From the NCBI GenBank assembly GCA_963775425.1, contig CAVZJB010000011.1, positions 320,001 to 384,000 of the forward strand: DNA of 64,000 nucleotides. Direction: 5' to 3'. Positions 1-64,000 of this stretch are shown here, one piece after another. The notes beneath the pieces are model-generated. The model was not told the origin of the DNA. It searched no databases and was given only the letters and a program-made list of their open reading frames with translations. The DNA comes from an uncultured delta proteobacterium (GTDB taxonomy: Bacteria > Myxococcota > UBA727 > VGSZ01). Every line of letters starts with the position of its first letter. Positions within the stretch are counted from its first letter, which is position 1. Both the position numbers and the translations under genes were made by a program.

Positions 1-582
1 TCACCACGGCCGCCGACGCCGCGCGCATCAGGGAGATCCGCGCGCAGTCCAAGGTGCTCGTCACCATCGGCGCGTGCGCCACCGCCGGCGGCATCCAGGC
101 GCTGCGCAACTTCGCCGACATCAACGAGTACATGTCCGCGGTGTATGCGTCGCCCGAGTACATCTCGACGCTGGCGACGTCGACGCCGGTGTCGGCGCAC
201 GTGAAGGTCGACTACGAGCTGCACGGCTGCCCCATCGACAAGCACCAGCTCCTCGAGGTGATCAGCGCGCACCTGTGCGGCCGCAAGCCTTCGGTGCCGA
301 ACCACAGCGTATGCGTCGAGTGCAAGCTCGCCGGAAAGGTCTGCGTGACGGTGGCGCAGGGCACCCCGTGCCTCGGCCCGATCACGCACGCGGGCTGCGG
401 CGCGCTCTGTCCGGGCTACGCCCGCGGCTGCTATGGCTGCTTCGGCCCCAAGGAGAACGCCAACCCGCCCGCGCTCATGACCCACGCGCGCGAGCACCTG
501 TCGCTGCCGAAGAAGGGCGCGCTGCGCATCCTGCGCACGTTCAACGCCGCCGCCCCCGAATTCGAACGAGAGAGCCGCCGCT

Positions 583-608
<26 letters not shown>
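1..608 (+). CDS. [NiFe]-hydrogenase small (delta) subunit, group 3b/sulfhydrogenase type; 5'-truncated by window edge
   Basis: GACATAGG and GCP motifs plus C-terminal Fe-S cysteines ([18 protein letters not shown]...GCYGCFG); reading frame is open back to the window start; overlaps the large subunit start. Confidence 0.9.
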
Positions 609-1889
<1,281 letters not shown>

Positions 1890-1893
<4 letters not shown>

Positions 1894-2441
1894 CCAAGCC
1901 TCCAGCGCAAGCGGCAGACGGCTCACCGGCGGCAGCGACGACGTCGCCGCGCACCATCGTCGTGTGCATCGGCAACGCCGTTCGCGGGGACGACGGCGCC
2001 GGGCCCGCGGTCTTCGAGGCGCTGCGCGGCCGCTTGCCTGCGGGCGTCGACCTGCGCGCGCTGCGGGGCGACCTGACGGAGCTCGTGGAGCTGTGCACGG
2101 CCGAGGCGCGGCTCGTCGTCGTCGACGCCGTGGTGACCGGCGTCGCGCCGGGGACGGTGCGCCGCCTCGCGCGCAAGGACATCCGCCGCGAGATGTTCCC
2201 GCGGGCGTCCACGCACGCGCTCGGCGTGGCGGAGGCGCTCGAGCTGGCGGAGGCGCTCGGGGGCGCCGTCGACGCCACGCTGTGGGGCATCGAGGCCGCG
2301 TCGTTCGCGGAGGGGACGTCGCCGTGCGCGGCGGTGTCGTCGTCGGTGGCGACGGTGGCGGAGGGGATCCTCGAGGAGCTCGGCGCCGGGCGCTCGTCCG
2401 GGACGGCGGCGCCGCGCGAAGGGAGCGGGACGGATGCATGA
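1890..2441 (+). CDS. Hydrogenase maturation endopeptidase (HycI/HybD family)
   Basis: [18 protein letters not shown] and STHALG motifs; GTG start overlaps the upstream TGA (GTGA). Confidence 0.9.
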
Positions 2442-2694
2442 GCTCTCGTTGCTCGCCGGGCTGTTTCGCCAGGTCGAGCGCATCGCGGACGCCGAGCGGG
2501 CCACGCGCGTGACGTGCGTGCGGCTGCGCCTGGGCGCGCTCGCGCACATCTCGCCCGAGCACCTGCGTGAGCACTTCGTCGACGCCGCGCGCGGCACGCG
2601 GCTCGAGGGCGCGCGGCTCGAGGTCACGACGGCGACGGACCCCACCGACGGGGGCGCGCTGGACATCCTCCTCGAGAGCGTCGACGTCGAGTGA
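2434..2694 (+). CDS. hypA: Hydrogenase nickel insertion protein HypA/HybF, short form without zinc finger
   Basis: N-terminal MHE nickel-binding motif, V.LRLGAL, EGA.LE and C-terminal LESVDVE; no CxxC pairs. Confidence 0.85.
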   Translation: MHELSLLAGLFRQVERIADAERATRVTCVRLRLGALAHISPEHLREHFVDAARGTRLEGARLEVTTATDPTDGGALDILLESVDVE

Positions 2695-2729
2695 GCGCCG
2701 GGGCGCCCCACGACGGGCCGCCTGCACCG

Positions 2730-3386
2730 TCAGCGGCGGCGGCGGAGGCGGCGCAGCAACAGGAGGCCGCCGACGACGGCCGCGAGGGCGGCGATGCGGG
2801 CGGCCCGCGAGGGGCGCGGCCGTGCGGGGACGCGCGGGGCCGGCGGCGGGCGATGGGAGAACAGGCCGCCGACGAGGAAGCTCTTGCGCGGGTGCCGCGC
2901 GACGTCGACGATGCGGGCGACGTTGTCGACGTGGACCGCGCTCACGCGCACGCCGCTGCCCGCGTGCAACAGCTCGGTGCGCAGCGCGTCGGTGAGCCCG
3001 TCGACGGCGCGGCGCGCCGCCAGCGCCACCTGCACGATGCTGCCCTCGTCCCGTGCCTTCATGCGCTTGAGCGCCGTGAACGTGCCGTGCACGGCCCCCA
3101 CGGTGTCCTCGACGCGGTCGATGCCCGCGTTCACCCAGATGTCGATCGCGCCGAAGTGCTCCTCCACCGCGTCCGCCGCCGCCTCCAGCGCCTCGGCGTC
3201 GGCGACGTCACAGGGGAGCACCAGCGCCTCCCCGCCCAGCCGTTCGACCTCGCGCCCGACCGCCGTCAGCGCGTCCGCACCGGCGTCGACGAGGCCGATG
3301 CGCGCACCCCCCTGTGCGAAGGCCCGCGCGGTCTGCGCGCCCACGCGCCCCGCGGCCCCGGTGATGACGACGACCTCAGCGCCCAC
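2730..3386 (-). CDS. Short-chain dehydrogenase/reductase-like protein with degenerate active site and C-terminal hydrophobic tail
   Basis: VVITGAAGRVG Rossmann motif, CDVAD and IDIWVNAG; YxxxK is absent; start uncertain (GTG 3386 chosen because ATG 3455 collides with the divergent gene). Confidence 0.7.
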   Translation of the reverse strand: MGAEVVVITGAAGRVGAQTARAFAQGGARIGLVDAGADALTAVGREVERLGGEALVLPCDVADAEALEAAADAVEEHFGAIDIWVNAGIDRVEDTVGAVHGTFTALKRMKARDEGSIVQVALAARRAVDGLTDALRTELLHAGSGVRVSAVHVDNVARIVDVARHPRKSFLVGGLFSHRPPPAPRVPARPRPSRAARIAALAAVVGGLLLLRRLRRRR

Positions 3387-3453
3387 GCCGCCAAGCCGTG
3401 CATCCGCCGTTCCCGCCCGCCCGCGGCCCCCGCGGTCGTGCAATAAAGCTCCC

Positions 3454-6075
3454 ATGGCGCCCCGCCTGGACACGCCGCTGTCGAAAGCGCTGATCGAGAG
3501 CGGCAGCCTCGATCCGTCCGCGCTCGAGGAAGCCGTGCAGGAGCAGATGATCCACGGGGGCGCCCTGGACACCATCCTCCTCGAAAAGGGCGCCGTCGAA
3601 GAGCGCGCCCTCGCCGCCCTCCTCGCCCAGGCCTGGCAGACCGACCCGGTCCCCCTCGACGACATCGAGCGCCCCGCGGCCGCCGCCGTCAAAGCCCTCC
3701 CCGAGCGCATGGCCCTCGCCATGCGCCTGTGCCCCTTCGCCGTCGAGGGCACCGCCGTCCACGTCATGTGCACCTCGCCGCTCGACCGCGGCCTCATCGA
3801 AGAGGTCAGCGCGCTGTTGAAGAAGCCGCTGGTGCCGCACGTGGTCCCCGAGGTGCGGCTGTGGCAGGGCCTGCAGCAGGCCTACGGCACCGCGCCCGAC
3901 GAGCGCTTCGCCGCGCTGCTCACGGACCTGCGCTCGCCGGCCAAGCCCGGCGACGGCTCCGAGGAGGGCGCCCCCTTCGACGACATGCGCGACGCCTCCG
4001 ACCCCGGCGCCGCCAAGTGGGACCTGGTCGAGGCGCTCGCGCACCTGGCGTCCCAGGACAGCCGCGACGGCATCGCGCGCGTGGCCACGTCGTACGCACG
4101 CAAGTTCATGCCGTTCGCCGCGATGATCGGCGTGCGCACCGTCGACGGGAGCGCGCAGTGCGTGGGCTGGCTGCGCTCGGGCCCCGCCGAGGGCGTTCAG
4201 TTCTCGAACAGGCCCTACGTCATCACCGCGGACAGCGTGCTCGACGGCGCGCTCAAGAGCCCCTCTCCGTCCCTCGGCAAGCCCGCCATCACGTCGGGCA
4301 ACGCCGCGCTGTTCGGCTGGCTCGGCCGGCGGCGCCCGCGCACGTTCCTCGTCGTCCCTATCGTCGTCGCGGCCAAGCCCGTCGGCGCGCTCGTCGCCGA
4401 CGGGGGCATCCGCTCCCGCGACATCGGCTCCCTCTCTGACCTCGTCTCCTTCGCCGCGCGCCTCGGCCCGGCGTTCGAGACGCTCCTGCGCAAGCGCCAC
4501 GCGCAGTCGCTGCCGCCCGCGCCCGCCGGCGCGCAGATGAGCGACGCGCTCACCGTGCAAAACCCCGTGCTCGCGTCGCCGCCGGCGCCGCCCCCCGAAC
4601 CGCCGGCCCCTCCGGCGCAGGCGCCGCCGGTGACGAGCGTCGTCGACGAGGCGGAGGTCACCGCGCCGCAGCCGATGCTCCGCGGCCTCGGCCCGGGCGT
4701 GGACCTCGACGAGGTGCCGGCGCCGCCGCCGATGCCCGCGCCGGCCGTGGGATCGCCGCGGCCCATCACGATGACGGCGATGCCGGCCGTGGAGCTCGTG
4801 CCCCCGTCCCGCGACGGCACCAGCCCCTTCGCGCGCGACTACGTCGTGCCGCAGCAGGCGGAGCCGCCGCCGCGTCCTCCTCCTCCGCCGGTCCCGCCGA
4901 TGGTCGTCGAGGACCTCGGCAGCATCGGCAGGCTCGACGCGCCGGCGGTGTTCGCCGACGTCGCCGAGGGCAAGGCCACGATCGCCTGGCGCGACGCCCT
5001 GTACGACGCCGTCGAGCGCGGTCACCAGGGCGGGACCGTGGCGCCCGAGGAGAAGGCGCGCCTGTTCCTCGACGACGAGGGCTGGGAGGACATCCGCTAC
5101 GAGAGCTTCGACGCCGCCGCGCCCCGCGACGCGGCCGCGCTGTCGATGCCCGTGCTCGACGACTCCATCGCCACCGTTGGCGACGGCGAGCCCATCACCG
5201 ACGAGGAGCCGCCGTCGCCGCTCGAGGAGCTCGTCGACGCCCTCGAGGGCCTCGACGAAGCCGCCGTCAAGCGCGCGCAGAAGCAGCTCCTCGAGCGCGG
5301 TGTGGAGGCGGTGCCGGCCCTCGAGGAGCGCTTCCCCGGGCGCCTGCACGTCGACCCGTTCGACCCCGGTGAAAACGTGCGCACCGCGCCGGCGCTCGGG
5401 CCGCTCGTCGAGGTGCTCTACGCCCTCGGGCCCGCGGGCCTCGACGCCGCGGTGCCTCACCTCGACTCGCGGTACCCGGCGCATCGCTTCGCCGCGGTCC
5501 TCTTGTTCGCGCTCACGCCGGACTCCCGCGGCATCGATCTGCTGCGCGCGCGGCTGCACGATCAGGAGCCGCGCATCCGCTTGCTCGCCGCCGACGCCCT
5601 GGCGCCGTTCGTCGCGCACCCGCGCTTCGAGGCGGTGCTCGTGCACCTGCGCGACCGGCTGCAGAGCCCGCTGCTCGACGCGCGCCGGCGCGCGGTCCAG
5701 CTCCTGGGCGCCTTCCGCGACGTCGGCGGGGTGCCGCTGTTGATCGCGCTCCTCGACGGGCGCGGCGCGACGGACCTCGCCGAGGACGTGCGCCAGGCCC
5801 TGCGGGCCATCACGCTGCAGGACTTCGGCACGCGCGCGCGCGGGTGGGATCGCTGGTGGCAGAAGGCCAAGAAGAAGACGCGCGTGGACTGGCTCATCGA
5901 GGGGCTCTCGTCCGAGGACCGCGAGCTGCGCACCATCGCCCACGTCGAGCTCGCCGCCATCACCGGCGACGACTTCGGCTACCGCGCCGACGAGCCGCGG
6001 CGGAACCGCCAGCGCGCCGTGGCCGTGTTTCAGACGTGGTGGAGCGAAGAGCAGAAGCGCCCGAAGGCGAGCTGA
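3454..6075 (+). CDS. GspE/PilB N-terminal (MshEN-like) domain + GAF-like region + Pro-rich linker + HEAT repeats (FrgA-like myxobacterial protein)
   Basis: N-terminal L..ALIESG.L....LEEAV.EQ...GG.LDTILLE.G pattern; C-terminal HEAT repeats (LHDQEPRIRLLAADAL, DVRQALRAIT.QDFG....W.RWW). Confidence 0.7.
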   Translation: MAPRLDTPLSKALIESGSLDPSALEEAVQEQMIHGGALDTILLEKGAVEERALAALLAQAWQTDPVPLDDIERPAAAAVKALPERMALAMRLCPFAVEGTAVHVMCTSPLDRGLIEEVSALLKKPLVPHVVPEVRLWQGLQQAYGTAPDERFAALLTDLRSPAKPGDGSEEGAPFDDMRDASDPGAAKWDLVEALAHLASQDSRDGIARVATSYARKFMPFAAMIGVRTVDGSAQCVGWLRSGPAEGVQFSNRPYVITADSVLDGALKSPSPSLGKPAITSGNAALFGWLGRRRPRTFLVVPIVVAAKPVGALVADGGIRSRDIGSLSDLVSFAARLGPAFETLLRKRHAQSLPPAPAGAQMSDALTVQNPVLASPPAPPPEPPAPPAQAPPVTSVVDEAEVTAPQPMLRGLGPGVDLDEVPAPPPMPAPAVGSPRPITMTAMPAVELVPPSRDGTSPFARDYVVPQQAEPPPRPPPPPVPPMVVEDLGSIGRLDAPAVFADVAEGKATIAWRDALYDAVERGHQGGTVAPEEKARLFLDDEGWEDIRYESFDAAAPRDAAALSMPVLDDSIATVGDGEPITDEEPPSPLEELVDALEGLDEAAVKRAQKQLLERGVEAVPALEERFPGRLHVDPFDPGENVRTAPALGPLVEVLYALGPAGLDAAVPHLDSRYPAHRFAAVLLFALTPDSRGIDLLRARLHDQEPRIRLLAADALAPFVAHPRFEAVLVHLRDRLQSPLLDARRRAVQLLGAFRDVGGVPLLIALLDGRGATDLAEDVRQALRAITLQDFGTRARGWDRWWQKAKKKTRVDWLIEGLSSEDRELRTIAHVELAAITGDDFGYRADEPRRNRQRAVAVFQTWWSEEQKRPKAS

Positions 6076-6294
6076 AAGGCTGACGAAAAACAAGGCTCGT
6101 AGCAGCACCGCTCCGCCGTGTGGCCGTAGCACCGGCCCCTTCCGGGTGGCTCGGATCAACACGTTACGCGTCAGCCTCTGGCTGAGCGGACGACGTGCTC
6201 GCTGACGATGACGTCGTGCCCCGCCGCGAATGTCTACGCCGCGGGCCTTCGGCGCCTCTCTCGCATCGGGGCGACGGCCGCTCCGGTCGCGGCG

Positions 6295-7272
6295 TTACTC
6301 GGGTGGGCCGGGGAGGATCTCACCGACGGAGAGCACCGGGTCGCCGAACAGGCCGGACTGGTCGACGAGGACCACGTAGCGCAGCGCGCCGGTGCCGACG
6401 GGGGAGGGCAGCTCGGACTCGGTGAACGCGTCGACGTCGTAGCTGCGCACCGGATCGGAGAGCACGAAGTCGAGCGTGGAGGAGTACTCGGGGAAGAGCG
6501 CCACCGAGAGGCCCCCGAACGGATCGGGGTTCGCCGACAAGAAGATCTGCCCGCGCGGGACGCAGCAGGAGCCGGGCCCTTCGATGAGCGGATCGAAGAT
6601 GAGCCGGAGCGGGGCGCCGCCGCCGACGTCCTCGAAGATGGCGGTGGTGCCGGGGTTCATGTAGCCGCCGCCCTCGACGTGGTCGACCATGGCGGCGTGC
6701 GCCTGCACGCAGCGCGCGCACCCGCCGCAGCGGTTGTCGGTCTCGCGACCGTGGAAGCACACGAGGCTGTTTTCGTCGCTGGTGCAGGTCTGCACGCCGG
6801 TGTCGCAGCCGGAGCAGACGTCCCCGGGGTGCAGGCTCGGGCTCAGCGGCGTGCACCCGCCGCAGTCGTTGCGGATGATGTCCCCGCCCTGGCACTCGCT
6901 GGCGGTGCCGTCGGCGTTGCACACGCCGATGCCGCAACCCTCGGCGCCGCAGACCTCGCCGACCCGCCCGGCGCTCTCGTCGAGGTCACCGCACACGCCG
7001 CAGCGGTTGAAGCCCGGGTCGGCGCACGCGATGGCGTCGGTGATCTGGCTGCAGACGTTGGTGCCGCAGTCGCCGCAGGGATCGCCGAACGTGGGCGTAT
7101 CCGGGCCGCACTGCGGGCCCGCGTCGACGTCGCCTTCGCCCTCGCCTTCACCTTCGCCTTCGCCTTCGCCTTCGCTGCCGCCGTCGGCGGGGCCCGCGTC
7201 GGGGTTGTCGGGGCCGCCGCAGGTGCAGCCCGACAGGGCCAGCAGGCAGAGCGGCACGAAGAGGCGCTGCAT
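6295..7272 (-). CDS. Cys-rich exported protein, probable lipoprotein, with a (GE)n linker
   Basis: Signal peptide with lipobox LSGC; EGEGEGEGEGEG tract; repeated N.CGGC/CGVC motifs. Confidence 0.75.
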   Translation of the reverse strand: MQRLFVPLCLLALSGCTCGGPDNPDAGPADGGSEGEGEGEGEGEGEGDVDAGPQCGPDTPTFGDPCGDCGTNVCSQITDAIACADPGFNRCGVCGDLDESAGRVGEVCGAEGCGIGVCNADGTASECQGGDIIRNDCGGCTPLSPSLHPGDVCSGCDTGVQTCTSDENSLVCFHGRETDNRCGGCARCVQAHAAMVDHVEGGGYMNPGTTAIFEDVGGGAPLRLIFDPLIEGPGSCCVPRGQIFLSANPDPFGGLSVALFPEYSSTLDFVLSDPVRSYDVDAFTESELPSPVGTGALRYVVLVDQSGLFGDPVLSVGEILPGPPE

Positions 7273-7363
7273 GGTGGGAGATTGCCCGTGAGCAGGACGC
7301 CCCGCAAGGCGCAGCGGTCGCCGGGTTGCTGACATCCCGGGGCGCGGTTACGGTCGATCGACG

Positions 7364-10003
7364 ATGCCGAACGACCAACACGCCTTCCTCGGGGGTCGGC
7401 CCCTCTTGTGCACGACCCTCGACAACGGCCTGCGCGTCGTCGTCTGTCGCAGCGCGGCCGCGCCGGTGGTGGCGCTGCAGGTCTGGGTCGGCGTCGGCTC
7501 CGCCGACGAGACCGAGGCGCAGGGCGGGCTCGCGCACGTCCACGAGCACATGCTCTTCAAGGGCACCCTCGGTCACGACGGCAGGCCCGGCCGCGGCGTC
7601 GGCGAGATCGCCGGCGAGATCGAGAAGAGCGGCGGCGAGATCAACGCCTGGACGAGCTACGACCAGACCGTCTACCACGTCGTCCTCGCGCGCCGGTTCT
7701 TCGACACCGGCCTCGACGTCCTCGCGGACGCCATCCAGCGCTCGGCCTTCGACGAGGACGAGCTGAAAAAGGAGCTCGAGGTCATCCTCGAGGAGATCAA
7801 GCGCTCCGAGGACCAGCCCGGCTCGCGCACGAGCCGCGCGTTGTTCGAGACCGCGTTTCACCACCACCCCTACCGCAGGCCCGTCATCGGCTACAGCGAG
7901 GTCGTGCGCGGCTTCGCCCGTGACGACGTCATGGCGTTCTTCAACGCCCACTACCGCGCCGACCGCATGACCGTCGTGGCCGTCGGCGACGTCGACCCCG
8001 ACACCTGCGTCCAGAAGATCGCCCGCGCGTTCGCCGGCTGCCCCAAGAACGCCGCCAAGCTCGCGCCGCGCGCCAAGGAGCCGCCCCAGGAAGGGCTGCG
8101 GGCCAAGGGCCTGGTCGACGACGTCGAGGAGAGCCACCTCGCGCTCGGCTTCGTCGGCCCGCGCCTCCTCGACGACGACATGCCCGCCGTCGACGTGCTC
8201 TCGGTGCTGCTCGGCCAGGGCGAGAGCTCGCGTCTGGTGTCGCGCGTGAAGCGCGAGCAGCAGCTCGTCAACGAGACCTACGCATACGCGTACACGCCCA
8301 AGGACCCGGGGTTGTTCGTGGTGGGCTCGTCGCTGCACCACGACAAGCTCGACGGGGCGCTCGCCGCGCTCGGACACGAGATCGTGAAGGTGGTCGAGGC
8401 GCGGCCGCGCACCACCGAGGTCGACAAGGCCAAGGCCATCCTCGCCTCCGAGTCCATCTACCAGCGGGAGACGGTGGAGGGGCTCGCGCGCCGCCTCGGC
8501 ACGTGGACGCTCCTCACGGGCGATCCGACGTACGAGGCCCGCTACCAGGAGCGCGTCGCCGCCGTCGGCACCGACGACGTGCGCCAGGCCGCGGAGAAGT
8601 ACCTCGCGCCCAGCCACGCCAACGTCGTGGCCATGGTGCCGCGGCCGCACGCGGCCCTCGTGGAGACCGAGCGCCTCGTCGAGCACGCGCAAAAGGCGCT
8701 GGCGCCTTCGCCCAAGAAGCTGCGCCAGAGCGCCGTCGACGACGTCGTGCGCGTGGAGCTGCCGTCGGGCGCCATCGTCGTCGTCGAGCGCGACGCGGGC
8801 AACCCCATCGCCGTCATGCGCGCCGCGTGGCTCGGCGGCCTGCGCGCCGAGGACGACGACACCGCCGGCTTCACCAACCTCTGCGCCGACCTCATCAGCA
8901 AGGGCACCAAGAAGACGTCGGCGCCGGTGCTCGCCGAGACCATCGACGCCATGGCGGGCCACATGGACGGCTTCGCGGGCCGAAACAGCTTCGGCATGCG
9001 CGCCACGTTCTTGAAGCAGCACGTCGACCGCGGGCTCGCCCTGTTCTTCGAGTCCATGAAGGACGCCGCGTTCGCCGGCGACGAGCTCGATCGCACGCGC
9101 GCCCTCGTCCTCGAGGATATGCGCAACAAGCTCGACAACCCCGCGGGCCTCGCCTTCGATCTGTTCGGGCGCTCGCTGTGGCTCAAGCACCCGTACCGTC
9201 GCGACCTCCTCGGCACCACGACGTCGGTGACGGGCGCGACGAGCGATCGCTTGCGCGGGTTCTGGCACGCGCGGGCGCTGCCCAAGCAGGTGATCATGAG
9301 CTTCGTCGGCGACGTCGACCCCGACGACATCGTCGACGCCGTCCAGGAGCTGCTCGGCGACGGCGACGGCCGCCACGCCGCGGCGCCGTCGCCGCCGCGG
9401 GAGTCGCCGCCCACGGAGCCGCGCGTGGCCCGCCTGGTGCGGGCGCGCGCGCAGGCGCACCTCGTGACGGGCACCCGCGGGCTCACGCTCGACGACGAGG
9501 ACCGCTTCGCGCTCGAGGTCTTGTGCTCGGCGCTGTCGGGGCAGGGCGGGCGCTTGTTCTTCGAGCTGCGCGACAAACAGTCGCTCTGCTACTCGGTGAG
9601 CGCGTTTTCCGTGGAGGGCCTCGAGCCAGGCTCGTTCGCCGTCTACATGGGGACGAGCCCCGACAAGGTCGACAAGGCGCTGTCGGGCATCAACGCGCTG
9701 CTCGGCGAGGTGGCGGACAAGGGCATCACGGAGGCGGAGCTGTCCCGCAGCAAGCGCTACCTCGTCGGCAGCCACGAGATCGGCCTGCAGCGGCTGGGCG
9801 CGCGCGCGTCGGCGATGGCGCTCAACGAGCTGTACGGCCTCGGCCACCTCGCGCACCGCGCGTACGAAAACAAGATCGACGCCGTGGGCCTCGATGACGT
9901 GTTGCGCGTCGCCCGCCGCGTGCTGTCCGGAGCGAGGGTCACCGCGGTGGTGGGCCCCGAAGGCTCGGGGGGACCCGCGGCCACGCTCGATCCTCCTGCA
10001 TGA
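7364..10003 (+). CDS. M16 family (pitrilysin/insulinase-like) zinc peptidase, two-module
   Basis: Inverted zinc motif HVHEH(MLFKGT), NAWTS.DQTVY, HPYRRPVIG; second module with RLFFELRDKQSLCYSV. Confidence 0.95.
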   Translation: MPNDQHAFLGGRPLLCTTLDNGLRVVVCRSAAAPVVALQVWVGVGSADETEAQGGLAHVHEHMLFKGTLGHDGRPGRGVGEIAGEIEKSGGEINAWTSYDQTVYHVVLARRFFDTGLDVLADAIQRSAFDEDELKKELEVILEEIKRSEDQPGSRTSRALFETAFHHHPYRRPVIGYSEVVRGFARDDVMAFFNAHYRADRMTVVAVGDVDPDTCVQKIARAFAGCPKNAAKLAPRAKEPPQEGLRAKGLVDDVEESHLALGFVGPRLLDDDMPAVDVLSVLLGQGESSRLVSRVKREQQLVNETYAYAYTPKDPGLFVVGSSLHHDKLDGALAALGHEIVKVVEARPRTTEVDKAKAILASESIYQRETVEGLARRLGTWTLLTGDPTYEARYQERVAAVGTDDVRQAAEKYLAPSHANVVAMVPRPHAALVETERLVEHAQKALAPSPKKLRQSAVDDVVRVELPSGAIVVVERDAGNPIAVMRAAWLGGLRAEDDDTAGFTNLCADLISKGTKKTSAPVLAETIDAMAGHMDGFAGRNSFGMRATFLKQHVDRGLALFFESMKDAAFAGDELDRTRALVLEDMRNKLDNPAGLAFDLFGRSLWLKHPYRRDLLGTTTSVTGATSDRLRGFWHARALPKQVIMSFVGDVDPDDIVDAVQELLGDGDGRHAAAPSPPRESPPTEPRVARLVRARAQAHLVTGTRGLTLDDEDRFALEVLCSALSGQGGRLFFELRDKQSLCYSVSAFSVEGLEPGSFAVYMGTSPDKVDKALSGINALLGEVADKGITEAELSRSKRYLVGSHEIGLQRLGARASAMALNELYGLGHLAHRAYENKIDAVGLDDVLRVARRVLSGARVTAVVGPEGSGGPAATLDPPA

Positions 10004-10869
10004 GCGCGTACCTTCCCCTCGCCTCGCACTCCGGTTGGTTCGAGGGCGACGCCCTGCTGCAGTCGCTCGGCGCCCGACTGAAGGCGCTCCTGATCATCGA
10101 GGACGAGCTCGTCGTCGAGCCGGGCGCGGTGGCGGTGCGGATCGCCGAGGGGGACATCAGCGAGCAGCGCTTCGCGCCGGGCGCGGTGCCGTGGCCCCGC
10201 AACGACGTGACGAAGGTCGGCGTGTTTTCGGCGCCCGACGGCGTCACCATGTGCATGGACTGGGAGCCCTTGCTCGCCGCGTCCGGTCTGCTCTTCGCCG
10301 ACGGCGTGCGCATCCTCGCCGAGCCGCTGAAGCCAAAGACCCGGCGCGAGCTGCGCGCCCGCGCCGACGCCGTCGCCGCCCACGAAGCCGTGGTCGCCGC
10401 GGTGCCGGGGCCGCGGACGGTGCGCGAGGCGATGGTGAAGCACTGGCTCATCGACTGCGCCGCCGCCGCGTTCGAAGGGAGCGCCGTCGCCGTCGACGGC
10501 AACGCCCATGCGTTCCTCCTCGCGATGAACCGCGCCATCGGCGAGATCTCGGAGACCGCCGAGGTGGAATTGCGCGGCCCGTCGTCGTTTCGCGTCGTCG
10601 ATGTCAGCGCCTGGCCCTGGGACCGCGTGCTGAGCGTCCGCGCCTCGGAGCACGGCGCGCGCCTTCGGCACATCGTGCGCAAGGCGCGCAGCGGCGAGCT
10701 GGCGGCCGTCGACGTGCAGAGCGCCGTCGACGCCGTCACCGGCAGGACCGGGGAGGGCCCCTCGCTGCAGGTCGACCTCATCCACAACGCGGTCCCCGCC
10801 CTCCTCGGCATGAGCCTCGTCGGAGGGCCGGCCATCGTCTACGTCCTGCGCCCCTGCGCCGCGGCGTGA
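10000..10869 (+). CDS. Hypothetical protein
   Basis: ATGA overlap with the peptidase stop; GC3-rich codon pattern; no motif recognised. Confidence 0.65.
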   Translation: MSAYLPLASHSGWFEGDALLQSLGARLKALLIIEDELVVEPGAVAVRIAEGDISEQRFAPGAVPWPRNDVTKVGVFSAPDGVTMCMDWEPLLAASGLLFADGVRILAEPLKPKTRRELRARADAVAAHEAVVAAVPGPRTVREAMVKHWLIDCAAAAFEGSAVAVDGNAHAFLLAMNRAIGEISETAEVELRGPSSFRVVDVSAWPWDRVLSVRASEHGARLRHIVRKARSGELAAVDVQSAVDAVTGRTGEGPSLQVDLIHNAVPALLGMSLVGGPAIVYVLRPCAAA

Positions 10870-10985
10870 AGCGACGGGCCGTTTTGGCGCGCCCCTGTCC
10901 GCGGCTTGGTGCCGGGGGGCCGCCCGGGTAGTCTGACCGGGCTCGTCGCCCGATCCCGCCCCGATCGCCCGGTAGGTCCAGCCCG

Positions 10986-13900
10986 ATGTCCAAGCGCGCC
11001 CTCATCGCGGAGCCCGATTCCGAGGAAGCCCTTCGCCAGGCGGCCATCCTCACCGACGAGGGGTACGAGGCGCAGGTGTTCTCCGACGGAGACCTCATCG
11101 CCGAGGTGGAGCAGAACCCACCCGACATCCTGGTCCTGCGCCACGAAAGGACCGGGCCCCAAAGCGGGCTCGCCCTCGTCAGCCGCCTGCGGCAGGTCGC
11201 CCAGGGCACCGCCATCGTCGTCACCACCAGCGATCTCACCCCCGACGCCATCGAGAAGAACCGCAAGCAGAAGGCCCACGCCGACGGTTACCTGCGCCTC
11301 CCGGTCGAGCGCGCCGAGCTCGTCGCCGCCGCCCGCGCGGTCCCCGAGGTGCAGGAGGCCGCCGAGGCCGAGGCCACCGAGGAGAAGAACGATCCGCGCC
11401 GGCCGCCGCCGCTGCCCCCGTCGGGCCTGCGCGCGCTCGCGCAGCTCCCCAAGGCCTCGCCGAGGAGCACCGGTGAGGCGGTCCTCACCGCCGACGACCT
11501 CACCTTCGTCGAGAAGGTGTTCTCGACCATCCAGCACATCGACGCCGACGCGCCCGTCGCCGAGCCGCCGCTGTCCACCATCGGGGACGCCGGCGACCGC
11601 AAGGTGGCGCTGCTGCGTTCGGAGCTCAAACGGCGCGAACGGGAGCTGGCCAAGCTGTCGCGGCTGTGGCGGGCGCGCGAGGAGGATCTGCGGCAGAAGG
11701 AGTCGCGGGTCAGCCAGAAGGACATCGAGATCGAAGGCCTGCGGCTGCGCATCAGCGAGGTCACCGCCGAGCTCGAGAGGGCCAACCACGCCCTCGTCGA
11801 GAAAGAGGCCGAGTTCGGCCGCGCGATGGGCGAGACCTACGACAACACCGCGCTGCAGCAGGCGGAGCTCATCCAGCAGGTCGCCGGCAAGGAGAACGAG
11901 CTCAACGCGCTCAAGACCAAGATGCGCCGCGCCGAGGACGCGTGGGCGCAGGAGAAGAAGGAATTCACCGAGCGCATCTTCGAGTGGGAGAAGGCCTACG
12001 CCGACTTCGAGCAACACCACTGGAAGGTGATGGAGGCGAGCGTCGAGGAGGTCCAGCGGCTGGAGTCGCAGATCCGGCAGCGCGAGGGCGAGCGCCGGGA
12101 AGTGCTCGGCGCGCTGCGGGACCGTGAGCTCGACGTCACCATCGCCCGCGAAAAGATCGGCGGGCTCGAGCGGCGCGTGCGCGAGGTCGAGCACGCCTCC
12201 GGCGTCTTCGAGGACGAGGTGGTGGCGCGGGCACACGCGGTGGTCGTGCACGAGCAGCGCGGGCGCGTGGCGGCGGTCGGCGAGCTGCACGAGACCCAGG
12301 CGCGCCTGCTCGACGTCGAGGAGGACCTCGAGAGGCACCAGCGGCTGCTGTTCCGGCTCGAGGACAACCGGCGCCGCGAGCTCTTGCGCATGGCCGCGGT
12401 GGCCCGCGCCAGCGACGAGGAGGTCGCGCGGCTCGCCGGCGAGCGCGAGATCTTCCGGCAGCGGTCGCTGGCGCTCGCCAATGCGCTCGACGACGTCAAG
12501 GCGCTCTTCGAGGCCACCGCGTACCAGCTCTTCACCCTCGAGGAGAAGCGGCGCATCGTCGGCGAGGTCCAGGTGCAGGTCCGCGACGAGAAGCTCGCCG
12601 ACCTCTCCGAGGGCGTCGCGCGCCTCACCTCCAACCTGACCGACGTCACCGAGCGCCTCGGCCAGAGCGAGATGGAGCACGCCGCGGAGCAGGCGCGGGC
12701 CGAGGACCTCGACAAGGCGCTCGCCGAGACCCGCGACCTGTTGGCGGAGACCGAGGAGCGGCTCGCCCGCGACCTCGAGGTCACGACCGAGGAGCGGGAC
12801 AAGCTCGCCGACAACCTCGGCCGCACCGAGCAGGCGCTCGCCAACACCCGCGAGGAGCTCGCCGACGCCAAGCAGTCGCGCAACCAGCGCGAGGTCGAGG
12901 TCGCCGGGATCATCGAGCGCAAGGACAACGAGCTCGCCAACAAGAGCGAGAAGATTGTCGAGATCGAGCGCTCGCTGTCCGACGCCAAAGAGGACATCCA
13001 GAACCTCAGAAAGACCGTCACCGTCCGCGACGAGCGCATCACCGAGCTGCTCAACCGCGTGCGCGAGGCCGACGAGCAGCAGGTGTCGCTCGAGGGGCAG
13101 GTCTTCAGGCTCACGAGCGCCAACTCCGAGAAGGAGGCCGACCTCGTCGCGCGCGACGAGCGCATCGAGCAGCTCTCGGAGAAGCTGTCGCAGCGCGAGG
13201 AGCGCATCGACGCCCTGGAGGCCGAGGTCCGGCAGAGCCAGGCGCTCGTCCTCGACAAGCAGGCCGCCATCGAGCGCCAGGACCAGAACGTCCAGAGCCT
13301 GCAGGCCGAGATCGCGCGCAGCCGCGAGGAGGCCGCGCGGCTCCAGGGAGAGCTGCAGCAGAGGGCCAGCGAGCTGTTCGAGAGCGAGCGCAAGGGCTCC
13401 GCGCTGCAGGCCGAGCTGCAGAACGCGCGGCAGGAGATCGCCGCCGGCGGCGCCGTCTCCGAGCAGTTGCAAGAGCAGCTCGACACCGCCAACCAGCGCG
13501 GCGCAGACCTCCGCGAGGCGCTCGAGGACAGCGAGGCCAAGCTCAGAAACGCCCTCGTCGACCTCGACAACGCCGGCCAACGCAGCGACCAGATGCGCGT
13601 CGAGCTCGCCGAGCTGCGCGAGCGCGCGCAGGGGCAGGAGCGCGAGCTCCAGTCCGCGCTCGGCCAGATCGCGGAGCTCGAGCGCGCGCGCGAGGGCCTC
13701 CAGACGGAGAGCGGCACGCTGCAGGCGCGGCTGCACGAGGCGGAGGCCGAGCGCCAATCCCTCGAAGAGCAGGTCGCGCAGCAGACGCGGGAAAACGGCG
13801 AGCTGTCGGCGTCGCTGTCGGACGCCGCGGTGCGTCTCGAGGAGGCGCAGCAGCGCGAGCAGCAGCTCCATGACGAGGTGGCTCAGCGCGAGGGGCGCAT

Positions 13901-15266
13901 CGCGGCCCAGGGGCAGGTGCTCGAGCGGGCGGAGCAACAGTCGCAGGAGCAGGCGAGGGAGCTCGCCGATCTGCGCGAAGAGCTCGTCGAGGCCAGGCAG
14001 GCGGTCGACGAGGGCAAGAGCGCCATCGAGGAGCGCGGGCGCTGGCTCCAGACGCGCGAGGCCTCCATCGCCGAGCTCAAGGGCGCGCTCGAGGCGGAGA
14101 AGTCCGCGCGCGACGCGCTCGCCGAGCAGCTCCGCGGCCTGCAGGCGCAGATGGCCGCCGTCGAGAACGATAAGCAGTCCGTCGCCGCGCGCCTCGAGGA
14201 GCGCGAGCGCCTGATGAAGGCGCAGGGTGCGCACTCGCAGCAGGAGATCGACAAGGAGAGCGCACGGGCGGAGCAGATGGAGTCGGAGGCGAGAGAGCTG
14301 CGCGCGCAGCTCGACCGCCAAAACGCGGAGGCCACCGCGCTGCGCGCCGAGGCGCAGCGGGCGGTGGAGCTCAAGGCGGCCGAGGAGAAGGCGCGCGGCG
14401 ACGCGCTCAAGATGCGGCAATACGCCGAGAAGGCGTCCAACGAGCTGCGCGCCACGCGCGCCGCCCTCGAGAAGACGGAGGCTGCCAGGAAGGCCGCCGA
14501 GGCCGACGGCGAGCGCGCGCGCGCGGAGGTCGACGACATCCGCAACGCACAAAAGGCGGGCGAGCAGCTCGTGGCGCAGGCGCGGCTCGAGGGCGAGCAA
14601 CGCATCGCGCGCTTGAACGAGCTGACGCAGCAGGTGCATCGCCTGACGACCGCGCGTGACACGTCCGAGAAGGCGCGCGTCGAGGCGGAGCAGGAGGTGG
14701 CCAAGGCGCGCCTCCACGCCGAGCAGGAGATCGGGCGCGAGAAGAACGCCCTCGCCGAGCAGGTGCAGCGGCTGACGCAGGAGCTGGCGGCGGCCAAGAA
14801 GCAGCGCGCCGACGCCGTGGCTGCGGCGCAGCAAGCCAGGGCGGAGTCGGATCAGATCAAGCGGCTCGCGGCCGAGAAGATCAAGCAGGCGCAGGCGGCG
14901 GCGCGCGAGAGCATGGCGCGCGCGCGGCCCGGGTCGTCGCCGCCGTCGGCGGCGCGGCCGGCGACGAGCCCGCCGGCGAGCGCAGCGCCTCGCCCCGCCG
15001 GGAGCACGCCGCCCGCGAGCGCGCAGTCCGCGGGTGGGGCGCCGCCGCCGAGCGCGCCCGCCGGGCAGCAGCCCCGCGCCGTGTCCGTGCCGGGTGGGCA
15101 GCCCATTCCCGGCCTCGCGCCGCCGCAAGGGGCCCCGGTGACCAACCCCGGCTTCGCCATGCCGCCCCCCGGCGGGGCGCCGCAGGCGGATCCCTACCGC
15201 GAGCAGAAGACCGTGCTCGTCGACCGCCCGGTGATCCCGTCGGCCGCCCGCGGCGACAAGCACTGA
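10986..15266 (+). CDS. aglZ: Pseudo-receiver domain + very long coiled coil (AglZ/FrzS-like motility/polarity protein)
   Basis: Receiver-like N-terminus (PDILVLRHE...QSG...KAHADGYL) with Arg at the phospho-Asp position; about 1100 aa of heptad E/Q/R/L/A-rich sequence; Pro-rich tail; the 1426 aa size fits AglZ better than FrzS. Confidence 0.7.
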   Translation: MSKRALIAEPDSEEALRQAAILTDEGYEAQVFSDGDLIAEVEQNPPDILVLRHERTGPQSGLALVSRLRQVAQGTAIVVTTSDLTPDAIEKNRKQKAHADGYLRLPVERAELVAAARAVPEVQEAAEAEATEEKNDPRRPPPLPPSGLRALAQLPKASPRSTGEAVLTADDLTFVEKVFSTIQHIDADAPVAEPPLSTIGDAGDRKVALLRSELKRRERELAKLSRLWRAREEDLRQKESRVSQKDIEIEGLRLRISEVTAELERANHALVEKEAEFGRAMGETYDNTALQQAELIQQVAGKENELNALKTKMRRAEDAWAQEKKEFTERIFEWEKAYADFEQHHWKVMEASVEEVQRLESQIRQREGERREVLGALRDRELDVTIAREKIGGLERRVREVEHASGVFEDEVVARAHAVVVHEQRGRVAAVGELHETQARLLDVEEDLERHQRLLFRLEDNRRRELLRMAAVARASDEEVARLAGEREIFRQRSLALANALDDVKALFEATAYQLFTLEEKRRIVGEVQVQVRDEKLADLSEGVARLTSNLTDVTERLGQSEMEHAAEQARAEDLDKALAETRDLLAETEERLARDLEVTTEERDKLADNLGRTEQALANTREELADAKQSRNQREVEVAGIIERKDNELANKSEKIVEIERSLSDAKEDIQNLRKTVTVRDERITELLNRVREADEQQVSLEGQVFRLTSANSEKEADLVARDERIEQLSEKLSQREERIDALEAEVRQSQALVLDKQAAIERQDQNVQSLQAEIARSREEAARLQGELQQRASELFESERKGSALQAELQNARQEIAAGGAVSEQLQEQLDTANQRGADLREALEDSEAKLRNALVDLDNAGQRSDQMRVELAELRERAQGQERELQSALGQIAELERAREGLQTESGTLQARLHEAEAERQSLEEQVAQQTRENGELSASLSDAAVRLEEAQQREQQLHDEVAQREGRIAAQGQVLERAEQQSQEQARELADLREELVEARQAVDEGKSAIEERGRWLQTREASIAELKGALEAEKSARDALAEQLRGLQAQMAAVENDKQSVAARLEERERLMKAQGAHSQQEIDKESARAEQMESEARELRAQLDRQNAEATALRAEAQRAVELKAAEEKARGDALKMRQYAEKASNELRATRAALEKTEAARKAAEADGERARAEVDDIRNAQKAGEQLVAQARLEGEQRIARLNELTQQVHRLTTARDTSEKARVEAEQEVAKARLHAEQEIGREKNALAEQVQRLTQELAAAKKQRADAVAAAQQARAESDQIKRLAAEKIKQAQAAARESMARARPGSSPPSAARPATSPPASAAPRPAGSTPPASAQSAGGAPPPSAPAGQQPRAVSVPGGQPIPGLAPPQGAPVTNPGFAMPPPGGAPQADPYREQKTVLVDRPVIPSAARGDKH

Positions 15267-15312
15267 AAGCGGCCCCGCCGGACGAAGCGGGGGCGCGACG
15301 TCGGCGGCGCGC

Positions 15313-15348
15313 GCGTATTCAATCGGACGTCGTCGCCGGCGTATTCAA
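15313..15348 (+). promoter_or_regulatory. Direct repeat GCGTATTCAA x2, candidate regulator binding site
   Basis: Exact 10-mer at 15313-15322 and 15339-15348 in the intergenic region upstream of 15450. Confidence 0.35.
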
Positions 15349-15449
15349 AGCGCCGGGTGACGCTCGCCACCGGCGGCGCGCTTTTCATCGAGGCCGCCGC
15401 ACGTTTCTTCTCGTGAGCGTCGCAAGTCGCGCCGCGTAGGAGATGAGAC

Positions 15450-15875
15450 ATGAAGTCCAACAGCCGCTTTGTCGTCAGCTTGCTCGGTGTCGTCCTCGGC
15501 GTCGCCATGTTCGCCGGCACCGCCTCCGCGCACGAGCGCGACGAGCGCCGGGAGCGCCGCGACGCGCCGCGCTCGGGATACGTGGTGGTCTCGCGCAACG
15601 ATGACGGTTTCGAGGCGGCCATCCGCCGCGGCGTCGTCAACGGTTCGCTCACCCGCGGGGAGGCCCGGCGGCTCCAGCGCGAGGTGCGCCAGTTGCGCGA
15701 GGCCCAGCGCCGCGTGACTCGCGACGGCCGCGTGAGCCGGGCGGAGCGCCGGCGCATCGAGAAGAAGGAGCAGGACCTGTGGCGCGACATCCGCCGCGAG
15801 TCGAACGACCGGCAGCGGAGCGCGCGCCGCGACACCGACGACCGCGACGGCCGCTTCGGCCGCGGCTTCTCCTGA
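15450..15875 (+). CDS. Small secreted Arg/Asp-rich helical protein
   Basis: AGGAG ribosome binding site; signal peptide ending ASA; G.LTR.EARRL / DG.VSRAERRRI repeats. Confidence 0.8.
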   Translation: MKSNSRFVVSLLGVVLGVAMFAGTASAHERDERRERRDAPRSGYVVVSRNDDGFEAAIRRGVVNGSLTRGEARRLQREVRQLREAQRRVTRDGRVSRAERRRIEKKEQDLWRDIRRESNDRQRSARRDTDDRDGRFGRGFS

Positions 15876-15888
15876 CGCGCAGCGCGCC

Positions 15889-15920
15889 GCCGGGGGGCGG
15901 CGAGGTCGCCGCCCCCCGGC
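15889..15920 (+). terminator. Strong GC hairpin downstream of the 15450-15875 gene (terminator-like, no U-tract)
   Basis: Perfect 15-bp inverted repeat GCCGGGGGGCGGCGA-gg-TCGCCGCCCCCCGGC. Confidence 0.6.
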
Positions 15921-15975
15921 ACCCGCCTCCTTGATGCCTCGACCGTCCGCTGTAGGCTGCGCGAGGAGGTGCGCC

Positions 15976-16506
15976 GTGCGTGAGCCCGATGAACGCGATC
16001 GCGATCCCTTCGAGCGACTGCTGCAGACCCACCGACGCATCGAGGAGCGCCTCGACGAGCTCCTGAAAGCGTGCGCCGCGCTCGGGGGCCACGGCGACGC
16101 CGACGAGGTCGTTCGCGACGTCGCCGGCTTCTTCTCGCGCGCCGGCAGGAAGCACGTCGACGACGAGGAGCAGACGCTCTTTCCGCGGCTGCAGGCGCAC
16201 CCGGAGCTGGCCGTCATCCTGAAGGCGCTCGCGGACGAGCACGTCACCCACGACCGGCTCGAGGGCGAGCTGCAATCCCTCGCCGACGCGCCGGGCGCGC
16301 TCGACGCCGCCCGCGTGTCCGCCGTCGCCCGCTCCCTCGCCGACACCTACCGCGCCCACATCGCGCGCGAGGAGAACGAGCTGTTCCCGGCGGCGCGGGC
16401 GGCGCTCTCGAGCGAGGTGCTCCTCGAGATGGCGCGCGAGATGTCGAATCGCCGCGGAGATCGGGGCCGGGGCGGCCGCGCCCCGCGTGGGGGTCGTCTG
16501 CGTTAG
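15976..16506 (+). CDS. Hemerythrin/HHE cation-binding domain protein
   Basis: H.RI, HVDDEEQTLFP, EH..H and HIAREENELFP motifs; AGGAGG before the GTG. Confidence 0.88.
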   Translation: MREPDERDRDPFERLLQTHRRIEERLDELLKACAALGGHGDADEVVRDVAGFFSRAGRKHVDDEEQTLFPRLQAHPELAVILKALADEHVTHDRLEGELQSLADAPGALDAARVSAVARSLADTYRAHIAREENELFPAARAALSSEVLLEMAREMSNRRGDRGRGGRAPRGGRLR

Positions 16507-16515
16507 CGTGTGCGA

Positions 16516-19500
16516 ATGATTCGATTCGTATGCGCCGCGCTCGTCACCGCCGGGCTCATTTCGTGTCGCACGACGTCGGCGCTCTCCGACGCCCGGTCCT
16601 ACCTCGACGTCGCGCCCGCGCCGCACCCGGCGCTCGCCGCGTCGCCGCCGTGCCCCGAGGCCGCCGACATGCTCGCCGCGTTCCACGGCGGGCGGCTGAA
16701 GGGGCCGCTCGCGCAGGTGGAGGCGCGCGCGAACGACGTGCTCACTCGATGCCCGCTCGCCTGGGAGGCCCACGAGGTCGCCGGGTTCGTCGCGCGGCTC
16801 GAGGACCACGACGACGCCGCCTCCGTTCACTTCATGGCCGCCGCCGCCGACCTCCGCGCGCGCGACGCGCGCTTCTTCCTCGCCGAGATGCAGGATGAGC
16901 CGCTCCCCGTTCATCTCGACCGCGCCGAGCTGCTCTTCCTCGCCGACGTCGCGGCGCACCACCCGGATCCGGCGGTCCGCGCCGACGCATTGGTGCGCAA
17001 GATCTCCGTCGAGTCTCGCTATGCGGAGGCGCGGCCGGAGGAGCGCCGCGGCGCGGGGATCATCGAGTCATGGCAGGTGGTCGGCGCGTTCGACAACGAC
17101 CAGGGCAAGGGCTTCCTCACGAGCTATCCGCCGGAAGAGGGCGTCGATCTCGACGAGGAGATGAAGGGCCTCGTGGTCCCCGTGCACTGGCGCGAGGTGG
17201 AGAAGCTCCACCGCACCGGCTCCGTTCCCCTCGACGACATCATCTCGCCCGAGAACGAGTCCGTCGCCTATCTCGCGACGTGGCTGACGGCGAAGCAGGC
17301 CCGCAACGGCGCGTTGATGGTGTCGACGGACGCGCCGTTTCGCGTGTTCCTGAACGGCCGGCTCGTCGGTGAGGAGCAGCGGGTCGACGCGTTCGGCGAC
17401 GACGCCTTCCGCGTCCCCGTCGAGCTCGCCGCCGGCGGCAACCAGTTGTTGATCAAGTCCGCCAACGAGCGCGGCTCATGGAGGTTTCGCGCGCGGCTCG
17501 TGGACGACCATGGCGCGCCCATGGCCGGCGTCGTCGTCACCGACACACCCGTGCGCTTCGCGAGGGACAAGCGCGCACCGGAGCCGCGCGCGTTCGTGGA
17601 GCCGTCCGGCGAGGGGAGCGGCCCGCGCGCGACGCTCATCGACACGCGCTCATTGTCGCGCGCGGGTGTCGTGCGCGACGCGCTGGAGAGCGCGCGCCGG
17701 TACGCGGAGGAGTCGAAGGACAGCCCGCTCGCGGTGCTCCTCGTCAGCGGCTTGTTGAAGCGCAACCAGGAGGCAGGCAAGGCGATCGATCTCCTCAACA
17801 AGACCATCGGCGACGATGCGCAGGCGCCGGCGGCGTTGCTCATCGAGCGCGCGCGGTTCTACGAGTCCAAGCGGCGCTGGGACGCGGCCCAGGACGACCT
17901 GCGCAAGGTTCGCAAGCGCGATCCCGCCACGCGCAACGCGCTCGACCTGCTCGCCAGCATCTACGCGCGTCGACACTGGGAGATCGATTGTTGCCGCACG
18001 CTCGACGAGGGGTTGAAGCTGTGGCCCGACGTCCCCTTCCTCGTGCGCAACGACGCCGACTGCCTCGACGGCCGCGGCTACCGCAGCGAAGCGCGCGCGA
18101 TGTACCTGCGCACCTGGGCGCTCCAGCCTGGCTGGAGCTCACCGGCGTGGCGGCTCTCGCTCTTCGCGCAGGACGCCGGTGACCTCGACGAGGCGCGGCG
18201 CTGGCTCGAGCGGTACGCGGCCATCGAGGACACCAGCCCCGGCTCGCAGATCCTGCTGGCCGACCTCGCGCGCCTCGCGCACGATCCGGAGCGCGCCAAG
18301 GCCTACCTCGCCCAAGCGCGACACATCGACCCCGACGGCGCCACCTCGTTCTCCCGCCTCGGCGACCTCGCCTACGAGGCCGGCGACAGGACCACGGCGA
18401 TCGCGCGATGGCGGGAGGCGCTCACCCGCAACCCCAAGGACGGCGACCTGAGCGTTCACGTCGAATTCGCAGCGGACGAAGGGTTCGGCGATCTCCAGAA
18501 GTACGCGCCGTCGGACAAGGACATCAAGGCAGCCATCCTCGCGTCGCTCGACAAGCCCGCGGCGCCCGGCTCGAACATCGTGCGCATCATCGATCACCAG
18601 GTGAACGAGGTGAACGCCGACGGCAGCTCGCGCGCCATCGTCACGCTGGTGCAGCAGGCGGTGAACCAGCGCGGGCGCGATCAGCTCATCTCGTTTTCCG
18701 TACCGAGCCGATTCACGCGGATCCTCGACGCGCACTCCATCACTCCGAAGGGCGAGACGCAGGAAGCGTCGTCCATCACCAACGGCAAGATCCGCTTTCG
18801 CAGCCTCGAGGTCGGCAGCATCACGGTGGTCCAGTACCTCACGCATACGCCGCCCGGCAGCTTCCTCCCCAACCACTACGTCGCGACCTTCTGGTTCTCG
18901 GGCATGCAGGTCGACGTCCGCGACTCGACGTGGGTGGCCATCACGCCCAAGGACCGGCCGTTGTTCCGCGACATCCAGGGGCAGGTGAAGGAGTCCGTGG
19001 CGGACGCCGGCGACAAGCGCGTCTACACGTGGCGCGCCACCGATGTACCGCCGCTGTTGCCGGAGCCGGGGATGCCGCCCGCCGTCGACTTCCTGCGCCG
19101 CGTCAGCGTGTCGACGCTCGACGGGTGGGACGAGTACGTGCGCTGGGAGCAGGCGCTGTTGAAGGATGCGTTTCGCAGCAACCCCGAGGTGGACGCGCTC
19201 GCCAAGCGTTTGCTCGACGGCGCGGGCGGACCGCGCGACAAGATCAATCGACTCTTCCGCTACGTCTCGAAGGAGATTCGCTACACGCAGGAGTACGAGA
19301 CCACCATCGCGGGCGTGAAGCCGCACGCGTGCCCCGTGGTGCTCGAGCGCGGCTACGGCGACTGCAAGGACAAAGCGGTCCTGTTGATCCTGCTCCTCAA
19401 GAAGGCCGGCGTCGCCGCGGACTTCGCCATCCTGCGCACCACCGACGCGGGCAAGGTGGTCAAGAGCGTGCCCAACCAGCAGTTCAACCACGCCATCGTC

Positions 19501-20289
19501 TACGTGCGCGAGCAGCCCGGCATCGACGAGGGCTTCTTCATCGATCCCACCACCGACGCGCTCGACCTCGGCAACCTGCGCAGGGACGACCAGGGCGCCG
19601 TCAGCCTCGTGCTCGACCCGGACAGCGGCAAGTGGCACTTCGCCGACATTCCCTACCAGGCGCCGGAGCTCGAATACTCGCGCGCGGCGGTGAAGCTCGA
19701 CGTCGACAGGGGCCTCGCGCACGTCGACATCCTCTCGCGCGGCGACGGCGCCTCCCGCCAGCGCCGCGCCGTTCGTGACGCGGAGACCGCCAAGAAGCTC
19801 GAGCAGGGCTGGGCCAGCCTGTTGTGGCCGGGGACGACGTTGAAGACCGGCAGCGTCGACACCTCGGAGGACCTGACCAAGCCCTTCGCGCTCGACATGG
19901 ACGTCGACATCTCCGGCGCCGTCCACGACGACGACGACGGCGCGCGCATCGACGTCCCCGATATCTCGCGCATGTCGGGGCTCACGCGCCTCGCCGCGCG
20001 CCAGCTCCCCTTGCGCCTCGGGGTCCCGTCGACGGAGAGCGTGGACGTCACGTTCGCGTTGCCGGCAGGACGAAAGGTCCTGCGCACACCGCCGGACTAT
20101 CACGTGGTCCACGCGTGTTTCACCGCCGATCGCACCACGACGACGTCGGCGACGGAGGTGCACGTGAAGCAATCCGTGGTGAAGACCTGCCCCATGATTG
20201 AGCCCGCGGACTACGCCGCGTTTCGCGAGAAGGCGCTCGAGGTCGTGAACCACGAGCATGATCCGCTCGTGCTCTCGAAGCCCCGCTGA
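16516..20289 (+). CDS. Lipoprotein with TPR repeats, DUF3857 and transglutaminase-like cysteine protease domain
   Basis: Lipobox LISC; TPR helices; GYGDCKDKA, FNHAIVYV and FIDPT transglutaminase-like triad. Confidence 0.85.
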   Translation: MIRFVCAALVTAGLISCRTTSALSDARSYLDVAPAPHPALAASPPCPEAADMLAAFHGGRLKGPLAQVEARANDVLTRCPLAWEAHEVAGFVARLEDHDDAASVHFMAAAADLRARDARFFLAEMQDEPLPVHLDRAELLFLADVAAHHPDPAVRADALVRKISVESRYAEARPEERRGAGIIESWQVVGAFDNDQGKGFLTSYPPEEGVDLDEEMKGLVVPVHWREVEKLHRTGSVPLDDIISPENESVAYLATWLTAKQARNGALMVSTDAPFRVFLNGRLVGEEQRVDAFGDDAFRVPVELAAGGNQLLIKSANERGSWRFRARLVDDHGAPMAGVVVTDTPVRFARDKRAPEPRAFVEPSGEGSGPRATLIDTRSLSRAGVVRDALESARRYAEESKDSPLAVLLVSGLLKRNQEAGKAIDLLNKTIGDDAQAPAALLIERARFYESKRRWDAAQDDLRKVRKRDPATRNALDLLASIYARRHWEIDCCRTLDEGLKLWPDVPFLVRNDADCLDGRGYRSEARAMYLRTWALQPGWSSPAWRLSLFAQDAGDLDEARRWLERYAAIEDTSPGSQILLADLARLAHDPERAKAYLAQARHIDPDGATSFSRLGDLAYEAGDRTTAIARWREALTRNPKDGDLSVHVEFAADEGFGDLQKYAPSDKDIKAAILASLDKPAAPGSNIVRIIDHQVNEVNADGSSRAIVTLVQQAVNQRGRDQLISFSVPSRFTRILDAHSITPKGETQEASSITNGKIRFRSLEVGSITVVQYLTHTPPGSFLPNHYVATFWFSGMQVDVRDSTWVAITPKDRPLFRDIQGQVKESVADAGDKRVYTWRATDVPPLLPEPGMPPAVDFLRRVSVSTLDGWDEYVRWEQALLKDAFRSNPEVDALAKRLLDGAGGPRDKINRLFRYVSKEIRYTQEYETTIAGVKPHACPVVLERGYGDCKDKAVLLILLLKKAGVAADFAILRTTDAGKVVKSVPNQQFNHAIVYVREQPGIDEGFFIDPTTDALDLGNLRRDDQGAVSLVLDPDSGKWHFADIPYQAPELEYSRAAVKLDVDRGLAHVDILSRGDGASRQRRAVRDAETAKKLEQGWASLLWPGTTLKTGSVDTSEDLTKPFALDMDVDISGAVHDDDDGARIDVPDISRMSGLTRLAARQLPLRLGVPSTESVDVTFALPAGRKVLRTPPDYHVVHACFTADRTTTTSATEVHVKQSVVKTCPMIEPADYAAFREKALEVVNHEHDPLVLSKPR

Positions 20290-20309
20290 TCTCGACGCTC
20301 CCGCGGGCG

Positions 20310-21563
20310 CTACGCGTCGAGCCGTCGCCGCGGGCGCACCGCGAGCCACACGCCGAGGCCGACGGCGCCGGAGACGGCGAGGCCGACGCCGGCGCCCGCG
20401 TAGCTGTGGGTGCGGTCGACGACGGCGCCGATGATGGGGAACGCGATGATGAGCGCGAGCGACTGCGCGGCCGCGAGCAGCCCACCGGTGGCCGCCACGC
20501 GGTCCTTGCCGACGCGCAGGAGCAGGTCGCTCGTGGTGAGCGCGTAGACGCCGCCGCCGCCGGCGAGCGCGACGGCCATCACCGACGTCGTCTGCCACGG
20601 GGTGCCCGCGAGGCCGAGCGCGCCGACGGCGAGGCACAGCGCGCCTGCGAGCGCGAACAGCGAGCGCGGCGCGCCCACCGTGCGCGTGCGGCGTTGGACG
20701 GCGCCGGCAACGACGCCGAACAGCACCGAGCCGCCGTCGAACGCCAGCGGCGGCAGCCACAAATAGTGGCCGACCTGGGCCTGCGTGAGTGCGTTTTGGG
20801 CGACGAGGATCTTGGCGCCGAACACGAGCACCAGGCCGTTGATGGGGCCCGACGCGACCACGGCGCAGACGGCGCGCAGCAGGTCGCGGTCGGCGAGCAG
20901 CTCACGGAAGCGCGCCGTCGCCGGTGCGCGCTCCTGGGCGGCGTGCGCGGGGGCGGGCGCGACGTCGAGCGCCGCGCGCGCCTTCTTCGACGAGGTCACG
21001 GCGATCCACAGCGGGATCCAGGCGAGGCCGGCGACCGCGGTGGCGACGAGCGCGATGCGCCAGCCGTAGCGCGCGTCGAGCGCGGGCGCGACGATGGCGG
21101 AGACGGCGGCGCCGATGGAGCTCCCGGTGAACAACACGCCGAAGCCCGCGCTCTGTTGCCGCGGGGGCAGCACGCGGTTCATCGATTGGGCGGCGCCCGG
21201 GAAAGACGGCGCCTCGGCGCAGCCGAGGAGGATGCGCAACATGAAGAGCACGATGACGCCGGGGACCAACGCGTGCGCGGCGGCGACCGCCGACCACGCG
21301 AGCACGGACACCACGAGCCCGCGGCGCGCGCCGAAGCGGTCGACGGCGGCGCCGGCGACCGGGGCGAACACGAGGTACGCGATGGAGAACGCGGAGCCGA
21401 GCCAGCCGAACGCGGTGTTCGAGATGTGCAGCGAGTCCGTGATGGTGGGCCCGAGGACGGCGAACGCCTGACGGTCGACGTAGCTGACCGCCATGGTCGA
21501 TGTGGCCACGAGCGCGATCAACCACGCCTGGACCGTCGACAGCACCGAGGAGCTCGGCTTCAC
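20310..21563 (-). CDS. MFS transporter (ACS/hexuronate-like)
   Basis: SYVDRQ, G...DRFGARR and RILLG.AEA..FP motifs; about 12 hydrophobic segments. Confidence 0.92.
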   Translation of the reverse strand: MKPSSSVLSTVQAWLIALVATSTMAVSYVDRQAFAVLGPTITDSLHISNTAFGWLGSAFSIAYLVFAPVAGAAVDRFGARRGLVVSVLAWSAVAAAHALVPGVIVLFMLRILLGCAEAPSFPGAAQSMNRVLPPRQQSAGFGVLFTGSSIGAAVSAIVAPALDARYGWRIALVATAVAGLAWIPLWIAVTSSKKARAALDVAPAPAHAAQERAPATARFRELLADRDLLRAVCAVVASGPINGLVLVFGAKILVAQNALTQAQVGHYLWLPPLAFDGGSVLFGVVAGAVQRRTRTVGAPRSLFALAGALCLAVGALGLAGTPWQTTSVMAVALAGGGGVYALTTSDLLLRVGKDRVAATGGLLAAAQSLALIIAFPIIGAVVDRTHSYAGAGVGLAVSGAVGLGVWLAVRPRRRLDA

Positions 21564-21684
21564 GCACCGAGCATCGATGCCATGGGGCGATCGTGCAAGC
21601 GCTCGAGGCGTCACGCGGGCTCACGATGGCTCCCCGCCCTCGCCGGGCGCGGCTATATTGCGGCCGATCTTTCCCGGAGCACCC

Positions 21685-22704
21685 ATGCAGCTCATCACAC
21701 CTCCAGCGTCGGTCGTCCCGTTCGGTCTCTCCGCCCTGACCATGGTCGCTCGCGCCGCCGACGGCGGACTCGCTCACACCCACCGCGTGCTGCTCGACAC
21801 GGTCCAGCGCGTGCTGCTCCGCACCGAGCTCGACGTCGACGCGCTGCCCGAGGTCGCGCCCGACACGCTGGCCGGACACTTCAACGACCCGGGGCTGGCG
21901 AGGCAATTGGTTCGCGGCATGATCGTCATGGGCCTCGCCGTCGGCCCCGCGACCCGGGAGCAGACGGACCTGATCGGTCGCTTCGCGCACGCCCTCGGTG
22001 TGGAAGAGCCGGCGGTGCGCGCCATCGAGCACCTGGCCCACGAGGAGATGCTGCTGTTCGTCATCGACCTGCACCGGCGCTCGAACCTCCGTGACTACGT
22101 CACCAACGAGTACCGTACGCAGGGTGGGATCTTCGCCGTCGTCAAGTCGCTGATGGAGCTCAAGGGCGTCGTCCACGACGACGCGCTCGCCGCCCGCTTT
22201 CGCGCGCTCGCCGACCTCCCGGAGGGCACGCTGGGCCGCGGCTTCGTCGAGCACTACCGCACGAACGGGTTCACCTTCCCGGGCGACAAGGGTGGCTTCC
22301 CGATGGGCGCGATCTTCCACGACGTCGGCCACGTGCTCGGCGGCTATGACGCCACCCCCGAGGGGGAGATGCAGGTCGCGGCGTTCCAAGCGGGCTACCG
22401 GCGCACGGAGAACTCGTTCTTCACCCTCCTGTTCGCCGTGTTGCTCCACACGGCAGGGGTGAACGTCTCACCGCTGCCCATGCCGAAGCACCCGGGCCGC
22501 ATCGGCGAAGGCGACCTCGCCGCGCGAATGCTCCACGCCATGGAGCGTGGGTCGCAGCTCGTGGTCGACCTCGGCGACGCCTGGGACTTCTGGCCGCACA
22601 TGGCGTCGCCGCTCGTCGAGGTGCGCCGGCGCCTTGGCGTGCCGCCGCTCGCGGCGGAGTACGCCACCGGCCCCGGAGTCTACGGCCCGCCCATCGGTAG
22701 CTGA
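21685..22704 (+). CDS. Protein with helical N-domain and Coq4-like C-terminal domain
   Basis: LP.GTLGR.F..HY and HDVGHVL.GY...PEGE (HDxxH...E) Coq4-type signature. Confidence 0.65.
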   Translation: MQLITPPASVVPFGLSALTMVARAADGGLAHTHRVLLDTVQRVLLRTELDVDALPEVAPDTLAGHFNDPGLARQLVRGMIVMGLAVGPATREQTDLIGRFAHALGVEEPAVRAIEHLAHEEMLLFVIDLHRRSNLRDYVTNEYRTQGGIFAVVKSLMELKGVVHDDALAARFRALADLPEGTLGRGFVEHYRTNGFTFPGDKGGFPMGAIFHDVGHVLGGYDATPEGEMQVAAFQAGYRRTENSFFTLLFAVLLHTAGVNVSPLPMPKHPGRIGEGDLAARMLHAMERGSQLVVDLGDAWDFWPHMASPLVEVRRRLGVPPLAAEYATGPGVYGPPIGS

Positions 22705-22709
22705 GCTCG

Positions 22710-23396
22710 TTGACGATGCACGGCGTCGGCTCCCGCAACAAGCTCACGCCTGCGCACGCGCGGCTTTACCCGGGCACGAGCCTCCTCGATGCGCTCGGGC
22801 GCGCGCTGTGCACCGCGCGCTGTCTGCCGCGCAAGGAGCTGCACGAGGCATGGGAGATGGCCCGGCGGGTGCGCGAGCGCTTTCGTGGGGGCCGCGTCGT
22901 CGACCTGTGCGCGGGCTTCGGCGTGCTCGCGCAGGTGCTGCTCCTCGTCGACGAGGCCGCGACGCACGCGGTGGCCGTGGACAAGCGCCTGCCGCTCAAC
23001 CACCGCCGCGTGCACGACGCGCTCGCCGGCGCGTTCCCGCGGCTGCGCGGCCGCGTGTCCTTCGTGCAGGCGCCGCTGCAGCGGGTGGTGCTCGAGCGGG
23101 GCGACCTGGTCGTCTCCGCGCACGCGTGCGGCGCCCTCACCGACGACGTCCTCGCGCACGCCGTCGACGCGGGCGCCCGGGTCGCCGTGCTGCCGTGCTG
23201 CCACGCCTCGCGCTGGCGGCCGGAGCTCGCCGGGCACCCCGATCCCGCCCGCGCGATGGACGACGAACGCGCCGAGCGGCTCGGTGCGATCGGCTATCGC
23301 GTGTGGACGGAGACGATCCCCGTCGAGGTGAGCCCGAAGAACCGCCTGCTCCTCGGGGAGCTCACATGCCCTGAACGAAGATGTTCGCGCGCGTGA
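22710..23396 (+). CDS. Class I SAM-dependent methyltransferase (Methyltransf_32-like)
   Basis: VVDLCAGFG, HACGALTD, PCCH and SPKNRLL motifs; the start may be ATG 22716. Confidence 0.85.
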   Translation: MTMHGVGSRNKLTPAHARLYPGTSLLDALGRALCTARCLPRKELHEAWEMARRVRERFRGGRVVDLCAGFGVLAQVLLLVDEAATHAVAVDKRLPLNHRRVHDALAGAFPRLRGRVSFVQAPLQRVVLERGDLVVSAHACGALTDDVLAHAVDAGARVAVLPCCHASRWRPELAGHPDPARAMDDERAERLGAIGYRVWTETIPVEVSPKNRLLLGELTCPERRCSRA

Positions 23397-24864
23397 GCTT
23401 GCTCTTGAAGTCGGTCTTGTCGATCGCCCGAGCCCACGCCTCCTCCGGCGCCACGTGCTTCTGCTCCACGAGCTCCATCAAGGCGTCGTTCAACGTCACC
23501 ATCCCGGCGCCGCGGCTCGTCTGCATGGTGGAGTGGATCTGGTAGGTCTTGCCCTCGCGGATGAGGTTCGAGACCGAGTGCGGACACAGGAGGATCTCGA
23601 GGGCAGCGACGCGGCCGCCGCTCTTCCGCTTGCAGAGCGTCTGCGAGATCACGCCCTTCAACGCGTCGGCGAGCATGGTGCGGATTTGTTGCTGCTGCTC
23701 CGCGGGGAACTGGTCGATGATGCGGTCGACGGTGGACGCCGCGGTGTTGGTGTGCAGCGTGCCGAAGACGAGGTGGCCTGTCTCCGCGGTCTCGATGGCG
23801 ATGGCCACCGTCTCGAGATCGCGCATCTCGCCGACGAGGACGATGTCGGGATCCTCGCGCAAGGCCGCGCGCAACGCCCGCTTGAAGCCTTCGGTGTGGT
23901 TGCCGACCTCCCGTTGGTTGATCACGCACCGCTTGTCCGGGTGCACGAACTCGATGGGGTCTTCGATGGTGATGATGTGGGCGGCGCGCGTCCGGTTGAT
24001 GTAGTCGATCATGGCCGCGAGCGTGGTGGACTTGCCCGAGCCGGTGGGGCCGGTGACGAGGACGAGGCCCTTGCTGAGGTTGCAGAGATCGAGGATGGCC
24101 TGCGGGATGCCGAGCTTCTCCGCGGTGAGGATCTCGACGGGGATCTGTCGAAAGATGCCGCCGATGCCGCGGCGATCGCGAAAGAGGTTCCCGCGAAACC
24201 GCGCGAGCCCCTTGATCTCGTATGCGAAGTCGGCGTCGTTTCGCGCGAGGAACTCGTCGATGCGCTCCTGAGGCGCGCACGAGTAGAGCAGCCGCTCGAC
24301 CTCGTCCTCGCTGAGCTCGCTGCTGCCGATGGAGATGAGGTCGCCGTCCTTGCGGATCATGGCCTTCTTCCCCGTGCACACGTAGAGGTCGCTGCCCCCC
24401 TTTTGCACCAGGGTACGGAACAGCGCGTCGATGGCCGGCTCCCCGCCCGCCGTCGACGGCGCAGGGCTGCGCTTCGCCGCGGGTGCGCTCGGTGGCGACG
24501 ACGCCACGGGCGCGCCCTCCGTCGAGCGCACCGGTGCGCCCTCGGTCGAGCGCGGCATCGGCGTGCCCACCCGCGCGATCATCAGGCGCAGCGACGTGCC
24601 GATTCGCTTCACGTTGACGTTCACGTGACCGTGCGTGGTGGTGTGCCGCACGTCGAGGTTGCCGGCCTGCTCGAGCGTGGGGCGCTGGCTCTGCGGCACG
24701 AGCTCGTTGAGGATCATCTCGAGGCCTGCCTCGTCGATGGGCCCACCCGACAGCGGCTTGCGTTCACCCTTGGTGATGATGGTGACCCGGTGGCCGAGGG
24801 CGATGCCGATCGCATCCGCCGACTGCTCGAACAACGCGCGCACGTACCCGTCGATCAACGCCAT
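23362..24864 (-). CDS. pilT: Type IV pilus retraction ATPase PilT paralog with N-terminal extension
   Basis: GPTGSGKST, ITIEDPIE, LREDPDIVLVGEMRD, ETGHLVFGTLHT and SNLIRE motifs. Confidence 0.92.
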   Translation of the reverse strand: MALIDGYVRALFEQSADAIGIALGHRVTIITKGERKPLSGGPIDEAGLEMILNELVPQSQRPTLEQAGNLDVRHTTTHGHVNVNVKRIGTSLRLMIARVGTPMPRSTEGAPVRSTEGAPVASSPPSAPAAKRSPAPSTAGGEPAIDALFRTLVQKGGSDLYVCTGKKAMIRKDGDLISIGSSELSEDEVERLLYSCAPQERIDEFLARNDADFAYEIKGLARFRGNLFRDRRGIGGIFRQIPVEILTAEKLGIPQAILDLCNLSKGLVLVTGPTGSGKSTTLAAMIDYINRTRAAHIITIEDPIEFVHPDKRCVINQREVGNHTEGFKRALRAALREDPDIVLVGEMRDLETVAIAIETAETGHLVFGTLHTNTAASTVDRIIDQFPAEQQQQIRTMLADALKGVISQTLCKRKSGGRVAALEILLCPHSVSNLIREGKTYQIHSTMQTSRGAGMVTLNDALMELVEQKHVAPEEAWARAIDKTDFKSKLTRANIFVQGM

Positions 24865-24876
24865 AGGGGAAGGACC

Positions 24877-25248
24877 CTAGCGGGTCGTGGGCGCGAGCGG
24901 GAGCCCGAGGAGGCGGAACACGAGGGGCGAGGTCTTGGCGATGACGAGGAGCGCGAGCGGGCCGGTCACGGTGCGCGTGATCATCCCGAGCACCACGGCG
25001 ACGACGACGCGCACGCCGATGTTCTCACCGTGGAACCCCGTGCCGACGAGCACGCCGACGACGACACCCATGGCCACGGGCGCGAGCGCGCCCCAGGCGA
25101 GGAACCACGCCGCGTAGGCGCGGCCTCGCCACGGCATGGCGTCGCCGTCGGGGGTCTTGCCGGCGAAGAGCACGCGGGCCTGCATCTGCACGAGGCTCCC
25201 GAGGGTGGCCTTGCGGCGCTGTGGAGGCGCGTCGTCGTGGGTCGCCAT
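24877..25248 (-). CDS. Small membrane protein
   Basis: Two to three hydrophobic segments; co-oriented between the LysR gene and pilT. Confidence 0.6.
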   Translation of the reverse strand: MATHDDAPPQRRKATLGSLVQMQARVLFAGKTPDGDAMPWRGRAYAAWFLAWGALAPVAMGVVVGVLVGTGFHGENIGVRVVVAVVLGMITRTVTGPLALLVIAKTSPLVFRLLGLPLAPTTR

Positions 25249-25286
25249 GGCGCCATCCTAGAGCACTGCGCGCCGCCGTCGATGCT

Positions 25287-26219
25287 TCATCGCGGCGAGC
25301 GCTCGTCGAGCAGCTCGTCGAGGGTCTCCGCCTCGGGCTCCGCCCCGAGCGACGTGATGAGGCGCTGGAGGTTCTCGAGCAGCGCGCGCACCTTCGGATC
25401 GACCCGGCTCGGCCGCGGCGAGAGCGCGCGAACGGTGACGGTGCCCCCCACCTCGTCCTCGAGGACGCGGGCGAGCGCGAGCTCGCCGCCGGTGAACGCG
25501 GCCGGCAGCGCCGGCGCGTAGAGCAGACCCACGCCCTGCAGGGCGAGCTCGAAGAGCAGCGAGAGGTTCGTGGTGCGCAACCACGGGGTCGTCGCGAGCG
25601 TGCCCCCCGCGCGCAGGGGGAGGCCGCGCTCGCCGGCGCCGCTCCACTCGAGCAAGACGCGCTCGCGCAGCGCGTCGACGTCGCCCGGCGTCCCGTGCTC
25701 CGCGAGGTACGCGGCGGAGGCGAACAGGCCCGTCTTGGCCCGCAGGATGACGTGGGAGAACCAGCCCTCGTGCCGCGGGCCGTCGCCGAAGTGAAGCATC
25801 AGGTCGAACGGCTCGCCAATTCGCGCGAGCGGGTCGTCCGCCTCGAGCACCTCGATGCTCAATTCGGGGTGGAGGCTGCGCAGCCACGCGAGGGCGCGCG
25901 TCCTGCCCGCGGCGGGAATGCCGGTCGGCCCCACCAGCCGCAGCACGCCGCGGGCGTCGCCGGCTTGTGCGCGGGCGCGGTCGGCGAGGGCGTGAGCGTC
26001 GCGCAGCAGGGCGGCGGCGCCCTGGTTCAGCACGCGGCCCGCGGGCGTGGGCTCGATCCCCTGGGCGCCGCGGATGAGCAGCGCGACCTGCAGCTCGGCT
26101 TCCAGCCGCTCCACCTGGCGGCGCAGCCCGGTGCGGGGCGCACGCAGGGCGGCGGCGGCGCGCTGAAAAGAGCCGAATTCAACCACTTGGCGGAAGGCGC
26201 GGAGGTCCTCGAGGTCCAT
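25287..26219 (-). CDS. LysR family transcriptional regulator
   Basis: MDLEDLRAF...GSFQRAAAAL...LEAELQVALL.R...PTPAG helix-turn-helix; divergent from the nitroreductase. Confidence 0.92.
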   Translation of the reverse strand: MDLEDLRAFRQVVEFGSFQRAAAALRAPRTGLRRQVERLEAELQVALLIRGAQGIEPTPAGRVLNQGAAALLRDAHALADRARAQAGDARGVLRLVGPTGIPAAGRTRALAWLRSLHPELSIEVLEADDPLARIGEPFDLMLHFGDGPRHEGWFSHVILRAKTGLFASAAYLAEHGTPGDVDALRERVLLEWSGAGERGLPLRAGGTLATTPWLRTTNLSLLFELALQGVGLLYAPALPAAFTGGELALARVLEDEVGGTVTVRALSPRPSRVDPKVRALLENLQRLITSLGAEPEAETLDELLDERSPR

Positions 26220-26324
26220 CCGGGGAGGGTGGCACGATTCGGCCACCTGTTGTTCCAGACTCGGCCATCATCGGCGCCCATACTGCCTTCAGGCGGCGGA
26301 GGCGCCGCCGGGAGGAGCACGAAG

Positions 26325-27239
26325 ATGTCCCACGCCGTCGAGACCCAAGCGCCGGAGGCCGCGCCGCTCCCGGGACCCCTCACGAACGAGCGGCTCTACG
26401 CGGCGGTGAAGGTGCGCCGCGCCTGCCGAACCTTCGACGGCGCGCCCCTCCGTCCGGAGCACGTCGCGCTGATCGACGGCTACCTCGACGACGCGGAGCG
26501 GATGAAGGGGCCGCTGGGCGGGCGCTTTCGCGTCGTATTCCTCAACAACGTCGACGCGGACCGCGAGATCGGGACCTACGGCTACACCAAGGGTTTCCGC
26601 GGCGTCCTCGTCGCCATCGCGCGGCCGGAGCCGCTGGCGCTGTTCCAGCTCGCGTATGTCCTGCACGGGCTCGTGCTGACCCTCACCGACGCGGGCGTCG
26701 GCACCGTGTGGATGGGCGGCGCGTTCAACCCCGCGGACATCCTGCGCGCCACGCGCGTCGAGGACGGTGAGATCATCGCCGCCATCGTCCCGGTCGGCTA
26801 CGCGAGCGACCACAAGCGGCTGTTCGCGATGGCGGCGCCCCTGGTGCTCGGCGCGTCGCGGCGCAAGCCGATGGACTTCTTCTACTCGTGGGGCGACTTC
26901 GGCACGCCGCTCGGCGAGCACGAGACCCCGTTCCGCGCCGCGCTCGAGCTCGCGCGCTTCGCTCCGTCCGCCAAGAACAAGCAGTCATGGCGCGTCGTCC
27001 TCACCCCCGGCGACGAGCGCTTGCACATCTACGCATCGTTCAGCCTGCGCGACGAGGTCGGCACGGGCCGCAAACAATACGCGTGCTCGCCCGAGTACCT
27101 CGACGTCGGCACCTTCTATCGCAGCCTCGAGGTCACGCTTGGCCACGACGGGTTCCGCGGCTCCCTCGTCGTCGACGACCCGGGACTGGCGCTCCCCGCC
27201 GGCGCCGACATGGAGTACCTCGCGACGTGGGTCCGCTAG
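26325..27239 (+). CDS. Nitroreductase family protein (two fused modules)
   Basis: RRACRTF, GVGTVW.G, SRRKP and APSAKNKQSW motifs; AGGAG upstream. Confidence 0.88.
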   Translation: MSHAVETQAPEAAPLPGPLTNERLYAAVKVRRACRTFDGAPLRPEHVALIDGYLDDAERMKGPLGGRFRVVFLNNVDADREIGTYGYTKGFRGVLVAIARPEPLALFQLAYVLHGLVLTLTDAGVGTVWMGGAFNPADILRATRVEDGEIIAAIVPVGYASDHKRLFAMAAPLVLGASRRKPMDFFYSWGDFGTPLGEHETPFRAALELARFAPSAKNKQSWRVVLTPGDERLHIYASFSLRDEVGTGRKQYACSPEYLDVGTFYRSLEVTLGHDGFRGSLVVDDPGLALPAGADMEYLATWVR

Positions 27240-28003
27240 AAGAAGCGCGGAAAGAACGCGGGCGTCGACGCTGCGTACGCCGCATATCCGGGTCGATCGC
27301 GCATCGCGGCCTCGAGCATCGGCACCCCGGAGACGCGCAAGAGCAGAAACGAGATGGTGGCCGGCCCGAAGAGCGCCGGCCACCAGGTCCCCGACGACAG
27401 GCTCATCACGCCGAGGCCCCACCACAGGACGAATTCGCCGAAGTAGTTCGGGTGGCGCGAGAGCGCGAACAAGCCGCGGTCCATCAACGCCCCGGGGTGC
27501 CGTCGCTTGAAGAGCGCGAGCTGGAGGTCAGCCGTGCTCTCCCACACGACGCCCACGACGAAGATCGCGCCGCCGACGGCGTCGAAGGCGCCGGCTGCGC
27601 CGTTCATGCCGAGCTCCACCGGCAGCGCGACGACGAGCATCAGCACGCCTTGCAGACCGAAGACGATGCCGAGCGACGTGAGCGAAAACGGCGGGTACTT
27701 CTCGCGCAGCCGGCGGTAGCGGGCGTCTTCCCCCCGGCCGTGGTTGCGGACGCCGATGTAGAGCGCGAGCCGCACGCCCCACAGCGTCACCGCCGCGGCG
27801 AGCAGGGTGGCGTGGAGCCCGCGCTCCGAGCGTGCCCACGACAGCCAGGCGAGCCCCGTGAAGCCGAGGCCCCAGAAGACGTCGACGATGCTCGCGTCCT
27901 TCTTGACGACGCTCACGCCCCACAACAGGACCATGGCGGCGGCGACGACGGCTGCGTCTACGGCGAGGTCTGTGACGAGATCCACGCGTCCACCTTCTGC
28001 CAT
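27236..28003 (-). CDS. DUF1295 / steroid 5-alpha-reductase-like membrane protein
   Basis: SIVDVFWG, WGVRL, EDARY, ADLQL and SRHPNYFGE motifs; the start could be GTG 27985. Confidence 0.9.
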   Translation of the reverse strand: MAEGGRVDLVTDLAVDAAVVAAAMVLLWGVSVVKKDASIVDVFWGLGFTGLAWLSWARSERGLHATLLAAAVTLWGVRLALYIGVRNHGRGEDARYRRLREKYPPFSLTSLGIVFGLQGVLMLVVALPVELGMNGAAGAFDAVGGAIFVVGVVWESTADLQLALFKRRHPGALMDRGLFALSRHPNYFGEFVLWWGLGVMSLSSGTWWPALFGPATISFLLLRVSGVPMLEAAMRDRPGYAAYAASTPAFFPRFF

Positions 28004-28923
28004 TCATCGTAGAGCCATCGCGTCCGCGCGCCACGCTCCTCGGGGATCCGGTCGCGTGGCACGCGCCACATCTTCACGTGCACCGTGCGGCCGACCAGCG
28101 CGCCGGAGAAGACGTCGGCGACGTGCGCGAAGCCCTCGAGGCCCGCGTGCGCGAGGAAGACGGCGTCGGCGCCGGGGAGCCCGTCGAGGAGCGCGAAGGC
28201 GCCCGACGGCTTCGGCGGCAACACGCGGGAGAGCGTCTGCGCGCGCGTTGCCAGCTCAGGCGACCGCTGCGCGAGGAGCGCGAGCGCCTTGTCGCGCCTG
28301 TGTTCGGTGAAGCGCGTCCCCTCGGGATAGACGAGCACCGCCTCGTCGGCGGCGCAGCCCGCGGCGAGGGCGCGGACGGCGGCGACGTCGGCGTCGGTGT
28401 CCTCGGTGCGTCGGGCGACGAAGTGGTTGGGCAGGCGGTTGCCCGCGACGTCGAGGCACGGATCTTCGAGCAGCTCGCGCTTCACCACGAACCGCAACTT
28501 CACGCCGTGCGCGCGGGTGAGGAACACCGACGGCAGCAGCGTGTCGATGATGCTCGCGTGCCGGACGAGCACCACGGCGCGCGGGCCGGCGCACTCGTCT
28601 CCCTCGACGACGAAGCGCAACCGAAAGAGCACACGCACGGAGGTGAACAACAGGCCGGTCCACCATCTTTGAATCGCGTACGTCCTGTGCACGTCGGGGC
28701 CGGCAACGAACAGCCAACACAGCCCGACGACCTCGCTCCAGGCGTACACGAAGGCGAACGCCAGCAAGCGCACGGACATGAACGGCCGCGACGAAACAGC
28801 CGCGCGGACGACGTCGACGACGACCGCGGCAGCGAGGAGCGCCGGCGCGAGCGCCGCCAGCGCAGACGCCGTCACGAGCAAGCGCGGGATGGTGCGCAGC
28901 CGCCGGCGCAGGGCCTCACTCAC
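27958..28923 (-). CDS. 1-acyl-sn-glycerol-3-phosphate acyltransferase (PlsC family)
   Basis: HASIID (HxxxxD), KREL and YPEGTR motifs. Confidence 0.9.
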   Translation of the reverse strand: MSEALRRRLRTIPRLLVTASALAALAPALLAAAVVVDVVRAAVSSRPFMSVRLLAFAFVYAWSEVVGLCWLFVAGPDVHRTYAIQRWWTGLLFTSVRVLFRLRFVVEGDECAGPRAVVLVRHASIIDTLLPSVFLTRAHGVKLRFVVKRELLEDPCLDVAGNRLPNHFVARRTEDTDADVAAVRALAAGCAADEAVLVYPEGTRFTEHRRDKALALLAQRSPELATRAQTLSRVLPPKPSGAFALLDGLPGADAVFLAHAGLEGFAHVADVFSGALVGRTVHVKMWRVPRDRIPEERGARTRWLYDEWQKVDAWISSQTSP

Positions 28924-29051
28924 CCCTCGAGCGTACGACGCGCCGTGGGCGGGATGGAACGAGCCGCGCTCCACGGTTGCTGTGCGCTGCGATCGCGCGC
29001 GTGACGTGTCATCATCGCAGCGGACAGCGCGCGCGCGCCGAGGAGACACGC

Positions 29052-29567
29052 ATGGGCATGGGCGCCCCCGGATGGCTGCGACGCGCGCTGGCGAAGAGCT
29101 ACCTCGCGCAGGTCGCGCGTCGTCGTCGGCGGCTGAACAAGCGCGGTCAGCTCTCCTGGGAGCTGCGGGGAGATTGCGGCGGCTGCGCCAGGTGCTGCGA
29201 GGAGCCGGCCATCGCCGTAGGGAGGCTCGTGTACTTCGTGCCCCCGCTGCGCGCGTTGTTCCTCTGGTGGCAGCGCGCGGTGAACGGCTTCCTCTACAAG
29301 AGGGACGAGCGCCGCGGCTACGCGTTCCTGTTTTCGTGTACGCACTTCGACGAGACCACGCGCCGCTGCCGCGACTACGACAATCGCCCGGGCATCTGCC
29401 GCGACTATCCGCGCATGCTCCTCGAGGGCGCCGACCCGCAGCTCTTCGACGGCTGCGGCTACCGCCCCGTCGCGCACAACGGCGCGTCGATGATCGCCGC
29501 GCTCGAGGAGCGCGGCGTCGGCGGTGAGCAGCTCGTGCAGATCAAGAGACGGCTTCGCCTGGAGTAG
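29052..29567 (+). CDS. YkgJ family cysteine-cluster (CxxCxxCC) protein
   Basis: CGGCARCC and C.HFD....RC.DYDNRPGICRDYP motifs; AGGAG ribosome binding site. Confidence 0.88.
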   Translation: MGMGAPGWLRRALAKSYLAQVARRRRRLNKRGQLSWELRGDCGGCARCCEEPAIAVGRLVYFVPPLRALFLWWQRAVNGFLYKRDERRGYAFLFSCTHFDETTRRCRDYDNRPGICRDYPRMLLEGADPQLFDGCGYRPVAHNGASMIAALEERGVGGEQLVQIKRRLRLE

Positions 29568-29582
29568 GGCGCGGCCGCGCCG

Positions 29583-30146
29583 TCACAAGAGCACCACGCC
29601 GATCTCGAGGAGCGCGACGATGCCGGGCTCGATGCGCGGGCCGTCGAAGGCGAAGGCGGGGCCCGCGCCGAGGCGCAGGCCGGCCCAGGGCCCGAGGGAG
29701 ACGTTGGGGACCGGGCGCCACGCGACGACGGCCTGCCCCGTGAGCGCGAAGAGCCCCTCGCCGCGGCTGAAGGGGATGAAGCTCTGGTCGTAGAGCGCGA
29801 ACAACTGCGCGCCGAAGCCGAGGCGCGCGTCGACGTGATCGCTCTCGTACGCCAACGGCCGCCAATAACCGCCGAAAGACCACGAGCCGTCGATGATGGC
29901 GGGCGGGCTCGCGCCGAGCTCGAGCCCGACGCCCTCGAGGATGTTGACCTCGACGCCGACGCCGACGAAGCCGGGAAAGCCTGCGTTGGCCTTGAGGGTC
30001 AACCGCGGCCAGACCGCCGGGGAGGCAGCCGGAGCGGCCGGAGCGGTCGGAGCGGTCGGAGCGGTCGGAGCGGTCGGAGCGGTCGGAGCGGGCGGAGCGG
30101 CCGGAGCGGCGGCGAGGCCGGCGGCGAGGGCGAGCAGGGGGAGCAT
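29583..30146 (-). CDS. Exported protein with (PTA)n linker and possible small beta-barrel
   Basis: Signal-like MLPLLALAAGLAA; alternating amphipathic strands rich in G and aromatic residues. Confidence 0.6.
   Translation of the reverse strand: MLPLLALAAGLAAAPAAPPAPTAPTAPTAPTAPTAPAAPAASPAVWPRLTLKANAGFPGFVGVGVEVNILEGVGLELGASPPAIIDGSWSFGGYWRPLAYESDHVDARLGFGAQLFALYDQSFIPFSRGEGLFALTGQAVVAWRPVPNVSLGPWAGLRLGAGPAFAFDGPRIEPGIVALLEIGVVLL
30031..30110. repeat. 9-bp tandem repeat (GGAGCGGTC and variants) encoding Pro-Thr-Ala
   Basis: About nine copies, in frame within the 29583-30146 gene. Confidence 0.85.
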
Positions 30147-30242
30147 GCCCGCAGGATCGCACACGCCGCCGCGGGGAGCGGAGCGCAAATGGCCCAGGGG
30201 CCGGGCTTGCCTCGACGACGACGCGGGCACATCATGCCGTCG

Positions 30243-31592
30243 ATGGCTCAGCTCTTCGGGCGCTACGAGCTGCTCGATCGCATCGGGATCGGTGGCATGG
30301 CCGAGGTCTTCCGGGCGCACGTGCTCGGCGCGGGAGACTTTGCCCGCATGGTGGTCGTGAAGCGCATGCTGCCGCAGCTCGCCAACGAGAACGACTCGGT
30401 GATGATGTTCCTCGACGAGGCGCGCCTCGGGGCCAAGCTGCACCACCCCAACATCGTGTCCGTGCTCGATCTCGGCGAGCGCGAAGGCGACTACTTCATG
30501 GTGCTCGAGCACGTCGACGGGCTGGACCTCGGCACGCTCGACGCGCGCATCCGCTCCCGTGGGGGGCGCTTTCCGCAGGAGCAAGCCGCGTGGATCATCG
30601 CGCGCGCCGCCGAGGGGCTCGGGGCCGCGCACGAGGCCAACGATCCGGCCACGGGCAAGCCGTTGAACATCGTGCACCGCGACGTCTCGCCGTCCAACAT
30701 CCTCGTGTCGCGCACCGCGGAGGTGAAGGTCGCGGACTTCGGCGTGGCGCGCTCCGATGCGCAGCACGTGCGCACGTCGACGGGCGTGTTGAAGGGGAAG
30801 ATCCCCTATATGTCGCCGGAGCAGATGCTCGAGCAACCCATCGACCTGCGCAGCGACATCTACGCGCTCGGCGTGGTGTTCTGGCAGTTGCTCGCGGGGC
30901 GCAAGCGCCACAGCGGGCGCAACGACTTCAAGATCATCCAGACCGTGGTGCAGGAAGAGACGCCGCGGCCGAGCTCCGTGCAGCGCGACGTCGATCCACA
31001 GCTCGAGGACATCGCCATGTCGATGCTCGCCCGCAACCGCGAGCACCGTCCGGCCACCGGCTGGCAGGTCGCGCAGCTCCTCGACCAGTGGCTGTTGTCG
31101 CGGCAGCACACGGCGCGGCACGTCGAGCGCTGGTTGCGGGAGACCATGGACGCGCCGGCCGCGCCCAAGCTGCATCCCCCCGTCGGCGCCGCCCCCGAGC
31201 CGCGGCCGTTGCCCAGCGACCTCGCGTCGGCCACCGAGCGGAGCCCGCTGTTGCGTGATGCGCAGTCATCCAACCCCACCACGCTCGAGCTCAGCCGTTG
31301 GCACCAGCTCTGCGACCAGCGGCTCCTGCACGCCCCCGGCTGCGAGACCCGCATCGTCGACGGAGAGGCCCAGGTCATCGTGGCTGCGCGCAAGCTGATG
31401 CACAGCTTGAACGGCACGGCGACGTTCATCTGGGATCGCGCCGACGGCCAACACAGCCTCACCGCGATCGCGGACGAGCTGTGTCACGCGTTCGAGGTCG
31501 AGCTCCCCGTCGCGCGCGAGGAGGTCCTCGCGTTCGTCCTGGCGGCGGTGGAGAGCGAGCTGCTCGTGTTGCTGGCCGCCCCTCGCCGCTGA
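30243..31592 (+). CDS. Ser/Thr protein kinase with C-terminal PqqD/RRE-like domain
   Basis: GIGGMAEV, VVKR, HRDVSPSN, DFG and YMSPEQ motifs; tail VDGEA.I......HSLNGTATFIWDRADGQHSL..IA.ELC..FEV. Confidence 0.88.
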   Translation: MAQLFGRYELLDRIGIGGMAEVFRAHVLGAGDFARMVVVKRMLPQLANENDSVMMFLDEARLGAKLHHPNIVSVLDLGEREGDYFMVLEHVDGLDLGTLDARIRSRGGRFPQEQAAWIIARAAEGLGAAHEANDPATGKPLNIVHRDVSPSNILVSRTAEVKVADFGVARSDAQHVRTSTGVLKGKIPYMSPEQMLEQPIDLRSDIYALGVVFWQLLAGRKRHSGRNDFKIIQTVVQEETPRPSSVQRDVDPQLEDIAMSMLARNREHRPATGWQVAQLLDQWLLSRQHTARHVERWLRETMDAPAAPKLHPPVGAAPEPRPLPSDLASATERSPLLRDAQSSNPTTLELSRWHQLCDQRLLHAPGCETRIVDGEAQVIVAARKLMHSLNGTATFIWDRADGQHSLTAIADELCHAFEVELPVAREEVLAFVLAAVESELLVLLAAPRR

Positions 31593-31610
31593 CGGGGCGG
31601 GGCAGGCCGC

Positions 31611-33235
<1,625 letters not shown>

Positions 33236-33239
<4 letters not shown>

Positions 33240-33541
33240 AGCGCGTTCCCCGTCTCGAAGACGCGGCCGAGGAGGACGCCGACGCGCGTCGCCTCGTCGG
33301 GCCGCGCGTCGTGCGGCGTGGTGTAGTCGAGGCGCACCTGAACGCGTCCGGTGGCGACGACGACGATGACGCGGTGCTTGGTGTCCATCTCTTCGAAGGT
33401 GGCGAGCCCGAAGGATTCGGTCTTCAACGGAACGCCCGCGTCATCGAACGCGTCGATGAGCGCGTCCGTCAGGGCGCCGGGACGAATGTCGCAGCGCCAC
33501 GCCAATCCGGTCCGACAGCCGTGATCCTTCTCGAGACGCAC
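33236..33541 (-). CDS. Small hypothetical protein
   Basis: 101-aa ORF with a 12-nt gap after the V4R gene; its stop overlaps the kinase start (GTGA). Confidence 0.7.
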
Positions 33542-33553
33542 GCGCCCCCCGGC

Positions 33554-34813
33554 TCAGGTTCGCTCCACGACGACTTCGCAGGCGGCGTCCCCGCGGCTGA
33601 TGCACTTGGTCTCGCGCACCGTCCACGGGACGCCCTTGCGGAACAGCTCGTTGTAGAAGTCCTGCGTGAGGTGCGGCTTCTCGGTCCACGGCACGCGCTC
33701 GGCGAGCTGCATGACGGCGAGCGCGGCCCCCTGAAGGAAGAAGCACATGCCCTGCTTGGCGGGCCCCTCGCGCGTGAGCCAGTAGGAGCTCTCGTACGTC
33801 GACGGCGTCTTCATCACGAGGCGCTTGCCGGGCACGAGCTCCTCCAGCGTCCAGTGGCCGAAGCCGAGCGCGCGCCCGATGGCTGCGCAGCCGGTGACGA
33901 TCTCGGTGGCGTCGCCCTGGATGGGGCCCACCATGCCCTCCCACTCCGGTGACAGGAGAATTCCGCCGAACGTGTTGAAGACGCACACGTGGCCGGACTC
34001 CCGCAAGAGCGCCTCGATCACCGGCAAGCTCGCAGGCGCGTGCTTGGCCACGTGGTTCCAGGCGTCGTAGGAGATGCGGTTGTAGTAGGTGGCGAGGTGG
34101 AGCGTGACGAACACGCCGAACGCCTCGACGAGCCCGCGCTCGTCGCCGGCGACGCCGCCGGCGAAGTCGCGCAGGCCTTTCGCGATGGCGGCGATGCGCT
34201 CCTCGTGGAGCCCGGAGAACGACGGCTTGAGGATGGCGCGCGTGGCGGCGACGCCGACGTCGGCCTCGGGGGCCTCCGCGGTGCCGGGCTTGAGGGTGAA
34301 CTCGCAGCGCGGTGCACGCATCGCGATGCACTGCGTCTCGGTGCAGCCCATGGACTCGCGCGGGAGGTTGTAGGCGACCTCGGTGGCCGCGGCGAGCCAG
34401 CCGGCGGCCATGGCGTCGGCGGGGTTCCGGCGCCGCACCGCCGCGCCGTACTTCTCGTGCCAGGCATAGCCGTAGTGCAACCACGAGCCGCGGCCCTCAC
34501 CGCCGGTGGGCTGCGTGAGGATCTCGAGGCGTCCATGCCCCATGGCGGCGAACAGCGCGGACGCGACCTCGAGGCGCTCGGTGGGCGTCACGAGGTCGAG
34601 CCTCTTGATGAGGCTCCCGAGCAGGTGATACGCGGCGTCGCGCGCGGCGCGCGTCCGCAGCGCGGCGCCCTGCTCCTGCCCGAGCGCATCGTCGATGGTC
34701 TGGTCGAGGAACAGGTTGAAGTGGTGGCAGTGGTAGATGACGGGCGCATCGGCGAGGAAGGCCAAATCGTGCTCAGGCAGCAAGCTGCGCGTTGCCAGGA
34801 TGCGGTCCAACAT
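33554..34813 (-). CDS. Tandem V4R (4-vinyl reductase/TRAPP-like fold) domain protein
   Basis: Two modules, each with G.G.. (MGHGRL; LGFGHW) and E..C...G/R...CEF/V (ETQCIAMRAPRCEF; ETKCISRGDAACEV); N-terminal YHCHHFN. Confidence 0.8.
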   Translation of the reverse strand: MLDRILATRSLLPEHDLAFLADAPVIYHCHHFNLFLDQTIDDALGQEQGAALRTRAARDAAYHLLGSLIKRLDLVTPTERLEVASALFAAMGHGRLEILTQPTGGEGRGSWLHYGYAWHEKYGAAVRRRNPADAMAAGWLAAATEVAYNLPRESMGCTETQCIAMRAPRCEFTLKPGTAEAPEADVGVAATRAILKPSFSGLHEERIAAIAKGLRDFAGGVAGDERGLVEAFGVFVTLHLATYYNRISYDAWNHVAKHAPASLPVIEALLRESGHVCVFNTFGGILLSPEWEGMVGPIQGDATEIVTGCAAIGRALGFGHWTLEELVPGKRLVMKTPSTYESSYWLTREGPAKQGMCFFLQGAALAVMQLAERVPWTEKPHLTQDFYNELFRKGVPWTVRETKCISRGDAACEVVVERT

Positions 34814-34872
34814 GGAGGCCTCTTCACTTTCACTTGCGGGCGGACGTGAGACGGAAAAACCTGCGAACGGGT

Positions 34873-35457
34873 TCAGACGTGGAGCTCCTCGAGGCCGAGG
34901 ATGTCCCGCACGGTGTTGGCGACGAGGCTCGTCTGCGCCTCGGTGAACGCCTCGGGGGCGTTGAGCACGTCCATCGGGATGCCCGTGCGCAGAGAAACGC
35001 GGAGCAGCGCGGCGTGCGGATCGGGAGCGTAGCGCCGCAGGTAGTCGATGACGCGGACGCTCTTGGGCCGCTCTTCGGGCTTGAAGCTCGGCAACAGCGG
35101 CGCGAGGCGCTCGAGCGTGCGCTTTACATGGATGCGCACCATGCCGAGCGGCGTATCGCTCTTCATGACGAAGCCGGCGACGAAGTCGCCGGGCAGCTCG
35201 CGCAGGATGACGAGGCGGCCGCCGGCCTCGATGGTGACCTGCATCTCGTCGGTGTGCCCGAGCGCGCGCAGGCCTTCTCGGTTGGCGCGAATGAGATCCC
35301 CGAAGTACGAGGCGACGTCCTCGGGCTCGAAGGTCTCTTCTTCGTGCTTCCAGGCGTCGAACATCAGACAGTCGGGCATGACCGTGAGGATCAAGCCGCG
35401 GATGCCGCCGACGTCCTGAACGAGGGGAGCGAGTGAAAGTCTGCTGGGTGCGTTCAT
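34873..35457 (-). CDS. Roadblock/LC7 (MglB-like) domain protein with C-terminal helical extension
   Basis: V.G.RG.IL..MPD.L, helix (DVASYFGDL), QVTIE.....VILREL and LGMVR....R secondary-structure pattern. Confidence 0.78.
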   Translation of the reverse strand: MNAPSRLSLAPLVQDVGGIRGLILTVMPDCLMFDAWKHEEETFEPEDVASYFGDLIRANREGLRALGHTDEMQVTIEAGGRLVILRELPGDFVAGFVMKSDTPLGMVRIHVKRTLERLAPLLPSFKPEERPKSVRVIDYLRRYAPDPHAALLRVSLRTGIPMDVLNAPEAFTEAQTSLVANTVRDILGLEELHV

Positions 35458-35464
35458 CGTCTAC

Positions 35465-36523
35465 TCACGCGGAACGGGGTTTTGCGCCGGGGATCGCGGC
35501 GACACTGTGGAACGATTTTCGGATGGCTTTGATGAGTCGGCCTTCGAGAGCGTCGGCGAGCACGAGGCCGATGCCGAAGCGGATGTGGTCGGCGTCGACC
35601 CATACGAGCTGCAGGACGTTTCGCTCGTCGAGCTCGAGCGCGAAGCTGCCTTCGTTGGTGCCGAGGAGGACGCGGCGGGACTCCACGAGCGCGCGATCGA
35701 TCAGCGCGGACACCGCGAGCAGATCCTCCGTGGCGTGACGGTTGGCCACCTCGAGGCCTTCGTCGTCGACGACGAAGGCTGCGTAGGCGCCGGTGGAGCC
35801 CATCAGCCAGTGCACGAAGACCTCGAGCTTCTCGGCGAACGTGCCTTGCAGGATGGACGACAGCGACACCGACGGACTGACGCGGCCGCCCGTGAGCGGC
35901 GACAGCTCGCCTTCGTCGTCCGGTTCGGAGATCTGCGCGCCGATGGAGCGCGGCGGCGGAGGCGGCGGAACCGGCACCAGCTTCGGCGTCGTGGCGTTTG
36001 CCTTCGCGGGCGCGGCGGGCTTGTCCGCGGGCGCCTTCCGCGCTGCCGCCGCCCGGCGCAGCGCCGCGGGATCGAGGCCGATGGCCGCGGCGTCGATCTC
36101 GACGCTCCGGAACGACGGGCGCTGCCAGGAGGCGGAGCTGTTGGTGGTGGGGCCCGAGGTCGAGCGCACCGCAGGCTTCGCCGTCGCGGCCGGCATCGCC
36201 GGGCCGGGCGCAGCGGGCATCGGCGGCAGCGTCGGCGGCGCGGGCACGACGCCCGTCGCGCCGGGCACCGCGCCGGACACGACGCGCGGCGGCGCGAGCA
36301 TCGGCGGGGCGCCGAGCGGCGGCGGCGGTCCGAGCGGGGGAGGCGCCGGGACGTCGCCGTGCGCCAGGTGCGCCGCGGCCGACGGCGTCGGCGGCGTCGA
36401 CGGCGTCGACGGAAAACGTACGCGCGCCGGTGTGGCGACGGGCGCTGCGCCGCCGCGCCCTTGCAGACGCGCCGCCAGACCCGCGAGGGCGGCCGGGTCA
36501 GTCCACGAGAGGGATAGGCGCAT
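35465..36523 (-). CDS. Pro/Ala-rich protein with C-terminal Roadblock/LC7-like domain
   Basis: C-terminal TGAYAAFVVDDEGLEVA and following strands; disordered N-terminal two thirds; start overlaps the parA end. Confidence 0.7.
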   Translation of the reverse strand: MRLSLSWTDPAALAGLAARLQGRGGAAPVATPARVRFPSTPSTPPTPSAAAHLAHGDVPAPPPLGPPPPLGAPPMLAPPRVVSGAVPGATGVVPAPPTLPPMPAAPGPAMPAATAKPAVRSTSGPTTNSSASWQRPSFRSVEIDAAAIGLDPAALRRAAAARKAPADKPAAPAKANATTPKLVPVPPPPPPRSIGAQISEPDDEGELSPLTGGRVSPSVSLSSILQGTFAEKLEVFVHWLMGSTGAYAAFVVDDEGLEVANRHATEDLLAVSALIDRALVESRRVLLGTNEGSFALELDERNVLQLVWVDADHIRFGIGLVLADALEGRLIKAIRKSFHSVAAIPGAKPRSA

Positions 36524-37304
36524 TGTCACGGTCCTCGGGTCGAAGAAGCTGGAGCCGTCCCTCGAGCTCGGCGGCGAGCTGGTCGAAGGTGGCTGCGACG
36601 ACGGGCGGGCGCCGGCCGAGGAGCCCCACGGGGACGCCCGCGGCGCTGGCCTCGAGAAACGCAGCGTCGCGCGGAATGGTGGTCTGCATGGCGAGCTCGC
36701 CGAGCTGCGTCCACAGCTCGTCGGCCACCGACAGCGAGGCGGACACGCGCATCTGCAGCATGACGAGCACGAGCCCGGTGAGCTCGACCTTCACGCCTTC
36801 GTCGCGGATGGCGTTGATGACTTCGAGGAGCTGCGACAGCGAGCGCAACGCGATGGGCTCCGCCTGCACAGGCGAGAGCACGTGGCCCGACGCCCGAATG
36901 GCGCCGAGCGTGATCCCTTGAAAGCCGCTCGGCGTGTCGAAGAGCACGACGTCGAAGCGCCCCATCGCTTCATCGATGAGCCGCGTGAGCACGCGTCCAT
37001 CGGCGAGGAAGGCGCCGAAGCCCGGCGTGTCCTGCGGCGCCACCTGTCCGACGGGCAGGAGCGACAGCTCCGCGATGCGCGTGCTCGCCAGGGTCTCCGC
37101 GAGCGCGCGCCGCCCGGAGGCGTACTCGGCGAGGCCCGCGGCGCCGGCGAGCTTCTTCGAGAGGGACAGGCCGATGGCACCCTGCGGATCGGTGTCGACG
37201 ATGAGCGTGCGCCAGCGACGCTTGGCGAGCGCGAAGCCGAGGTTCAACGTCACCGTCGTCTTGCCGACGCCGCCCTTCTGGCTCGCCACGGTGACGACTC
37301 GCAT
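36498..37304 (-). CDS. ParA/MinD (Soj-like) family ATPase
   Basis: QKGGVGKTT deviant Walker A, DTDPQG, FDTPSG and IPRD...EA motifs; ATG overlaps the upstream TGA. Confidence 0.93.
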   Translation of the reverse strand: MRVVTVASQKGGVGKTTVTLNLGFALAKRRWRTLIVDTDPQGAIGLSLSKKLAGAAGLAEYASGRRALAETLASTRIAELSLLPVGQVAPQDTPGFGAFLADGRVLTRLIDEAMGRFDVVLFDTPSGFQGITLGAIRASGHVLSPVQAEPIALRSLSQLLEVINAIRDEGVKVELTGLVLVMLQMRVSASLSVADELWTQLGELAMQTTIPRDAAFLEASAAGVPVGLLGRRPPVVAATFDQLAAELEGRLQLLRPEDRDNAPIPLVD

Positions 37305-37918
37305 CAGTGATCCTCCGGACGGAGCCGCGTCTTCAGCCGCTCGATGTTGTGTTGCACGCGCCTGTCGGTGGGCTTGAGGCGCGCGCACGCCGCGAAGGAC
37401 TCCATGGCGCGCGGGAAGTCGTGGCGGAGATACGCCTGCGTCCCTGCGCGAAAGAGCTCCTCGTAGGCTTGCTGGCTGTCGTCGTCGAGAGGCGACGAAT
37501 CCGCGGGGCCCGCAGGGACGGGCGCGGGCGGCATGCTCATCCGCGACACCGTGTCGTGGCTCGCGGGCACGGCGGCCGGCCGCCCGAGGTGCACGACGCG
37601 CTCGAGCCGCGCCGCTTCGATGGCCGCGCCGGCGGCGGGGTCGACGGCGGCGTCGTCGAGGCCGGCGTCGCGCTTCACCGACTTCTGCGGCACCGCGTCC
37701 GCGCTCAGCGCGCGCAGGTGCGCCGACAGCGTGGCGACGTTTTGCAGGAGCGACCACGCCTCGTCGCCGCGCGCGCCGGGCACCTCGGCGTGCCACAGCG
37801 AACCGCCGTGGACGACGACGCTGCCGAGCTCGAACGGGCCGTACGCGAGCTCGAGGGCCACCGTCTCTCCACGACGTTTCAAGTGCGTCACGAGGTGTTG
37901 CAGTGTGATCTGCGTCAA
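37304..37918 (-). CDS. PATAN/DUF4388-like domain protein with C-terminal TPR
   Basis: TLQHLV..L.....T..L......G.VVVHGGSLWHAE....RGDEA pattern; C-terminal ELFRAG..AYL..DF..A..SF..CARLKP.D.RV.HN TPR; start uncertain (ORF open to 38008). Confidence 0.7.
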   Translation of the reverse strand: MTQITLQHLVTHLKRRGETVALELAYGPFELGSVVVHGGSLWHAEVPGARGDEAWSLLQNVATLSAHLRALSADAVPQKSVKRDAGLDDAAVDPAAGAAIEAARLERVVHLGRPAAVPASHDTVSRMSMPPAPVPAGPADSSPLDDDSQQAYEELFRAGTQAYLRHDFPRAMESFAACARLKPTDRRVQHNIERLKTRLRPEDH

Positions 37919-37927
37919 AACGGAATC

Positions 37928-37957
37928 AACGTACGGGTACACACAATCGACGGTCAA
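37928..37957 (-). promoter_or_regulatory. Candidate sigma70-type promoter of the PATAN-ParA-Roadblock operon
   Basis: Minus strand TTGACC-N18-TACGTT in a locally AT-richer stretch just upstream of TTG 37918. Confidence 0.3.
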
Positions 37958-38061
37958 GCTGAGACGGCGGGTCCTTTCGCACGTCTCGTTCGATGAAGAA
38001 GCGGTCACCGTTTCCCCGGAAAGCGGGGCGACGAAACGGCGTGCTCGTCGATGGTGTTACG

Positions 38062-38511
38062 ATGCGCCGCGTGCCGCAGGTGGAAAACGAGCTCCTGCTG
38101 TCCGCCGCGCCCGCGGCGGTGTGGGCGACGCTGATGGACACCGCCGGCTATCCCGCGTGGAACCCGAGGCTGCGCCGCGTCGACGGCACGTTGCGCGCCG
38201 GGGGCGTGGTGACGCTCCACTACGAGCAAGATCGCCCGTGGATGCCGCGCCGTTACGTGGTCGACGTCGACGCGTGCGAGGCCGGGCGCGAGCTTCGCTG
38301 GAGCGGCCCGCGCAACGCCGCGCGCTCGCTCCTGCGCGCGTCGCATTGGTTTCGGCTCGAGCCCGCGCCGGGCGGGGGCTCGCGCTTCGTGCACGGCGAG
38401 CGTTTCGAGGGCGCGTTGGCGGCGGCGCTGTGGCCGCTGATCGGCGCGTCGGTCGCGCGCTCGCACGCGGCGGTGAACGAGGCCCTCGAGCGGCGCTGCG
38501 CCGCCGCGTGA
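38062..38511 (+). CDS. SRPBCC (polyketide cyclase/START) family protein
   Basis: AP...VWATLMD..GYPAWNP, ELRWSG and H.F.LE....SRFVHGERFEG motifs. Confidence 0.88.
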   Translation: MRRVPQVENELLLSAAPAAVWATLMDTAGYPAWNPRLRRVDGTLRAGGVVTLHYEQDRPWMPRRYVVDVDACEAGRELRWSGPRNAARSLLRASHWFRLEPAPGGGSRFVHGERFEGALAAALWPLIGASVARSHAAVNEALERRCAAA

Positions 38512-38562
38512 GGGGACGGCGCACCCGCGGGCGGCCGCGGGCGCGTGTGGCACAATGCCTGG

Positions 38563-39414
38563 ATGCGCAGCGCTCTTGTCCTCTCCGCCCTGCTCTCGCT
38601 CACCGCGTGCCACGACAACACCCCCGCCTCCGACGTGCGCGGCAACTACGCCATCGCGTTCGACGACCGCCTCACCATCAAGCTCGACGTCGGCGGCGCC
38701 AAGCAGGAGCAGACGGGCACCGAGCACGACGTCGTCAGCTTCCAGGTGAACGGGCAGCCGGTGACGCTCGACCTCGGCGCGTTCTGCGCCAAGGAAGAGG
38801 TGAAGTGTCCGTCCGAGGTCCTCTGGAACCAGGTGTCCATCGACCAGCCGAACATCGCCGCGCACAACCCGAACACCCACGTGTTGAACGTCATCGACAA
38901 CCGGGTGCACGAGCCGCCCCCGGGCGTCGCCGCCGACGTGGTCGCCGGCCTCGTCGACGCCAACGACAAGCTCACGCTGCTCGTCGGCGGCGACTCGCGT
39001 GGCAACGGCGACTGCGGCCTCCTCGCGCTCTCCATCGCCGAGGGCCGCTTCACGCACGAGGGCGAGGAGGTGGTGCAGGAGCCGGCGGCCTCGGCGGACG
39101 CGGGCACCGGCGACCTCGACGGTGGGAGCGCCGGCGCCGCCGACGCCGGCTTCGTCTCCCACGTCACCTTCCCGACGGGCGCGCCGGTGAACGGCGTCGC
39201 CGAGGGCACGCTGCGCGTCGGCTACCTCGGCCTCTGCGCGTTCGGCCCCGCGGTCCTCGGCGCCACGCTCGAGCTGTCCACGGGCTACACCGGGACGCGC
39301 ACCGGTGAGCTCGATCCGCCGCCGTTCACGCCCGTCGATCCGGAGTCCGTCCCCGACGGCACCGTCGACGCAGGCACGCCCGACGTCGACGGGGGCACGC
39401 CCGACGCCGGCTGA
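38563..39414 (+). CDS. Hypothetical lipoprotein
   Basis: Lipobox LTAC; beta-rich; DAG/DGG linkers typical of myxobacterial lipoproteins. Confidence 0.75.
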   Translation: MRSALVLSALLSLTACHDNTPASDVRGNYAIAFDDRLTIKLDVGGAKQEQTGTEHDVVSFQVNGQPVTLDLGAFCAKEEVKCPSEVLWNQVSIDQPNIAAHNPNTHVLNVIDNRVHEPPPGVAADVVAGLVDANDKLTLLVGGDSRGNGDCGLLALSIAEGRFTHEGEEVVQEPAASADAGTGDLDGGSAGAADAGFVSHVTFPTGAPVNGVAEGTLRVGYLGLCAFGPAVLGATLELSTGYTGTRTGELDPPPFTPVDPESVPDGTVDAGTPDVDGGTPDAG

Positions 39415-39447
39415 GCGCACGGGACGCCCGCGGAGAGAGCGACGCGA

Positions 39448-40620
39448 TCAGGGATCGCGCGTCGCGTATCGCACGGTTCGGTTGGTGGTGGTGTACGCGA
39501 GGTGCGGCTTTCCGTCGACGACGGCGAGGGAGACGGCGCCGGCGGCGTCGTCGCCGACGTCCTCGGCGACCCAGGTGTCGGACGCGCGAGACCGCGACGC
39601 CACGTGCACCTGACCGCGCGCGGCGTCGACGCTGGCGACCCAGAGGTGGTCGCCGTCGCACGCGATGGCGACGTCGCCGGGCGCACGCGCCAGGGCGAGC
39701 CCGCTGACGGCGGTTTCGGGAGCGCCGGCGGTGTCGCCGGAGATGCTGGCGACCTGCAGGTTGCCGATCTGTCGGAAGACGACGAACGGGGCGTCGAGAC
39801 AGAAGACGGCGTCGATGCTCCCGCTGGCGTTGTCCTGCACCACGATGTTCGTCGCGCTTCCGGCGAGGTAGGCGAGGGTCAGCGTCGAGAGGTCGAGGTA
39901 GAAGCGATCCACCTCCTGGTTGACGTCGTCGAGCACCAGCCCCAACGACGTGATGTCGCCCGAGGACTGCAGATAGAGGTGCGCGTCGTGCGTGTCGTCG
40001 AGGATGGCGTCCTCGATGCTCTGGTCCCCGCTCGTGGGCTTCGTCACCCAGCTCGCCGTGACGCTGCCCGCTGCGTCCCTGACCACGCGCACCTCCGCGC
40101 CGCGCTCGTCGCCGGGGTTGTCCTGCGCGTAGGTGCGGGTGGCAAGGAGCGCGTCACCGAGGTCGACGGCGAAGACATCGGCGCCGTTCGCGAGCGTGCG
40201 CTCGGCGGCGGCGTGGATGACGCCGTCGCTGCTCCGCGCGGCGTCGAAGGCGCGGAGGCAACCCGTGTCCGGCTGGACGACGACGCTGTGAACACCCTCG
40301 AGCGGACGCCAACGCGCGAGCGCGCAGTCCCTCTCGATCATGAGGACGTCGACGTCCGCGCCGTCGATGAGCACGCGCGGCACCGAGTCCTCGGCGATCA
40401 ACGCCGCGGTGTCATCGATGTACGTGTAGGGGCTCGGCGGCGGCGGCGGTGGTGGCGGCGGCGGCGGCGGCGTCGCGACTTCGCAGGAGCCCTCGCGGCA
40501 CGCGAGCCCACCCGGACAGTTCGCCGCCGCGTTGCAGGGAAGGCCCACACCGTCGCCGAAGTAGCAGCCGGATCCCGCCGCGAGCAGGAAGAGGAGCGAG
40601 AGCGGGAGCGCGCGCGTCAC
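39448..40620 (-). CDS. Lipoprotein with Cys-rich N-motif, poly-Pro linker and beta-propeller-like C-domain
   Basis: Lipobox GSGC; PCNAAANCPGGLACREGSC; ten-proline tract; SLAVVDGKPHLAY.....VRYA blade-like ending. Confidence 0.72.
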   Translation of the reverse strand: MTRALPLSLLFLLAAGSGCYFGDGVGLPCNAAANCPGGLACREGSCEVATPPPPPPPPPPPPSPYTYIDDTAALIAEDSVPRVLIDGADVDVLMIERDCALARWRPLEGVHSVVVQPDTGCLRAFDAARSSDGVIHAAAERTLANGADVFAVDLGDALLATRTYAQDNPGDERGAEVRVVRDAAGSVTASWVTKPTSGDQSIEDAILDDTHDAHLYLQSSGDITSLGLVLDDVNQEVDRFYLDLSTLTLAYLAGSATNIVVQDNASGSIDAVFCLDAPFVVFRQIGNLQVASISGDTAGAPETAVSGLALARAPGDVAIACDGDHLWVASVDAARGQVHVASRSRASDTWVAEDVGDDAAGAVSLAVVDGKPHLAYTTTNRTVRYATRDP

Positions 40621-41438
40621 CCGTCTCCCGGCAACAACGCCCACGGCACCAGCGCGGCCCCGCCGGCAACCAGGACCCCCGCGACGATGGCGCCGGCGAG
40701 GAGCAGCGGCTGGGCGTTCATGGCGCTTTGTTTGTCCGCCCCCGACGAGTTGCTGTCGCTGAGGACGCCGCTCGACAGGACAGCGCCCGTGGCGGTGCCG
40801 CCGCCGATGAGCACCCCGGTGCCGAGCGCGGCGGCGCCGACGCCGAAGAGCGGCCATGACACGGCCCCGGGCGCCGTGGTCGCCGGTGCCTCCATCGTCG
40901 CCCCTGTCGCCGCCCCCATCGTTGTTGACGTCGTCGCCCCCATCGTTGGGGTCGTCGTCGCCCCCAACGTTGTTGTCGCCGTCGCCCCCGCCGTCTTCTG
41001 CGTCGTGGCCGTCGTGGGTGGCGTCGTCGATGTCTCGCGTGGCGCGGGCGGGGCGGGCGGCGCCGCGCGATCCGCAGGCGCGTCGAGGGGCGGCGGGGCG
41101 GCGGTGACGACGGGCGCCGGGCAGCGTTTCCGTGTCGGCCCGAGCGCGCGCATGTGATCGGCGGCGCGCGCGGCGACGGAGGCGTCTTCGATGGCGGAGA
41201 ACGCCTGGCGCGCGGCGTCGCTGTCGCCGGCGCGCTCGAAGGCGAGCCCCGCGTTCAACAACAGGCGCTCGTCGTGGGAGATGTCGAACGCGCGCCGGAA
41301 CGCCGCGGCCGCGTCGCAGTCGTGGTGGAGGTGGAGCGCGTCGAACGCTTCGGCTTCGGCGTGAGCGGCCTCCGCGCGGGCGTTGGGCGGCAACGAGGAA
41401 TCCGATGTCACCCACGCCGCGAGCACGAGGGGGATCAT
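40617..41438 (-). CDS. Exported TPR protein with Thr-rich linker and two C-terminal hydrophobic helices
   Basis: AAAFRRAF......LLLNAGLAFERAG TPR; C-terminal Gly/Ala-rich transmembrane hairpin; overlaps both neighbours. Confidence 0.72.
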   Translation of the reverse strand: MIPLVLAAWVTSDSSLPPNARAEAAHAEAEAFDALHLHHDCDAAAAFRRAFDISHDERLLLNAGLAFERAGDSDAARQAFSAIEDASVAARAADHMRALGPTRKRCPAPVVTAAPPPLDAPADRAAPPAPPAPRETSTTPPTTATTQKTAGATATTTLGATTTPTMGATTSTTMGAATGATMEAPATTAPGAVSWPLFGVGAAALGTGVLIGGGTATGAVLSSGVLSDSNSSGADKQSAMNAQPLLLAGAIVAGVLVAGGAALVPWALLPGDG

Positions 41439-42112
41439 GGGCGGTCGGCCTCCGTGAACACGCGCACGAAGTCGTCCTTCGGCGGCGCGGCCGGCGGCGC
41501 CGCGGCGACGCGTGGCCGCGTGGCGTGCGCAGCGCGCGGGTGCCGCTCGACGGCGCGGGGCCGCGCGCGGGTCGCCGGGTCGGCGGCGAGGGCGGCGAGC
41601 GGCGGCGGGTCGCTCGCGAGAGCCGCGCGCGGCGGGGCGTCGGCGAGGGCCGCGAGCGGCGGCGGGTCGTCGGCGAGGGCCGCGAGGGGCAGGGCCGCGA
41701 GGGGCAGGGCCGGTGCCGGCTGTGCGATCGGCTCGAGGGCGAGCGTCTCGACGGTGGGCGCCGGGGTCGCGGCGGGAGCCGGGGTCGGCCCTCGAGCGGG
41801 GGCGGCGGCCTGTTGCGCGGTCGCCGGCGGAACAGTGGAGGCCGCGAGCGCGAGCGCGGCGCCGAACGCGACGAGCGCGAAGCCGGCCGCCATGGACACG
41901 ACGTGGCGCGGCTTGAGGCGCGGTCGGCCGGCGGCGGCGACGACGACCCGCGACCTCGTCGTGGGCCGGCGCCGGGGCACGAGGAAGGTGCGCGTGTCCT
42001 CGCTGCGGCCAAAGGAGAAGATCAGCGTGCGCACGTCCTGGATGGTGCGCGGGCGCTCCACGCGCTCGGTGTGCTCGTGCTTCGGGTCCGAGGAAGAGTC
42101 CACGTCCGCCAT
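41435..42112 (-). CDS. Single-pass membrane Pro/Ala-rich protein
   Basis: GGAGG ribosome binding site; one transmembrane segment (AGFALVAFGAALALAA); repeated DPPPLAALA. Confidence 0.6.
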   Translation of the reverse strand: MADVDSSSDPKHEHTERVERPRTIQDVRTLIFSFGRSEDTRTFLVPRRRPTTRSRVVVAAAGRPRLKPRHVVSMAAGFALVAFGAALALAASTVPPATAQQAAAPARGPTPAPAATPAPTVETLALEPIAQPAPALPLAALPLAALADDPPPLAALADAPPRAALASDPPPLAALAADPATRARPRAVERHPRAAHATRPRVAAAPPAAPPKDDFVRVFTEADRP

Positions 42113-42345
42113 CCTCCAACGTTTTCGGTGCGCGCCGCGAGCGGGGCGCGTGGCATCGGTCGATCGCATGGTGAGGAGCGGGAGGTGCGGGTAGGCAGGC
42201 GCCGCGCGACCGCATCCCCACGCGGGGTGGGACCACGGCGCGCGAGTAGGTGCGGAGACCATCGGCCGGTTCGTCGACGGTCCCGGCGGCGCATCCTCCG
42301 AAACACCCAGCGTCCAACGAGCTTTTTTCCCAGAGGGGTTTTGCC

Positions 42346-43047
42346 ATGACTGTCGGACGGAGCGGATCGCATCACGCGGCGCACACCACGGCTCACACCG
42401 CCAGCCACCACGGGCCCGGTGGCCACCACGACCACCATCACCACGGCGTCCACGAGCATGAGGGGCGCTTCCACAAGGGCGAGGGTGCGCACGCGCTCTC
42501 GACGACGGGCAACACCCCGGGGCACGCCCACGCGCTGTCGACGAGCACCGGCAGGTTCGACGGTGGCATGCGCCAGGGCGACCGCTTCGTCCACAACGGC
42601 GGCTTCAACGGCGGCAACCCCGTCAGCAACAGTCGGCCGGTGAGCCTCGCGCCGCCGGCGATGCCGAGCTCCCCGAACATCAACGACAACGCCAACTTCG
42701 ACATCAACGACCTCCTCGCCGGCCTCTTCCCCGGCGGGCAGACGGACACAGGCACGCCGACGACGCCGCCGATGGCGACGCCACCGAGCCGCATCGTCCC
42801 CGCGGCGCCGCACGTCCCCACGGTGCCGCGCACGCCCAGCGCGCCGTCGGTGCCGTCGACCCCTCAGACCCCTTCGACGCCCACCAACCAGATCCCGCGC
42901 GACCCGCCGGAGCCGTCGTCGCCCCAGACGCCGCCGTCCACGACGCCGCTCCCGCACATCCCTCCGCCGACCGGCTCGCGCGACCCCGTCGTCAACGCGT
43001 CGCCCGGTCTGCGCAGGCTCACCCCGGTGCCCGGCCTCCCGCGCTGA
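42346..43047 (+). CDS. His-rich N-terminal, Pro/Thr-rich low-complexity protein
   Basis: GAGGGG upstream of the ATG; GC3-rich codons; HHGPGGHHDHHHHGVHEH. Confidence 0.65.
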   Translation: MTVGRSGSHHAAHTTAHTASHHGPGGHHDHHHHGVHEHEGRFHKGEGAHALSTTGNTPGHAHALSTSTGRFDGGMRQGDRFVHNGGFNGGNPVSNSRPVSLAPPAMPSSPNINDNANFDINDLLAGLFPGGQTDTGTPTTPPMATPPSRIVPAAPHVPTVPRTPSAPSVPSTPQTPSTPTNQIPRDPPEPSSPQTPPSTTPLPHIPPPTGSRDPVVNASPGLRRLTPVPGLPR

Positions 43048-43102
43048 GGCGGTGGCGGCCGCGTGACGGCCGGCGCGGCCGGACTCGCTGTATCGTGCGC
43101 AC

Positions 43103-45100
43103 GTGTACGCGCTGCTGCTCGTCGCGCTTGCGGCCGCCGCCCCCGTCGAGCTTTCCCTCGACCCGGCGACCCTCTCCCTCGAAGGGCACCTCGAGGTCCT
43201 CCACGACGACGCCCTCGCCCTGCGCTTCGACGACGCCGCGGCGTCGGGTGACTGGCGCGCGACGCCGCACCCGGCGACGGGCGGCCCCGTGGGCGCGCTC
43301 TGGCTGCGCGCCACCGTGCACAACCCGACGCGCGCGCCGCTCGACGTCTGGCTCGCGTCCGAGGACGAGACCGTGTGGCGCTTCGACGCCCGCGTCGACG
43401 GCGGCCCCGTGCGCTCGACGGGCCGCGCCCTCGCGGGGGCGGAGCGCTCGGTGCCCGCACGCAAGCCCGTGGTGGCGCTGCGCGTGCCGCCGGGGACGCA
43501 CGCGCTGCTCGCCCGCCTCGAGGCGCGGACGTCGCCGGCGCAGGCGGCCCTGACCATCGGCAGCCCCGCCGCGCTCAGCGCCGAGCTCGATCGCGACAGC
43601 CTCGTCCTCGGCGTCATGTACGGCGCGCTGCTCATCATGGCCGTGTACAGCTTGTTCCTGTCGGTGCTCGTGCGCGACCGCAAGCACGCGCTCTACGCGG
43701 CGTACGTCGCCAGCGTCATAGGCTGGCTCGCCTACACCGACGGCACGTTGCACTTCCTCGGCGTCACCGGCGACCTCGTCGGCTCGCAGCGCGTGTTCGT
43801 CGTCGTGTCGCACGCCGTCACGGTGCTCGTGATCCTCTTCGCCCGCAGCGTCCTCGAGACCTCGCGCCTGCCGCGCACCGACCGCGTCCTGCGCGCCGCC
43901 GCCTGGTCGATCGGCGCGCTCGCCGTCTGGGGCCTGTTGGCCCCGGGCTTCGCGCAGCTCACGGCGTTCGCGCTGGTGTCGCTCGCGGCCGTCCTCGTCG
44001 TCGTCGTGGCCGCGGCCCGCCGCTGGCGCGCCGGGTACTCGCCCGCCGCGTATTACCTGCTCGGGTGGCTGATGCTCTTCCTGCTGCTCGCGCCGCTCGC
44101 GGTCATCCAGCTCGGCGCCGGCGCCGGCCTGCCCATCTGGGCGTGGCCGCTCGGCTTCGTCATCGAGGTCGGCTTCGCCGCCGCCGCCATCGCCGAGCTC
44201 GCGCGCCTCGATCGCGCGCGCGTCGAAGCCCTCAACCGCGCGGGCACGCGCTTCGTCCCGTTCGAGTTCCTCTCGCTCCTCGGACACACCGACCTCACCG
44301 AGGTGCAAAAGGGCGACAACGTCGCGCAGGAGATGTCGATCCTGTTCTCGGACATCCGCTCGTTCACCACGCTCGTCGAGGGGCGCACGCCGGAGCAGAA
44401 CTTCGCCTTCATCAACGACTACCTGTCGTGGATGGAGCCGCCCATTCGCGAGCACGGCGGCTTCATCGACAGCTACGAGGGCGACGCGGTCATGGCGCTC
44501 TTCGCCGGTCGCGCCGACGACGCCGTCCGCGCGGGCATCGGCGACCTGCGCGCGCTCCACCGCTACAACGCCGAGCGCGCGGCGCGCGGCGAGCCCAGGA
44601 TCCGCATCGGCGTCGGCGTGAACACGGGCGCGCTCATGCTCGGCACCATCGGCGGCCGCGAGCGCATCAAGTGCGGCGTCATCGGTGACCCCGTCAACCT
44701 CGCCGCGCGCATCGAGGGGATGACCAAGCAGTACGGCGCGATGCAGCTCATCTCGAGCGACACCCGCGACCGCCTCGTCGAGCCCGGCGCGTTCACGCTG
44801 CGCGAGCTCGACACGGTGGTTGCCAAAGGGAAGTCGACGGCGGTGACGGTGCTCGAGGTGCTCGACGGCCTCGAGGACGAGGAGCGCGCCGCCAAGGTTG
44901 CGACGCGCGCGCGCTACGCCGAGGGCCTGGCGCTGTACCGCGCGGGCGAGCTCGCCGGTGCGCGCCCGTGCTTCGAGGACTGCGTTGGGGCCTGGGCCGG
45001 CGACACCGCCGCGTGCCTCCTCCTCGAGCGCATCGCCACGCTCGAGGCGGAGGGCGTGCCGCCGGACTGGAGCGGCACATGGACGCTGCGCACCAAGTAG
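43103..45100 (+). CDS. 7TM-DISM sensor adenylate/guanylate cyclase (class III)
   Basis: Extracellular domain plus about seven transmembrane helices; LFSDIRSFT, EGDAVMALF, IGVGVNTG and IGDPVNLAARIE motifs. Confidence 0.93.
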   Translation: MYALLLVALAAAAPVELSLDPATLSLEGHLEVLHDDALALRFDDAAASGDWRATPHPATGGPVGALWLRATVHNPTRAPLDVWLASEDETVWRFDARVDGGPVRSTGRALAGAERSVPARKPVVALRVPPGTHALLARLEARTSPAQAALTIGSPAALSAELDRDSLVLGVMYGALLIMAVYSLFLSVLVRDRKHALYAAYVASVIGWLAYTDGTLHFLGVTGDLVGSQRVFVVVSHAVTVLVILFARSVLETSRLPRTDRVLRAAAWSIGALAVWGLLAPGFAQLTAFALVSLAAVLVVVVAAARRWRAGYSPAAYYLLGWLMLFLLLAPLAVIQLGAGAGLPIWAWPLGFVIEVGFAAAAIAELARLDRARVEALNRAGTRFVPFEFLSLLGHTDLTEVQKGDNVAQEMSILFSDIRSFTTLVEGRTPEQNFAFINDYLSWMEPPIREHGGFIDSYEGDAVMALFAGRADDAVRAGIGDLRALHRYNAERAARGEPRIRIGVGVNTGALMLGTIGGRERIKCGVIGDPVNLAARIEGMTKQYGAMQLISSDTRDRLVEPGAFTLRELDTVVAKGKSTAVTVLEVLDGLEDEERAAKVATRARYAEGLALYRAGELAGARPCFEDCVGAWAGDTAACLLLERIATLEAEGVPPDWSGTWTLRTK

Positions 45101-45178
45101 GGGCCCGATCGCTGGGGGCGCGCCGGTGACGACGCGGCGCGGGCGTCGTAGCGTCCGGCGCCAAGCACGAGGTGAGAG

Positions 45179-46030
45179 ATGATCCTGGTCGTAGGAGCCA
45201 CGGGACAGATCGGCGGTGAGCTCGTTCGCCTCCTCACGGCCGCGAACGCGGCTGTGCGCGCGCTGACGCGAGACCCGGAGAAGGCGGCGCACCTGCCCGC
45301 GGGCGTCGAGCGCGTGCGCGGCGATCTCGGGGCGCCGGAGACGCTCGCCGTGGCGTTCGCCGGCGTCGACAAGGCGTTCGTCATGGCGCACGCCACGCCG
45401 CACATGCAGGGGCACGTGAAGAACGCGGTGGCGGCGGCCAAAGGAGCCGGCGCGCGCCACATCGTCTTTCTCTCGAGCTACTCCGTCGAGCACCTGCCGT
45501 CGTCTGCCCTCGGCCGCTGGCACCGCGCCGGCGAGGACGAGGTGGCCGCCTCGGGCATCGACTTCACGTTCCTGCGCCCGGGCAACTTCGCGTCGAACGC
45601 CTTGCGCTGGGGCGAGACCATTCGCGCGCAGGGCGCCGTGTTCGACGCGAGCGCCGGCTCGCGCTCCGCGCCCATCGACCCGCGCGACATCGCCGCCGTC
45701 GCCGCGGCCGCGCTCACCTCCGACGGCCACGCGGGGAAGTCGTACACGCTGACGGGCCCGGAGGTGATGACGGCGCGCGAGCAGGTCGACGTCGTCGCGC
45801 GCGTGCTCGGCAAGCCGGTGCGCCACGTGCCGGTCCCCATCGAGGGGGCGCGCGCGGGGATGCTCAAGGGCGGCATGCCCGAAGTCATCGCGGACGCCGT
45901 GCTCGAGCTCGTGAAGGGCGGCGACAGCCTCGCCGAGCCGCTGTTGACCACGGCCGTGCGCGACGTCGCCGGCCGGGAGGCGCACACGTTCGAGACGTGG
46001 GCGCGCGACAACGTGCGCCACCTGGCGTGA
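45179..46030 (+). CDS. NmrA/NAD(P)H-binding (atypical SDR) family protein
   Basis: ILVVGATGQIG, FTFLRPGNF, IDPRDIA and LTGPE motifs. Confidence 0.9.
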   Translation: MILVVGATGQIGGELVRLLTAANAAVRALTRDPEKAAHLPAGVERVRGDLGAPETLAVAFAGVDKAFVMAHATPHMQGHVKNAVAAAKGAGARHIVFLSSYSVEHLPSSALGRWHRAGEDEVAASGIDFTFLRPGNFASNALRWGETIRAQGAVFDASAGSRSAPIDPRDIAAVAAAALTSDGHAGKSYTLTGPEVMTAREQVDVVARVLGKPVRHVPVPIEGARAGMLKGGMPEVIADAVLELVKGGDSLAEPLLTTAVRDVAGREAHTFETWARDNVRHLA

Positions 46031-46077
46031 GCGCTCCCGCGGCGGGACGCGCGCGCGACGCGTGATAGGGTCGGCGG

Positions 46078-47694
46078 GTGCAGACGGGCGAGCGGCTCGG
46101 GGACTACGCGCTGCGGCGCGAGATCGGTGAAGGGGGCATCGCCGCCGTGTTCTTCGCCGAGGACGCGCGCGGCGCCGACGTCGTCATGAAGGTCCTGCGG
46201 CCGGAATTCGTCGCGCAGCCGGCGATGGTCTCGCTGTTCCTCGGCGAGCCGCGGGCGCTGCAGGCGGTGGAGCACGAAAACACCGTCGAGGTCACCGACG
46301 TCGTCGCCGACGCGCCGCGGCCGTACTTCGTCACGGAGCTCCTGCGCGGGCGCACGCTCTCGGAGCTGCTGAAGGGCGGACCCATCCCGTTGGCGCGGGC
46401 GCTGCGCATCGTGCGGCAGGTGGCGGTGGTGCTCGCGCACGCGCACGACGTCGACGTCGTGCACAGGAACCTGAAGCCGTCGAACGTCTTCCTCGTGCGC
46501 AAGGCCGGCAGGGCCGACTTCGTGAAGCTCCTCGAGCTCGGCGCCACGCGCATGCAGAGCCACGAGGGCAAGCCCGTGCCCGGCACCGTGATCGGGACGC
46601 CGGCGTACATGGCGCCCGAGCAGCTCCGCCAGACCGCGGGTGATCACCGCGTGGACATGTATTCGTTCGGCGTGTTGCTGTTCGAGCTCGTCGTCGGGCG
46701 CAAGCCGTTCGTCGGGGACCTCGCTGAGACCGTGCGCCAGCACCTCCTGGTGACGGCGCCGCGGGCGCGCTCGATGGCGCCCGACCTGCCGCAGGCCCTC
46801 GACGACCTCATCGCGCAGTGCCTCGAGAAGGACCCGGCGGCGCGGCCACCGTCGATGCACGAGGTGTCGCTCGCCCTCGGCGTCCTCGCCGACAACGCCG
46901 GCCCCGCGAAGGTGGGCGACGAGGGCCCAGGCGCGTCGGTCGCCGTTCCAAAGAACACCAGCGGCTTCACCACCGTGGCCGCGGACGTCACGGTGGCGCC
47001 GGCGGCGGTGTTCGACGACGAGGAGCCGAGCTTCCCGTCGGTCACCGACGAGATCCCGGCCGTGCGCGACACCGTGGAGGACAAGCCGGTGGTGAGCGTG
47101 CCACCGGCCGCCGTGGCGCCGTCGCGCCCGGCGCCCCCCATGGCGCCGATCGGCCGGCAGCGCGCGGGGGTGGCCGGCTTGCGCTGGCCCGTCGTCGCCG
47201 CGGCGCTCGTCGCCACCGCCGCCGTCGCCGGGGGGATCGGCGCCGCGGTGGCGTGGCGCGCGGCGTCCCCGTCGACGGTTCCCCCGGCGGCGGGGCAAGC
47301 GACGGACGGGCACCCCACGCAGGCGCCCTCGACGGCGGCGCCCCCCACGACGGCGCCCCCCACGACGGCGCCCCCCACGACGACGCCCCCCACGACGGCG
47401 CCCCCCACGACGGCGCCCCCCACGACGGCGCCCGACGCGCCCGGGGCCGCGGACGCCGCGGGTGGCTCCCCGTCGGAGCCGCTGGTCGCGTTCGACTCCG
47501 TGCCACGCCACGCGCAGGTGTGGATTCGCATGGACCACCGCATCCGGCTGCTCTGCAAGACGCCTTGCTCGTTCGCGCTGCCGGCGGGAAAGAAGATCCT
47601 CGTCGAGCTCCGACTGGACGGATACCGCAGCGCCCAGCGCACCCTCACCGTCGCCGAGGGCGCGCACTTCCGCGGCACGCTCCGCCCCCGCTGA
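46078..47694 (+). CDS. Membrane Ser/Thr kinase-like protein (probable pseudokinase) with C-terminal PEGA-like domain
   Basis: Kinase fold (GEGG, VVMK, GTPAYMAPEQ) but HRNLKPSN and ELG in place of HRD and DFG; one transmembrane segment; S.P..A.V.....KTP PEGA pattern. Confidence 0.85.
   Translation: MQTGERLGDYALRREIGEGGIAAVFFAEDARGADVVMKVLRPEFVAQPAMVSLFLGEPRALQAVEHENTVEVTDVVADAPRPYFVTELLRGRTLSELLKGGPIPLARALRIVRQVAVVLAHAHDVDVVHRNLKPSNVFLVRKAGRADFVKLLELGATRMQSHEGKPVPGTVIGTPAYMAPEQLRQTAGDHRVDMYSFGVLLFELVVGRKPFVGDLAETVRQHLLVTAPRARSMAPDLPQALDDLIAQCLEKDPAARPPSMHEVSLALGVLADNAGPAKVGDEGPGASVAVPKNTSGFTTVAADVTVAPAAVFDDEEPSFPSVTDEIPAVRDTVEDKPVVSVPPAAVAPSRPAPPMAPIGRQRAGVAGLRWPVVAAALVATAAVAGGIGAAVAWRAASPSTVPPAAGQATDGHPTQAPSTAAPPTTAPPTTAPPTTTPPTTAPPTTAPPTTAPDAPGAADAAGGSPSEPLVAFDSVPRHAQVWIRMDHRIRLLCKTPCSFALPAGKKILVELRLDGYRSAQRTLTVAEGAHFRGTLRPR
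47332..47433. repeat. 15-bp tandem repeat encoding TTAPP
   Basis: About six to seven copies of ACGACGGCGCCCCCC, in frame in the kinase linker. Confidence 0.85.
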
Positions 47695-47751
47695 CGGCGT
47701 CGTCGGCGGCTCCGCGCGTCGCGCCGGAAAATACAGTAGAACCGGAGCGCC

Positions 47752-50700
47752 GTGCGCTCCCTCGCCGACGGACTCAGCGTCGCTCTCGACGTTCCGCGCT
47801 TCATCGCACGGCCCGCGCTGCGCGCCGCGTTGTGGCACGCGGTCTTCGTCGGCGCCGTCACCATCATCAAGAGCGGCACCAACGCGCTCTACCTCGCGCG
47901 CGAGGACCCCGCGCGCCTCCCGCTCCTGTACGTCGCCGTCGCCGTCGTCGTCCTCCTCGTCACCTCGGGGCTCGCCCGCCTCCTCGCGCGCCGCTCGCCC
48001 GCGCAGGTGCTCACCGTCGGCGTCATCGGCGCGGGCGTCGCCCTCATCGCAAGCACCGCCGCCGCCGCCGCCGGCCTCCCGGGCGCGGAGGCCGTCGTCT
48101 ACGTCGTCGGCGAGGCCGCCGCGACCACGGGCAGCGTCCTGTTCTGGGCCCGCGTGATGGACGCCTTCGCCGCGCGCGACAGCAAGAAGGTGGTCGGCCT
48201 CGTCGGCGCCGGCGGCATGTCGGGCGCCGCCGTCGGCGGCCTGCTCATTCGGCTCATCGCCGACAGCGCCGGCGTCGTCATCCCCATGATCGCCTCCGCC
48301 GTCGCCTTCATGGTCGCGCTGCCGCTCCTGCGCGCCCTCCGTTCGCGCGGGGAGCGCGTCGGCAGGAGCGACGCCGAGCTGCTCCCCGCGGTGCGCTACC
48401 TCGGCGGCCGCGGCTACCCCATCGCCGTCGCCACCCTCGTCGTGCTCCTCGCCGCCACCGGCGCCGCCACCGACTTCGTCTTCCGCACGGCCGTTGCGCA
48501 CGCGCACACGGAGACGGAGATGGCCGCGCTCTTCGGCACGCTGAACGCGGTGGTCGGCGTCGTCGTCGTGTTCTTCCAGGTGTCTTTGACCTCGCGCCTG
48601 CTGTCGCGCGTGGGCGTGTTCTCTTTCGTCGCCATCGTCCCCACGCTCCTCGTCGCCACCAGCGTCCTCGCCGTCGCGCTCCCCGGCGGCGGCTTCTCCA
48701 TCATCGTCGTCATGAAGGGCATCGAGATGGCCGGCGCCTACTCGCTCAACCAGACGGCGGTGTCGCTCCTGTACAACCCCATGCCCGGCGAGCTGCGCTC
48801 GCAGGTGCGCACGCTCATCGACGGCGCCATCAAGAAATCCGGGGCCGCCGGCGCCGGCCTCGTGCTCGGCGCCCTCGCCGCGTTCTTGCCGCTCCTCGTG
48901 GGGAGCTGGCTCGTGGCGCTGGCGGCCGGCGCCACGCTCGTGCTCTTGCCCATCCTGCGCACGCGCTACCTCGACGCCCTCGACGACAAGCTGGGCCAGC
49001 GAAAGAAGATCCGCCCGGGCCCCATCGATCCCTCGGACAAGGTCACGCGCACCGCGTTGCGCACCCTCCTGCTGGCGGACGACCCGGAGCGCGTGCTCGG
49101 CGCGCTCGGCGCGCTGGGGCCGCGCTACACGCTCACGACGGAGGAGATCGCGACGCTCGTCGAGAACAAGGACGAGCGCGTGCGCACCGCAGCGCTCAAG
49201 CACGTGCCGGTGGCGCCCGACGATGTGCTCACCGCGCGCCTCCTGCAGATCGCCAAGGCGCACGGGCCGCGACGTCCGCGGGCGGAGGCGGTGCGCGCCC
49301 TCGCGCGGCTGCAGGGCAAGAACGCGCCCGCGGTGATCGGGCAGTTCCTCGACGACGACGAGCCCGGCGTGGTGGCCGCCGCCCTCGAGGTGTCCTTGAA
49401 GGCGGCGCGCGACGCGGAGATCGAGCTCATCAAGGCGGGCGTCACCAACGACGACGAGGACACCATGACGGGCGCCCTCACCGCCAACATGCGCGCGCGC
49501 CACAAGCTCCAGAGCATCCTCGTCGACCTCCCCCAGCGCTCGCTCGCCTGGCGCCGCGAGATCGCTCGGCTCCTGGGGGCGCTCGACGACGCCCGCTACG
49601 ACGGCTTCCTCGCGCAGCTCATCGGCGACGACGACGCCACGGTTCGCTCGCTGGCCATCGACGCCGCCGGCCGCGAGCGCCACGCCGCCCACGTGCCCCT
49701 GCTCATCTCGCACCTCGGCGATCGGCGCGTGCGCGTGCAGGCGGCCCGCGCCCTCGCGCGCTACGGCGAGGACGGGGTGGAGCCGCTCAAGGCCGCCCTC
49801 GACGACCGCCAGCTCCCCTTGATGGTGCGCATCCACGTCCCCCGCGTCCTCGAGGCCGTGGGGACGGAGAGCGCGGCGCGCGCGCTCCTGTTTTCGAACC
49901 CCAGGGACGACGCCTACCTGCAGCAACGCATCGCGGCGTCGCTGGTGGGCATCGTCGCGTACGAGCCGGGGACCCCGGTGGACAAGAAGCGCACCGACGA
50001 GGCTATCGGGCGCCGCCTGGTGGCCTCCGCCGCGTACGACGACGCCCGCCGCGAGCTGGAGGCGGACCCGACGGCGGGGCTGTCGCTGCTGAAGCACGCG
50101 GTGCGCGATCGCTGTGCGCAAAACCTCAAGATCGCGCTCGACCTGCTCGGCATCCACCGCGGGCTCGCGCGCATGCAGACGGTGCACGCGGGGCTCGTGA
50201 GCGGCAAGGAGAGCGCCCGCCACGACGCCATCGAGCTGCTCGACGCGGCGCTCTCCGGGGACCCCCTGCGGGAAGATTTCCTGTCGCTTTTGGAGCGGAC
50301 CCCGAGGACGACCACGATCGATGACGCGCGCAAACGCGCGCTGAAGCTCTGTCGGTCCAAGGACCCCTTGCTGCGCGGCATCGCGCGCCGCACCATGCGC
50401 TTCCTCGGCGACGACTCGCCGGAGGTCTCGGGCACGTCGCCCGCCGTCGGCCCCGGCGCCGTGGAGCTCGAAGGAGAGGACATGCCCGAAAACCTCGTCG
50501 AGCGCCTGTTTCTCCTCGAGCACGTCGATCTGTTCGAGGGGCTGTCCACCGACGACCTCTCCGCCATCGCCTCCATCGCCACCGAGCACGCGCTGCCGGC
50601 GGGCTCGCCCCTGTACCAGGAGGGCGAGAGCGGCACCCAGCTCTACGTGATCATCGAGGGCGACGTGGAGCTGACGCGGGCGGGCCGCCACGTCATGAAG

Positions 50701-50952
50701 CTCCGGGCCGGCGAGAGCGCCGGGCAGGTGAGCTTCCTCGATCGCGGGCCGCGGCCGGTGACGGCGCGGGTGTCGGACAAGGCGCCGGCGCGGTTCCTCG
50801 TCGTCGAGCGCGACATCTTCATGGACCTGCTCGCCGACCGTCCGGGCTTGATGCACGCGTTCTTCGGGGTGCTCGCGGCCCGGCTGCGGACGCTCATCGA
50901 GCGCGACGCGGCGGACCCCGCGGGCCGGCGGCGGGTGCCTACATCCGTATAG
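47752..50952 (+). CDS. Npt/TLC-like (MFS fold) transporter fused to HEAT repeats and a cyclic-nucleotide-binding domain
   Basis: About 12 transmembrane helices with YSL......LLYNPMP..LR; HEAT repeats; C-terminal LFEGL...DL...LYQEGESG..LYVIIEG.V...G.VSFLD.GPRPVTA. Confidence 0.85.
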   Translation: MRSLADGLSVALDVPRFIARPALRAALWHAVFVGAVTIIKSGTNALYLAREDPARLPLLYVAVAVVVLLVTSGLARLLARRSPAQVLTVGVIGAGVALIASTAAAAAGLPGAEAVVYVVGEAAATTGSVLFWARVMDAFAARDSKKVVGLVGAGGMSGAAVGGLLIRLIADSAGVVIPMIASAVAFMVALPLLRALRSRGERVGRSDAELLPAVRYLGGRGYPIAVATLVVLLAATGAATDFVFRTAVAHAHTETEMAALFGTLNAVVGVVVVFFQVSLTSRLLSRVGVFSFVAIVPTLLVATSVLAVALPGGGFSIIVVMKGIEMAGAYSLNQTAVSLLYNPMPGELRSQVRTLIDGAIKKSGAAGAGLVLGALAAFLPLLVGSWLVALAAGATLVLLPILRTRYLDALDDKLGQRKKIRPGPIDPSDKVTRTALRTLLLADDPERVLGALGALGPRYTLTTEEIATLVENKDERVRTAALKHVPVAPDDVLTARLLQIAKAHGPRRPRAEAVRALARLQGKNAPAVIGQFLDDDEPGVVAAALEVSLKAARDAEIELIKAGVTNDDEDTMTGALTANMRARHKLQSILVDLPQRSLAWRREIARLLGALDDARYDGFLAQLIGDDDATVRSLAIDAAGRERHAAHVPLLISHLGDRRVRVQAARALARYGEDGVEPLKAALDDRQLPLMVRIHVPRVLEAVGTESAARALLFSNPRDDAYLQQRIAASLVGIVAYEPGTPVDKKRTDEAIGRRLVASAAYDDARRELEADPTAGLSLLKHAVRDRCAQNLKIALDLLGIHRGLARMQTVHAGLVSGKESARHDAIELLDAALSGDPLREDFLSLLERTPRTTTIDDARKRALKLCRSKDPLLRGIARRTMRFLGDDSPEVSGTSPAVGPGAVELEGEDMPENLVERLFLLEHVDLFEGLSTDDLSAIASIATEHALPAGSPLYQEGESGTQLYVIIEGDVELTRAGRHVMKLRAGESAGQVSFLDRGPRPVTARVSDKAPARFLVVERDIFMDLLADRPGLMHAFFGVLAARLRTLIERDAADPAGRRRVPTSV

Positions 50953-51031
50953 ATGAGACGCGAGGGCCGTCGGGTTTCCCATCCGCGCGGACTTGTGCGA
51001 AACCAGTGTCAGCTTCCGAGGGTGACGGGCG

Positions 51032-51745
51032 ATGACGACAGCGCGCGAGAAGCTCTACGAGGAGATGGTGGTCATCGTGGCCACGCCCGCGGGCCCCGGC
51101 GCCGACGCCGAGATGCGCAAGCTCATGTCGCGCTATCGCGTGCAGACCAAGCCCGGCGTCGACATCCCCCCCGGCACCACCGCGCGCGACGCGCTCGGTG
51201 AGCGCCTGCTCGGCTTGTGGCGATCGCCGCAGCCGGACCTGAACGCCAAGATCGGCAGCGCCATCGACGAGTTCCGCATGCAGCTCAAGTCGTCGTCGTC
51301 GCCGCCGTCGAAGGTGCCGCAGCCGAGCGCCGCGCGCCCGCGGCCGCCCGGGATGGGCCCGCCGGTGCCCGCCGTCGAGGACGACGACGATCGCCGCGCT
51401 CCCGCGCCGTCCGCGCCGCCGCCGCGCAACGACGGCGCGCGCGCGCCCGTGGCCGCGCTCGGCGTCGGCGACCCTCCGCCGCCGGCGCCCGCCGCGCGCA
51501 GGCCCGGACGCGCCGTCGCCGAGCCCGTCGCCGGCGGTCCGCGCAAGCGAGGGCGCACACGCGGCGAGTGCCCGAAGTGTCACTCGATGGGCGTCGTCCT
51601 CGCGCGCAGCTACTCCGGTGACGAGTACTTCAGCTGCATCTACTGCGGCTGGCAGGCATACAAGCCCACCGAAGACGACGATCCCAACGCCTCTCTCGCC
51701 GTCCGCTTGCTCGGCCAGTCGCCCAGCGAGACCTCGCGCGACTGA
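51032..51745 (+). CDS. Hypothetical protein with Pro-rich linker and C-terminal zinc ribbon
   Basis: CPKC...CIYCG motif. Confidence 0.75.
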   Translation: MTTAREKLYEEMVVIVATPAGPGADAEMRKLMSRYRVQTKPGVDIPPGTTARDALGERLLGLWRSPQPDLNAKIGSAIDEFRMQLKSSSSPPSKVPQPSAARPRPPGMGPPVPAVEDDDDRRAPAPSAPPPRNDGARAPVAALGVGDPPPPAPAARRPGRAVAEPVAGGPRKRGRTRGECPKCHSMGVVLARSYSGDEYFSCIYCGWQAYKPTEDDDPNASLAVRLLGQSPSETSRD

Positions 51746-51791
51746 GCGCTCCCGACGTAGTCTCTGCTCGCACGACGACGAGGAGAGGCTC

Positions 51792-53210
51792 ATGGCTCGC
51801 GGAGGACGTCCGCTCACCGCCGAATCCCTGACGGAGGAGATCCGCTTCCTCCTCAAGACGCTGATGCGCGACGACCTCTTCGGCGAAGAGGTGTCGCTCA
51901 CCGAGGCCGAGAAGCTCCTCGAGAGCTCGCTGTCCGTGGGCTTCGTCGAGTACTGCGCGTTCCTCAAGCGCCACGCCTACGTCGACATCGACCGCGGCCG
52001 AAACACCATCGCCGCGCTGCCGCGCGGAAAGAACGTCGCCGAGGGCGGCAGCGATCCCTCGCTCACGCCCACGCTCGCGGCGCACTTCAGCAAGCAGCTC
52101 GACGGCGCCAAGATGCACGTCCTCGTGGCGCGAGACGAGCCGCGCGTGGTCGCCGTCTCCGAGGGGCGCTCCGATCACGCGCGCTCGGAGCGCTCCGTGC
52201 CCAAGCCGGCGTCGGCCGGCATCGTCCCCGGCCAGCAGCCCGTGTCCATCGCGCTCGACGCCATCGCGGTCGAGCGCTACCCGCTCGGCGAGGCCATCGG
52301 GCAGGGGAGCCTGGGCCCCGTGTATCGCGCCCGCGACAGCGTCCTCGAGCGCAACGTCGTCGTGAAGGAGGTGCGGCACATCTACGAGCTGGTGACGTAC
52401 CTGCCGCGTGAGGAGCTCAGCAAGCGCGTGCGCGACGCGGTCATGGCGCAGGCCAAGCTCGATCACCCGCACATCCTGCGCGTCCTCGACGTCAACTTCG
52501 TCGGCGACTACCCGACCATCACGCTCGAGCGCGCCGTCGGCGGCTCGCTGCGCGACCGCATGACGCGCGGGCCGCTGCCGGTGCCCGTGGTGCTTCGACT
52601 CATCTTGCAGGCGAGCTACGGCCTGCACCACGCGCACCGCCACGGCGTCATCCACGCGGGCATCAAGCCGGAGAACGTGCTGTTCGACGCCGCCGGCAAC
52701 GTGCGCCTCGCGGACTTCGGGCTCGCGCGCGCCGCGGAGCGCTTGTCCGACGACACCACCAGCGCACCGCCGGTCTACATCGGCAACGGCAACCCGAGCT
52801 ACATGGCGCCGGAGCAGCTCCACCGCGCCCAGGTCGGCAAGGCCGCCGACGTCTACGCGCTCGGCATCCTGTTGTACGAGCTGTTGACGGAGACGCTGCC
52901 CGGCCGCCGCTCGCCGATGCCGTCGTTGACGCCGCGGGTCGCGGAGGCGCTCGGCGGCCCCGGCTCCCGCGCCGTCGACGACCTCTTCGACAGGATGACC
53001 CGCGACCCCGTCTCGGAGCGCTTCCCTGACTTCGACGAGGTCCTCGCGGCGCTCTACGCCTGTCTGCCCGAGGGCGGCAGCCTCGGCCGCGGCACGCTCT
53101 TGCTCTACGAGGAGGACCCGATGCCGCCCGGTCCGCTCTCCGCCGAGGGCGAGGCCGTCCAGGAGGTCACCGCCACCGACGGCGAGATGCCGCCGGGGGC
53201 GTCGGCGTAG
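51792..53210 (+). CDS. Cytoplasmic Ser/Thr kinase-like protein (probable pseudokinase) with an N-terminal domain of about 100 aa
   Basis: GQGSLG, VVVKE, DFG and YMAPEQ motifs, but the catalytic loop reads HAGIKPEN; AGGAG ribosome binding site. Confidence 0.85.
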   Translation: MARGGRPLTAESLTEEIRFLLKTLMRDDLFGEEVSLTEAEKLLESSLSVGFVEYCAFLKRHAYVDIDRGRNTIAALPRGKNVAEGGSDPSLTPTLAAHFSKQLDGAKMHVLVARDEPRVVAVSEGRSDHARSERSVPKPASAGIVPGQQPVSIALDAIAVERYPLGEAIGQGSLGPVYRARDSVLERNVVVKEVRHIYELVTYLPREELSKRVRDAVMAQAKLDHPHILRVLDVNFVGDYPTITLERAVGGSLRDRMTRGPLPVPVVLRLILQASYGLHHAHRHGVIHAGIKPENVLFDAAGNVRLADFGLARAAERLSDDTTSAPPVYIGNGNPSYMAPEQLHRAQVGKAADVYALGILLYELLTETLPGRRSPMPSLTPRVAEALGGPGSRAVDDLFDRMTRDPVSERFPDFDEVLAALYACLPEGGSLGRGTLLLYEEDPMPPGPLSAEGEAVQEVTATDGEMPPGASA

Positions 53211-53215
53211 CCTCG

Positions 53216-54232
53216 CTACGGCACGATGAGCCCCGCGCCGACCGACGCGTTGAGCGTCGCCTGGTCGAGCGTCACGGTCTGTCCGCCGTCGATGATGTTT
53301 CCATCGGTGTCGATCTCGCTCATGCGCACGCCCGTGAGCTCCATGCGCGCGCGGCCGTGGGGATCGTCCGTGACCGGGTTGTCCGTGCGCACGGCGCCTG
53401 CCACCGCGACGAAGCTGCGCGTGTTCACGCGCGCCGCGGTGTCGACCTCGTCGAGGTAGACGTCGACGGGCCCGCCGGCGAGGGGCACGTCGGTGCCCAC
53501 GGCGACGGACTCGGGCACGGCGAAGAGGAACTGCCACGCGAGGGCGCCCGATGCGCACCGATCCGACGAGCCCATGAACCACGTCGGCCCGTCTGAGAGA
53601 GGCCGGATCTCGCCGTCAACGAGGCCGATGTACCGCACGGGTTGCTCACCGGCGACCGTGAAGGTGCCGATGACGGAGCCCGCCGCGGGATCGCCGTCGT
53701 CGATGTTCGACTGGGGGAGTTGACGGTCCACCGTCGCCGTCATGTCGATGGAGACCACCTTGTCGTCCTCGTCGCAGTCGGAGGTATAGGTGGCCTCAGG
53801 GACGCGCACGTGGACGGTGGCGCCCTCGTCGAGAGACCCTTCGACGACCTCCACCGTCGCTGCGAGCGCGCGGTAGTCCTCCTTGTCGAACAGCACGGTG
53901 ACGTCCGGCGTGCCGTAGGGCACGGCCGGCGCGCTCCCCTTCACGAGATCGTCGAAGTCGATGAAGACCGCGATGTCCGGGTCGTCCACGTAGGCGCTCA
54001 TCACGAGCTTCTTCCCGGGGACATACTCGTCGGCGCTGGCGTCCGTCGAGGCCGCAAGACGCACGAGATCCCAGGTCTGACCGTCGACGGTGATGGTGCC
54101 TTCCGCCGGCGACGATCCGTCGGCCGGCTTCTGGTCTTGCTGGTTTTTCGGCGGCGCGCACGCCCCGGCGATGCACACGCACGCGGCGATGACGCAACGG
54201 CCAGTCATGCCGAACCCTGGTAGCGCTTTCAC
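53216..54232 (-). CDS. Hypothetical acidic beta-rich lipoprotein
   Basis: GGAGG 7 nt before GTG 54232; lipobox AGAC; alternative start ATG 54208. Confidence 0.72.
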   Translation of the reverse strand: MKALPGFGMTGRCVIAACVCIAGACAPPKNQQDQKPADGSSPAEGTITVDGQTWDLVRLAASTDASADEYVPGKKLVMSAYVDDPDIAVFIDFDDLVKGSAPAVPYGTPDVTVLFDKEDYRALAATVEVVEGSLDEGATVHVRVPEATYTSDCDEDDKVVSIDMTATVDRQLPQSNIDDGDPAAGSVIGTFTVAGEQPVRYIGLVDGEIRPLSDGPTWFMGSSDRCASGALAWQFLFAVPESVAVGTDVPLAGGPVDVYLDEVDTAARVNTRSFVAVAGAVRTDNPVTDDPHGRARMELTGVRMSEIDTDGNIIDGGQTVTLDQATLNASVGAGLIVP

Positions 54233-54278
54233 ACCCTCACCTCCCGATCGCTCGCTGGAGCGCGACCAGCGCTGTGCT

Positions 54279-54294
54279 TGCATTCCAAGTGCCA
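54279..54294 (-). promoter_or_regulatory. Candidate sigma54 (-24/-12) promoter
   Basis: Minus strand TGGCAC-TTGGA-ATGCA gives GG-N10-GC spacing, about 47 nt upstream of the lipoprotein start. Confidence 0.55.
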
Positions 54295-54428
54295 TATGCG
54301 CGGTTGCCGGCACCGCGCTGCTCGGGGCGACGCTTCGGGGAGGAGCGGTGCGAAGACACCCGTGACGCCGCGCCTTCCGGCGCTCGATGCGCGGGGGAAC
54401 GCGAGCCTCCGTGCCGTCGCGAGCGCCG

Positions 54429-57400
54429 CTATTGGACGTTCGTGGTCATGTCGTAGAAGTTGTCGCCATCGTCGAGGAACTCGTGGACCTCGACGAAGTA
54501 GTCGCCGGCCGTCGTCACCGCGAAGTCGATGTCCTCGGTGCCGTCGGTGCCGAGGCTGCTCGCGACCTGCGTGCTGCTGCCGGGGCCGTACAGGCGGATG
54601 TCGATGTCCTTGTCGCTCGAGTGCACGTAGTCGACATGCACCACCACGTGTTTTCCGGCCGCCACCGACTTCAAGACGAAGAAGTCGTGGTCCCCGGGGC
54701 AGATGCGCATGTTCGCGAACGACTCCGGCGACGTGGTGGACAGCTCCGTGGCCTCGGTGGTGACGTCGTCGTTTCGGAACGTTTCGTCGGTGGTGGTGGA
54801 GGTGGTGGCGCTCCACGTGTCGAAGCGATCGTTCACGCACGACGATGCCGGTGGGTCGTCGAGGGTGATGCCGATGCCGTAGGGCTCCGGCGTGCTGCGG
54901 AAGCCCTCGGCCATGATGAGGTACGTCCCCGCCTGGTTGATCATCCCCGACACGCGGTCCTGCTTGTTGGTGGCGAACGAGCGGGCGAGCGTGCGCGTGA
55001 GTCCCGACGTGCCCTTGGGCTCGAGCACGCCCACGTCGACGTCGTCGGCGGGATCGAACGCGAGCTGCACGGTGACGAGCTTGTCCGCCGGCAGCGCCAC
55101 CGAGAACCAATCCTGATCGAACTGGGCGCACGACATCAAGGCGCCCACCTCGTAGCTGCCGTCCTGAAGACCGGTGGCGTCGAGGGCGAACGCATCCACG
55201 GCGCGCTCGTTGGGGTCGGCGCCGTCGTCGACGCAGCGGCCGTCGCCGGGGGTGATGGAGGGCGTGAGCGTGTAGGCGATGCGGTCCGCGCTTCCACCGG
55301 TGACGCGCAGCGCGTAGCGGCCCGCGGGGAGCCCCGAGGCCTGGATGCGCCGGTTGCCGCCGCTCGCGGTGTCGTTGCGCGCGACGCTGCCGTCGGTGGC
55401 CGACACCAGCGAGAACGTCAGGCCGTCCCCCGCGAGCACGGCGTCGAGGGAGTCGCCGCTTTGCAGCTTCAACAGGTAGAAGTCGTCGTCGCCGGGGCAG
55501 CGCACCGCCGACAGCGCGTTTCCGCCGATGGGCGTGGCGCGCGACACGGCGTTGTTGTCCTCGAAGCCGTCGTCGGGCGAGCAGCCCTGCAGCGTGGCCT
55601 CCATGGTGTACGTGTTGAGCGCGCCGGAGAAGCCGAAGATCTCCGCGGTGTACGTGCCGGCGTCGAGCTGCCGCACGATGATCTCGTCGTCGGTGACGCT
55701 CACCGACGACGTGACGGTGCCGCCGGCGGCGTCCACGAGGCGCATGTCGAGGTCGCCGTTCGCGTGGGTGAAGCGCGCGTGGACCGTCACCGTCGACTGA
55801 AACGGCAGCGTGAACGTGAAGAAGTCGGTGTCGTCGGCGCAGACGCGGCCCGCGAGCGGCGTGCCGTCGAGCCCCAGCGTGCGCGGGGCCGCCAGCGAAT
55901 CCGGCTCGATGCCGCCCTCGTCGCACGGATCGGGCACCGGCTCCGGCGTGAGCGTGACACGCACGGTGTAGCTGGTCTGCGTCGACGCGCTCGAGCCTTG
56001 CACGACGACGCGGTAGCCGCCCGCGACGAGGTCGGGGGCGCTCATCGTGGTGCCGGTGGCGATCTGCGCGCCGTCCGACGCGCGCACGAGCCGGGCCGTG
56101 ACGTTCGACCCCGTCACCGTGATGGCCGCGTCGTCGAGGGCGGCGGCGGCGAAGCGGAACTGGTCGACGTCGCCGGGGCAGATGGTGCCGCTCGCGGGCG
56201 TGCCGGGCTGAAGCGACAGCGCCTGGGCGTCGGTGTCGTTGGGCTCCGCGTCGGTCTGGTTGCACACGGGCGGCGACGCCGTGGCGTTCACCCGCACCGA
56301 GTACGTGATGTCGCCGCCGGTGGCGGAGACGCGGGCGAAGTACGCGCCCGCCGTGACGCCTGCGAGCGTGGCCGGCTGGCCTGCCGCGGGCGCGGTGGCG
56401 AGGACGTTGCCGTTTGCGTCGAGGAGCGAGAGCGCCAGCGTGCCGGCGCCGTCGCCGGGGACCACCGCCGCTTCGACGTTGTCGCCGGCGGCGGCGGTGA
56501 AGCGGAAGAGGTCGACGTCGGTGCCGCAGATGGCGCCGGAGTGCAGCGCGTCGTCGGCGGCGATGGAGACGGCGGCGCCGGTGGTGTCGTTGGGCTCGGC
56601 GTCGAGCTGCGTGCACGTGCTCGGCGCGCTGACGTCGACTGAGAGCAGGTAGTCGGCGTTGGCGTCGGCACCGTCGCCGCGGACGATGAGGCGGTACTGG
56701 GCCTGGGCGAGATCGGGCGCGGTGAGCGAGAGCGTGTCGTCGTTCACGGGAGTGGCGGTGGCGATGACGCCGCCGCCGGGGCCCTCGAGGACGAGCGTCA
56801 GCGGGCCGGCGCCCTGGACGGTGAGCGTGGCGACGACGGTCCCCGCGGCGTCGACGAGGAACTCGTCGATGTCGCCGGGGCAGATGGCGCCCTCGTGCGC
56901 GCCGCCGGAGGCGATGGGCAGGGCGTCGAGCCCGTCGTTGGGCTCGCTGGCGTCGTCGTCGGTGCAGCCGGCGACGCAGGTGTTGGTGGTGGTGTCGCAA
57001 ACGCCGCTCGCGCAGTTGGCGGGCCCAAGGCACTCGACGCAGACGCCGCGGCCGGGATCGCAGACGCCGTCGATGCAGTCGTCGTCGGTGGCGCAGCTCT
57101 GGGTGGTGGTGCAGGTGGAGGTGGCCTGGTTGCACAGGGCGCCGCCGGCGCAGTCGCCGTCGCTCAAGCACTCGACGCAGCCGCCCTTGATGGTGTCGCA
57201 GTGCTGGCCGCCGCTGCAGTCGCCGTCGGTGGAGCAGCCCTGCACGGGATCGACGCAGTCGTGGGAGAACGCGTTGCAGACCTTGCCCGGGTCGCAGTCG
57301 TCGCTGGTGAGGCAGTCGACGCAGCGCCCGCTCTCCTCGTCGCACAAGCCCTGGAGGCAGCCGCTGCCCGCCGTGCACGGCGCGACGCAGGCGCCGTCCT

Positions 57401-57551
57401 GGCAGACGTCGGGAGCCGCGCAGGGCTGGTTGACGTCGTCGCACGCCTTCCCGTCACCGGGCTGGACGTTGGAGGGGTCGCAGGCGGCGACGACGATCCC
57501 GAGGAGGGCGGCGGCGCAGACGGAGAGGGCGAGGCGTGCGGAGTCGATCAC
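54429..57551 (-). CDS. Large Cys-rich lipoprotein with about seven PPC-like (pre-peptidase C-terminal) repeats
   Basis: Lipobox VAAC; CVECL..DC repeats; seven C..D..EPND...ICPGD.D.F modules; DLDMRL/DIDIRLY motifs; the start may be 57584. Confidence 0.85.
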   Translation of the reverse strand: MIDSARLALSVCAAALLGIVVAACDPSNVQPGDGKACDDVNQPCAAPDVCQDGACVAPCTAGSGCLQGLCDEESGRCVDCLTSDDCDPGKVCNAFSHDCVDPVQGCSTDGDCSGGQHCDTIKGGCVECLSDGDCAGGALCNQATSTCTTTQSCATDDDCIDGVCDPGRGVCVECLGPANCASGVCDTTTNTCVAGCTDDDASEPNDGLDALPIASGGAHEGAICPGDIDEFLVDAAGTVVATLTVQGAGPLTLVLEGPGGGVIATATPVNDDTLSLTAPDLAQAQYRLIVRGDGADANADYLLSVDVSAPSTCTQLDAEPNDTTGAAVSIAADDALHSGAICGTDVDLFRFTAAAGDNVEAAVVPGDGAGTLALSLLDANGNVLATAPAAGQPATLAGVTAGAYFARVSATGGDITYSVRVNATASPPVCNQTDAEPNDTDAQALSLQPGTPASGTICPGDVDQFRFAAAALDDAAITVTGSNVTARLVRASDGAQIATGTTMSAPDLVAGGYRVVVQGSSASTQTSYTVRVTLTPEPVPDPCDEGGIEPDSLAAPRTLGLDGTPLAGRVCADDTDFFTFTLPFQSTVTVHARFTHANGDLDMRLVDAAGGTVTSSVSVTDDEIIVRQLDAGTYTAEIFGFSGALNTYTMEATLQGCSPDDGFEDNNAVSRATPIGGNALSAVRCPGDDDFYLLKLQSGDSLDAVLAGDGLTFSLVSATDGSVARNDTASGGNRRIQASGLPAGRYALRVTGGSADRIAYTLTPSITPGDGRCVDDGADPNERAVDAFALDATGLQDGSYEVGALMSCAQFDQDWFSVALPADKLVTVQLAFDPADDVDVGVLEPKGTSGLTRTLARSFATNKQDRVSGMINQAGTYLIMAEGFRSTPEPYGIGITLDDPPASSCVNDRFDTWSATTSTTTDETFRNDDVTTEATELSTTSPESFANMRICPGDHDFFVLKSVAAGKHVVVHVDYVHSSDKDIDIRLYGPGSSTQVASSLGTDGTEDIDFAVTTAGDYFVEVHEFLDDGDNFYDMTTNVQ

Positions 57552-57614
57552 CGCCGCATTCGACCGCGCGCGGAGGCCGGCCACCCTCGGTAGAAGATCC
57601 GACCCCGTCGACGG

Positions 57615-57760
57615 GCTGATCAGCGACCGGAGGGAGCGGCCGCGCTGATCAGCGACCGGAGGGAGCGGCCGCGCTGATCAGCGACCGGAGGGAGCCGGCC
57701 GCGCTGATCAGCGACCGGAGGGAGCGGCCGCGCTGATCAGCGACCGGAGGCAGCGGCCGC
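57615..57760. repeat. Five tandem copies of a 29-bp unit GCTGATCAGCGACCGGAGGGAGCGGCCGC
   Basis: Units start at 57615, 57644, 57673 (one extra C), 57703 and 57732 (one mismatch); no spacers. Confidence 0.95.
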
Positions 57761-58480
57761 CACGAGGGCGGCGTAGATGGCGCGCTGGGCGGGCTCGCGC
57801 ATGGCCTCGGGGTGCCACTGGACCGCGACGAAGAACCGCAGCTTCGGATCCTCGAAGGCCTCGACGACGCCGTCGGCGGCGCGCGCGCTCTCGACGAGGC
57901 CGGGCGCGAGCGCCTTCACGGCCTGGTGGTGCGTGCTGTTGACCGGCAGCCGGTCGGGCCCGCCGGCGGCGGAGACCAGCGCGCGCAGGCGCGTGCCGGG
58001 GCTGAGCGCGACGTCGTGGCAGGGCTCGTCCTTCCGGCCCTTCTGGCTGTGACCGGCGTTGTCCGGCTTTTGCGCGTCGAGGTCCTGCCACAGCGTGCCG
58101 CCGCGGACGACGTTCATGAGCTGCATGCCGCCGCACACGCCGAGCACCGGGATGCCCTTGTTCTCCGCGCGCACGAGCAGGCCCCACTCGAGCGCGGTGC
58201 GCTCCGGCAGGAGCTTGCCGAGCGCTTCGTGCGGCTGCTCGCCGTAGTGCGCCGGGTCGACGTCGAAGTCGCCGCCCGGGAGCACGAGCGCGTCCGCGAG
58301 CGCCACGAGCTGATCGAGCGCGCCCGCGTCGTCGACGATGGGCGGGATGAGCGGGAGCCCGCCGGCCTCGAGGATGGCGTCGGCGTACTCGCGCTGGCTC
58401 ACCAGACGCGGCTGCGGACCGCGCCTGGTCTCCTGGGTCTCGAGGTCGGGCGGCAGAAGGACGACGGGGCGGCGGCTCAC
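57737..58480 (-). CDS. Gamma-glutamyl-gamma-aminobutyrate hydrolase family (peptidase C26, PuuD-like)
   Basis: LPGG.FDVDP..YG, LGVCGGMQLMNV, VNSTHHQAV and VQWHPE motifs. Confidence 0.93.
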   Translation of the reverse strand: MSRRPVVLLPPDLETQETRRGPQPRLVSQREYADAILEAGGLPLIPPIVDDAGALDQLVALADALVLPGGDFDVDPAHYGEQPHEALGKLLPERTALEWGLLVRAENKGIPVLGVCGGMQLMNVVRGGTLWQDLDAQKPDNAGHSQKGRKDEPCHDVALSPGTRLRALVSAAGGPDRLPVNSTHHQAVKALAPGLVESARAADGVVEAFEDPKLRFFVAVQWHPEAMREPAQRAIYAALVAAAASGR

Positions 58481-58580
58481 GCGCCGAATCTATCCCCGCG
58501 GCGCGGGCGCCGTCACCGTCCTCGCCGCCCGCCGCGCTCCGGCAAACGACGCGGCCGAGCGCTTCGACTATCGTCGCGCG

Positions 58581-61500
58581 ATGTTCCGCTCCGTGGGCGT
58601 GAAGGCGGCGTTCCTCTTCGGGAGCGGCTTTTGCGCGCTCGTGTACCAGACGATGTGGTTGCGCGCGCTGCGCACGGTGTTCGGGGCGTCCACGCCGGCG
58701 AACGCGGCGGTGCTGTCGGTGCTCCTGGGCGCCTTCGCCGTCGGCAGCGCCGTCTTCGCGCGCCGCGCGGAGCGAACGTCGCAGCCGCTCAGGCTCTATG
58801 CCCGCCTCGAGATGGGCGTCGCGGCCTCCGCCGCGCTCTCCCCGTTCCTCGTCGATGGCGTGCGCGCCGTGTATCTGGCGCTCGGCGGCTCCACCACGCT
58901 CGGCGCCGGCGCCACCGCCGCGCGGCTCGTGCTCTCCGTCTTCGCCCTCGGCGTGCCCGCCGCGCTCATGGGCGGGACGTTCCCGGCCATGGCCCGCGCC
59001 GCCGGCGACGCCGCGCGGGAGACGCGCAAGCCGCTCGCGCTCTTTTTCGGCGCGAGCACGCTCGGGGCCGTCGTGGGCGCGGCCGCATCGACCTTCGCGC
59101 TCCTCGAGATCTATGGCGTGCGCCGCTCGATCTGGATCGCGTGCGCCGCCAACGCGCTCGTCGCCGTCGTCGCGCGCAACCGCGCCAGATCGTCACGGCC
59201 CGTCGCCGCGATGCCGCGCCCCGAGGGAGGCGCCCCGCGGGCGCGGCGGCTCTTCGTCCTCGTGGCGGCGTTCCTCACGGGCCTCTCGTTCCTCCTGCTC
59301 GAGCTCGTCTGGTACCGCTTGAGCGCGCCGCTCCTTGGCGGCTCCGCGTACACCTACGGCATCGTCGTCCTGCTCGCGCTCTTCGGTGTCGGCGCCGGCG
59401 GCCTCGCCTTCGCGTTCTTCGGTCCGCGCCGGCCGACGCCCGCGGGCTTCGCCGTCACCTGCGCGCTCGAGGCCGCGCTGGCCCTCGTCCCCTACGCGCT
59501 CGGCGACGACCTCGCGCGGCTCGCGTACTTCTTGCGTGCGCTCGCGAGCCCGGCGCTGTCCTCCATGGTCGCCGGCCAGGCCGTGCTCGCCGCCATCCTC
59601 GTGGTGCCGCCGGCCCTCGTCGCAGGGTGGCAGTTCCCGTCGCTGCTCTCCCTCGCGGGGGACGGCATCGAGGGCGCCGCCGTCGACAGCGGCGACGTCT
59701 ACGCCAGCAACACCGCCGGCTCGCTCCTCGGCGCCCTCGCCGGCGGGCTCGGGCTGTTGCCGCTCCTGTCGGCGCCCGGCGCGTGGAAGCTCGCGGCGCT
59801 CCTCCTCGTCGGCGCCGGTCTGTTCGCGGCCACGCGCCCGCGCGTTTCGTCGCCCGCTGAGCGCGCGCGCGTGGTCGCGTTCGCCGCGTTGGCGCTGGTG
59901 ACGACGTCGTTGGCGTTCGCGACCGGGCCCACCGCGCTGTGGCGGCAGTCCGGTGTCGGCGCCGGCCGCGCGCACCTGTGGGCCGAGACGTGGAACGACC
60001 TGCACGCGCTCACGTACGACGCGCGCCGCTTGACCGACCAGCGGGAAGGCCTGGAAGCAGGGCTCGGCTTTCGCACCATGGCCACGCACGGCGAGGCGCT
60101 CCTCGTGAACGGCGCGTCCGACGGCGCCACGTTCGGCGACGAGGGCACGCACGTGGGCCTCGGCCTGGTGCCCGCGCTCATCCATGGCGCGCCCAAGCGC
60201 GCCCTCGTCCTGGGGCTCGGCACGGGGCAGACGGCGGGGTGGTTGGCGGCCGTGCCGACCATGGAGCGCGTCGACGTCGCCGAGGTCGAGCCCGCGCTGC
60301 TCGACTTCGCCGCGCGCACCGCGCTCACCAACAAGGACGTGATGCACGACCGCAAGGTGAACATCGTGGTCGCCGATGGCCGCGAGGCGTTGGCGACGTC
60401 GAAGGGCGGCTACGACCTCATCGTGAGCGCGCCCTCGAGCGCGCCCCGCGCAGGCCTCGCCGGATTGTCCGCGCTCGAGCTCTACCAGACGGCGCGCGGA
60501 AAGCTCGCGCCGGGGGGCATCTTCGCGCAGTGGATGCCGGCGGATGCGGTCGACCTGGCCACGATGGAGACGGTGCTGGCGACGTTGTCGGCGGTGTTTC
60601 CCGACGTCACCATCTTCCGCCTCGGGCCCGGCGACGTCTTGTTGCTCGGCCGCACCTCCAAGGCGCCCCTCGACGTGCCGCGCCTGCGCGTGACGCTCGC
60701 GCGCGAGCCGTATCGTTTCTTCGTCGAGCACATGTTGTGGCAGACCGACGTCGAGGGCCTGCTGTCGCGCGTCTGCGGCAACGACGCGTTCGTGCACCGC
60801 CTCGCGGCGCGCGCGGGGGGCATGAGCACCGACAATCGGCCCGCGCTCGACAACGGCGTCCGCCGGAGCCTCGCCGACGCGTTCGACGAGATGCGCACGC
60901 AGAGCCGCCTGCTCGGCGAGGACCTGCCCGCGCTCAGCGAGCCCGTGGACCGCGCCGCCGTCGACCGGCAGGCGGGGCGCGTCTACACCGCGGAGGGCTC
61001 GCCGGCGCCGCAGGGCGTGGGCGATCCCGTCGAGCGCGCGTGGGCCGCCAGGCAATACGCGAGGGCGGCGGCGCTCGCCGCGACGCGGCCGGCACACGAC
61101 AGCGTCGGCGCGCTCATCCGCGCCCACGCCGGCGCCGTCGGCGGGGGCCGCCCCGCGGCCGGCGACCTCGACGCGCTCGTCGCCGCCGGCTTCGCCACCG
61201 ACGTCGCCTTCATCCGCGTCGACGCCGCCGTCACCGACGGCGACGGCGCGCACCTGCCCGCGCTCGTCGACGCGGCGGTGGCGGCGCTCGCGCGCGATCC
61301 GTGGGTGAACCAGGTGATCCTCGCGAGCGTCCTCGAACGGGTGCCGCGCGCGGCCATGTCACCGGAGCAAGCCCTCGCCGTGGCGCGGTCCCTCTCGACG
61401 CCGCTGCCCGGCAAGGCCGCCTTCGTCGCCCGCGTGACGTGCGTCCACGAGCTGCTCATGCGTGCGCCCGCGTCGATGCCCGGCTGGTGCGCCGGCGTCT

Positions 61501-61664
61501 ACGGCTCCATCGAGCCGGACCCGCTGTGGACGGAGTCGTGGCTGCGAGGCCGCGCCGCCTGCTACAGCACCCACGACGCCGCGCGCGTCGGTGGCGCGCG
61601 CGCCGACCTCGCCGCGTTCCTCGCGCACCAGGCGCCGACGCTGAAAGACGCCCTGGCACCTTGA
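58581..61664 (+). CDS. Fused membrane (MFS-like)/spermidine synthase-like protein
   Basis: SGFCALVYQ..W, MGGTFP and YASNTAGS transmembrane region; LVLGLGTGQT, EVEP, DGRE, YDLI and GIFAQW motifs. Confidence 0.88.
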   Translation: MFRSVGVKAAFLFGSGFCALVYQTMWLRALRTVFGASTPANAAVLSVLLGAFAVGSAVFARRAERTSQPLRLYARLEMGVAASAALSPFLVDGVRAVYLALGGSTTLGAGATAARLVLSVFALGVPAALMGGTFPAMARAAGDAARETRKPLALFFGASTLGAVVGAAASTFALLEIYGVRRSIWIACAANALVAVVARNRARSSRPVAAMPRPEGGAPRARRLFVLVAAFLTGLSFLLLELVWYRLSAPLLGGSAYTYGIVVLLALFGVGAGGLAFAFFGPRRPTPAGFAVTCALEAALALVPYALGDDLARLAYFLRALASPALSSMVAGQAVLAAILVVPPALVAGWQFPSLLSLAGDGIEGAAVDSGDVYASNTAGSLLGALAGGLGLLPLLSAPGAWKLAALLLVGAGLFAATRPRVSSPAERARVVAFAALALVTTSLAFATGPTALWRQSGVGAGRAHLWAETWNDLHALTYDARRLTDQREGLEAGLGFRTMATHGEALLVNGASDGATFGDEGTHVGLGLVPALIHGAPKRALVLGLGTGQTAGWLAAVPTMERVDVAEVEPALLDFAARTALTNKDVMHDRKVNIVVADGREALATSKGGYDLIVSAPSSAPRAGLAGLSALELYQTARGKLAPGGIFAQWMPADAVDLATMETVLATLSAVFPDVTIFRLGPGDVLLLGRTSKAPLDVPRLRVTLAREPYRFFVEHMLWQTDVEGLLSRVCGNDAFVHRLAARAGGMSTDNRPALDNGVRRSLADAFDEMRTQSRLLGEDLPALSEPVDRAAVDRQAGRVYTAEGSPAPQGVGDPVERAWAARQYARAAALAATRPAHDSVGALIRAHAGAVGGGRPAAGDLDALVAAGFATDVAFIRVDAAVTDGDGAHLPALVDAAVAALARDPWVNQVILASVLERVPRAAMSPEQALAVARSLSTPLPGKAAFVARVTCVHELLMRAPASMPGWCAGVYGSIEPDPLWTESWLRGRAACYSTHDAARVGGARADLAAFLAHQAPTLKDALAP

Positions 61665-61703
61665 CCCGGCGGCGGGCGCGCCGCCGCGACGCACGCGGCC
61701 CGC

Positions 61704-62978
61704 TCAGCGCGGGGCGGCGGCGAACGCGAGCGACATCCGGCGGCACATGAAGCGCGGGTCGTCGACGTCGAGGGCGCTGACGGCGGCGACGAGCCGGGCG
61801 CCGGCGCGGGCGCAGTCGGCGACGCGCCCCGGTGTCGTCACGCCACCGATGGCGACGACGGGGAGCGGTGCGAGCTTCGTTCGCCGCGCCAGCGCTTCGA
61901 GGCCGACCACGGGCGCGTGCCCCGACTTGGTCGGGGACGCGAACACCGGCCCGACCGCGACGAGGTCGGCGCCGCCGTCGGCGCACGCGTCGAGCAGCTC
62001 GGGCTCGGTGTGGCTCGAGGCGCCGACGAGCGCGTCCGCGCCGACGATGCGGCGGGCGAGCTTGGGCGGCATATCGGTCTGGCCGACGTGCACGCCGTCG
62101 GCGTCGGCGGCGACGCACAGATCGGGGCGATCGTTCACGATGACGGGGACGCCGTACGGCCGGCACCGCGCCAGGAGCGGCTCGAGCAACGCGAGCACGT
62201 CGCGGTCGGCGAAGCCCTTGGCGCGCAACTGCACCATCGCCACGCCCCCCTCGACGAGGGCCGCCGCGCGCCGCTCGAGCTCGTCGAGGAGGGCTTGCGC
62301 CTCGACGCGATGCACGGGGCTCGACAACAACGGCACGGCGCCGTGCGCCGTCGACGACGGCTCCGCGTGCGGCGCCACCACGGCGTACAGGCCCGCCGGC
62401 ACGCGAGCGGCGGGCGGCGCGAGCGACGCGGGGAGCGGCTTCTTCTGCGCGCGGCACGCGGCGCGCATCCCGTCGTCGAGCGCCTGGACCAGGCCGGGCG
62501 TCGACGCGCCGCGCGCGAGAGGGACCACGTGCGCGAGCGTCTCTTCGACGTACGCGTCGAGCTTGTCGCGGCTCGGCGCGAGGTGGAGCTCGCCGAGGTT
62601 GTGCAGGCGATCGCACACCTTCACCAGGCGCAGCGCGTCGTCGGCGCCGTCGGCGAGGCGCGCGTAGTACGCCGCGGTGGCCTCGGGCCCCTTGCCGGTC
62701 TTGGTCAACAGCTCCACGCGCCGCGTGACCTCGGCGCCGAACCGCGCGCGCAGCTCGGCCGCGTCGATGCCGACCTCGTTGTCCTCGAGGACGTCGTGCA
62801 AGAGCGCCGCCGCCCGTGTGACGTCGTCGACGGCGATGCCGCACGCGGGCCCGACGTCGTCGATGAGCGTGCGCACGGCCTCGGGGTGGCGGATGTACGG
62901 CGCCCCGTGTCGTCGCGTCTGGCCGTGGTGCGCTTCGTACGCGATGGCGCGCGCTCGCTCGAGAGGGATGGCCTCCAT
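61704..62978 (-). CDS. thiE: RelA/SpoT-type HD hydrolase (Mesh1/SAH-like) fused to thiamine-phosphate synthase
   Basis: N-half AH.GQ.R..G.PYI.HP, AALLHDVLED, LLTK, VKVCDRLHNL; C-half VQLRAK, IVNDR, GVHVGQTD, GASSH, GPVF.SPTK, VAIGG. Confidence 0.9.
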   Translation of the reverse strand: MEAIPLERARAIAYEAHHGQTRRHGAPYIRHPEAVRTLIDDVGPACGIAVDDVTRAAALLHDVLEDNEVGIDAAELRARFGAEVTRRVELLTKTGKGPEATAAYYARLADGADDALRLVKVCDRLHNLGELHLAPSRDKLDAYVEETLAHVVPLARGASTPGLVQALDDGMRAACRAQKKPLPASLAPPAARVPAGLYAVVAPHAEPSSTAHGAVPLLSSPVHRVEAQALLDELERRAAALVEGGVAMVQLRAKGFADRDVLALLEPLLARCRPYGVPVIVNDRPDLCVAADADGVHVGQTDMPPKLARRIVGADALVGASSHTEPELLDACADGGADLVAVGPVFASPTKSGHAPVVGLEALARRTKLAPLPVVAIGGVTTPGRVADCARAGARLVAAVSALDVDDPRFMCRRMSLAFAAAPR

Positions 62979-62981
62979 GTG

Positions 62982-63728
62982 TCAGCCGCCGCCGATGAGT
63001 CGGCGCGCGTTGCGCTCGTGCGCGGCGCGGAACGCTTCGAGCGCGCGGATGTCCCGGAACCCGTCGACGCCGAGGGTGCGCCAACCGAAGAAGTCCGCGG
63101 GGTCCTGGAAGGAGACGCCGAGGTTCTGCGCGAAGAGGCGGTCGGCGTCGGAGTGGTCGTCGCCGCGCTCGCCGTCGGGCTCGATCTCCCTCCTGGTGTA
63201 CGCGGAGTCGCCCACCATGAACGAGTGCTTCTTGTCGATGACCGCGTGGTCGCCGAAGGTCTCCTTGAGGAAGGTCTCCAGAGACAGCGCCATCCCCACC
63301 GCGGGCTTTCGGTGAGAGTCCTTCCTCTCGGCGAAGTCGACCCAATGGACGTCGCCGCCGCCCTTGCGGATGAGCTCCACGGTCTCTTCGAGCGCGGCGT
63401 CGGCGTCCTCGAGGGAGATCCTGCCGGCGGAGACGCCGGCCTGGTTGGAGACGATGGCGATGAGGTAGCCCTCGCGGCTCAGGCGCCCGAGGGTGCGCGC
63501 GACGTTCGGCAGGAGCGCGACGTCGCCGGGGCCGTCGGCGGTGGCGCCGCCCGAGAGCGCGACGCGCAGCGTGGCGTCGGCGTCGAAGAAGGCGACCTTC
63601 ACGGGCCCCTTCCCGGGCGCCAGGTAGGTGGCGGCGAGCCTGCGACGGGCGAGGCCGTCGACGGCGCCCGCGGACGGGCGGGTCGGGACGTCGGCGACGA
63701 CGTGGGGTGCCAGGCGATCGATGCGCAT
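62982..63728 (-). CDS. HAD subfamily IIIA phosphatase, polynucleotide 3'-phosphatase (PNK3P)-like
   Basis: FFDADATL, IVSNQAG, RKP..GM, SFMVGD and DHSDADRLFAQNLGVSF..P..FF motifs. Confidence 0.85.
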   Translation of the reverse strand: MRIDRLAPHVVADVPTRPSAGAVDGLARRRLAATYLAPGKGPVKVAFFDADATLRVALSGGATADGPGDVALLPNVARTLGRLSREGYLIAIVSNQAGVSAGRISLEDADAALEETVELIRKGGGDVHWVDFAERKDSHRKPAVGMALSLETFLKETFGDHAVIDKKHSFMVGDSAYTRREIEPDGERGDDHSDADRLFAQNLGVSFQDPADFFGWRTLGVDGFRDIRALEAFRAAHERNARRLIGGG

Positions 63729-63833
63729 GCGAGGTCTCCGCACAGGACGATAGCCCATCCCCGCGGGCCGCCGGCGCTCACCGGGCGCAGGCGAGGTTTG
63801 GCACCGCCCCACGTCGTGGCTAAGGTCCCGCCC

Positions 63834-64000
63834 GTGGACCGCCGGCCGCTCCTGGTGTCGCTCATCGCCCCCGCCGTCAGCGTCGTCGTCGCCGTCGTCG
63901 TCGCCGTCGTCGCCGTCGGTGTCGCCGGCGGCTGCACGAGCGCGCGCTCGACGCCGGCGGCATCGACGCCCCCGGCCGTCGGGACGGCGCCCCCGCAGGC
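63834..64000 (+). CDS. Probable lipoprotein, 3'-truncated by window edge
   Basis: GTG then DRRPLLVSLIAPAVSVVVAVVVAVVAVGVAGGC (hydrophobic stretch plus lipobox); frame open to the end. Confidence 0.5.
   Translation, partial: MDRRPLLVSLIAPAVSVVVAVVVAVVAVGVAGGCTSARSTPAASTPPAVGTAPPQ

Follow-up and report, generated by a model that had tools for sequence, protein, structure and literature searches.

An RSH-type HD hydrolase domain and thiamine phosphate synthase (ThiE) are joined in frame in a single protein of an uncultured Myxococcota lineage, and comparison of sequences from many assemblies indicates that this fusion is genuine, conserved within its lineage and old. The explanation that we favour, and to which we give slightly better than even weight, is that of one bifunctional polypeptide in which a working ThiE and an alarmone hydrolase would be allosterically coupled; we infer the substrate of the HD domain, the coupling and the purpose of the fusion.

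Small alarmone hydrolases (SAHs) are widespread, but what they do in the cell and how they are controlled is mostly unknown; PMC9293644 remarks that in vitro they seem to be active all the time and that additional layers of regulation call for study. A conserved and predicted rigid fusion of such a domain to an enzyme that makes an essential cofactor amounts to a natural experiment, which would reveal either a new input to, or regulator of, alarmone turnover or a class of substrate new to the RSH hydrolase fold. Through it the stringent response would be connected with thiamine metabolism at protein level, in a lineage seemingly without the usual TPP riboswitch, and the pairing hints that starvation signalling and the synthesis of vitamin B1 may be directly linked.

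Gene and domain architecture

The fusion gene lies on the minus strand at 61704-62978 of the window, the whole stretch of 64,000 nucleotides that was analysed, with its ATG at 62976-62978 and its stop codon at 61704-61706, and the resulting 424-aa chain was modelled in full with AlphaFold2. Residues 1-160 (62499-62978, minus strand) form the RSH-type HD (HD_4) hydrolase domain, as judged from Pfam PF13328, alignment to Rel, motif conservation and fold matches. The model and the alignment place a post-HD helix (residues 162-177) and a short, variable, Pro-rich linker (residues ~178-192) behind it (together 62403-62498, minus strand), and residues 193-424 (61707-62402, minus strand) make up ThiE, a TIM barrel recognised by PF02581, TIGR00693, alignment to Bacillus subtilis ThiE and Foldseek. 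A loop marked by alignment gaps and low pLDDT lies within the first beta-alpha unit of ThiE (residues ~201-220; 62319-62378, minus strand). The frame is unbroken at the junction of the two halves, with neither stop nor shift.

The HD_4 and ThiE profile scores are far above chance. HD_4 (PF13328) matches residues 9-153 over profile positions 1-148 of 156, scoring 44 bits (cut-off 27.2; E 2.5e-11), and TMP-TENI (PF02581) matches residues 231-403 with 166 bits against a cut-off of 27 (E 7e-49). Among the NCBIfam models, TIGR00693 (thiE) scores 154.7 bits against an equivalog cut-off of 145.1, and residues 11-156 match TIGR00691 (spoT_relA) over the N-terminal part of that profile only. The preliminary description, which had proposed a single 424-aa frame fusing an HD hydrolase to ThiE, is thus borne out by the open reading frame, Pfam and NCBIfam alike; the RelA/SpoT hydrolase motifs that it quoted for the N-terminal part are found in the translation as HHGQTRR (residues 17-23), PYIRHP (27-32), HDVLED (61-66) and KVCDRLHN (120-127), and the ThiE motifs that it saw in the C-terminal half agree with the TIGR00693 score and with the ligand residues kept there.

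Conservation, distribution and origin

The combination of HD_4 and TMP-TENI recurs in 50 further protein clusters, at 35-63% identity and from independent assemblies and several data sources. Two families of one order of Myxococcota supply 12 relatives, of which 10 have it: 8 of 10 in the organism's own family (seven with an intact frame and one with an interrupted one) and both genomes of the second family; it is absent from all other families among 401 sampled genomes of the phylum. When 1.84 billion proteins were searched, 13 of the best 14 representatives for the HD half carried HD_4 together with TMP-TENI. The ThiE halves of the fusions form one clade (SH-aLRT 95). In one relative, G074, the HD half has been lost and ThiE alone remains, and no unfused adjacent SAH-thiE pair was found in the sister families of the order, where only long RSHs occur.

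We give practically no credence to an assembly or sequencing error that merged two separate genes: no evidence in its favour was found, although a further relative, G129, whose assembly comprises ~1270 contigs, has a frame break within the HD half, and the same unbroken frame is present in the 50 other clusters, in nine relatives' genomes and in four MAG records. Sequencing error, and relatives that always encode two separate genes, had been named at the outset as outcomes that would undo the fusion; neither describes what was found, since clusters and relatives share the continuous frame and relatives are mostly fused, with G074 encoding ThiE alone. The fusion would have arisen once in this uncultured lineage, there displacing a stand-alone ThiE.

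Genomic neighbourhood

Upstream of the fusion lies a gene for a 276-aa HAD-IIIA/PNK3P-type phosphatase (62982-63812, minus strand; PF08645, and TIGR01662 above its cut-off), whose stop codon ends 3 nt before the fusion ATG; in this genome the two genes are probably co-transcribed, given their spacing. As a conserved partner the phosphatase was rejected, being next to the fusion in none of 11 relatives' loci.

A peptidase C26/class-I glutamine-amidotransferase-like hydrolase (57737-58480, minus strand; PF07722), with gamma-glutamyl-GABA hydrolase as its best NCBIfam match, below cut-off, lies directly downstream of the fusion in relatives (adjacent in 8 of 11 loci), and in the window is separated from it by an opposite-strand gene of 1108 aa (58338-61664). 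We know of no tie between this C26-type hydrolase and thiamine or alarmones. The fusion gene itself is located ~110 kb from the thiG-thiC cluster and outside any thi operon, a setting which, like this conserved neighbour, tells against a coupling of alarmones to ThiE.

The HD half

The six motifs of RSH hydrolases, given in PMC9293644 as HD1 Arg, HD2 His, HD3 His-Asp, HD4 Glu-Asp, HD5 Asp-Arg/Lys and HD6 Asn, are all present in the HD half as R22, H31, H61-D62, E65-D66, D123-R124 and N127, respectively. H61, D62, E65, D66, D123, R124 and N127 are kept in all 43 other fusion proteins, and R22 and H31 in 41 of them, the remaining two having gaps. The domain aligns motif for motif with Thermus thermophilus Rel (6s2t/7ohg), its fold matches include 7ohg, 6s2u and 5vxa (Rel and MESH1), and it looks catalytically competent. 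It would be an Mn2+-dependent RSH hydrolase domain of small-alarmone-hydrolase type, which, as motif conservation suggests, would most likely strip (p)ppGpp, (p)ppApp or both of the 3'-pyrophosphate.

Two near-invariant, family-specific residues of the pocket shell, H24 and E130, differ from those of long RSHs, of which 13 of 19 have Ser at the position of H24 and 14 of 19 have Thr at that of E130. The equivalent residues of RelSeq, S46 and T151, are described in PMC9293644 as contacting guanine or the HD1 Arg, so that replacement of Ser/Thr by His/Glu may render the base specificity of the HD half non-canonical. In known RSH enzymes, according to the same source, the purine base is coordinated by the Arg of HD1 and the Asn of HD6.

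The term 'Mesh1-like' of the preliminary description found no specific support: the HD half scores 65.2 bits with T. thermophilus Rel and 50.9 and 47.7 bits with human MESH1 (3nr1/5vxa), these being pairwise scores to solved structures, which give a ranking and not a formal subfamily assignment. Its nearest non-fused relatives are assorted stand-alone proteins (150-260 aa, 85-92 bits) and tandem HD_4 proteins. The genome encodes one other RSH, a long Rel-type protein, and the fused HD domain would therefore be its sole extra alarmone hydrolase. An origin of the HD half by recent duplication from the Rel of the same genome was rejected, the hydrolase domain of that Rel being 36% identical to it and scoring 50.8 bits.

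The ThiE half and the thiamine pathway

The substrate- and Mg-binding residues of B. subtilis ThiE, which from the 2tps literature we take to be Q57, R59, K61, N92, D93, D112, S130, T156, T158 and K159, align (3o15/2tps) with Q250, R252, K254, N282, D283, D302, S321, S348 (a Thr to Ser change), T350 and K351 of the fusion, whose ligand and catalytic residues also include G378-G379. Across the 44 fusion proteins each mapped ligand residue is either invariant or conserved to at least 90%. Foldseek matched this half to the solved ThiE structures 2tps, 3o15, 3o63 and 1xi3 with a probability of 1.00 and TMt of 0.75-0.85 (0.77-0.84 for 2tps and 3o63 specifically). The ThiE half looks functional, and it would be the organism's working ThiE, converting HMP-PP and thiazole-phosphate to thiamine monophosphate and PPi in an Mg2+-dependent reaction. 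Inactivity of one half had been a further ground on which the preliminary description would have given up its reading; the catalytic residues are intact in both.

The genome has two TMP-TENI matches in all, the second adjoining thiC and thiG. This paralogue scores 79.5 bits against the thiE cut-off of 145.1 and, where ThiE has its two Mg-binding Asp residues, carries His/Thr instead of Asp; it may be called TenI-like by exclusion only, as both it (25.2 bits) and the fusion (65.8 bits) fall below the cut-off of 251 of the TenI profile NF005819. In all five relatives tested the fused copy, or its orthologue in G074, is the sole copy above the thiE cut-off, and besides the fused copy none in the genome qualifies as a bona fide ThiE by profile score and metal ligands. 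The thiC-adjacent paralogue in fusion-bearing genomes should not carry the name ThiE. The HD domain seems dispensable for ThiE function, since G074 has lost the one and kept the other.

ThiC, ThiD, ThiG and ThiL are all encoded, ThiL scoring above its cut-off, and TPK (TPK_catalytic) was not found in the genome, which is 94.55% complete. With ThiL present and TPK not found, the pathway does not require a TMP phosphatase step, and the idea that the HD half is a TMP phosphatase feeding a TPK route was set aside. A TPP riboswitch was not detected in the fusion-bearing family, and an Rfam scan of the whole window gave no match, and so neither a riboswitch nor another known RNA near the gene.

Predicted packing of the two halves

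The AlphaFold2 model, built on a 44-row alignment of fusion proteins, has a mean pLDDT of 95.4 and a pTM of 0.94 over the whole chain. Its only stretch of low confidence covers residues 201-210 and 211-220 (mean pLDDT 70 and 67), that is, the ThiE loop, which the pattern of gaps in alignment columns 301-330 shows to be longer in this genome than in relatives. When the chain was split and the halves were modelled as partners, ipSAE was 0.91 in three of three runs and 0.00 in the best of three controls; the ipSAE mark is one that 116 of 157 solved complexes and 2 of 215 mismatched pairs reach, counts that serve as a rough guide here because a custom alignment was used. The split-chain runs agree in at least 97% of contacts, with partner pLDDT of at least 88.

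In the predicted interface the C-terminal helix of ThiE (residues 408-421) lies against HD helix 2 and the post-HD helix, whose family consensus, GLVAAL.DA.R.A.RAQG, is conserved across the fusion alignment; residues 160-179 fall within the interface. In the prediction the halves form a single rigid body and are not beads on a string. This contact surface adjoins the helix bearing the HD5 and HD6 motifs and is away from both active sites, for which reason coupling would probably be allosteric rather than by channelling; substrate channelling between the active sites was not supported, as the predicted interface is devoid of catalytic residues. The interface figures express the confidence of a model rather than a measurement. 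No PDB entry spans both domains (Foldseek TMq at most 0.44).

Comparison with known systems

When compared with ThiE proteins (TIGR00693; B. subtilis 2tps/3o15 and Mycobacterium tuberculosis 3o63), the fusion has the same TIM barrel and the same ligand- and Mg-binding residues, with a score above the equivalog cut-off, but carries ~190 extra N-terminal residues (the HD domain and helix), a C-terminal helix predicted to be the docking surface for the HD domain, and the lineage-specific loop at residues ~201-220. ThiE is a frequent fusion partner, viz. in Nudix + ThiE-like proteins (NF006530), ThiE + ThiM (THI6, 3nl2), multifunctional ThiE/ThiD (NF007070), ThiE + ThiD2 and Clp_N + ThiE + ThiD2 (PF17792, PF02861). 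None of these partners is an RSH/HD_4 domain, and the fusion scores 80 against a cut-off of 245 and 81 against a cut-off of 761 with other ThiE-fusion models. The Nudix + ThiE-like proteins resemble it in having a nucleotide pyrophosphohydrolase N-terminal to ThiE.

On the hydrolase side, the HD1-HD6 motifs and the all-helical fold are those of SAHs (RelH of Corynebacterium glutamicum 7qoc, PaSAH 6yvc, MESH1 3nr1/5vxa). However, SAHs are described in PMC3153485 as small, stand-alone, single-domain proteins, whereas here the HD domain is joined to a 232-residue ThiE, so that the domain would work in the manner of an SAH although, by architecture, the fusion is not one. The hydrolase domains of long Rel/SpoT proteins (6s2t, 7ohg, 1vj7) likewise have the same motifs and fold, the difference being His/Glu in place of the Ser/Thr that support the guanine pocket. 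Like long bifunctional RSHs, the fusion is predicted to consist of an HD hydrolase followed, after a connector of helices, by another catalytic domain that binds a nucleotide or phosphate and packs onto the hydrolase; unlike them, its second domain is a ThiE TIM barrel and not a synthetase, TGS and ACT domains are lacking, and a switch is hypothetical. As set out in PMC9293644, the hydrolase of Rel is turned on or off according to whether the second domain is occupied. That the ThiE barrel holds the place of the synthetase domain, as a ligand-sensing partner that switches the attached hydrolase, is a decidedly doubtful extension of this likeness.

Functional interpretations

Under the explanation that we favour, an alarmone hydrolase coupled to ThiE, ligand occupancy of one domain would tune the other. 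On the more doubtful reading that the ThiE barrel stands in for the synthetase domain, alarmone levels would depend directly on the supply of HMP-PP, thiazole-phosphate and TMP, or thiamine synthesis would be gated by the binding of alarmones, and vitamin B1 synthesis would come under protein-level control in a family with no detectable TPP riboswitch. Against the favoured explanation it may be noted that the HD substrate is read from motif conservation in a pocket that differs from long RSHs at H24/E130, and that, as HD loss in G074 illustrates, the fusion could be a selectively near-neutral accident of co-expression.

It is unlikely, if worth serious thought, that the HD domain acts not on alarmones but on some phosphate or pyrophosphate ester from thiamine metabolism, ThiE then carrying a hydrolase for homeostasis or 'damage pre-emption', with thiamine di- or triphosphate, adenosine thiamine triphosphate, HMP-PP and damaged or analogue forms as candidates. 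The diphosphate ester that RSH hydrolases split from an alcohol beside an aromatic base has its likeness in HMP-PP or ThDP, and a Nudix-thiamin diphosphokinase fusion in Schizosaccharomyces pombe offers a precedent. Rosetta-stone logic, by which fused domains usually belong to the same pathway, leans the same way, as do the H24/E130 signature that distinguishes the fusion family from long RSHs, the fusion precedent of the Nudix profile NF006530 (315 positions), positions 145-312 of which align to the ThiE half, and the action of MESH1 on NADPH as well (title of PDB 5vxa), from which the fold is not restricted to alarmones. Yet the purine-coordinating residues are kept in the other fusion proteins (R22 in 41 of 43, with two gaps, and N127 in 43 of 43), no TMP phosphatase step is needed with ThiL present and TPK not detected, breakdown of HMP-PP beside the enzyme that consumes it would be futile, and the predicted interface leaves the two active sites apart. 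More boldly, the HD domain may hydrolyse the thiamine-derived starvation signals thiamine triphosphate and adenosine thiamine triphosphate, for which we know of no bacterial hydrolase.

Rather unlikely, in our estimation, is functional independence, whereby an ordinary small alarmone hydrolase gene was joined to a housekeeping gene through intergenic loss and the fusion means co-expression only. This would suit the renewed loss of the HD half in G074 with retention of ThiE, the position of the active sites outside the predicted interface, the narrow taxonomic range (two families of one order) and a gene outside any thi operon with no riboswitch found in the window; but the proteins remain fused down to 34% full-length identity between each other, the conserved post-HD and ThiE C-terminal helices form a confidently predicted interface (ipSAE 0.91 versus 0.00; pTM 0.94), and sister families of the order show long RSHs only, with no adjacent unfused pair seen. 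Very improbable is a non-catalytic HD domain that binds alarmone and thereby switches ThiE on or off. A rigid predicted interface beside the HD5/HD6 helix would fit such a sensor, and other control of thiamine synthesis is plausible given that the fusion-bearing family yielded no TPP riboswitch, but the metal ligands and catalytic Glu-Asp (H31, H61, D62, E65, D66 and D123) are invariant or nearly so, which is unexpected of a pure binding module; the inactive HD domain of RelA, as reported in PMC3153485, has diverged.

Literature and annotation

Full-text literature searches found no paper describing an HD_4/RSH-ThiE fusion, in agreement with the initial impression that it is uncharacterised. 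Among the matches listed for ppGpp, thiamine, PurF and Salmonella there was no direct link, and among those listed for ThiE, ppGpp and fusion nothing was relevant by title or abstract; in the supplements of PMC7229694 thiamine phosphate synthase appears only as an occasional RelP flanking gene. In source annotations the fusion proteins are named merely 'thiamine phosphate synthase', a name that hides their hydrolase half.

The fused protein and its distribution

As set out in the preliminary description, the two halves form a single ORF at 61704..62978, which lies on the minus strand, with its ATG at 62978 and its stop codon at 61704-61706, and encodes 424 aa; the quoted hydrolase motifs are present in the translation (HHGQTRR, PYIRHP, HDVLED and KVCDRLHN). 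Pfam places HD_4 (PF13328) at residues 9-153 (E 2.5e-11, 44 bits, cut-off 27.2) and TMP-TENI (PF02581) at residues 231-403 (E 7e-49). Against NCBIfam, the C-terminal half lies above the thiE equivalog cut-off (TIGR00693, 154.7 versus 145.1) and the N-terminal half aligns to the spoT_relA profile over its first ~150 positions. Solved structures matched by the C-half are ThiE of M. tuberculosis and B. subtilis; those matched by the N-half are Rel/SpoT hydrolase domains as well as MESH1, and the label ‘Mesh1-like’ is not specifically borne out.

Searched against 5.8 billion clustered proteins, with 8000 candidates scored, the fusion gave 236 matches at E <= 1e-5. Both PF13328 and PF02581 occur in 50 of the best 51 (P0002-P0052) among the 120 matches listed, with 35-63% identity to the fusion and lengths of 355-472 aa, the sole exception (P0032) being a fragment of 302 aa from a 1-kb contig. 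With only the HD half as query (residues 1-190), a search of 1.84 billion representatives found the HD_4+TMP-TENI architecture in 13 of the best 14 matches, and the remaining one, P0122, combines HD_4 with a cytochrome c554 domain. Near relatives of the HD half also include P0152, a PfkB kinase with HD_4, and further unusual HD_4 architectures (P0132, P0134, P0150, P0156 and P0158), several with two HD_4 stretches.

The taxonomic range of the fusion is narrow. In a phylum-wide sample of 401 genomes, matches across both halves are confined to two families of one order, the window's own (f1) and f6; in the other families matches cover residues ~230-422 only, with no fused HD. An order-level survey of 38 genomes found an intact-frame fused HD in the own genome (G000) and in G084, G026, G120, G125, G131, G137 and G151, and only the HD of the long RSH, with no fused HD, in families f2-f5. 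Both f6 genomes (G149 and G141) have the fused HD, in G129 (an assembly of ~1270 contigs) its frame is broken, and no fused copy was found in G069 (94% complete, ~700 contigs). Four named records with the fusion all bear titles of Deltaproteobacteria or Myxococcota MAGs. That the join might be a sequencing error, a concern raised in the preliminary description, is untenable because the same frame recurs across independent assemblies, and we give an artefact practically no credence.

SAHs are described as small single-domain proteins (PMC3153485), so the fusion, with its HD attached to ThiE, is not an SAH by architecture; in its working, the HD half would nonetheless resemble an SAH domain joined to ThiE. 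Known ThiE fusions have Nudix, ThiM, ThiD, ThiD2 or Clp_N as partners, and HD_4 was not seen as a partner among those examined. Searches of the accessible full-text literature found no description of the fusion, as first supposed; in the supplements of PMC7229694 covered by them, ThiE is mentioned solely among the genes that flank RelP. The fusion is real, conserved and uncharacterised, both kinds of component being already known. Its architecture would come as a surprise to the RSH field, and gives a tangible starting point for studying how SAHs are regulated or which substrates they accept.

The ThiE half as the predicted thiamine-phosphate synthase of the lineage

In an alignment with ThiE of B. 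subtilis (3o15), the ligand and Mg residues correspond to Q250, R252, K254, N282, D283, D302, S321, S348, T350 and K351, following the list and numbering of the 2tps literature. In A1, an alignment of 44 fusion proteins, each of these positions is either invariant or at least 90% conserved.

Only two TMP-TENI matches occur in the own genome (8.26 Mb, 18 contigs, 94.55% complete). The paralogue, an ORF of 230 aa, comes immediately after thiC and lies close to thiG, in a thiG–thiC–paralogue cluster (G000:C11:492319-495686; loci L002 and L049) outside the window and ~110 kb away. It falls below the thiE cut-off (79.5 versus 145.1 bits) and has His/Thr, and no Asp, where ThiE has its two Mg-binding aspartates. 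Judged by these residues and scores it cannot be ThiE and is probably a TenI-like tautomerase, likely mis-named ThiE in annotations. ThiD and ThiL are present, and TPK was not found in this 94.55% complete genome. In five relatives (G084, G026, G120, G149 and G074) the cut-off is passed only by the fused copy or, in G074, by its orthologue, and each of the 5/5 has one TMP-TENI paralogue below it. Since no other copy passes the cut-off, the fusion protein is predicted to be the thiamine-phosphate synthase of the lineage.

Motifs and pocket of the HD half

According to PMC9293644, the HD1 Arg and HD6 Asn of RSH hydrolases coordinate the guanine base, the Mn ion has the HD2 His, HD3 His-Asp and HD5 Asp-Arg/Lys as its ligands, and the HD4 Glu-Asp is proposed to carry out the nucleophilic attack. 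The corresponding residues of the fusion are R22, H31, H61-D62, E65-D66, D123-R124 and N127; each of the six motifs aligns with its counterpart in Rel of T. thermophilus, and their residues are conserved in 41-43 of the 43 other fusion proteins. Two neighbouring positions, H24 and E130, stand out as a signature of the fusion family in these alignments: H24 is found in 39/43 fusion proteins, with Ser in 13/19 long RSHs and short HD_4 proteins mixed, and E130 in 42/43, with Thr in 14/19 long RSHs. Their equivalents in RelSeq, S46 and T151, support the HD1 Arg or guanine (PMC9293644). With the motifs conserved and H24 and E130 shifted, the catalytic machinery is under purifying selection, and the tuning of the base pocket may differ. 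Beside the fusion, the own genome has a single long RSH, which combines HD_4 with RelA_SpoT and to whose HD the fused HD is only 36% identical, and no further HD_4 or synthetase domain. Inactivity of one half had been considered at the outset; neither looks inactive, the catalytic residues being conserved in both.

Predicted structure and interface

AlphaFold2 run on A1 gave a mean pLDDT of 95.4 and a pTM of 0.94 for the whole fusion, the only weak stretch being a loop at residues ~201-220 that has extra length in the own genome. In a Foldseek comparison with the PDB, the C-half matched ThiE, TenI and THI6 and the N-half matched Rel of T. thermophilus and MESH1, with no entry spanning both halves (TMq <= 0.44). 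Cutting the protein between residues 190 and 191 and folding the pieces as separate chains, each given its share of A1, yielded an ipSAE of 0.91 in three runs, against 0.00 for the best of three controls; that mark is reached by 116/157 solved complexes and 2/215 mismatched pairs, counts that hold only approximately here, where our own alignment was used. The runs share at least 97% of contacts, with partner pLDDT of at least 88.

The predicted interface comprises, on the HD side, residues 34-46 (helix 2), 125/129/132, on the HD5/HD6 helix face opposite the catalytic residues, and a conserved post-HD helix (160-179), and on the ThiE side residues 242-245, 274-275, 383-390 and the C-terminal helix 410-423. 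The catalytic residues of both halves lie outside it. A confidently predicted interface of this kind argues for an integrated two-domain unit, and channelling from active site to active site is disfavoured by the model.

Origin and function of the fusion

A ThiE tree of 64 sequences (44 fused halves, 18 stand-alone copies of other phylum genomes, the G074 copy and, as outgroup, the own-genome TMP-TENI paralogue), from a quick IQ-TREE search, places 44/44 fused halves in one clade (SH-aLRT 95), within which the G074 copy and a long-branched G113 copy nest. This is consistent with a single origin of the fusion, after which the HD half was lost at least once. G074, a species of the own family, encodes an orthologous, fusion-type ThiE without the HD half (L046, G074:C3, 1975-2634), with a different 204-aa gene upstream; because this ThiE nests inside the fused clade, its state indicates secondary loss or fission, and the loss shows that ThiE does not need the HD half. 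Elsewhere in G074 there is a weak separate HD_4 match in a 248-aa ORF (C77:11806-12204).

The reading that we favour, by slightly more than an even chance, is a bifunctional enzyme, in which the ThiE half would serve as the thiamine-phosphate synthase of the lineage and the HD half as an active RSH-type hydrolase, most likely degrading (p)ppGpp and/or (p)ppApp; since the two domains would be rigidly docked, allosteric cross-talk between them is plausible. The HD half might instead act on a thiamine-pathway phosphoester or a damaged analogue, which the physical link to ThiE and the H24/E130 shift would accommodate; the motifs shared one-to-one with Rel are those of an alarmone hydrolase, and we regard this alternative as unlikely.

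Independent activities joined in a near-neutral fusion would fit the dispensability of the HD half in G074; set beside the predicted interface, we consider this unlikely too. Strict conservation of the HD catalytic residues points to an HD half that is used, and a non-catalytic sensor seems very improbable.

Genome neighbourhood

A gene for a peptidase-C26/GATase-like hydrolase directly follows the fusion in 8/11 relatives' loci, overlapping it by 4 nt in one (L017), and in 6 of those 8 is followed by a gene for a ~1050-aa PPC-domain protein. Both members of this conserved gene string are found in the window on the minus strand, at 57737-58480 and, as a 1051-aa protein, at 54429-57584. There, the C26 gene is separated from the fusion by an opposite-strand ORF (58338-61664, plus) for a 1108-aa spermidine-synthase-like membrane protein with its domain at residues 610-758; the true start of this ORF is probably later than listed because the listed one overlaps the C26 gene. 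Upstream, a 276-aa PNK3P/HAD-IIIA phosphatase with an Arg/Pro-rich N-terminal extension (62982-63812, minus) ends 3 nt before the ATG of the fusion, an adjacency specific to the own genome (0/11 relatives' loci). None of the neighbours points to thiamine or alarmones.

No Rfam family matches in the window. The TPP riboswitch (RF00059) was found in 11/38 genomes of the order, including the fusion-bearing G149, and in neither the own genome nor 10/10 other f1 genomes, an absence that is not proof, as only 76 candidates were scored for larger genomes. Elsewhere in the window, 48007-53210 encodes a 981-aa protein that combines MFS-like, HEAT-repeat and cyclic-nucleotide-binding domains, together with a Ser/Thr protein kinase of 530 aa, proteins of a type typical of signalling-rich myxobacterial genomes.
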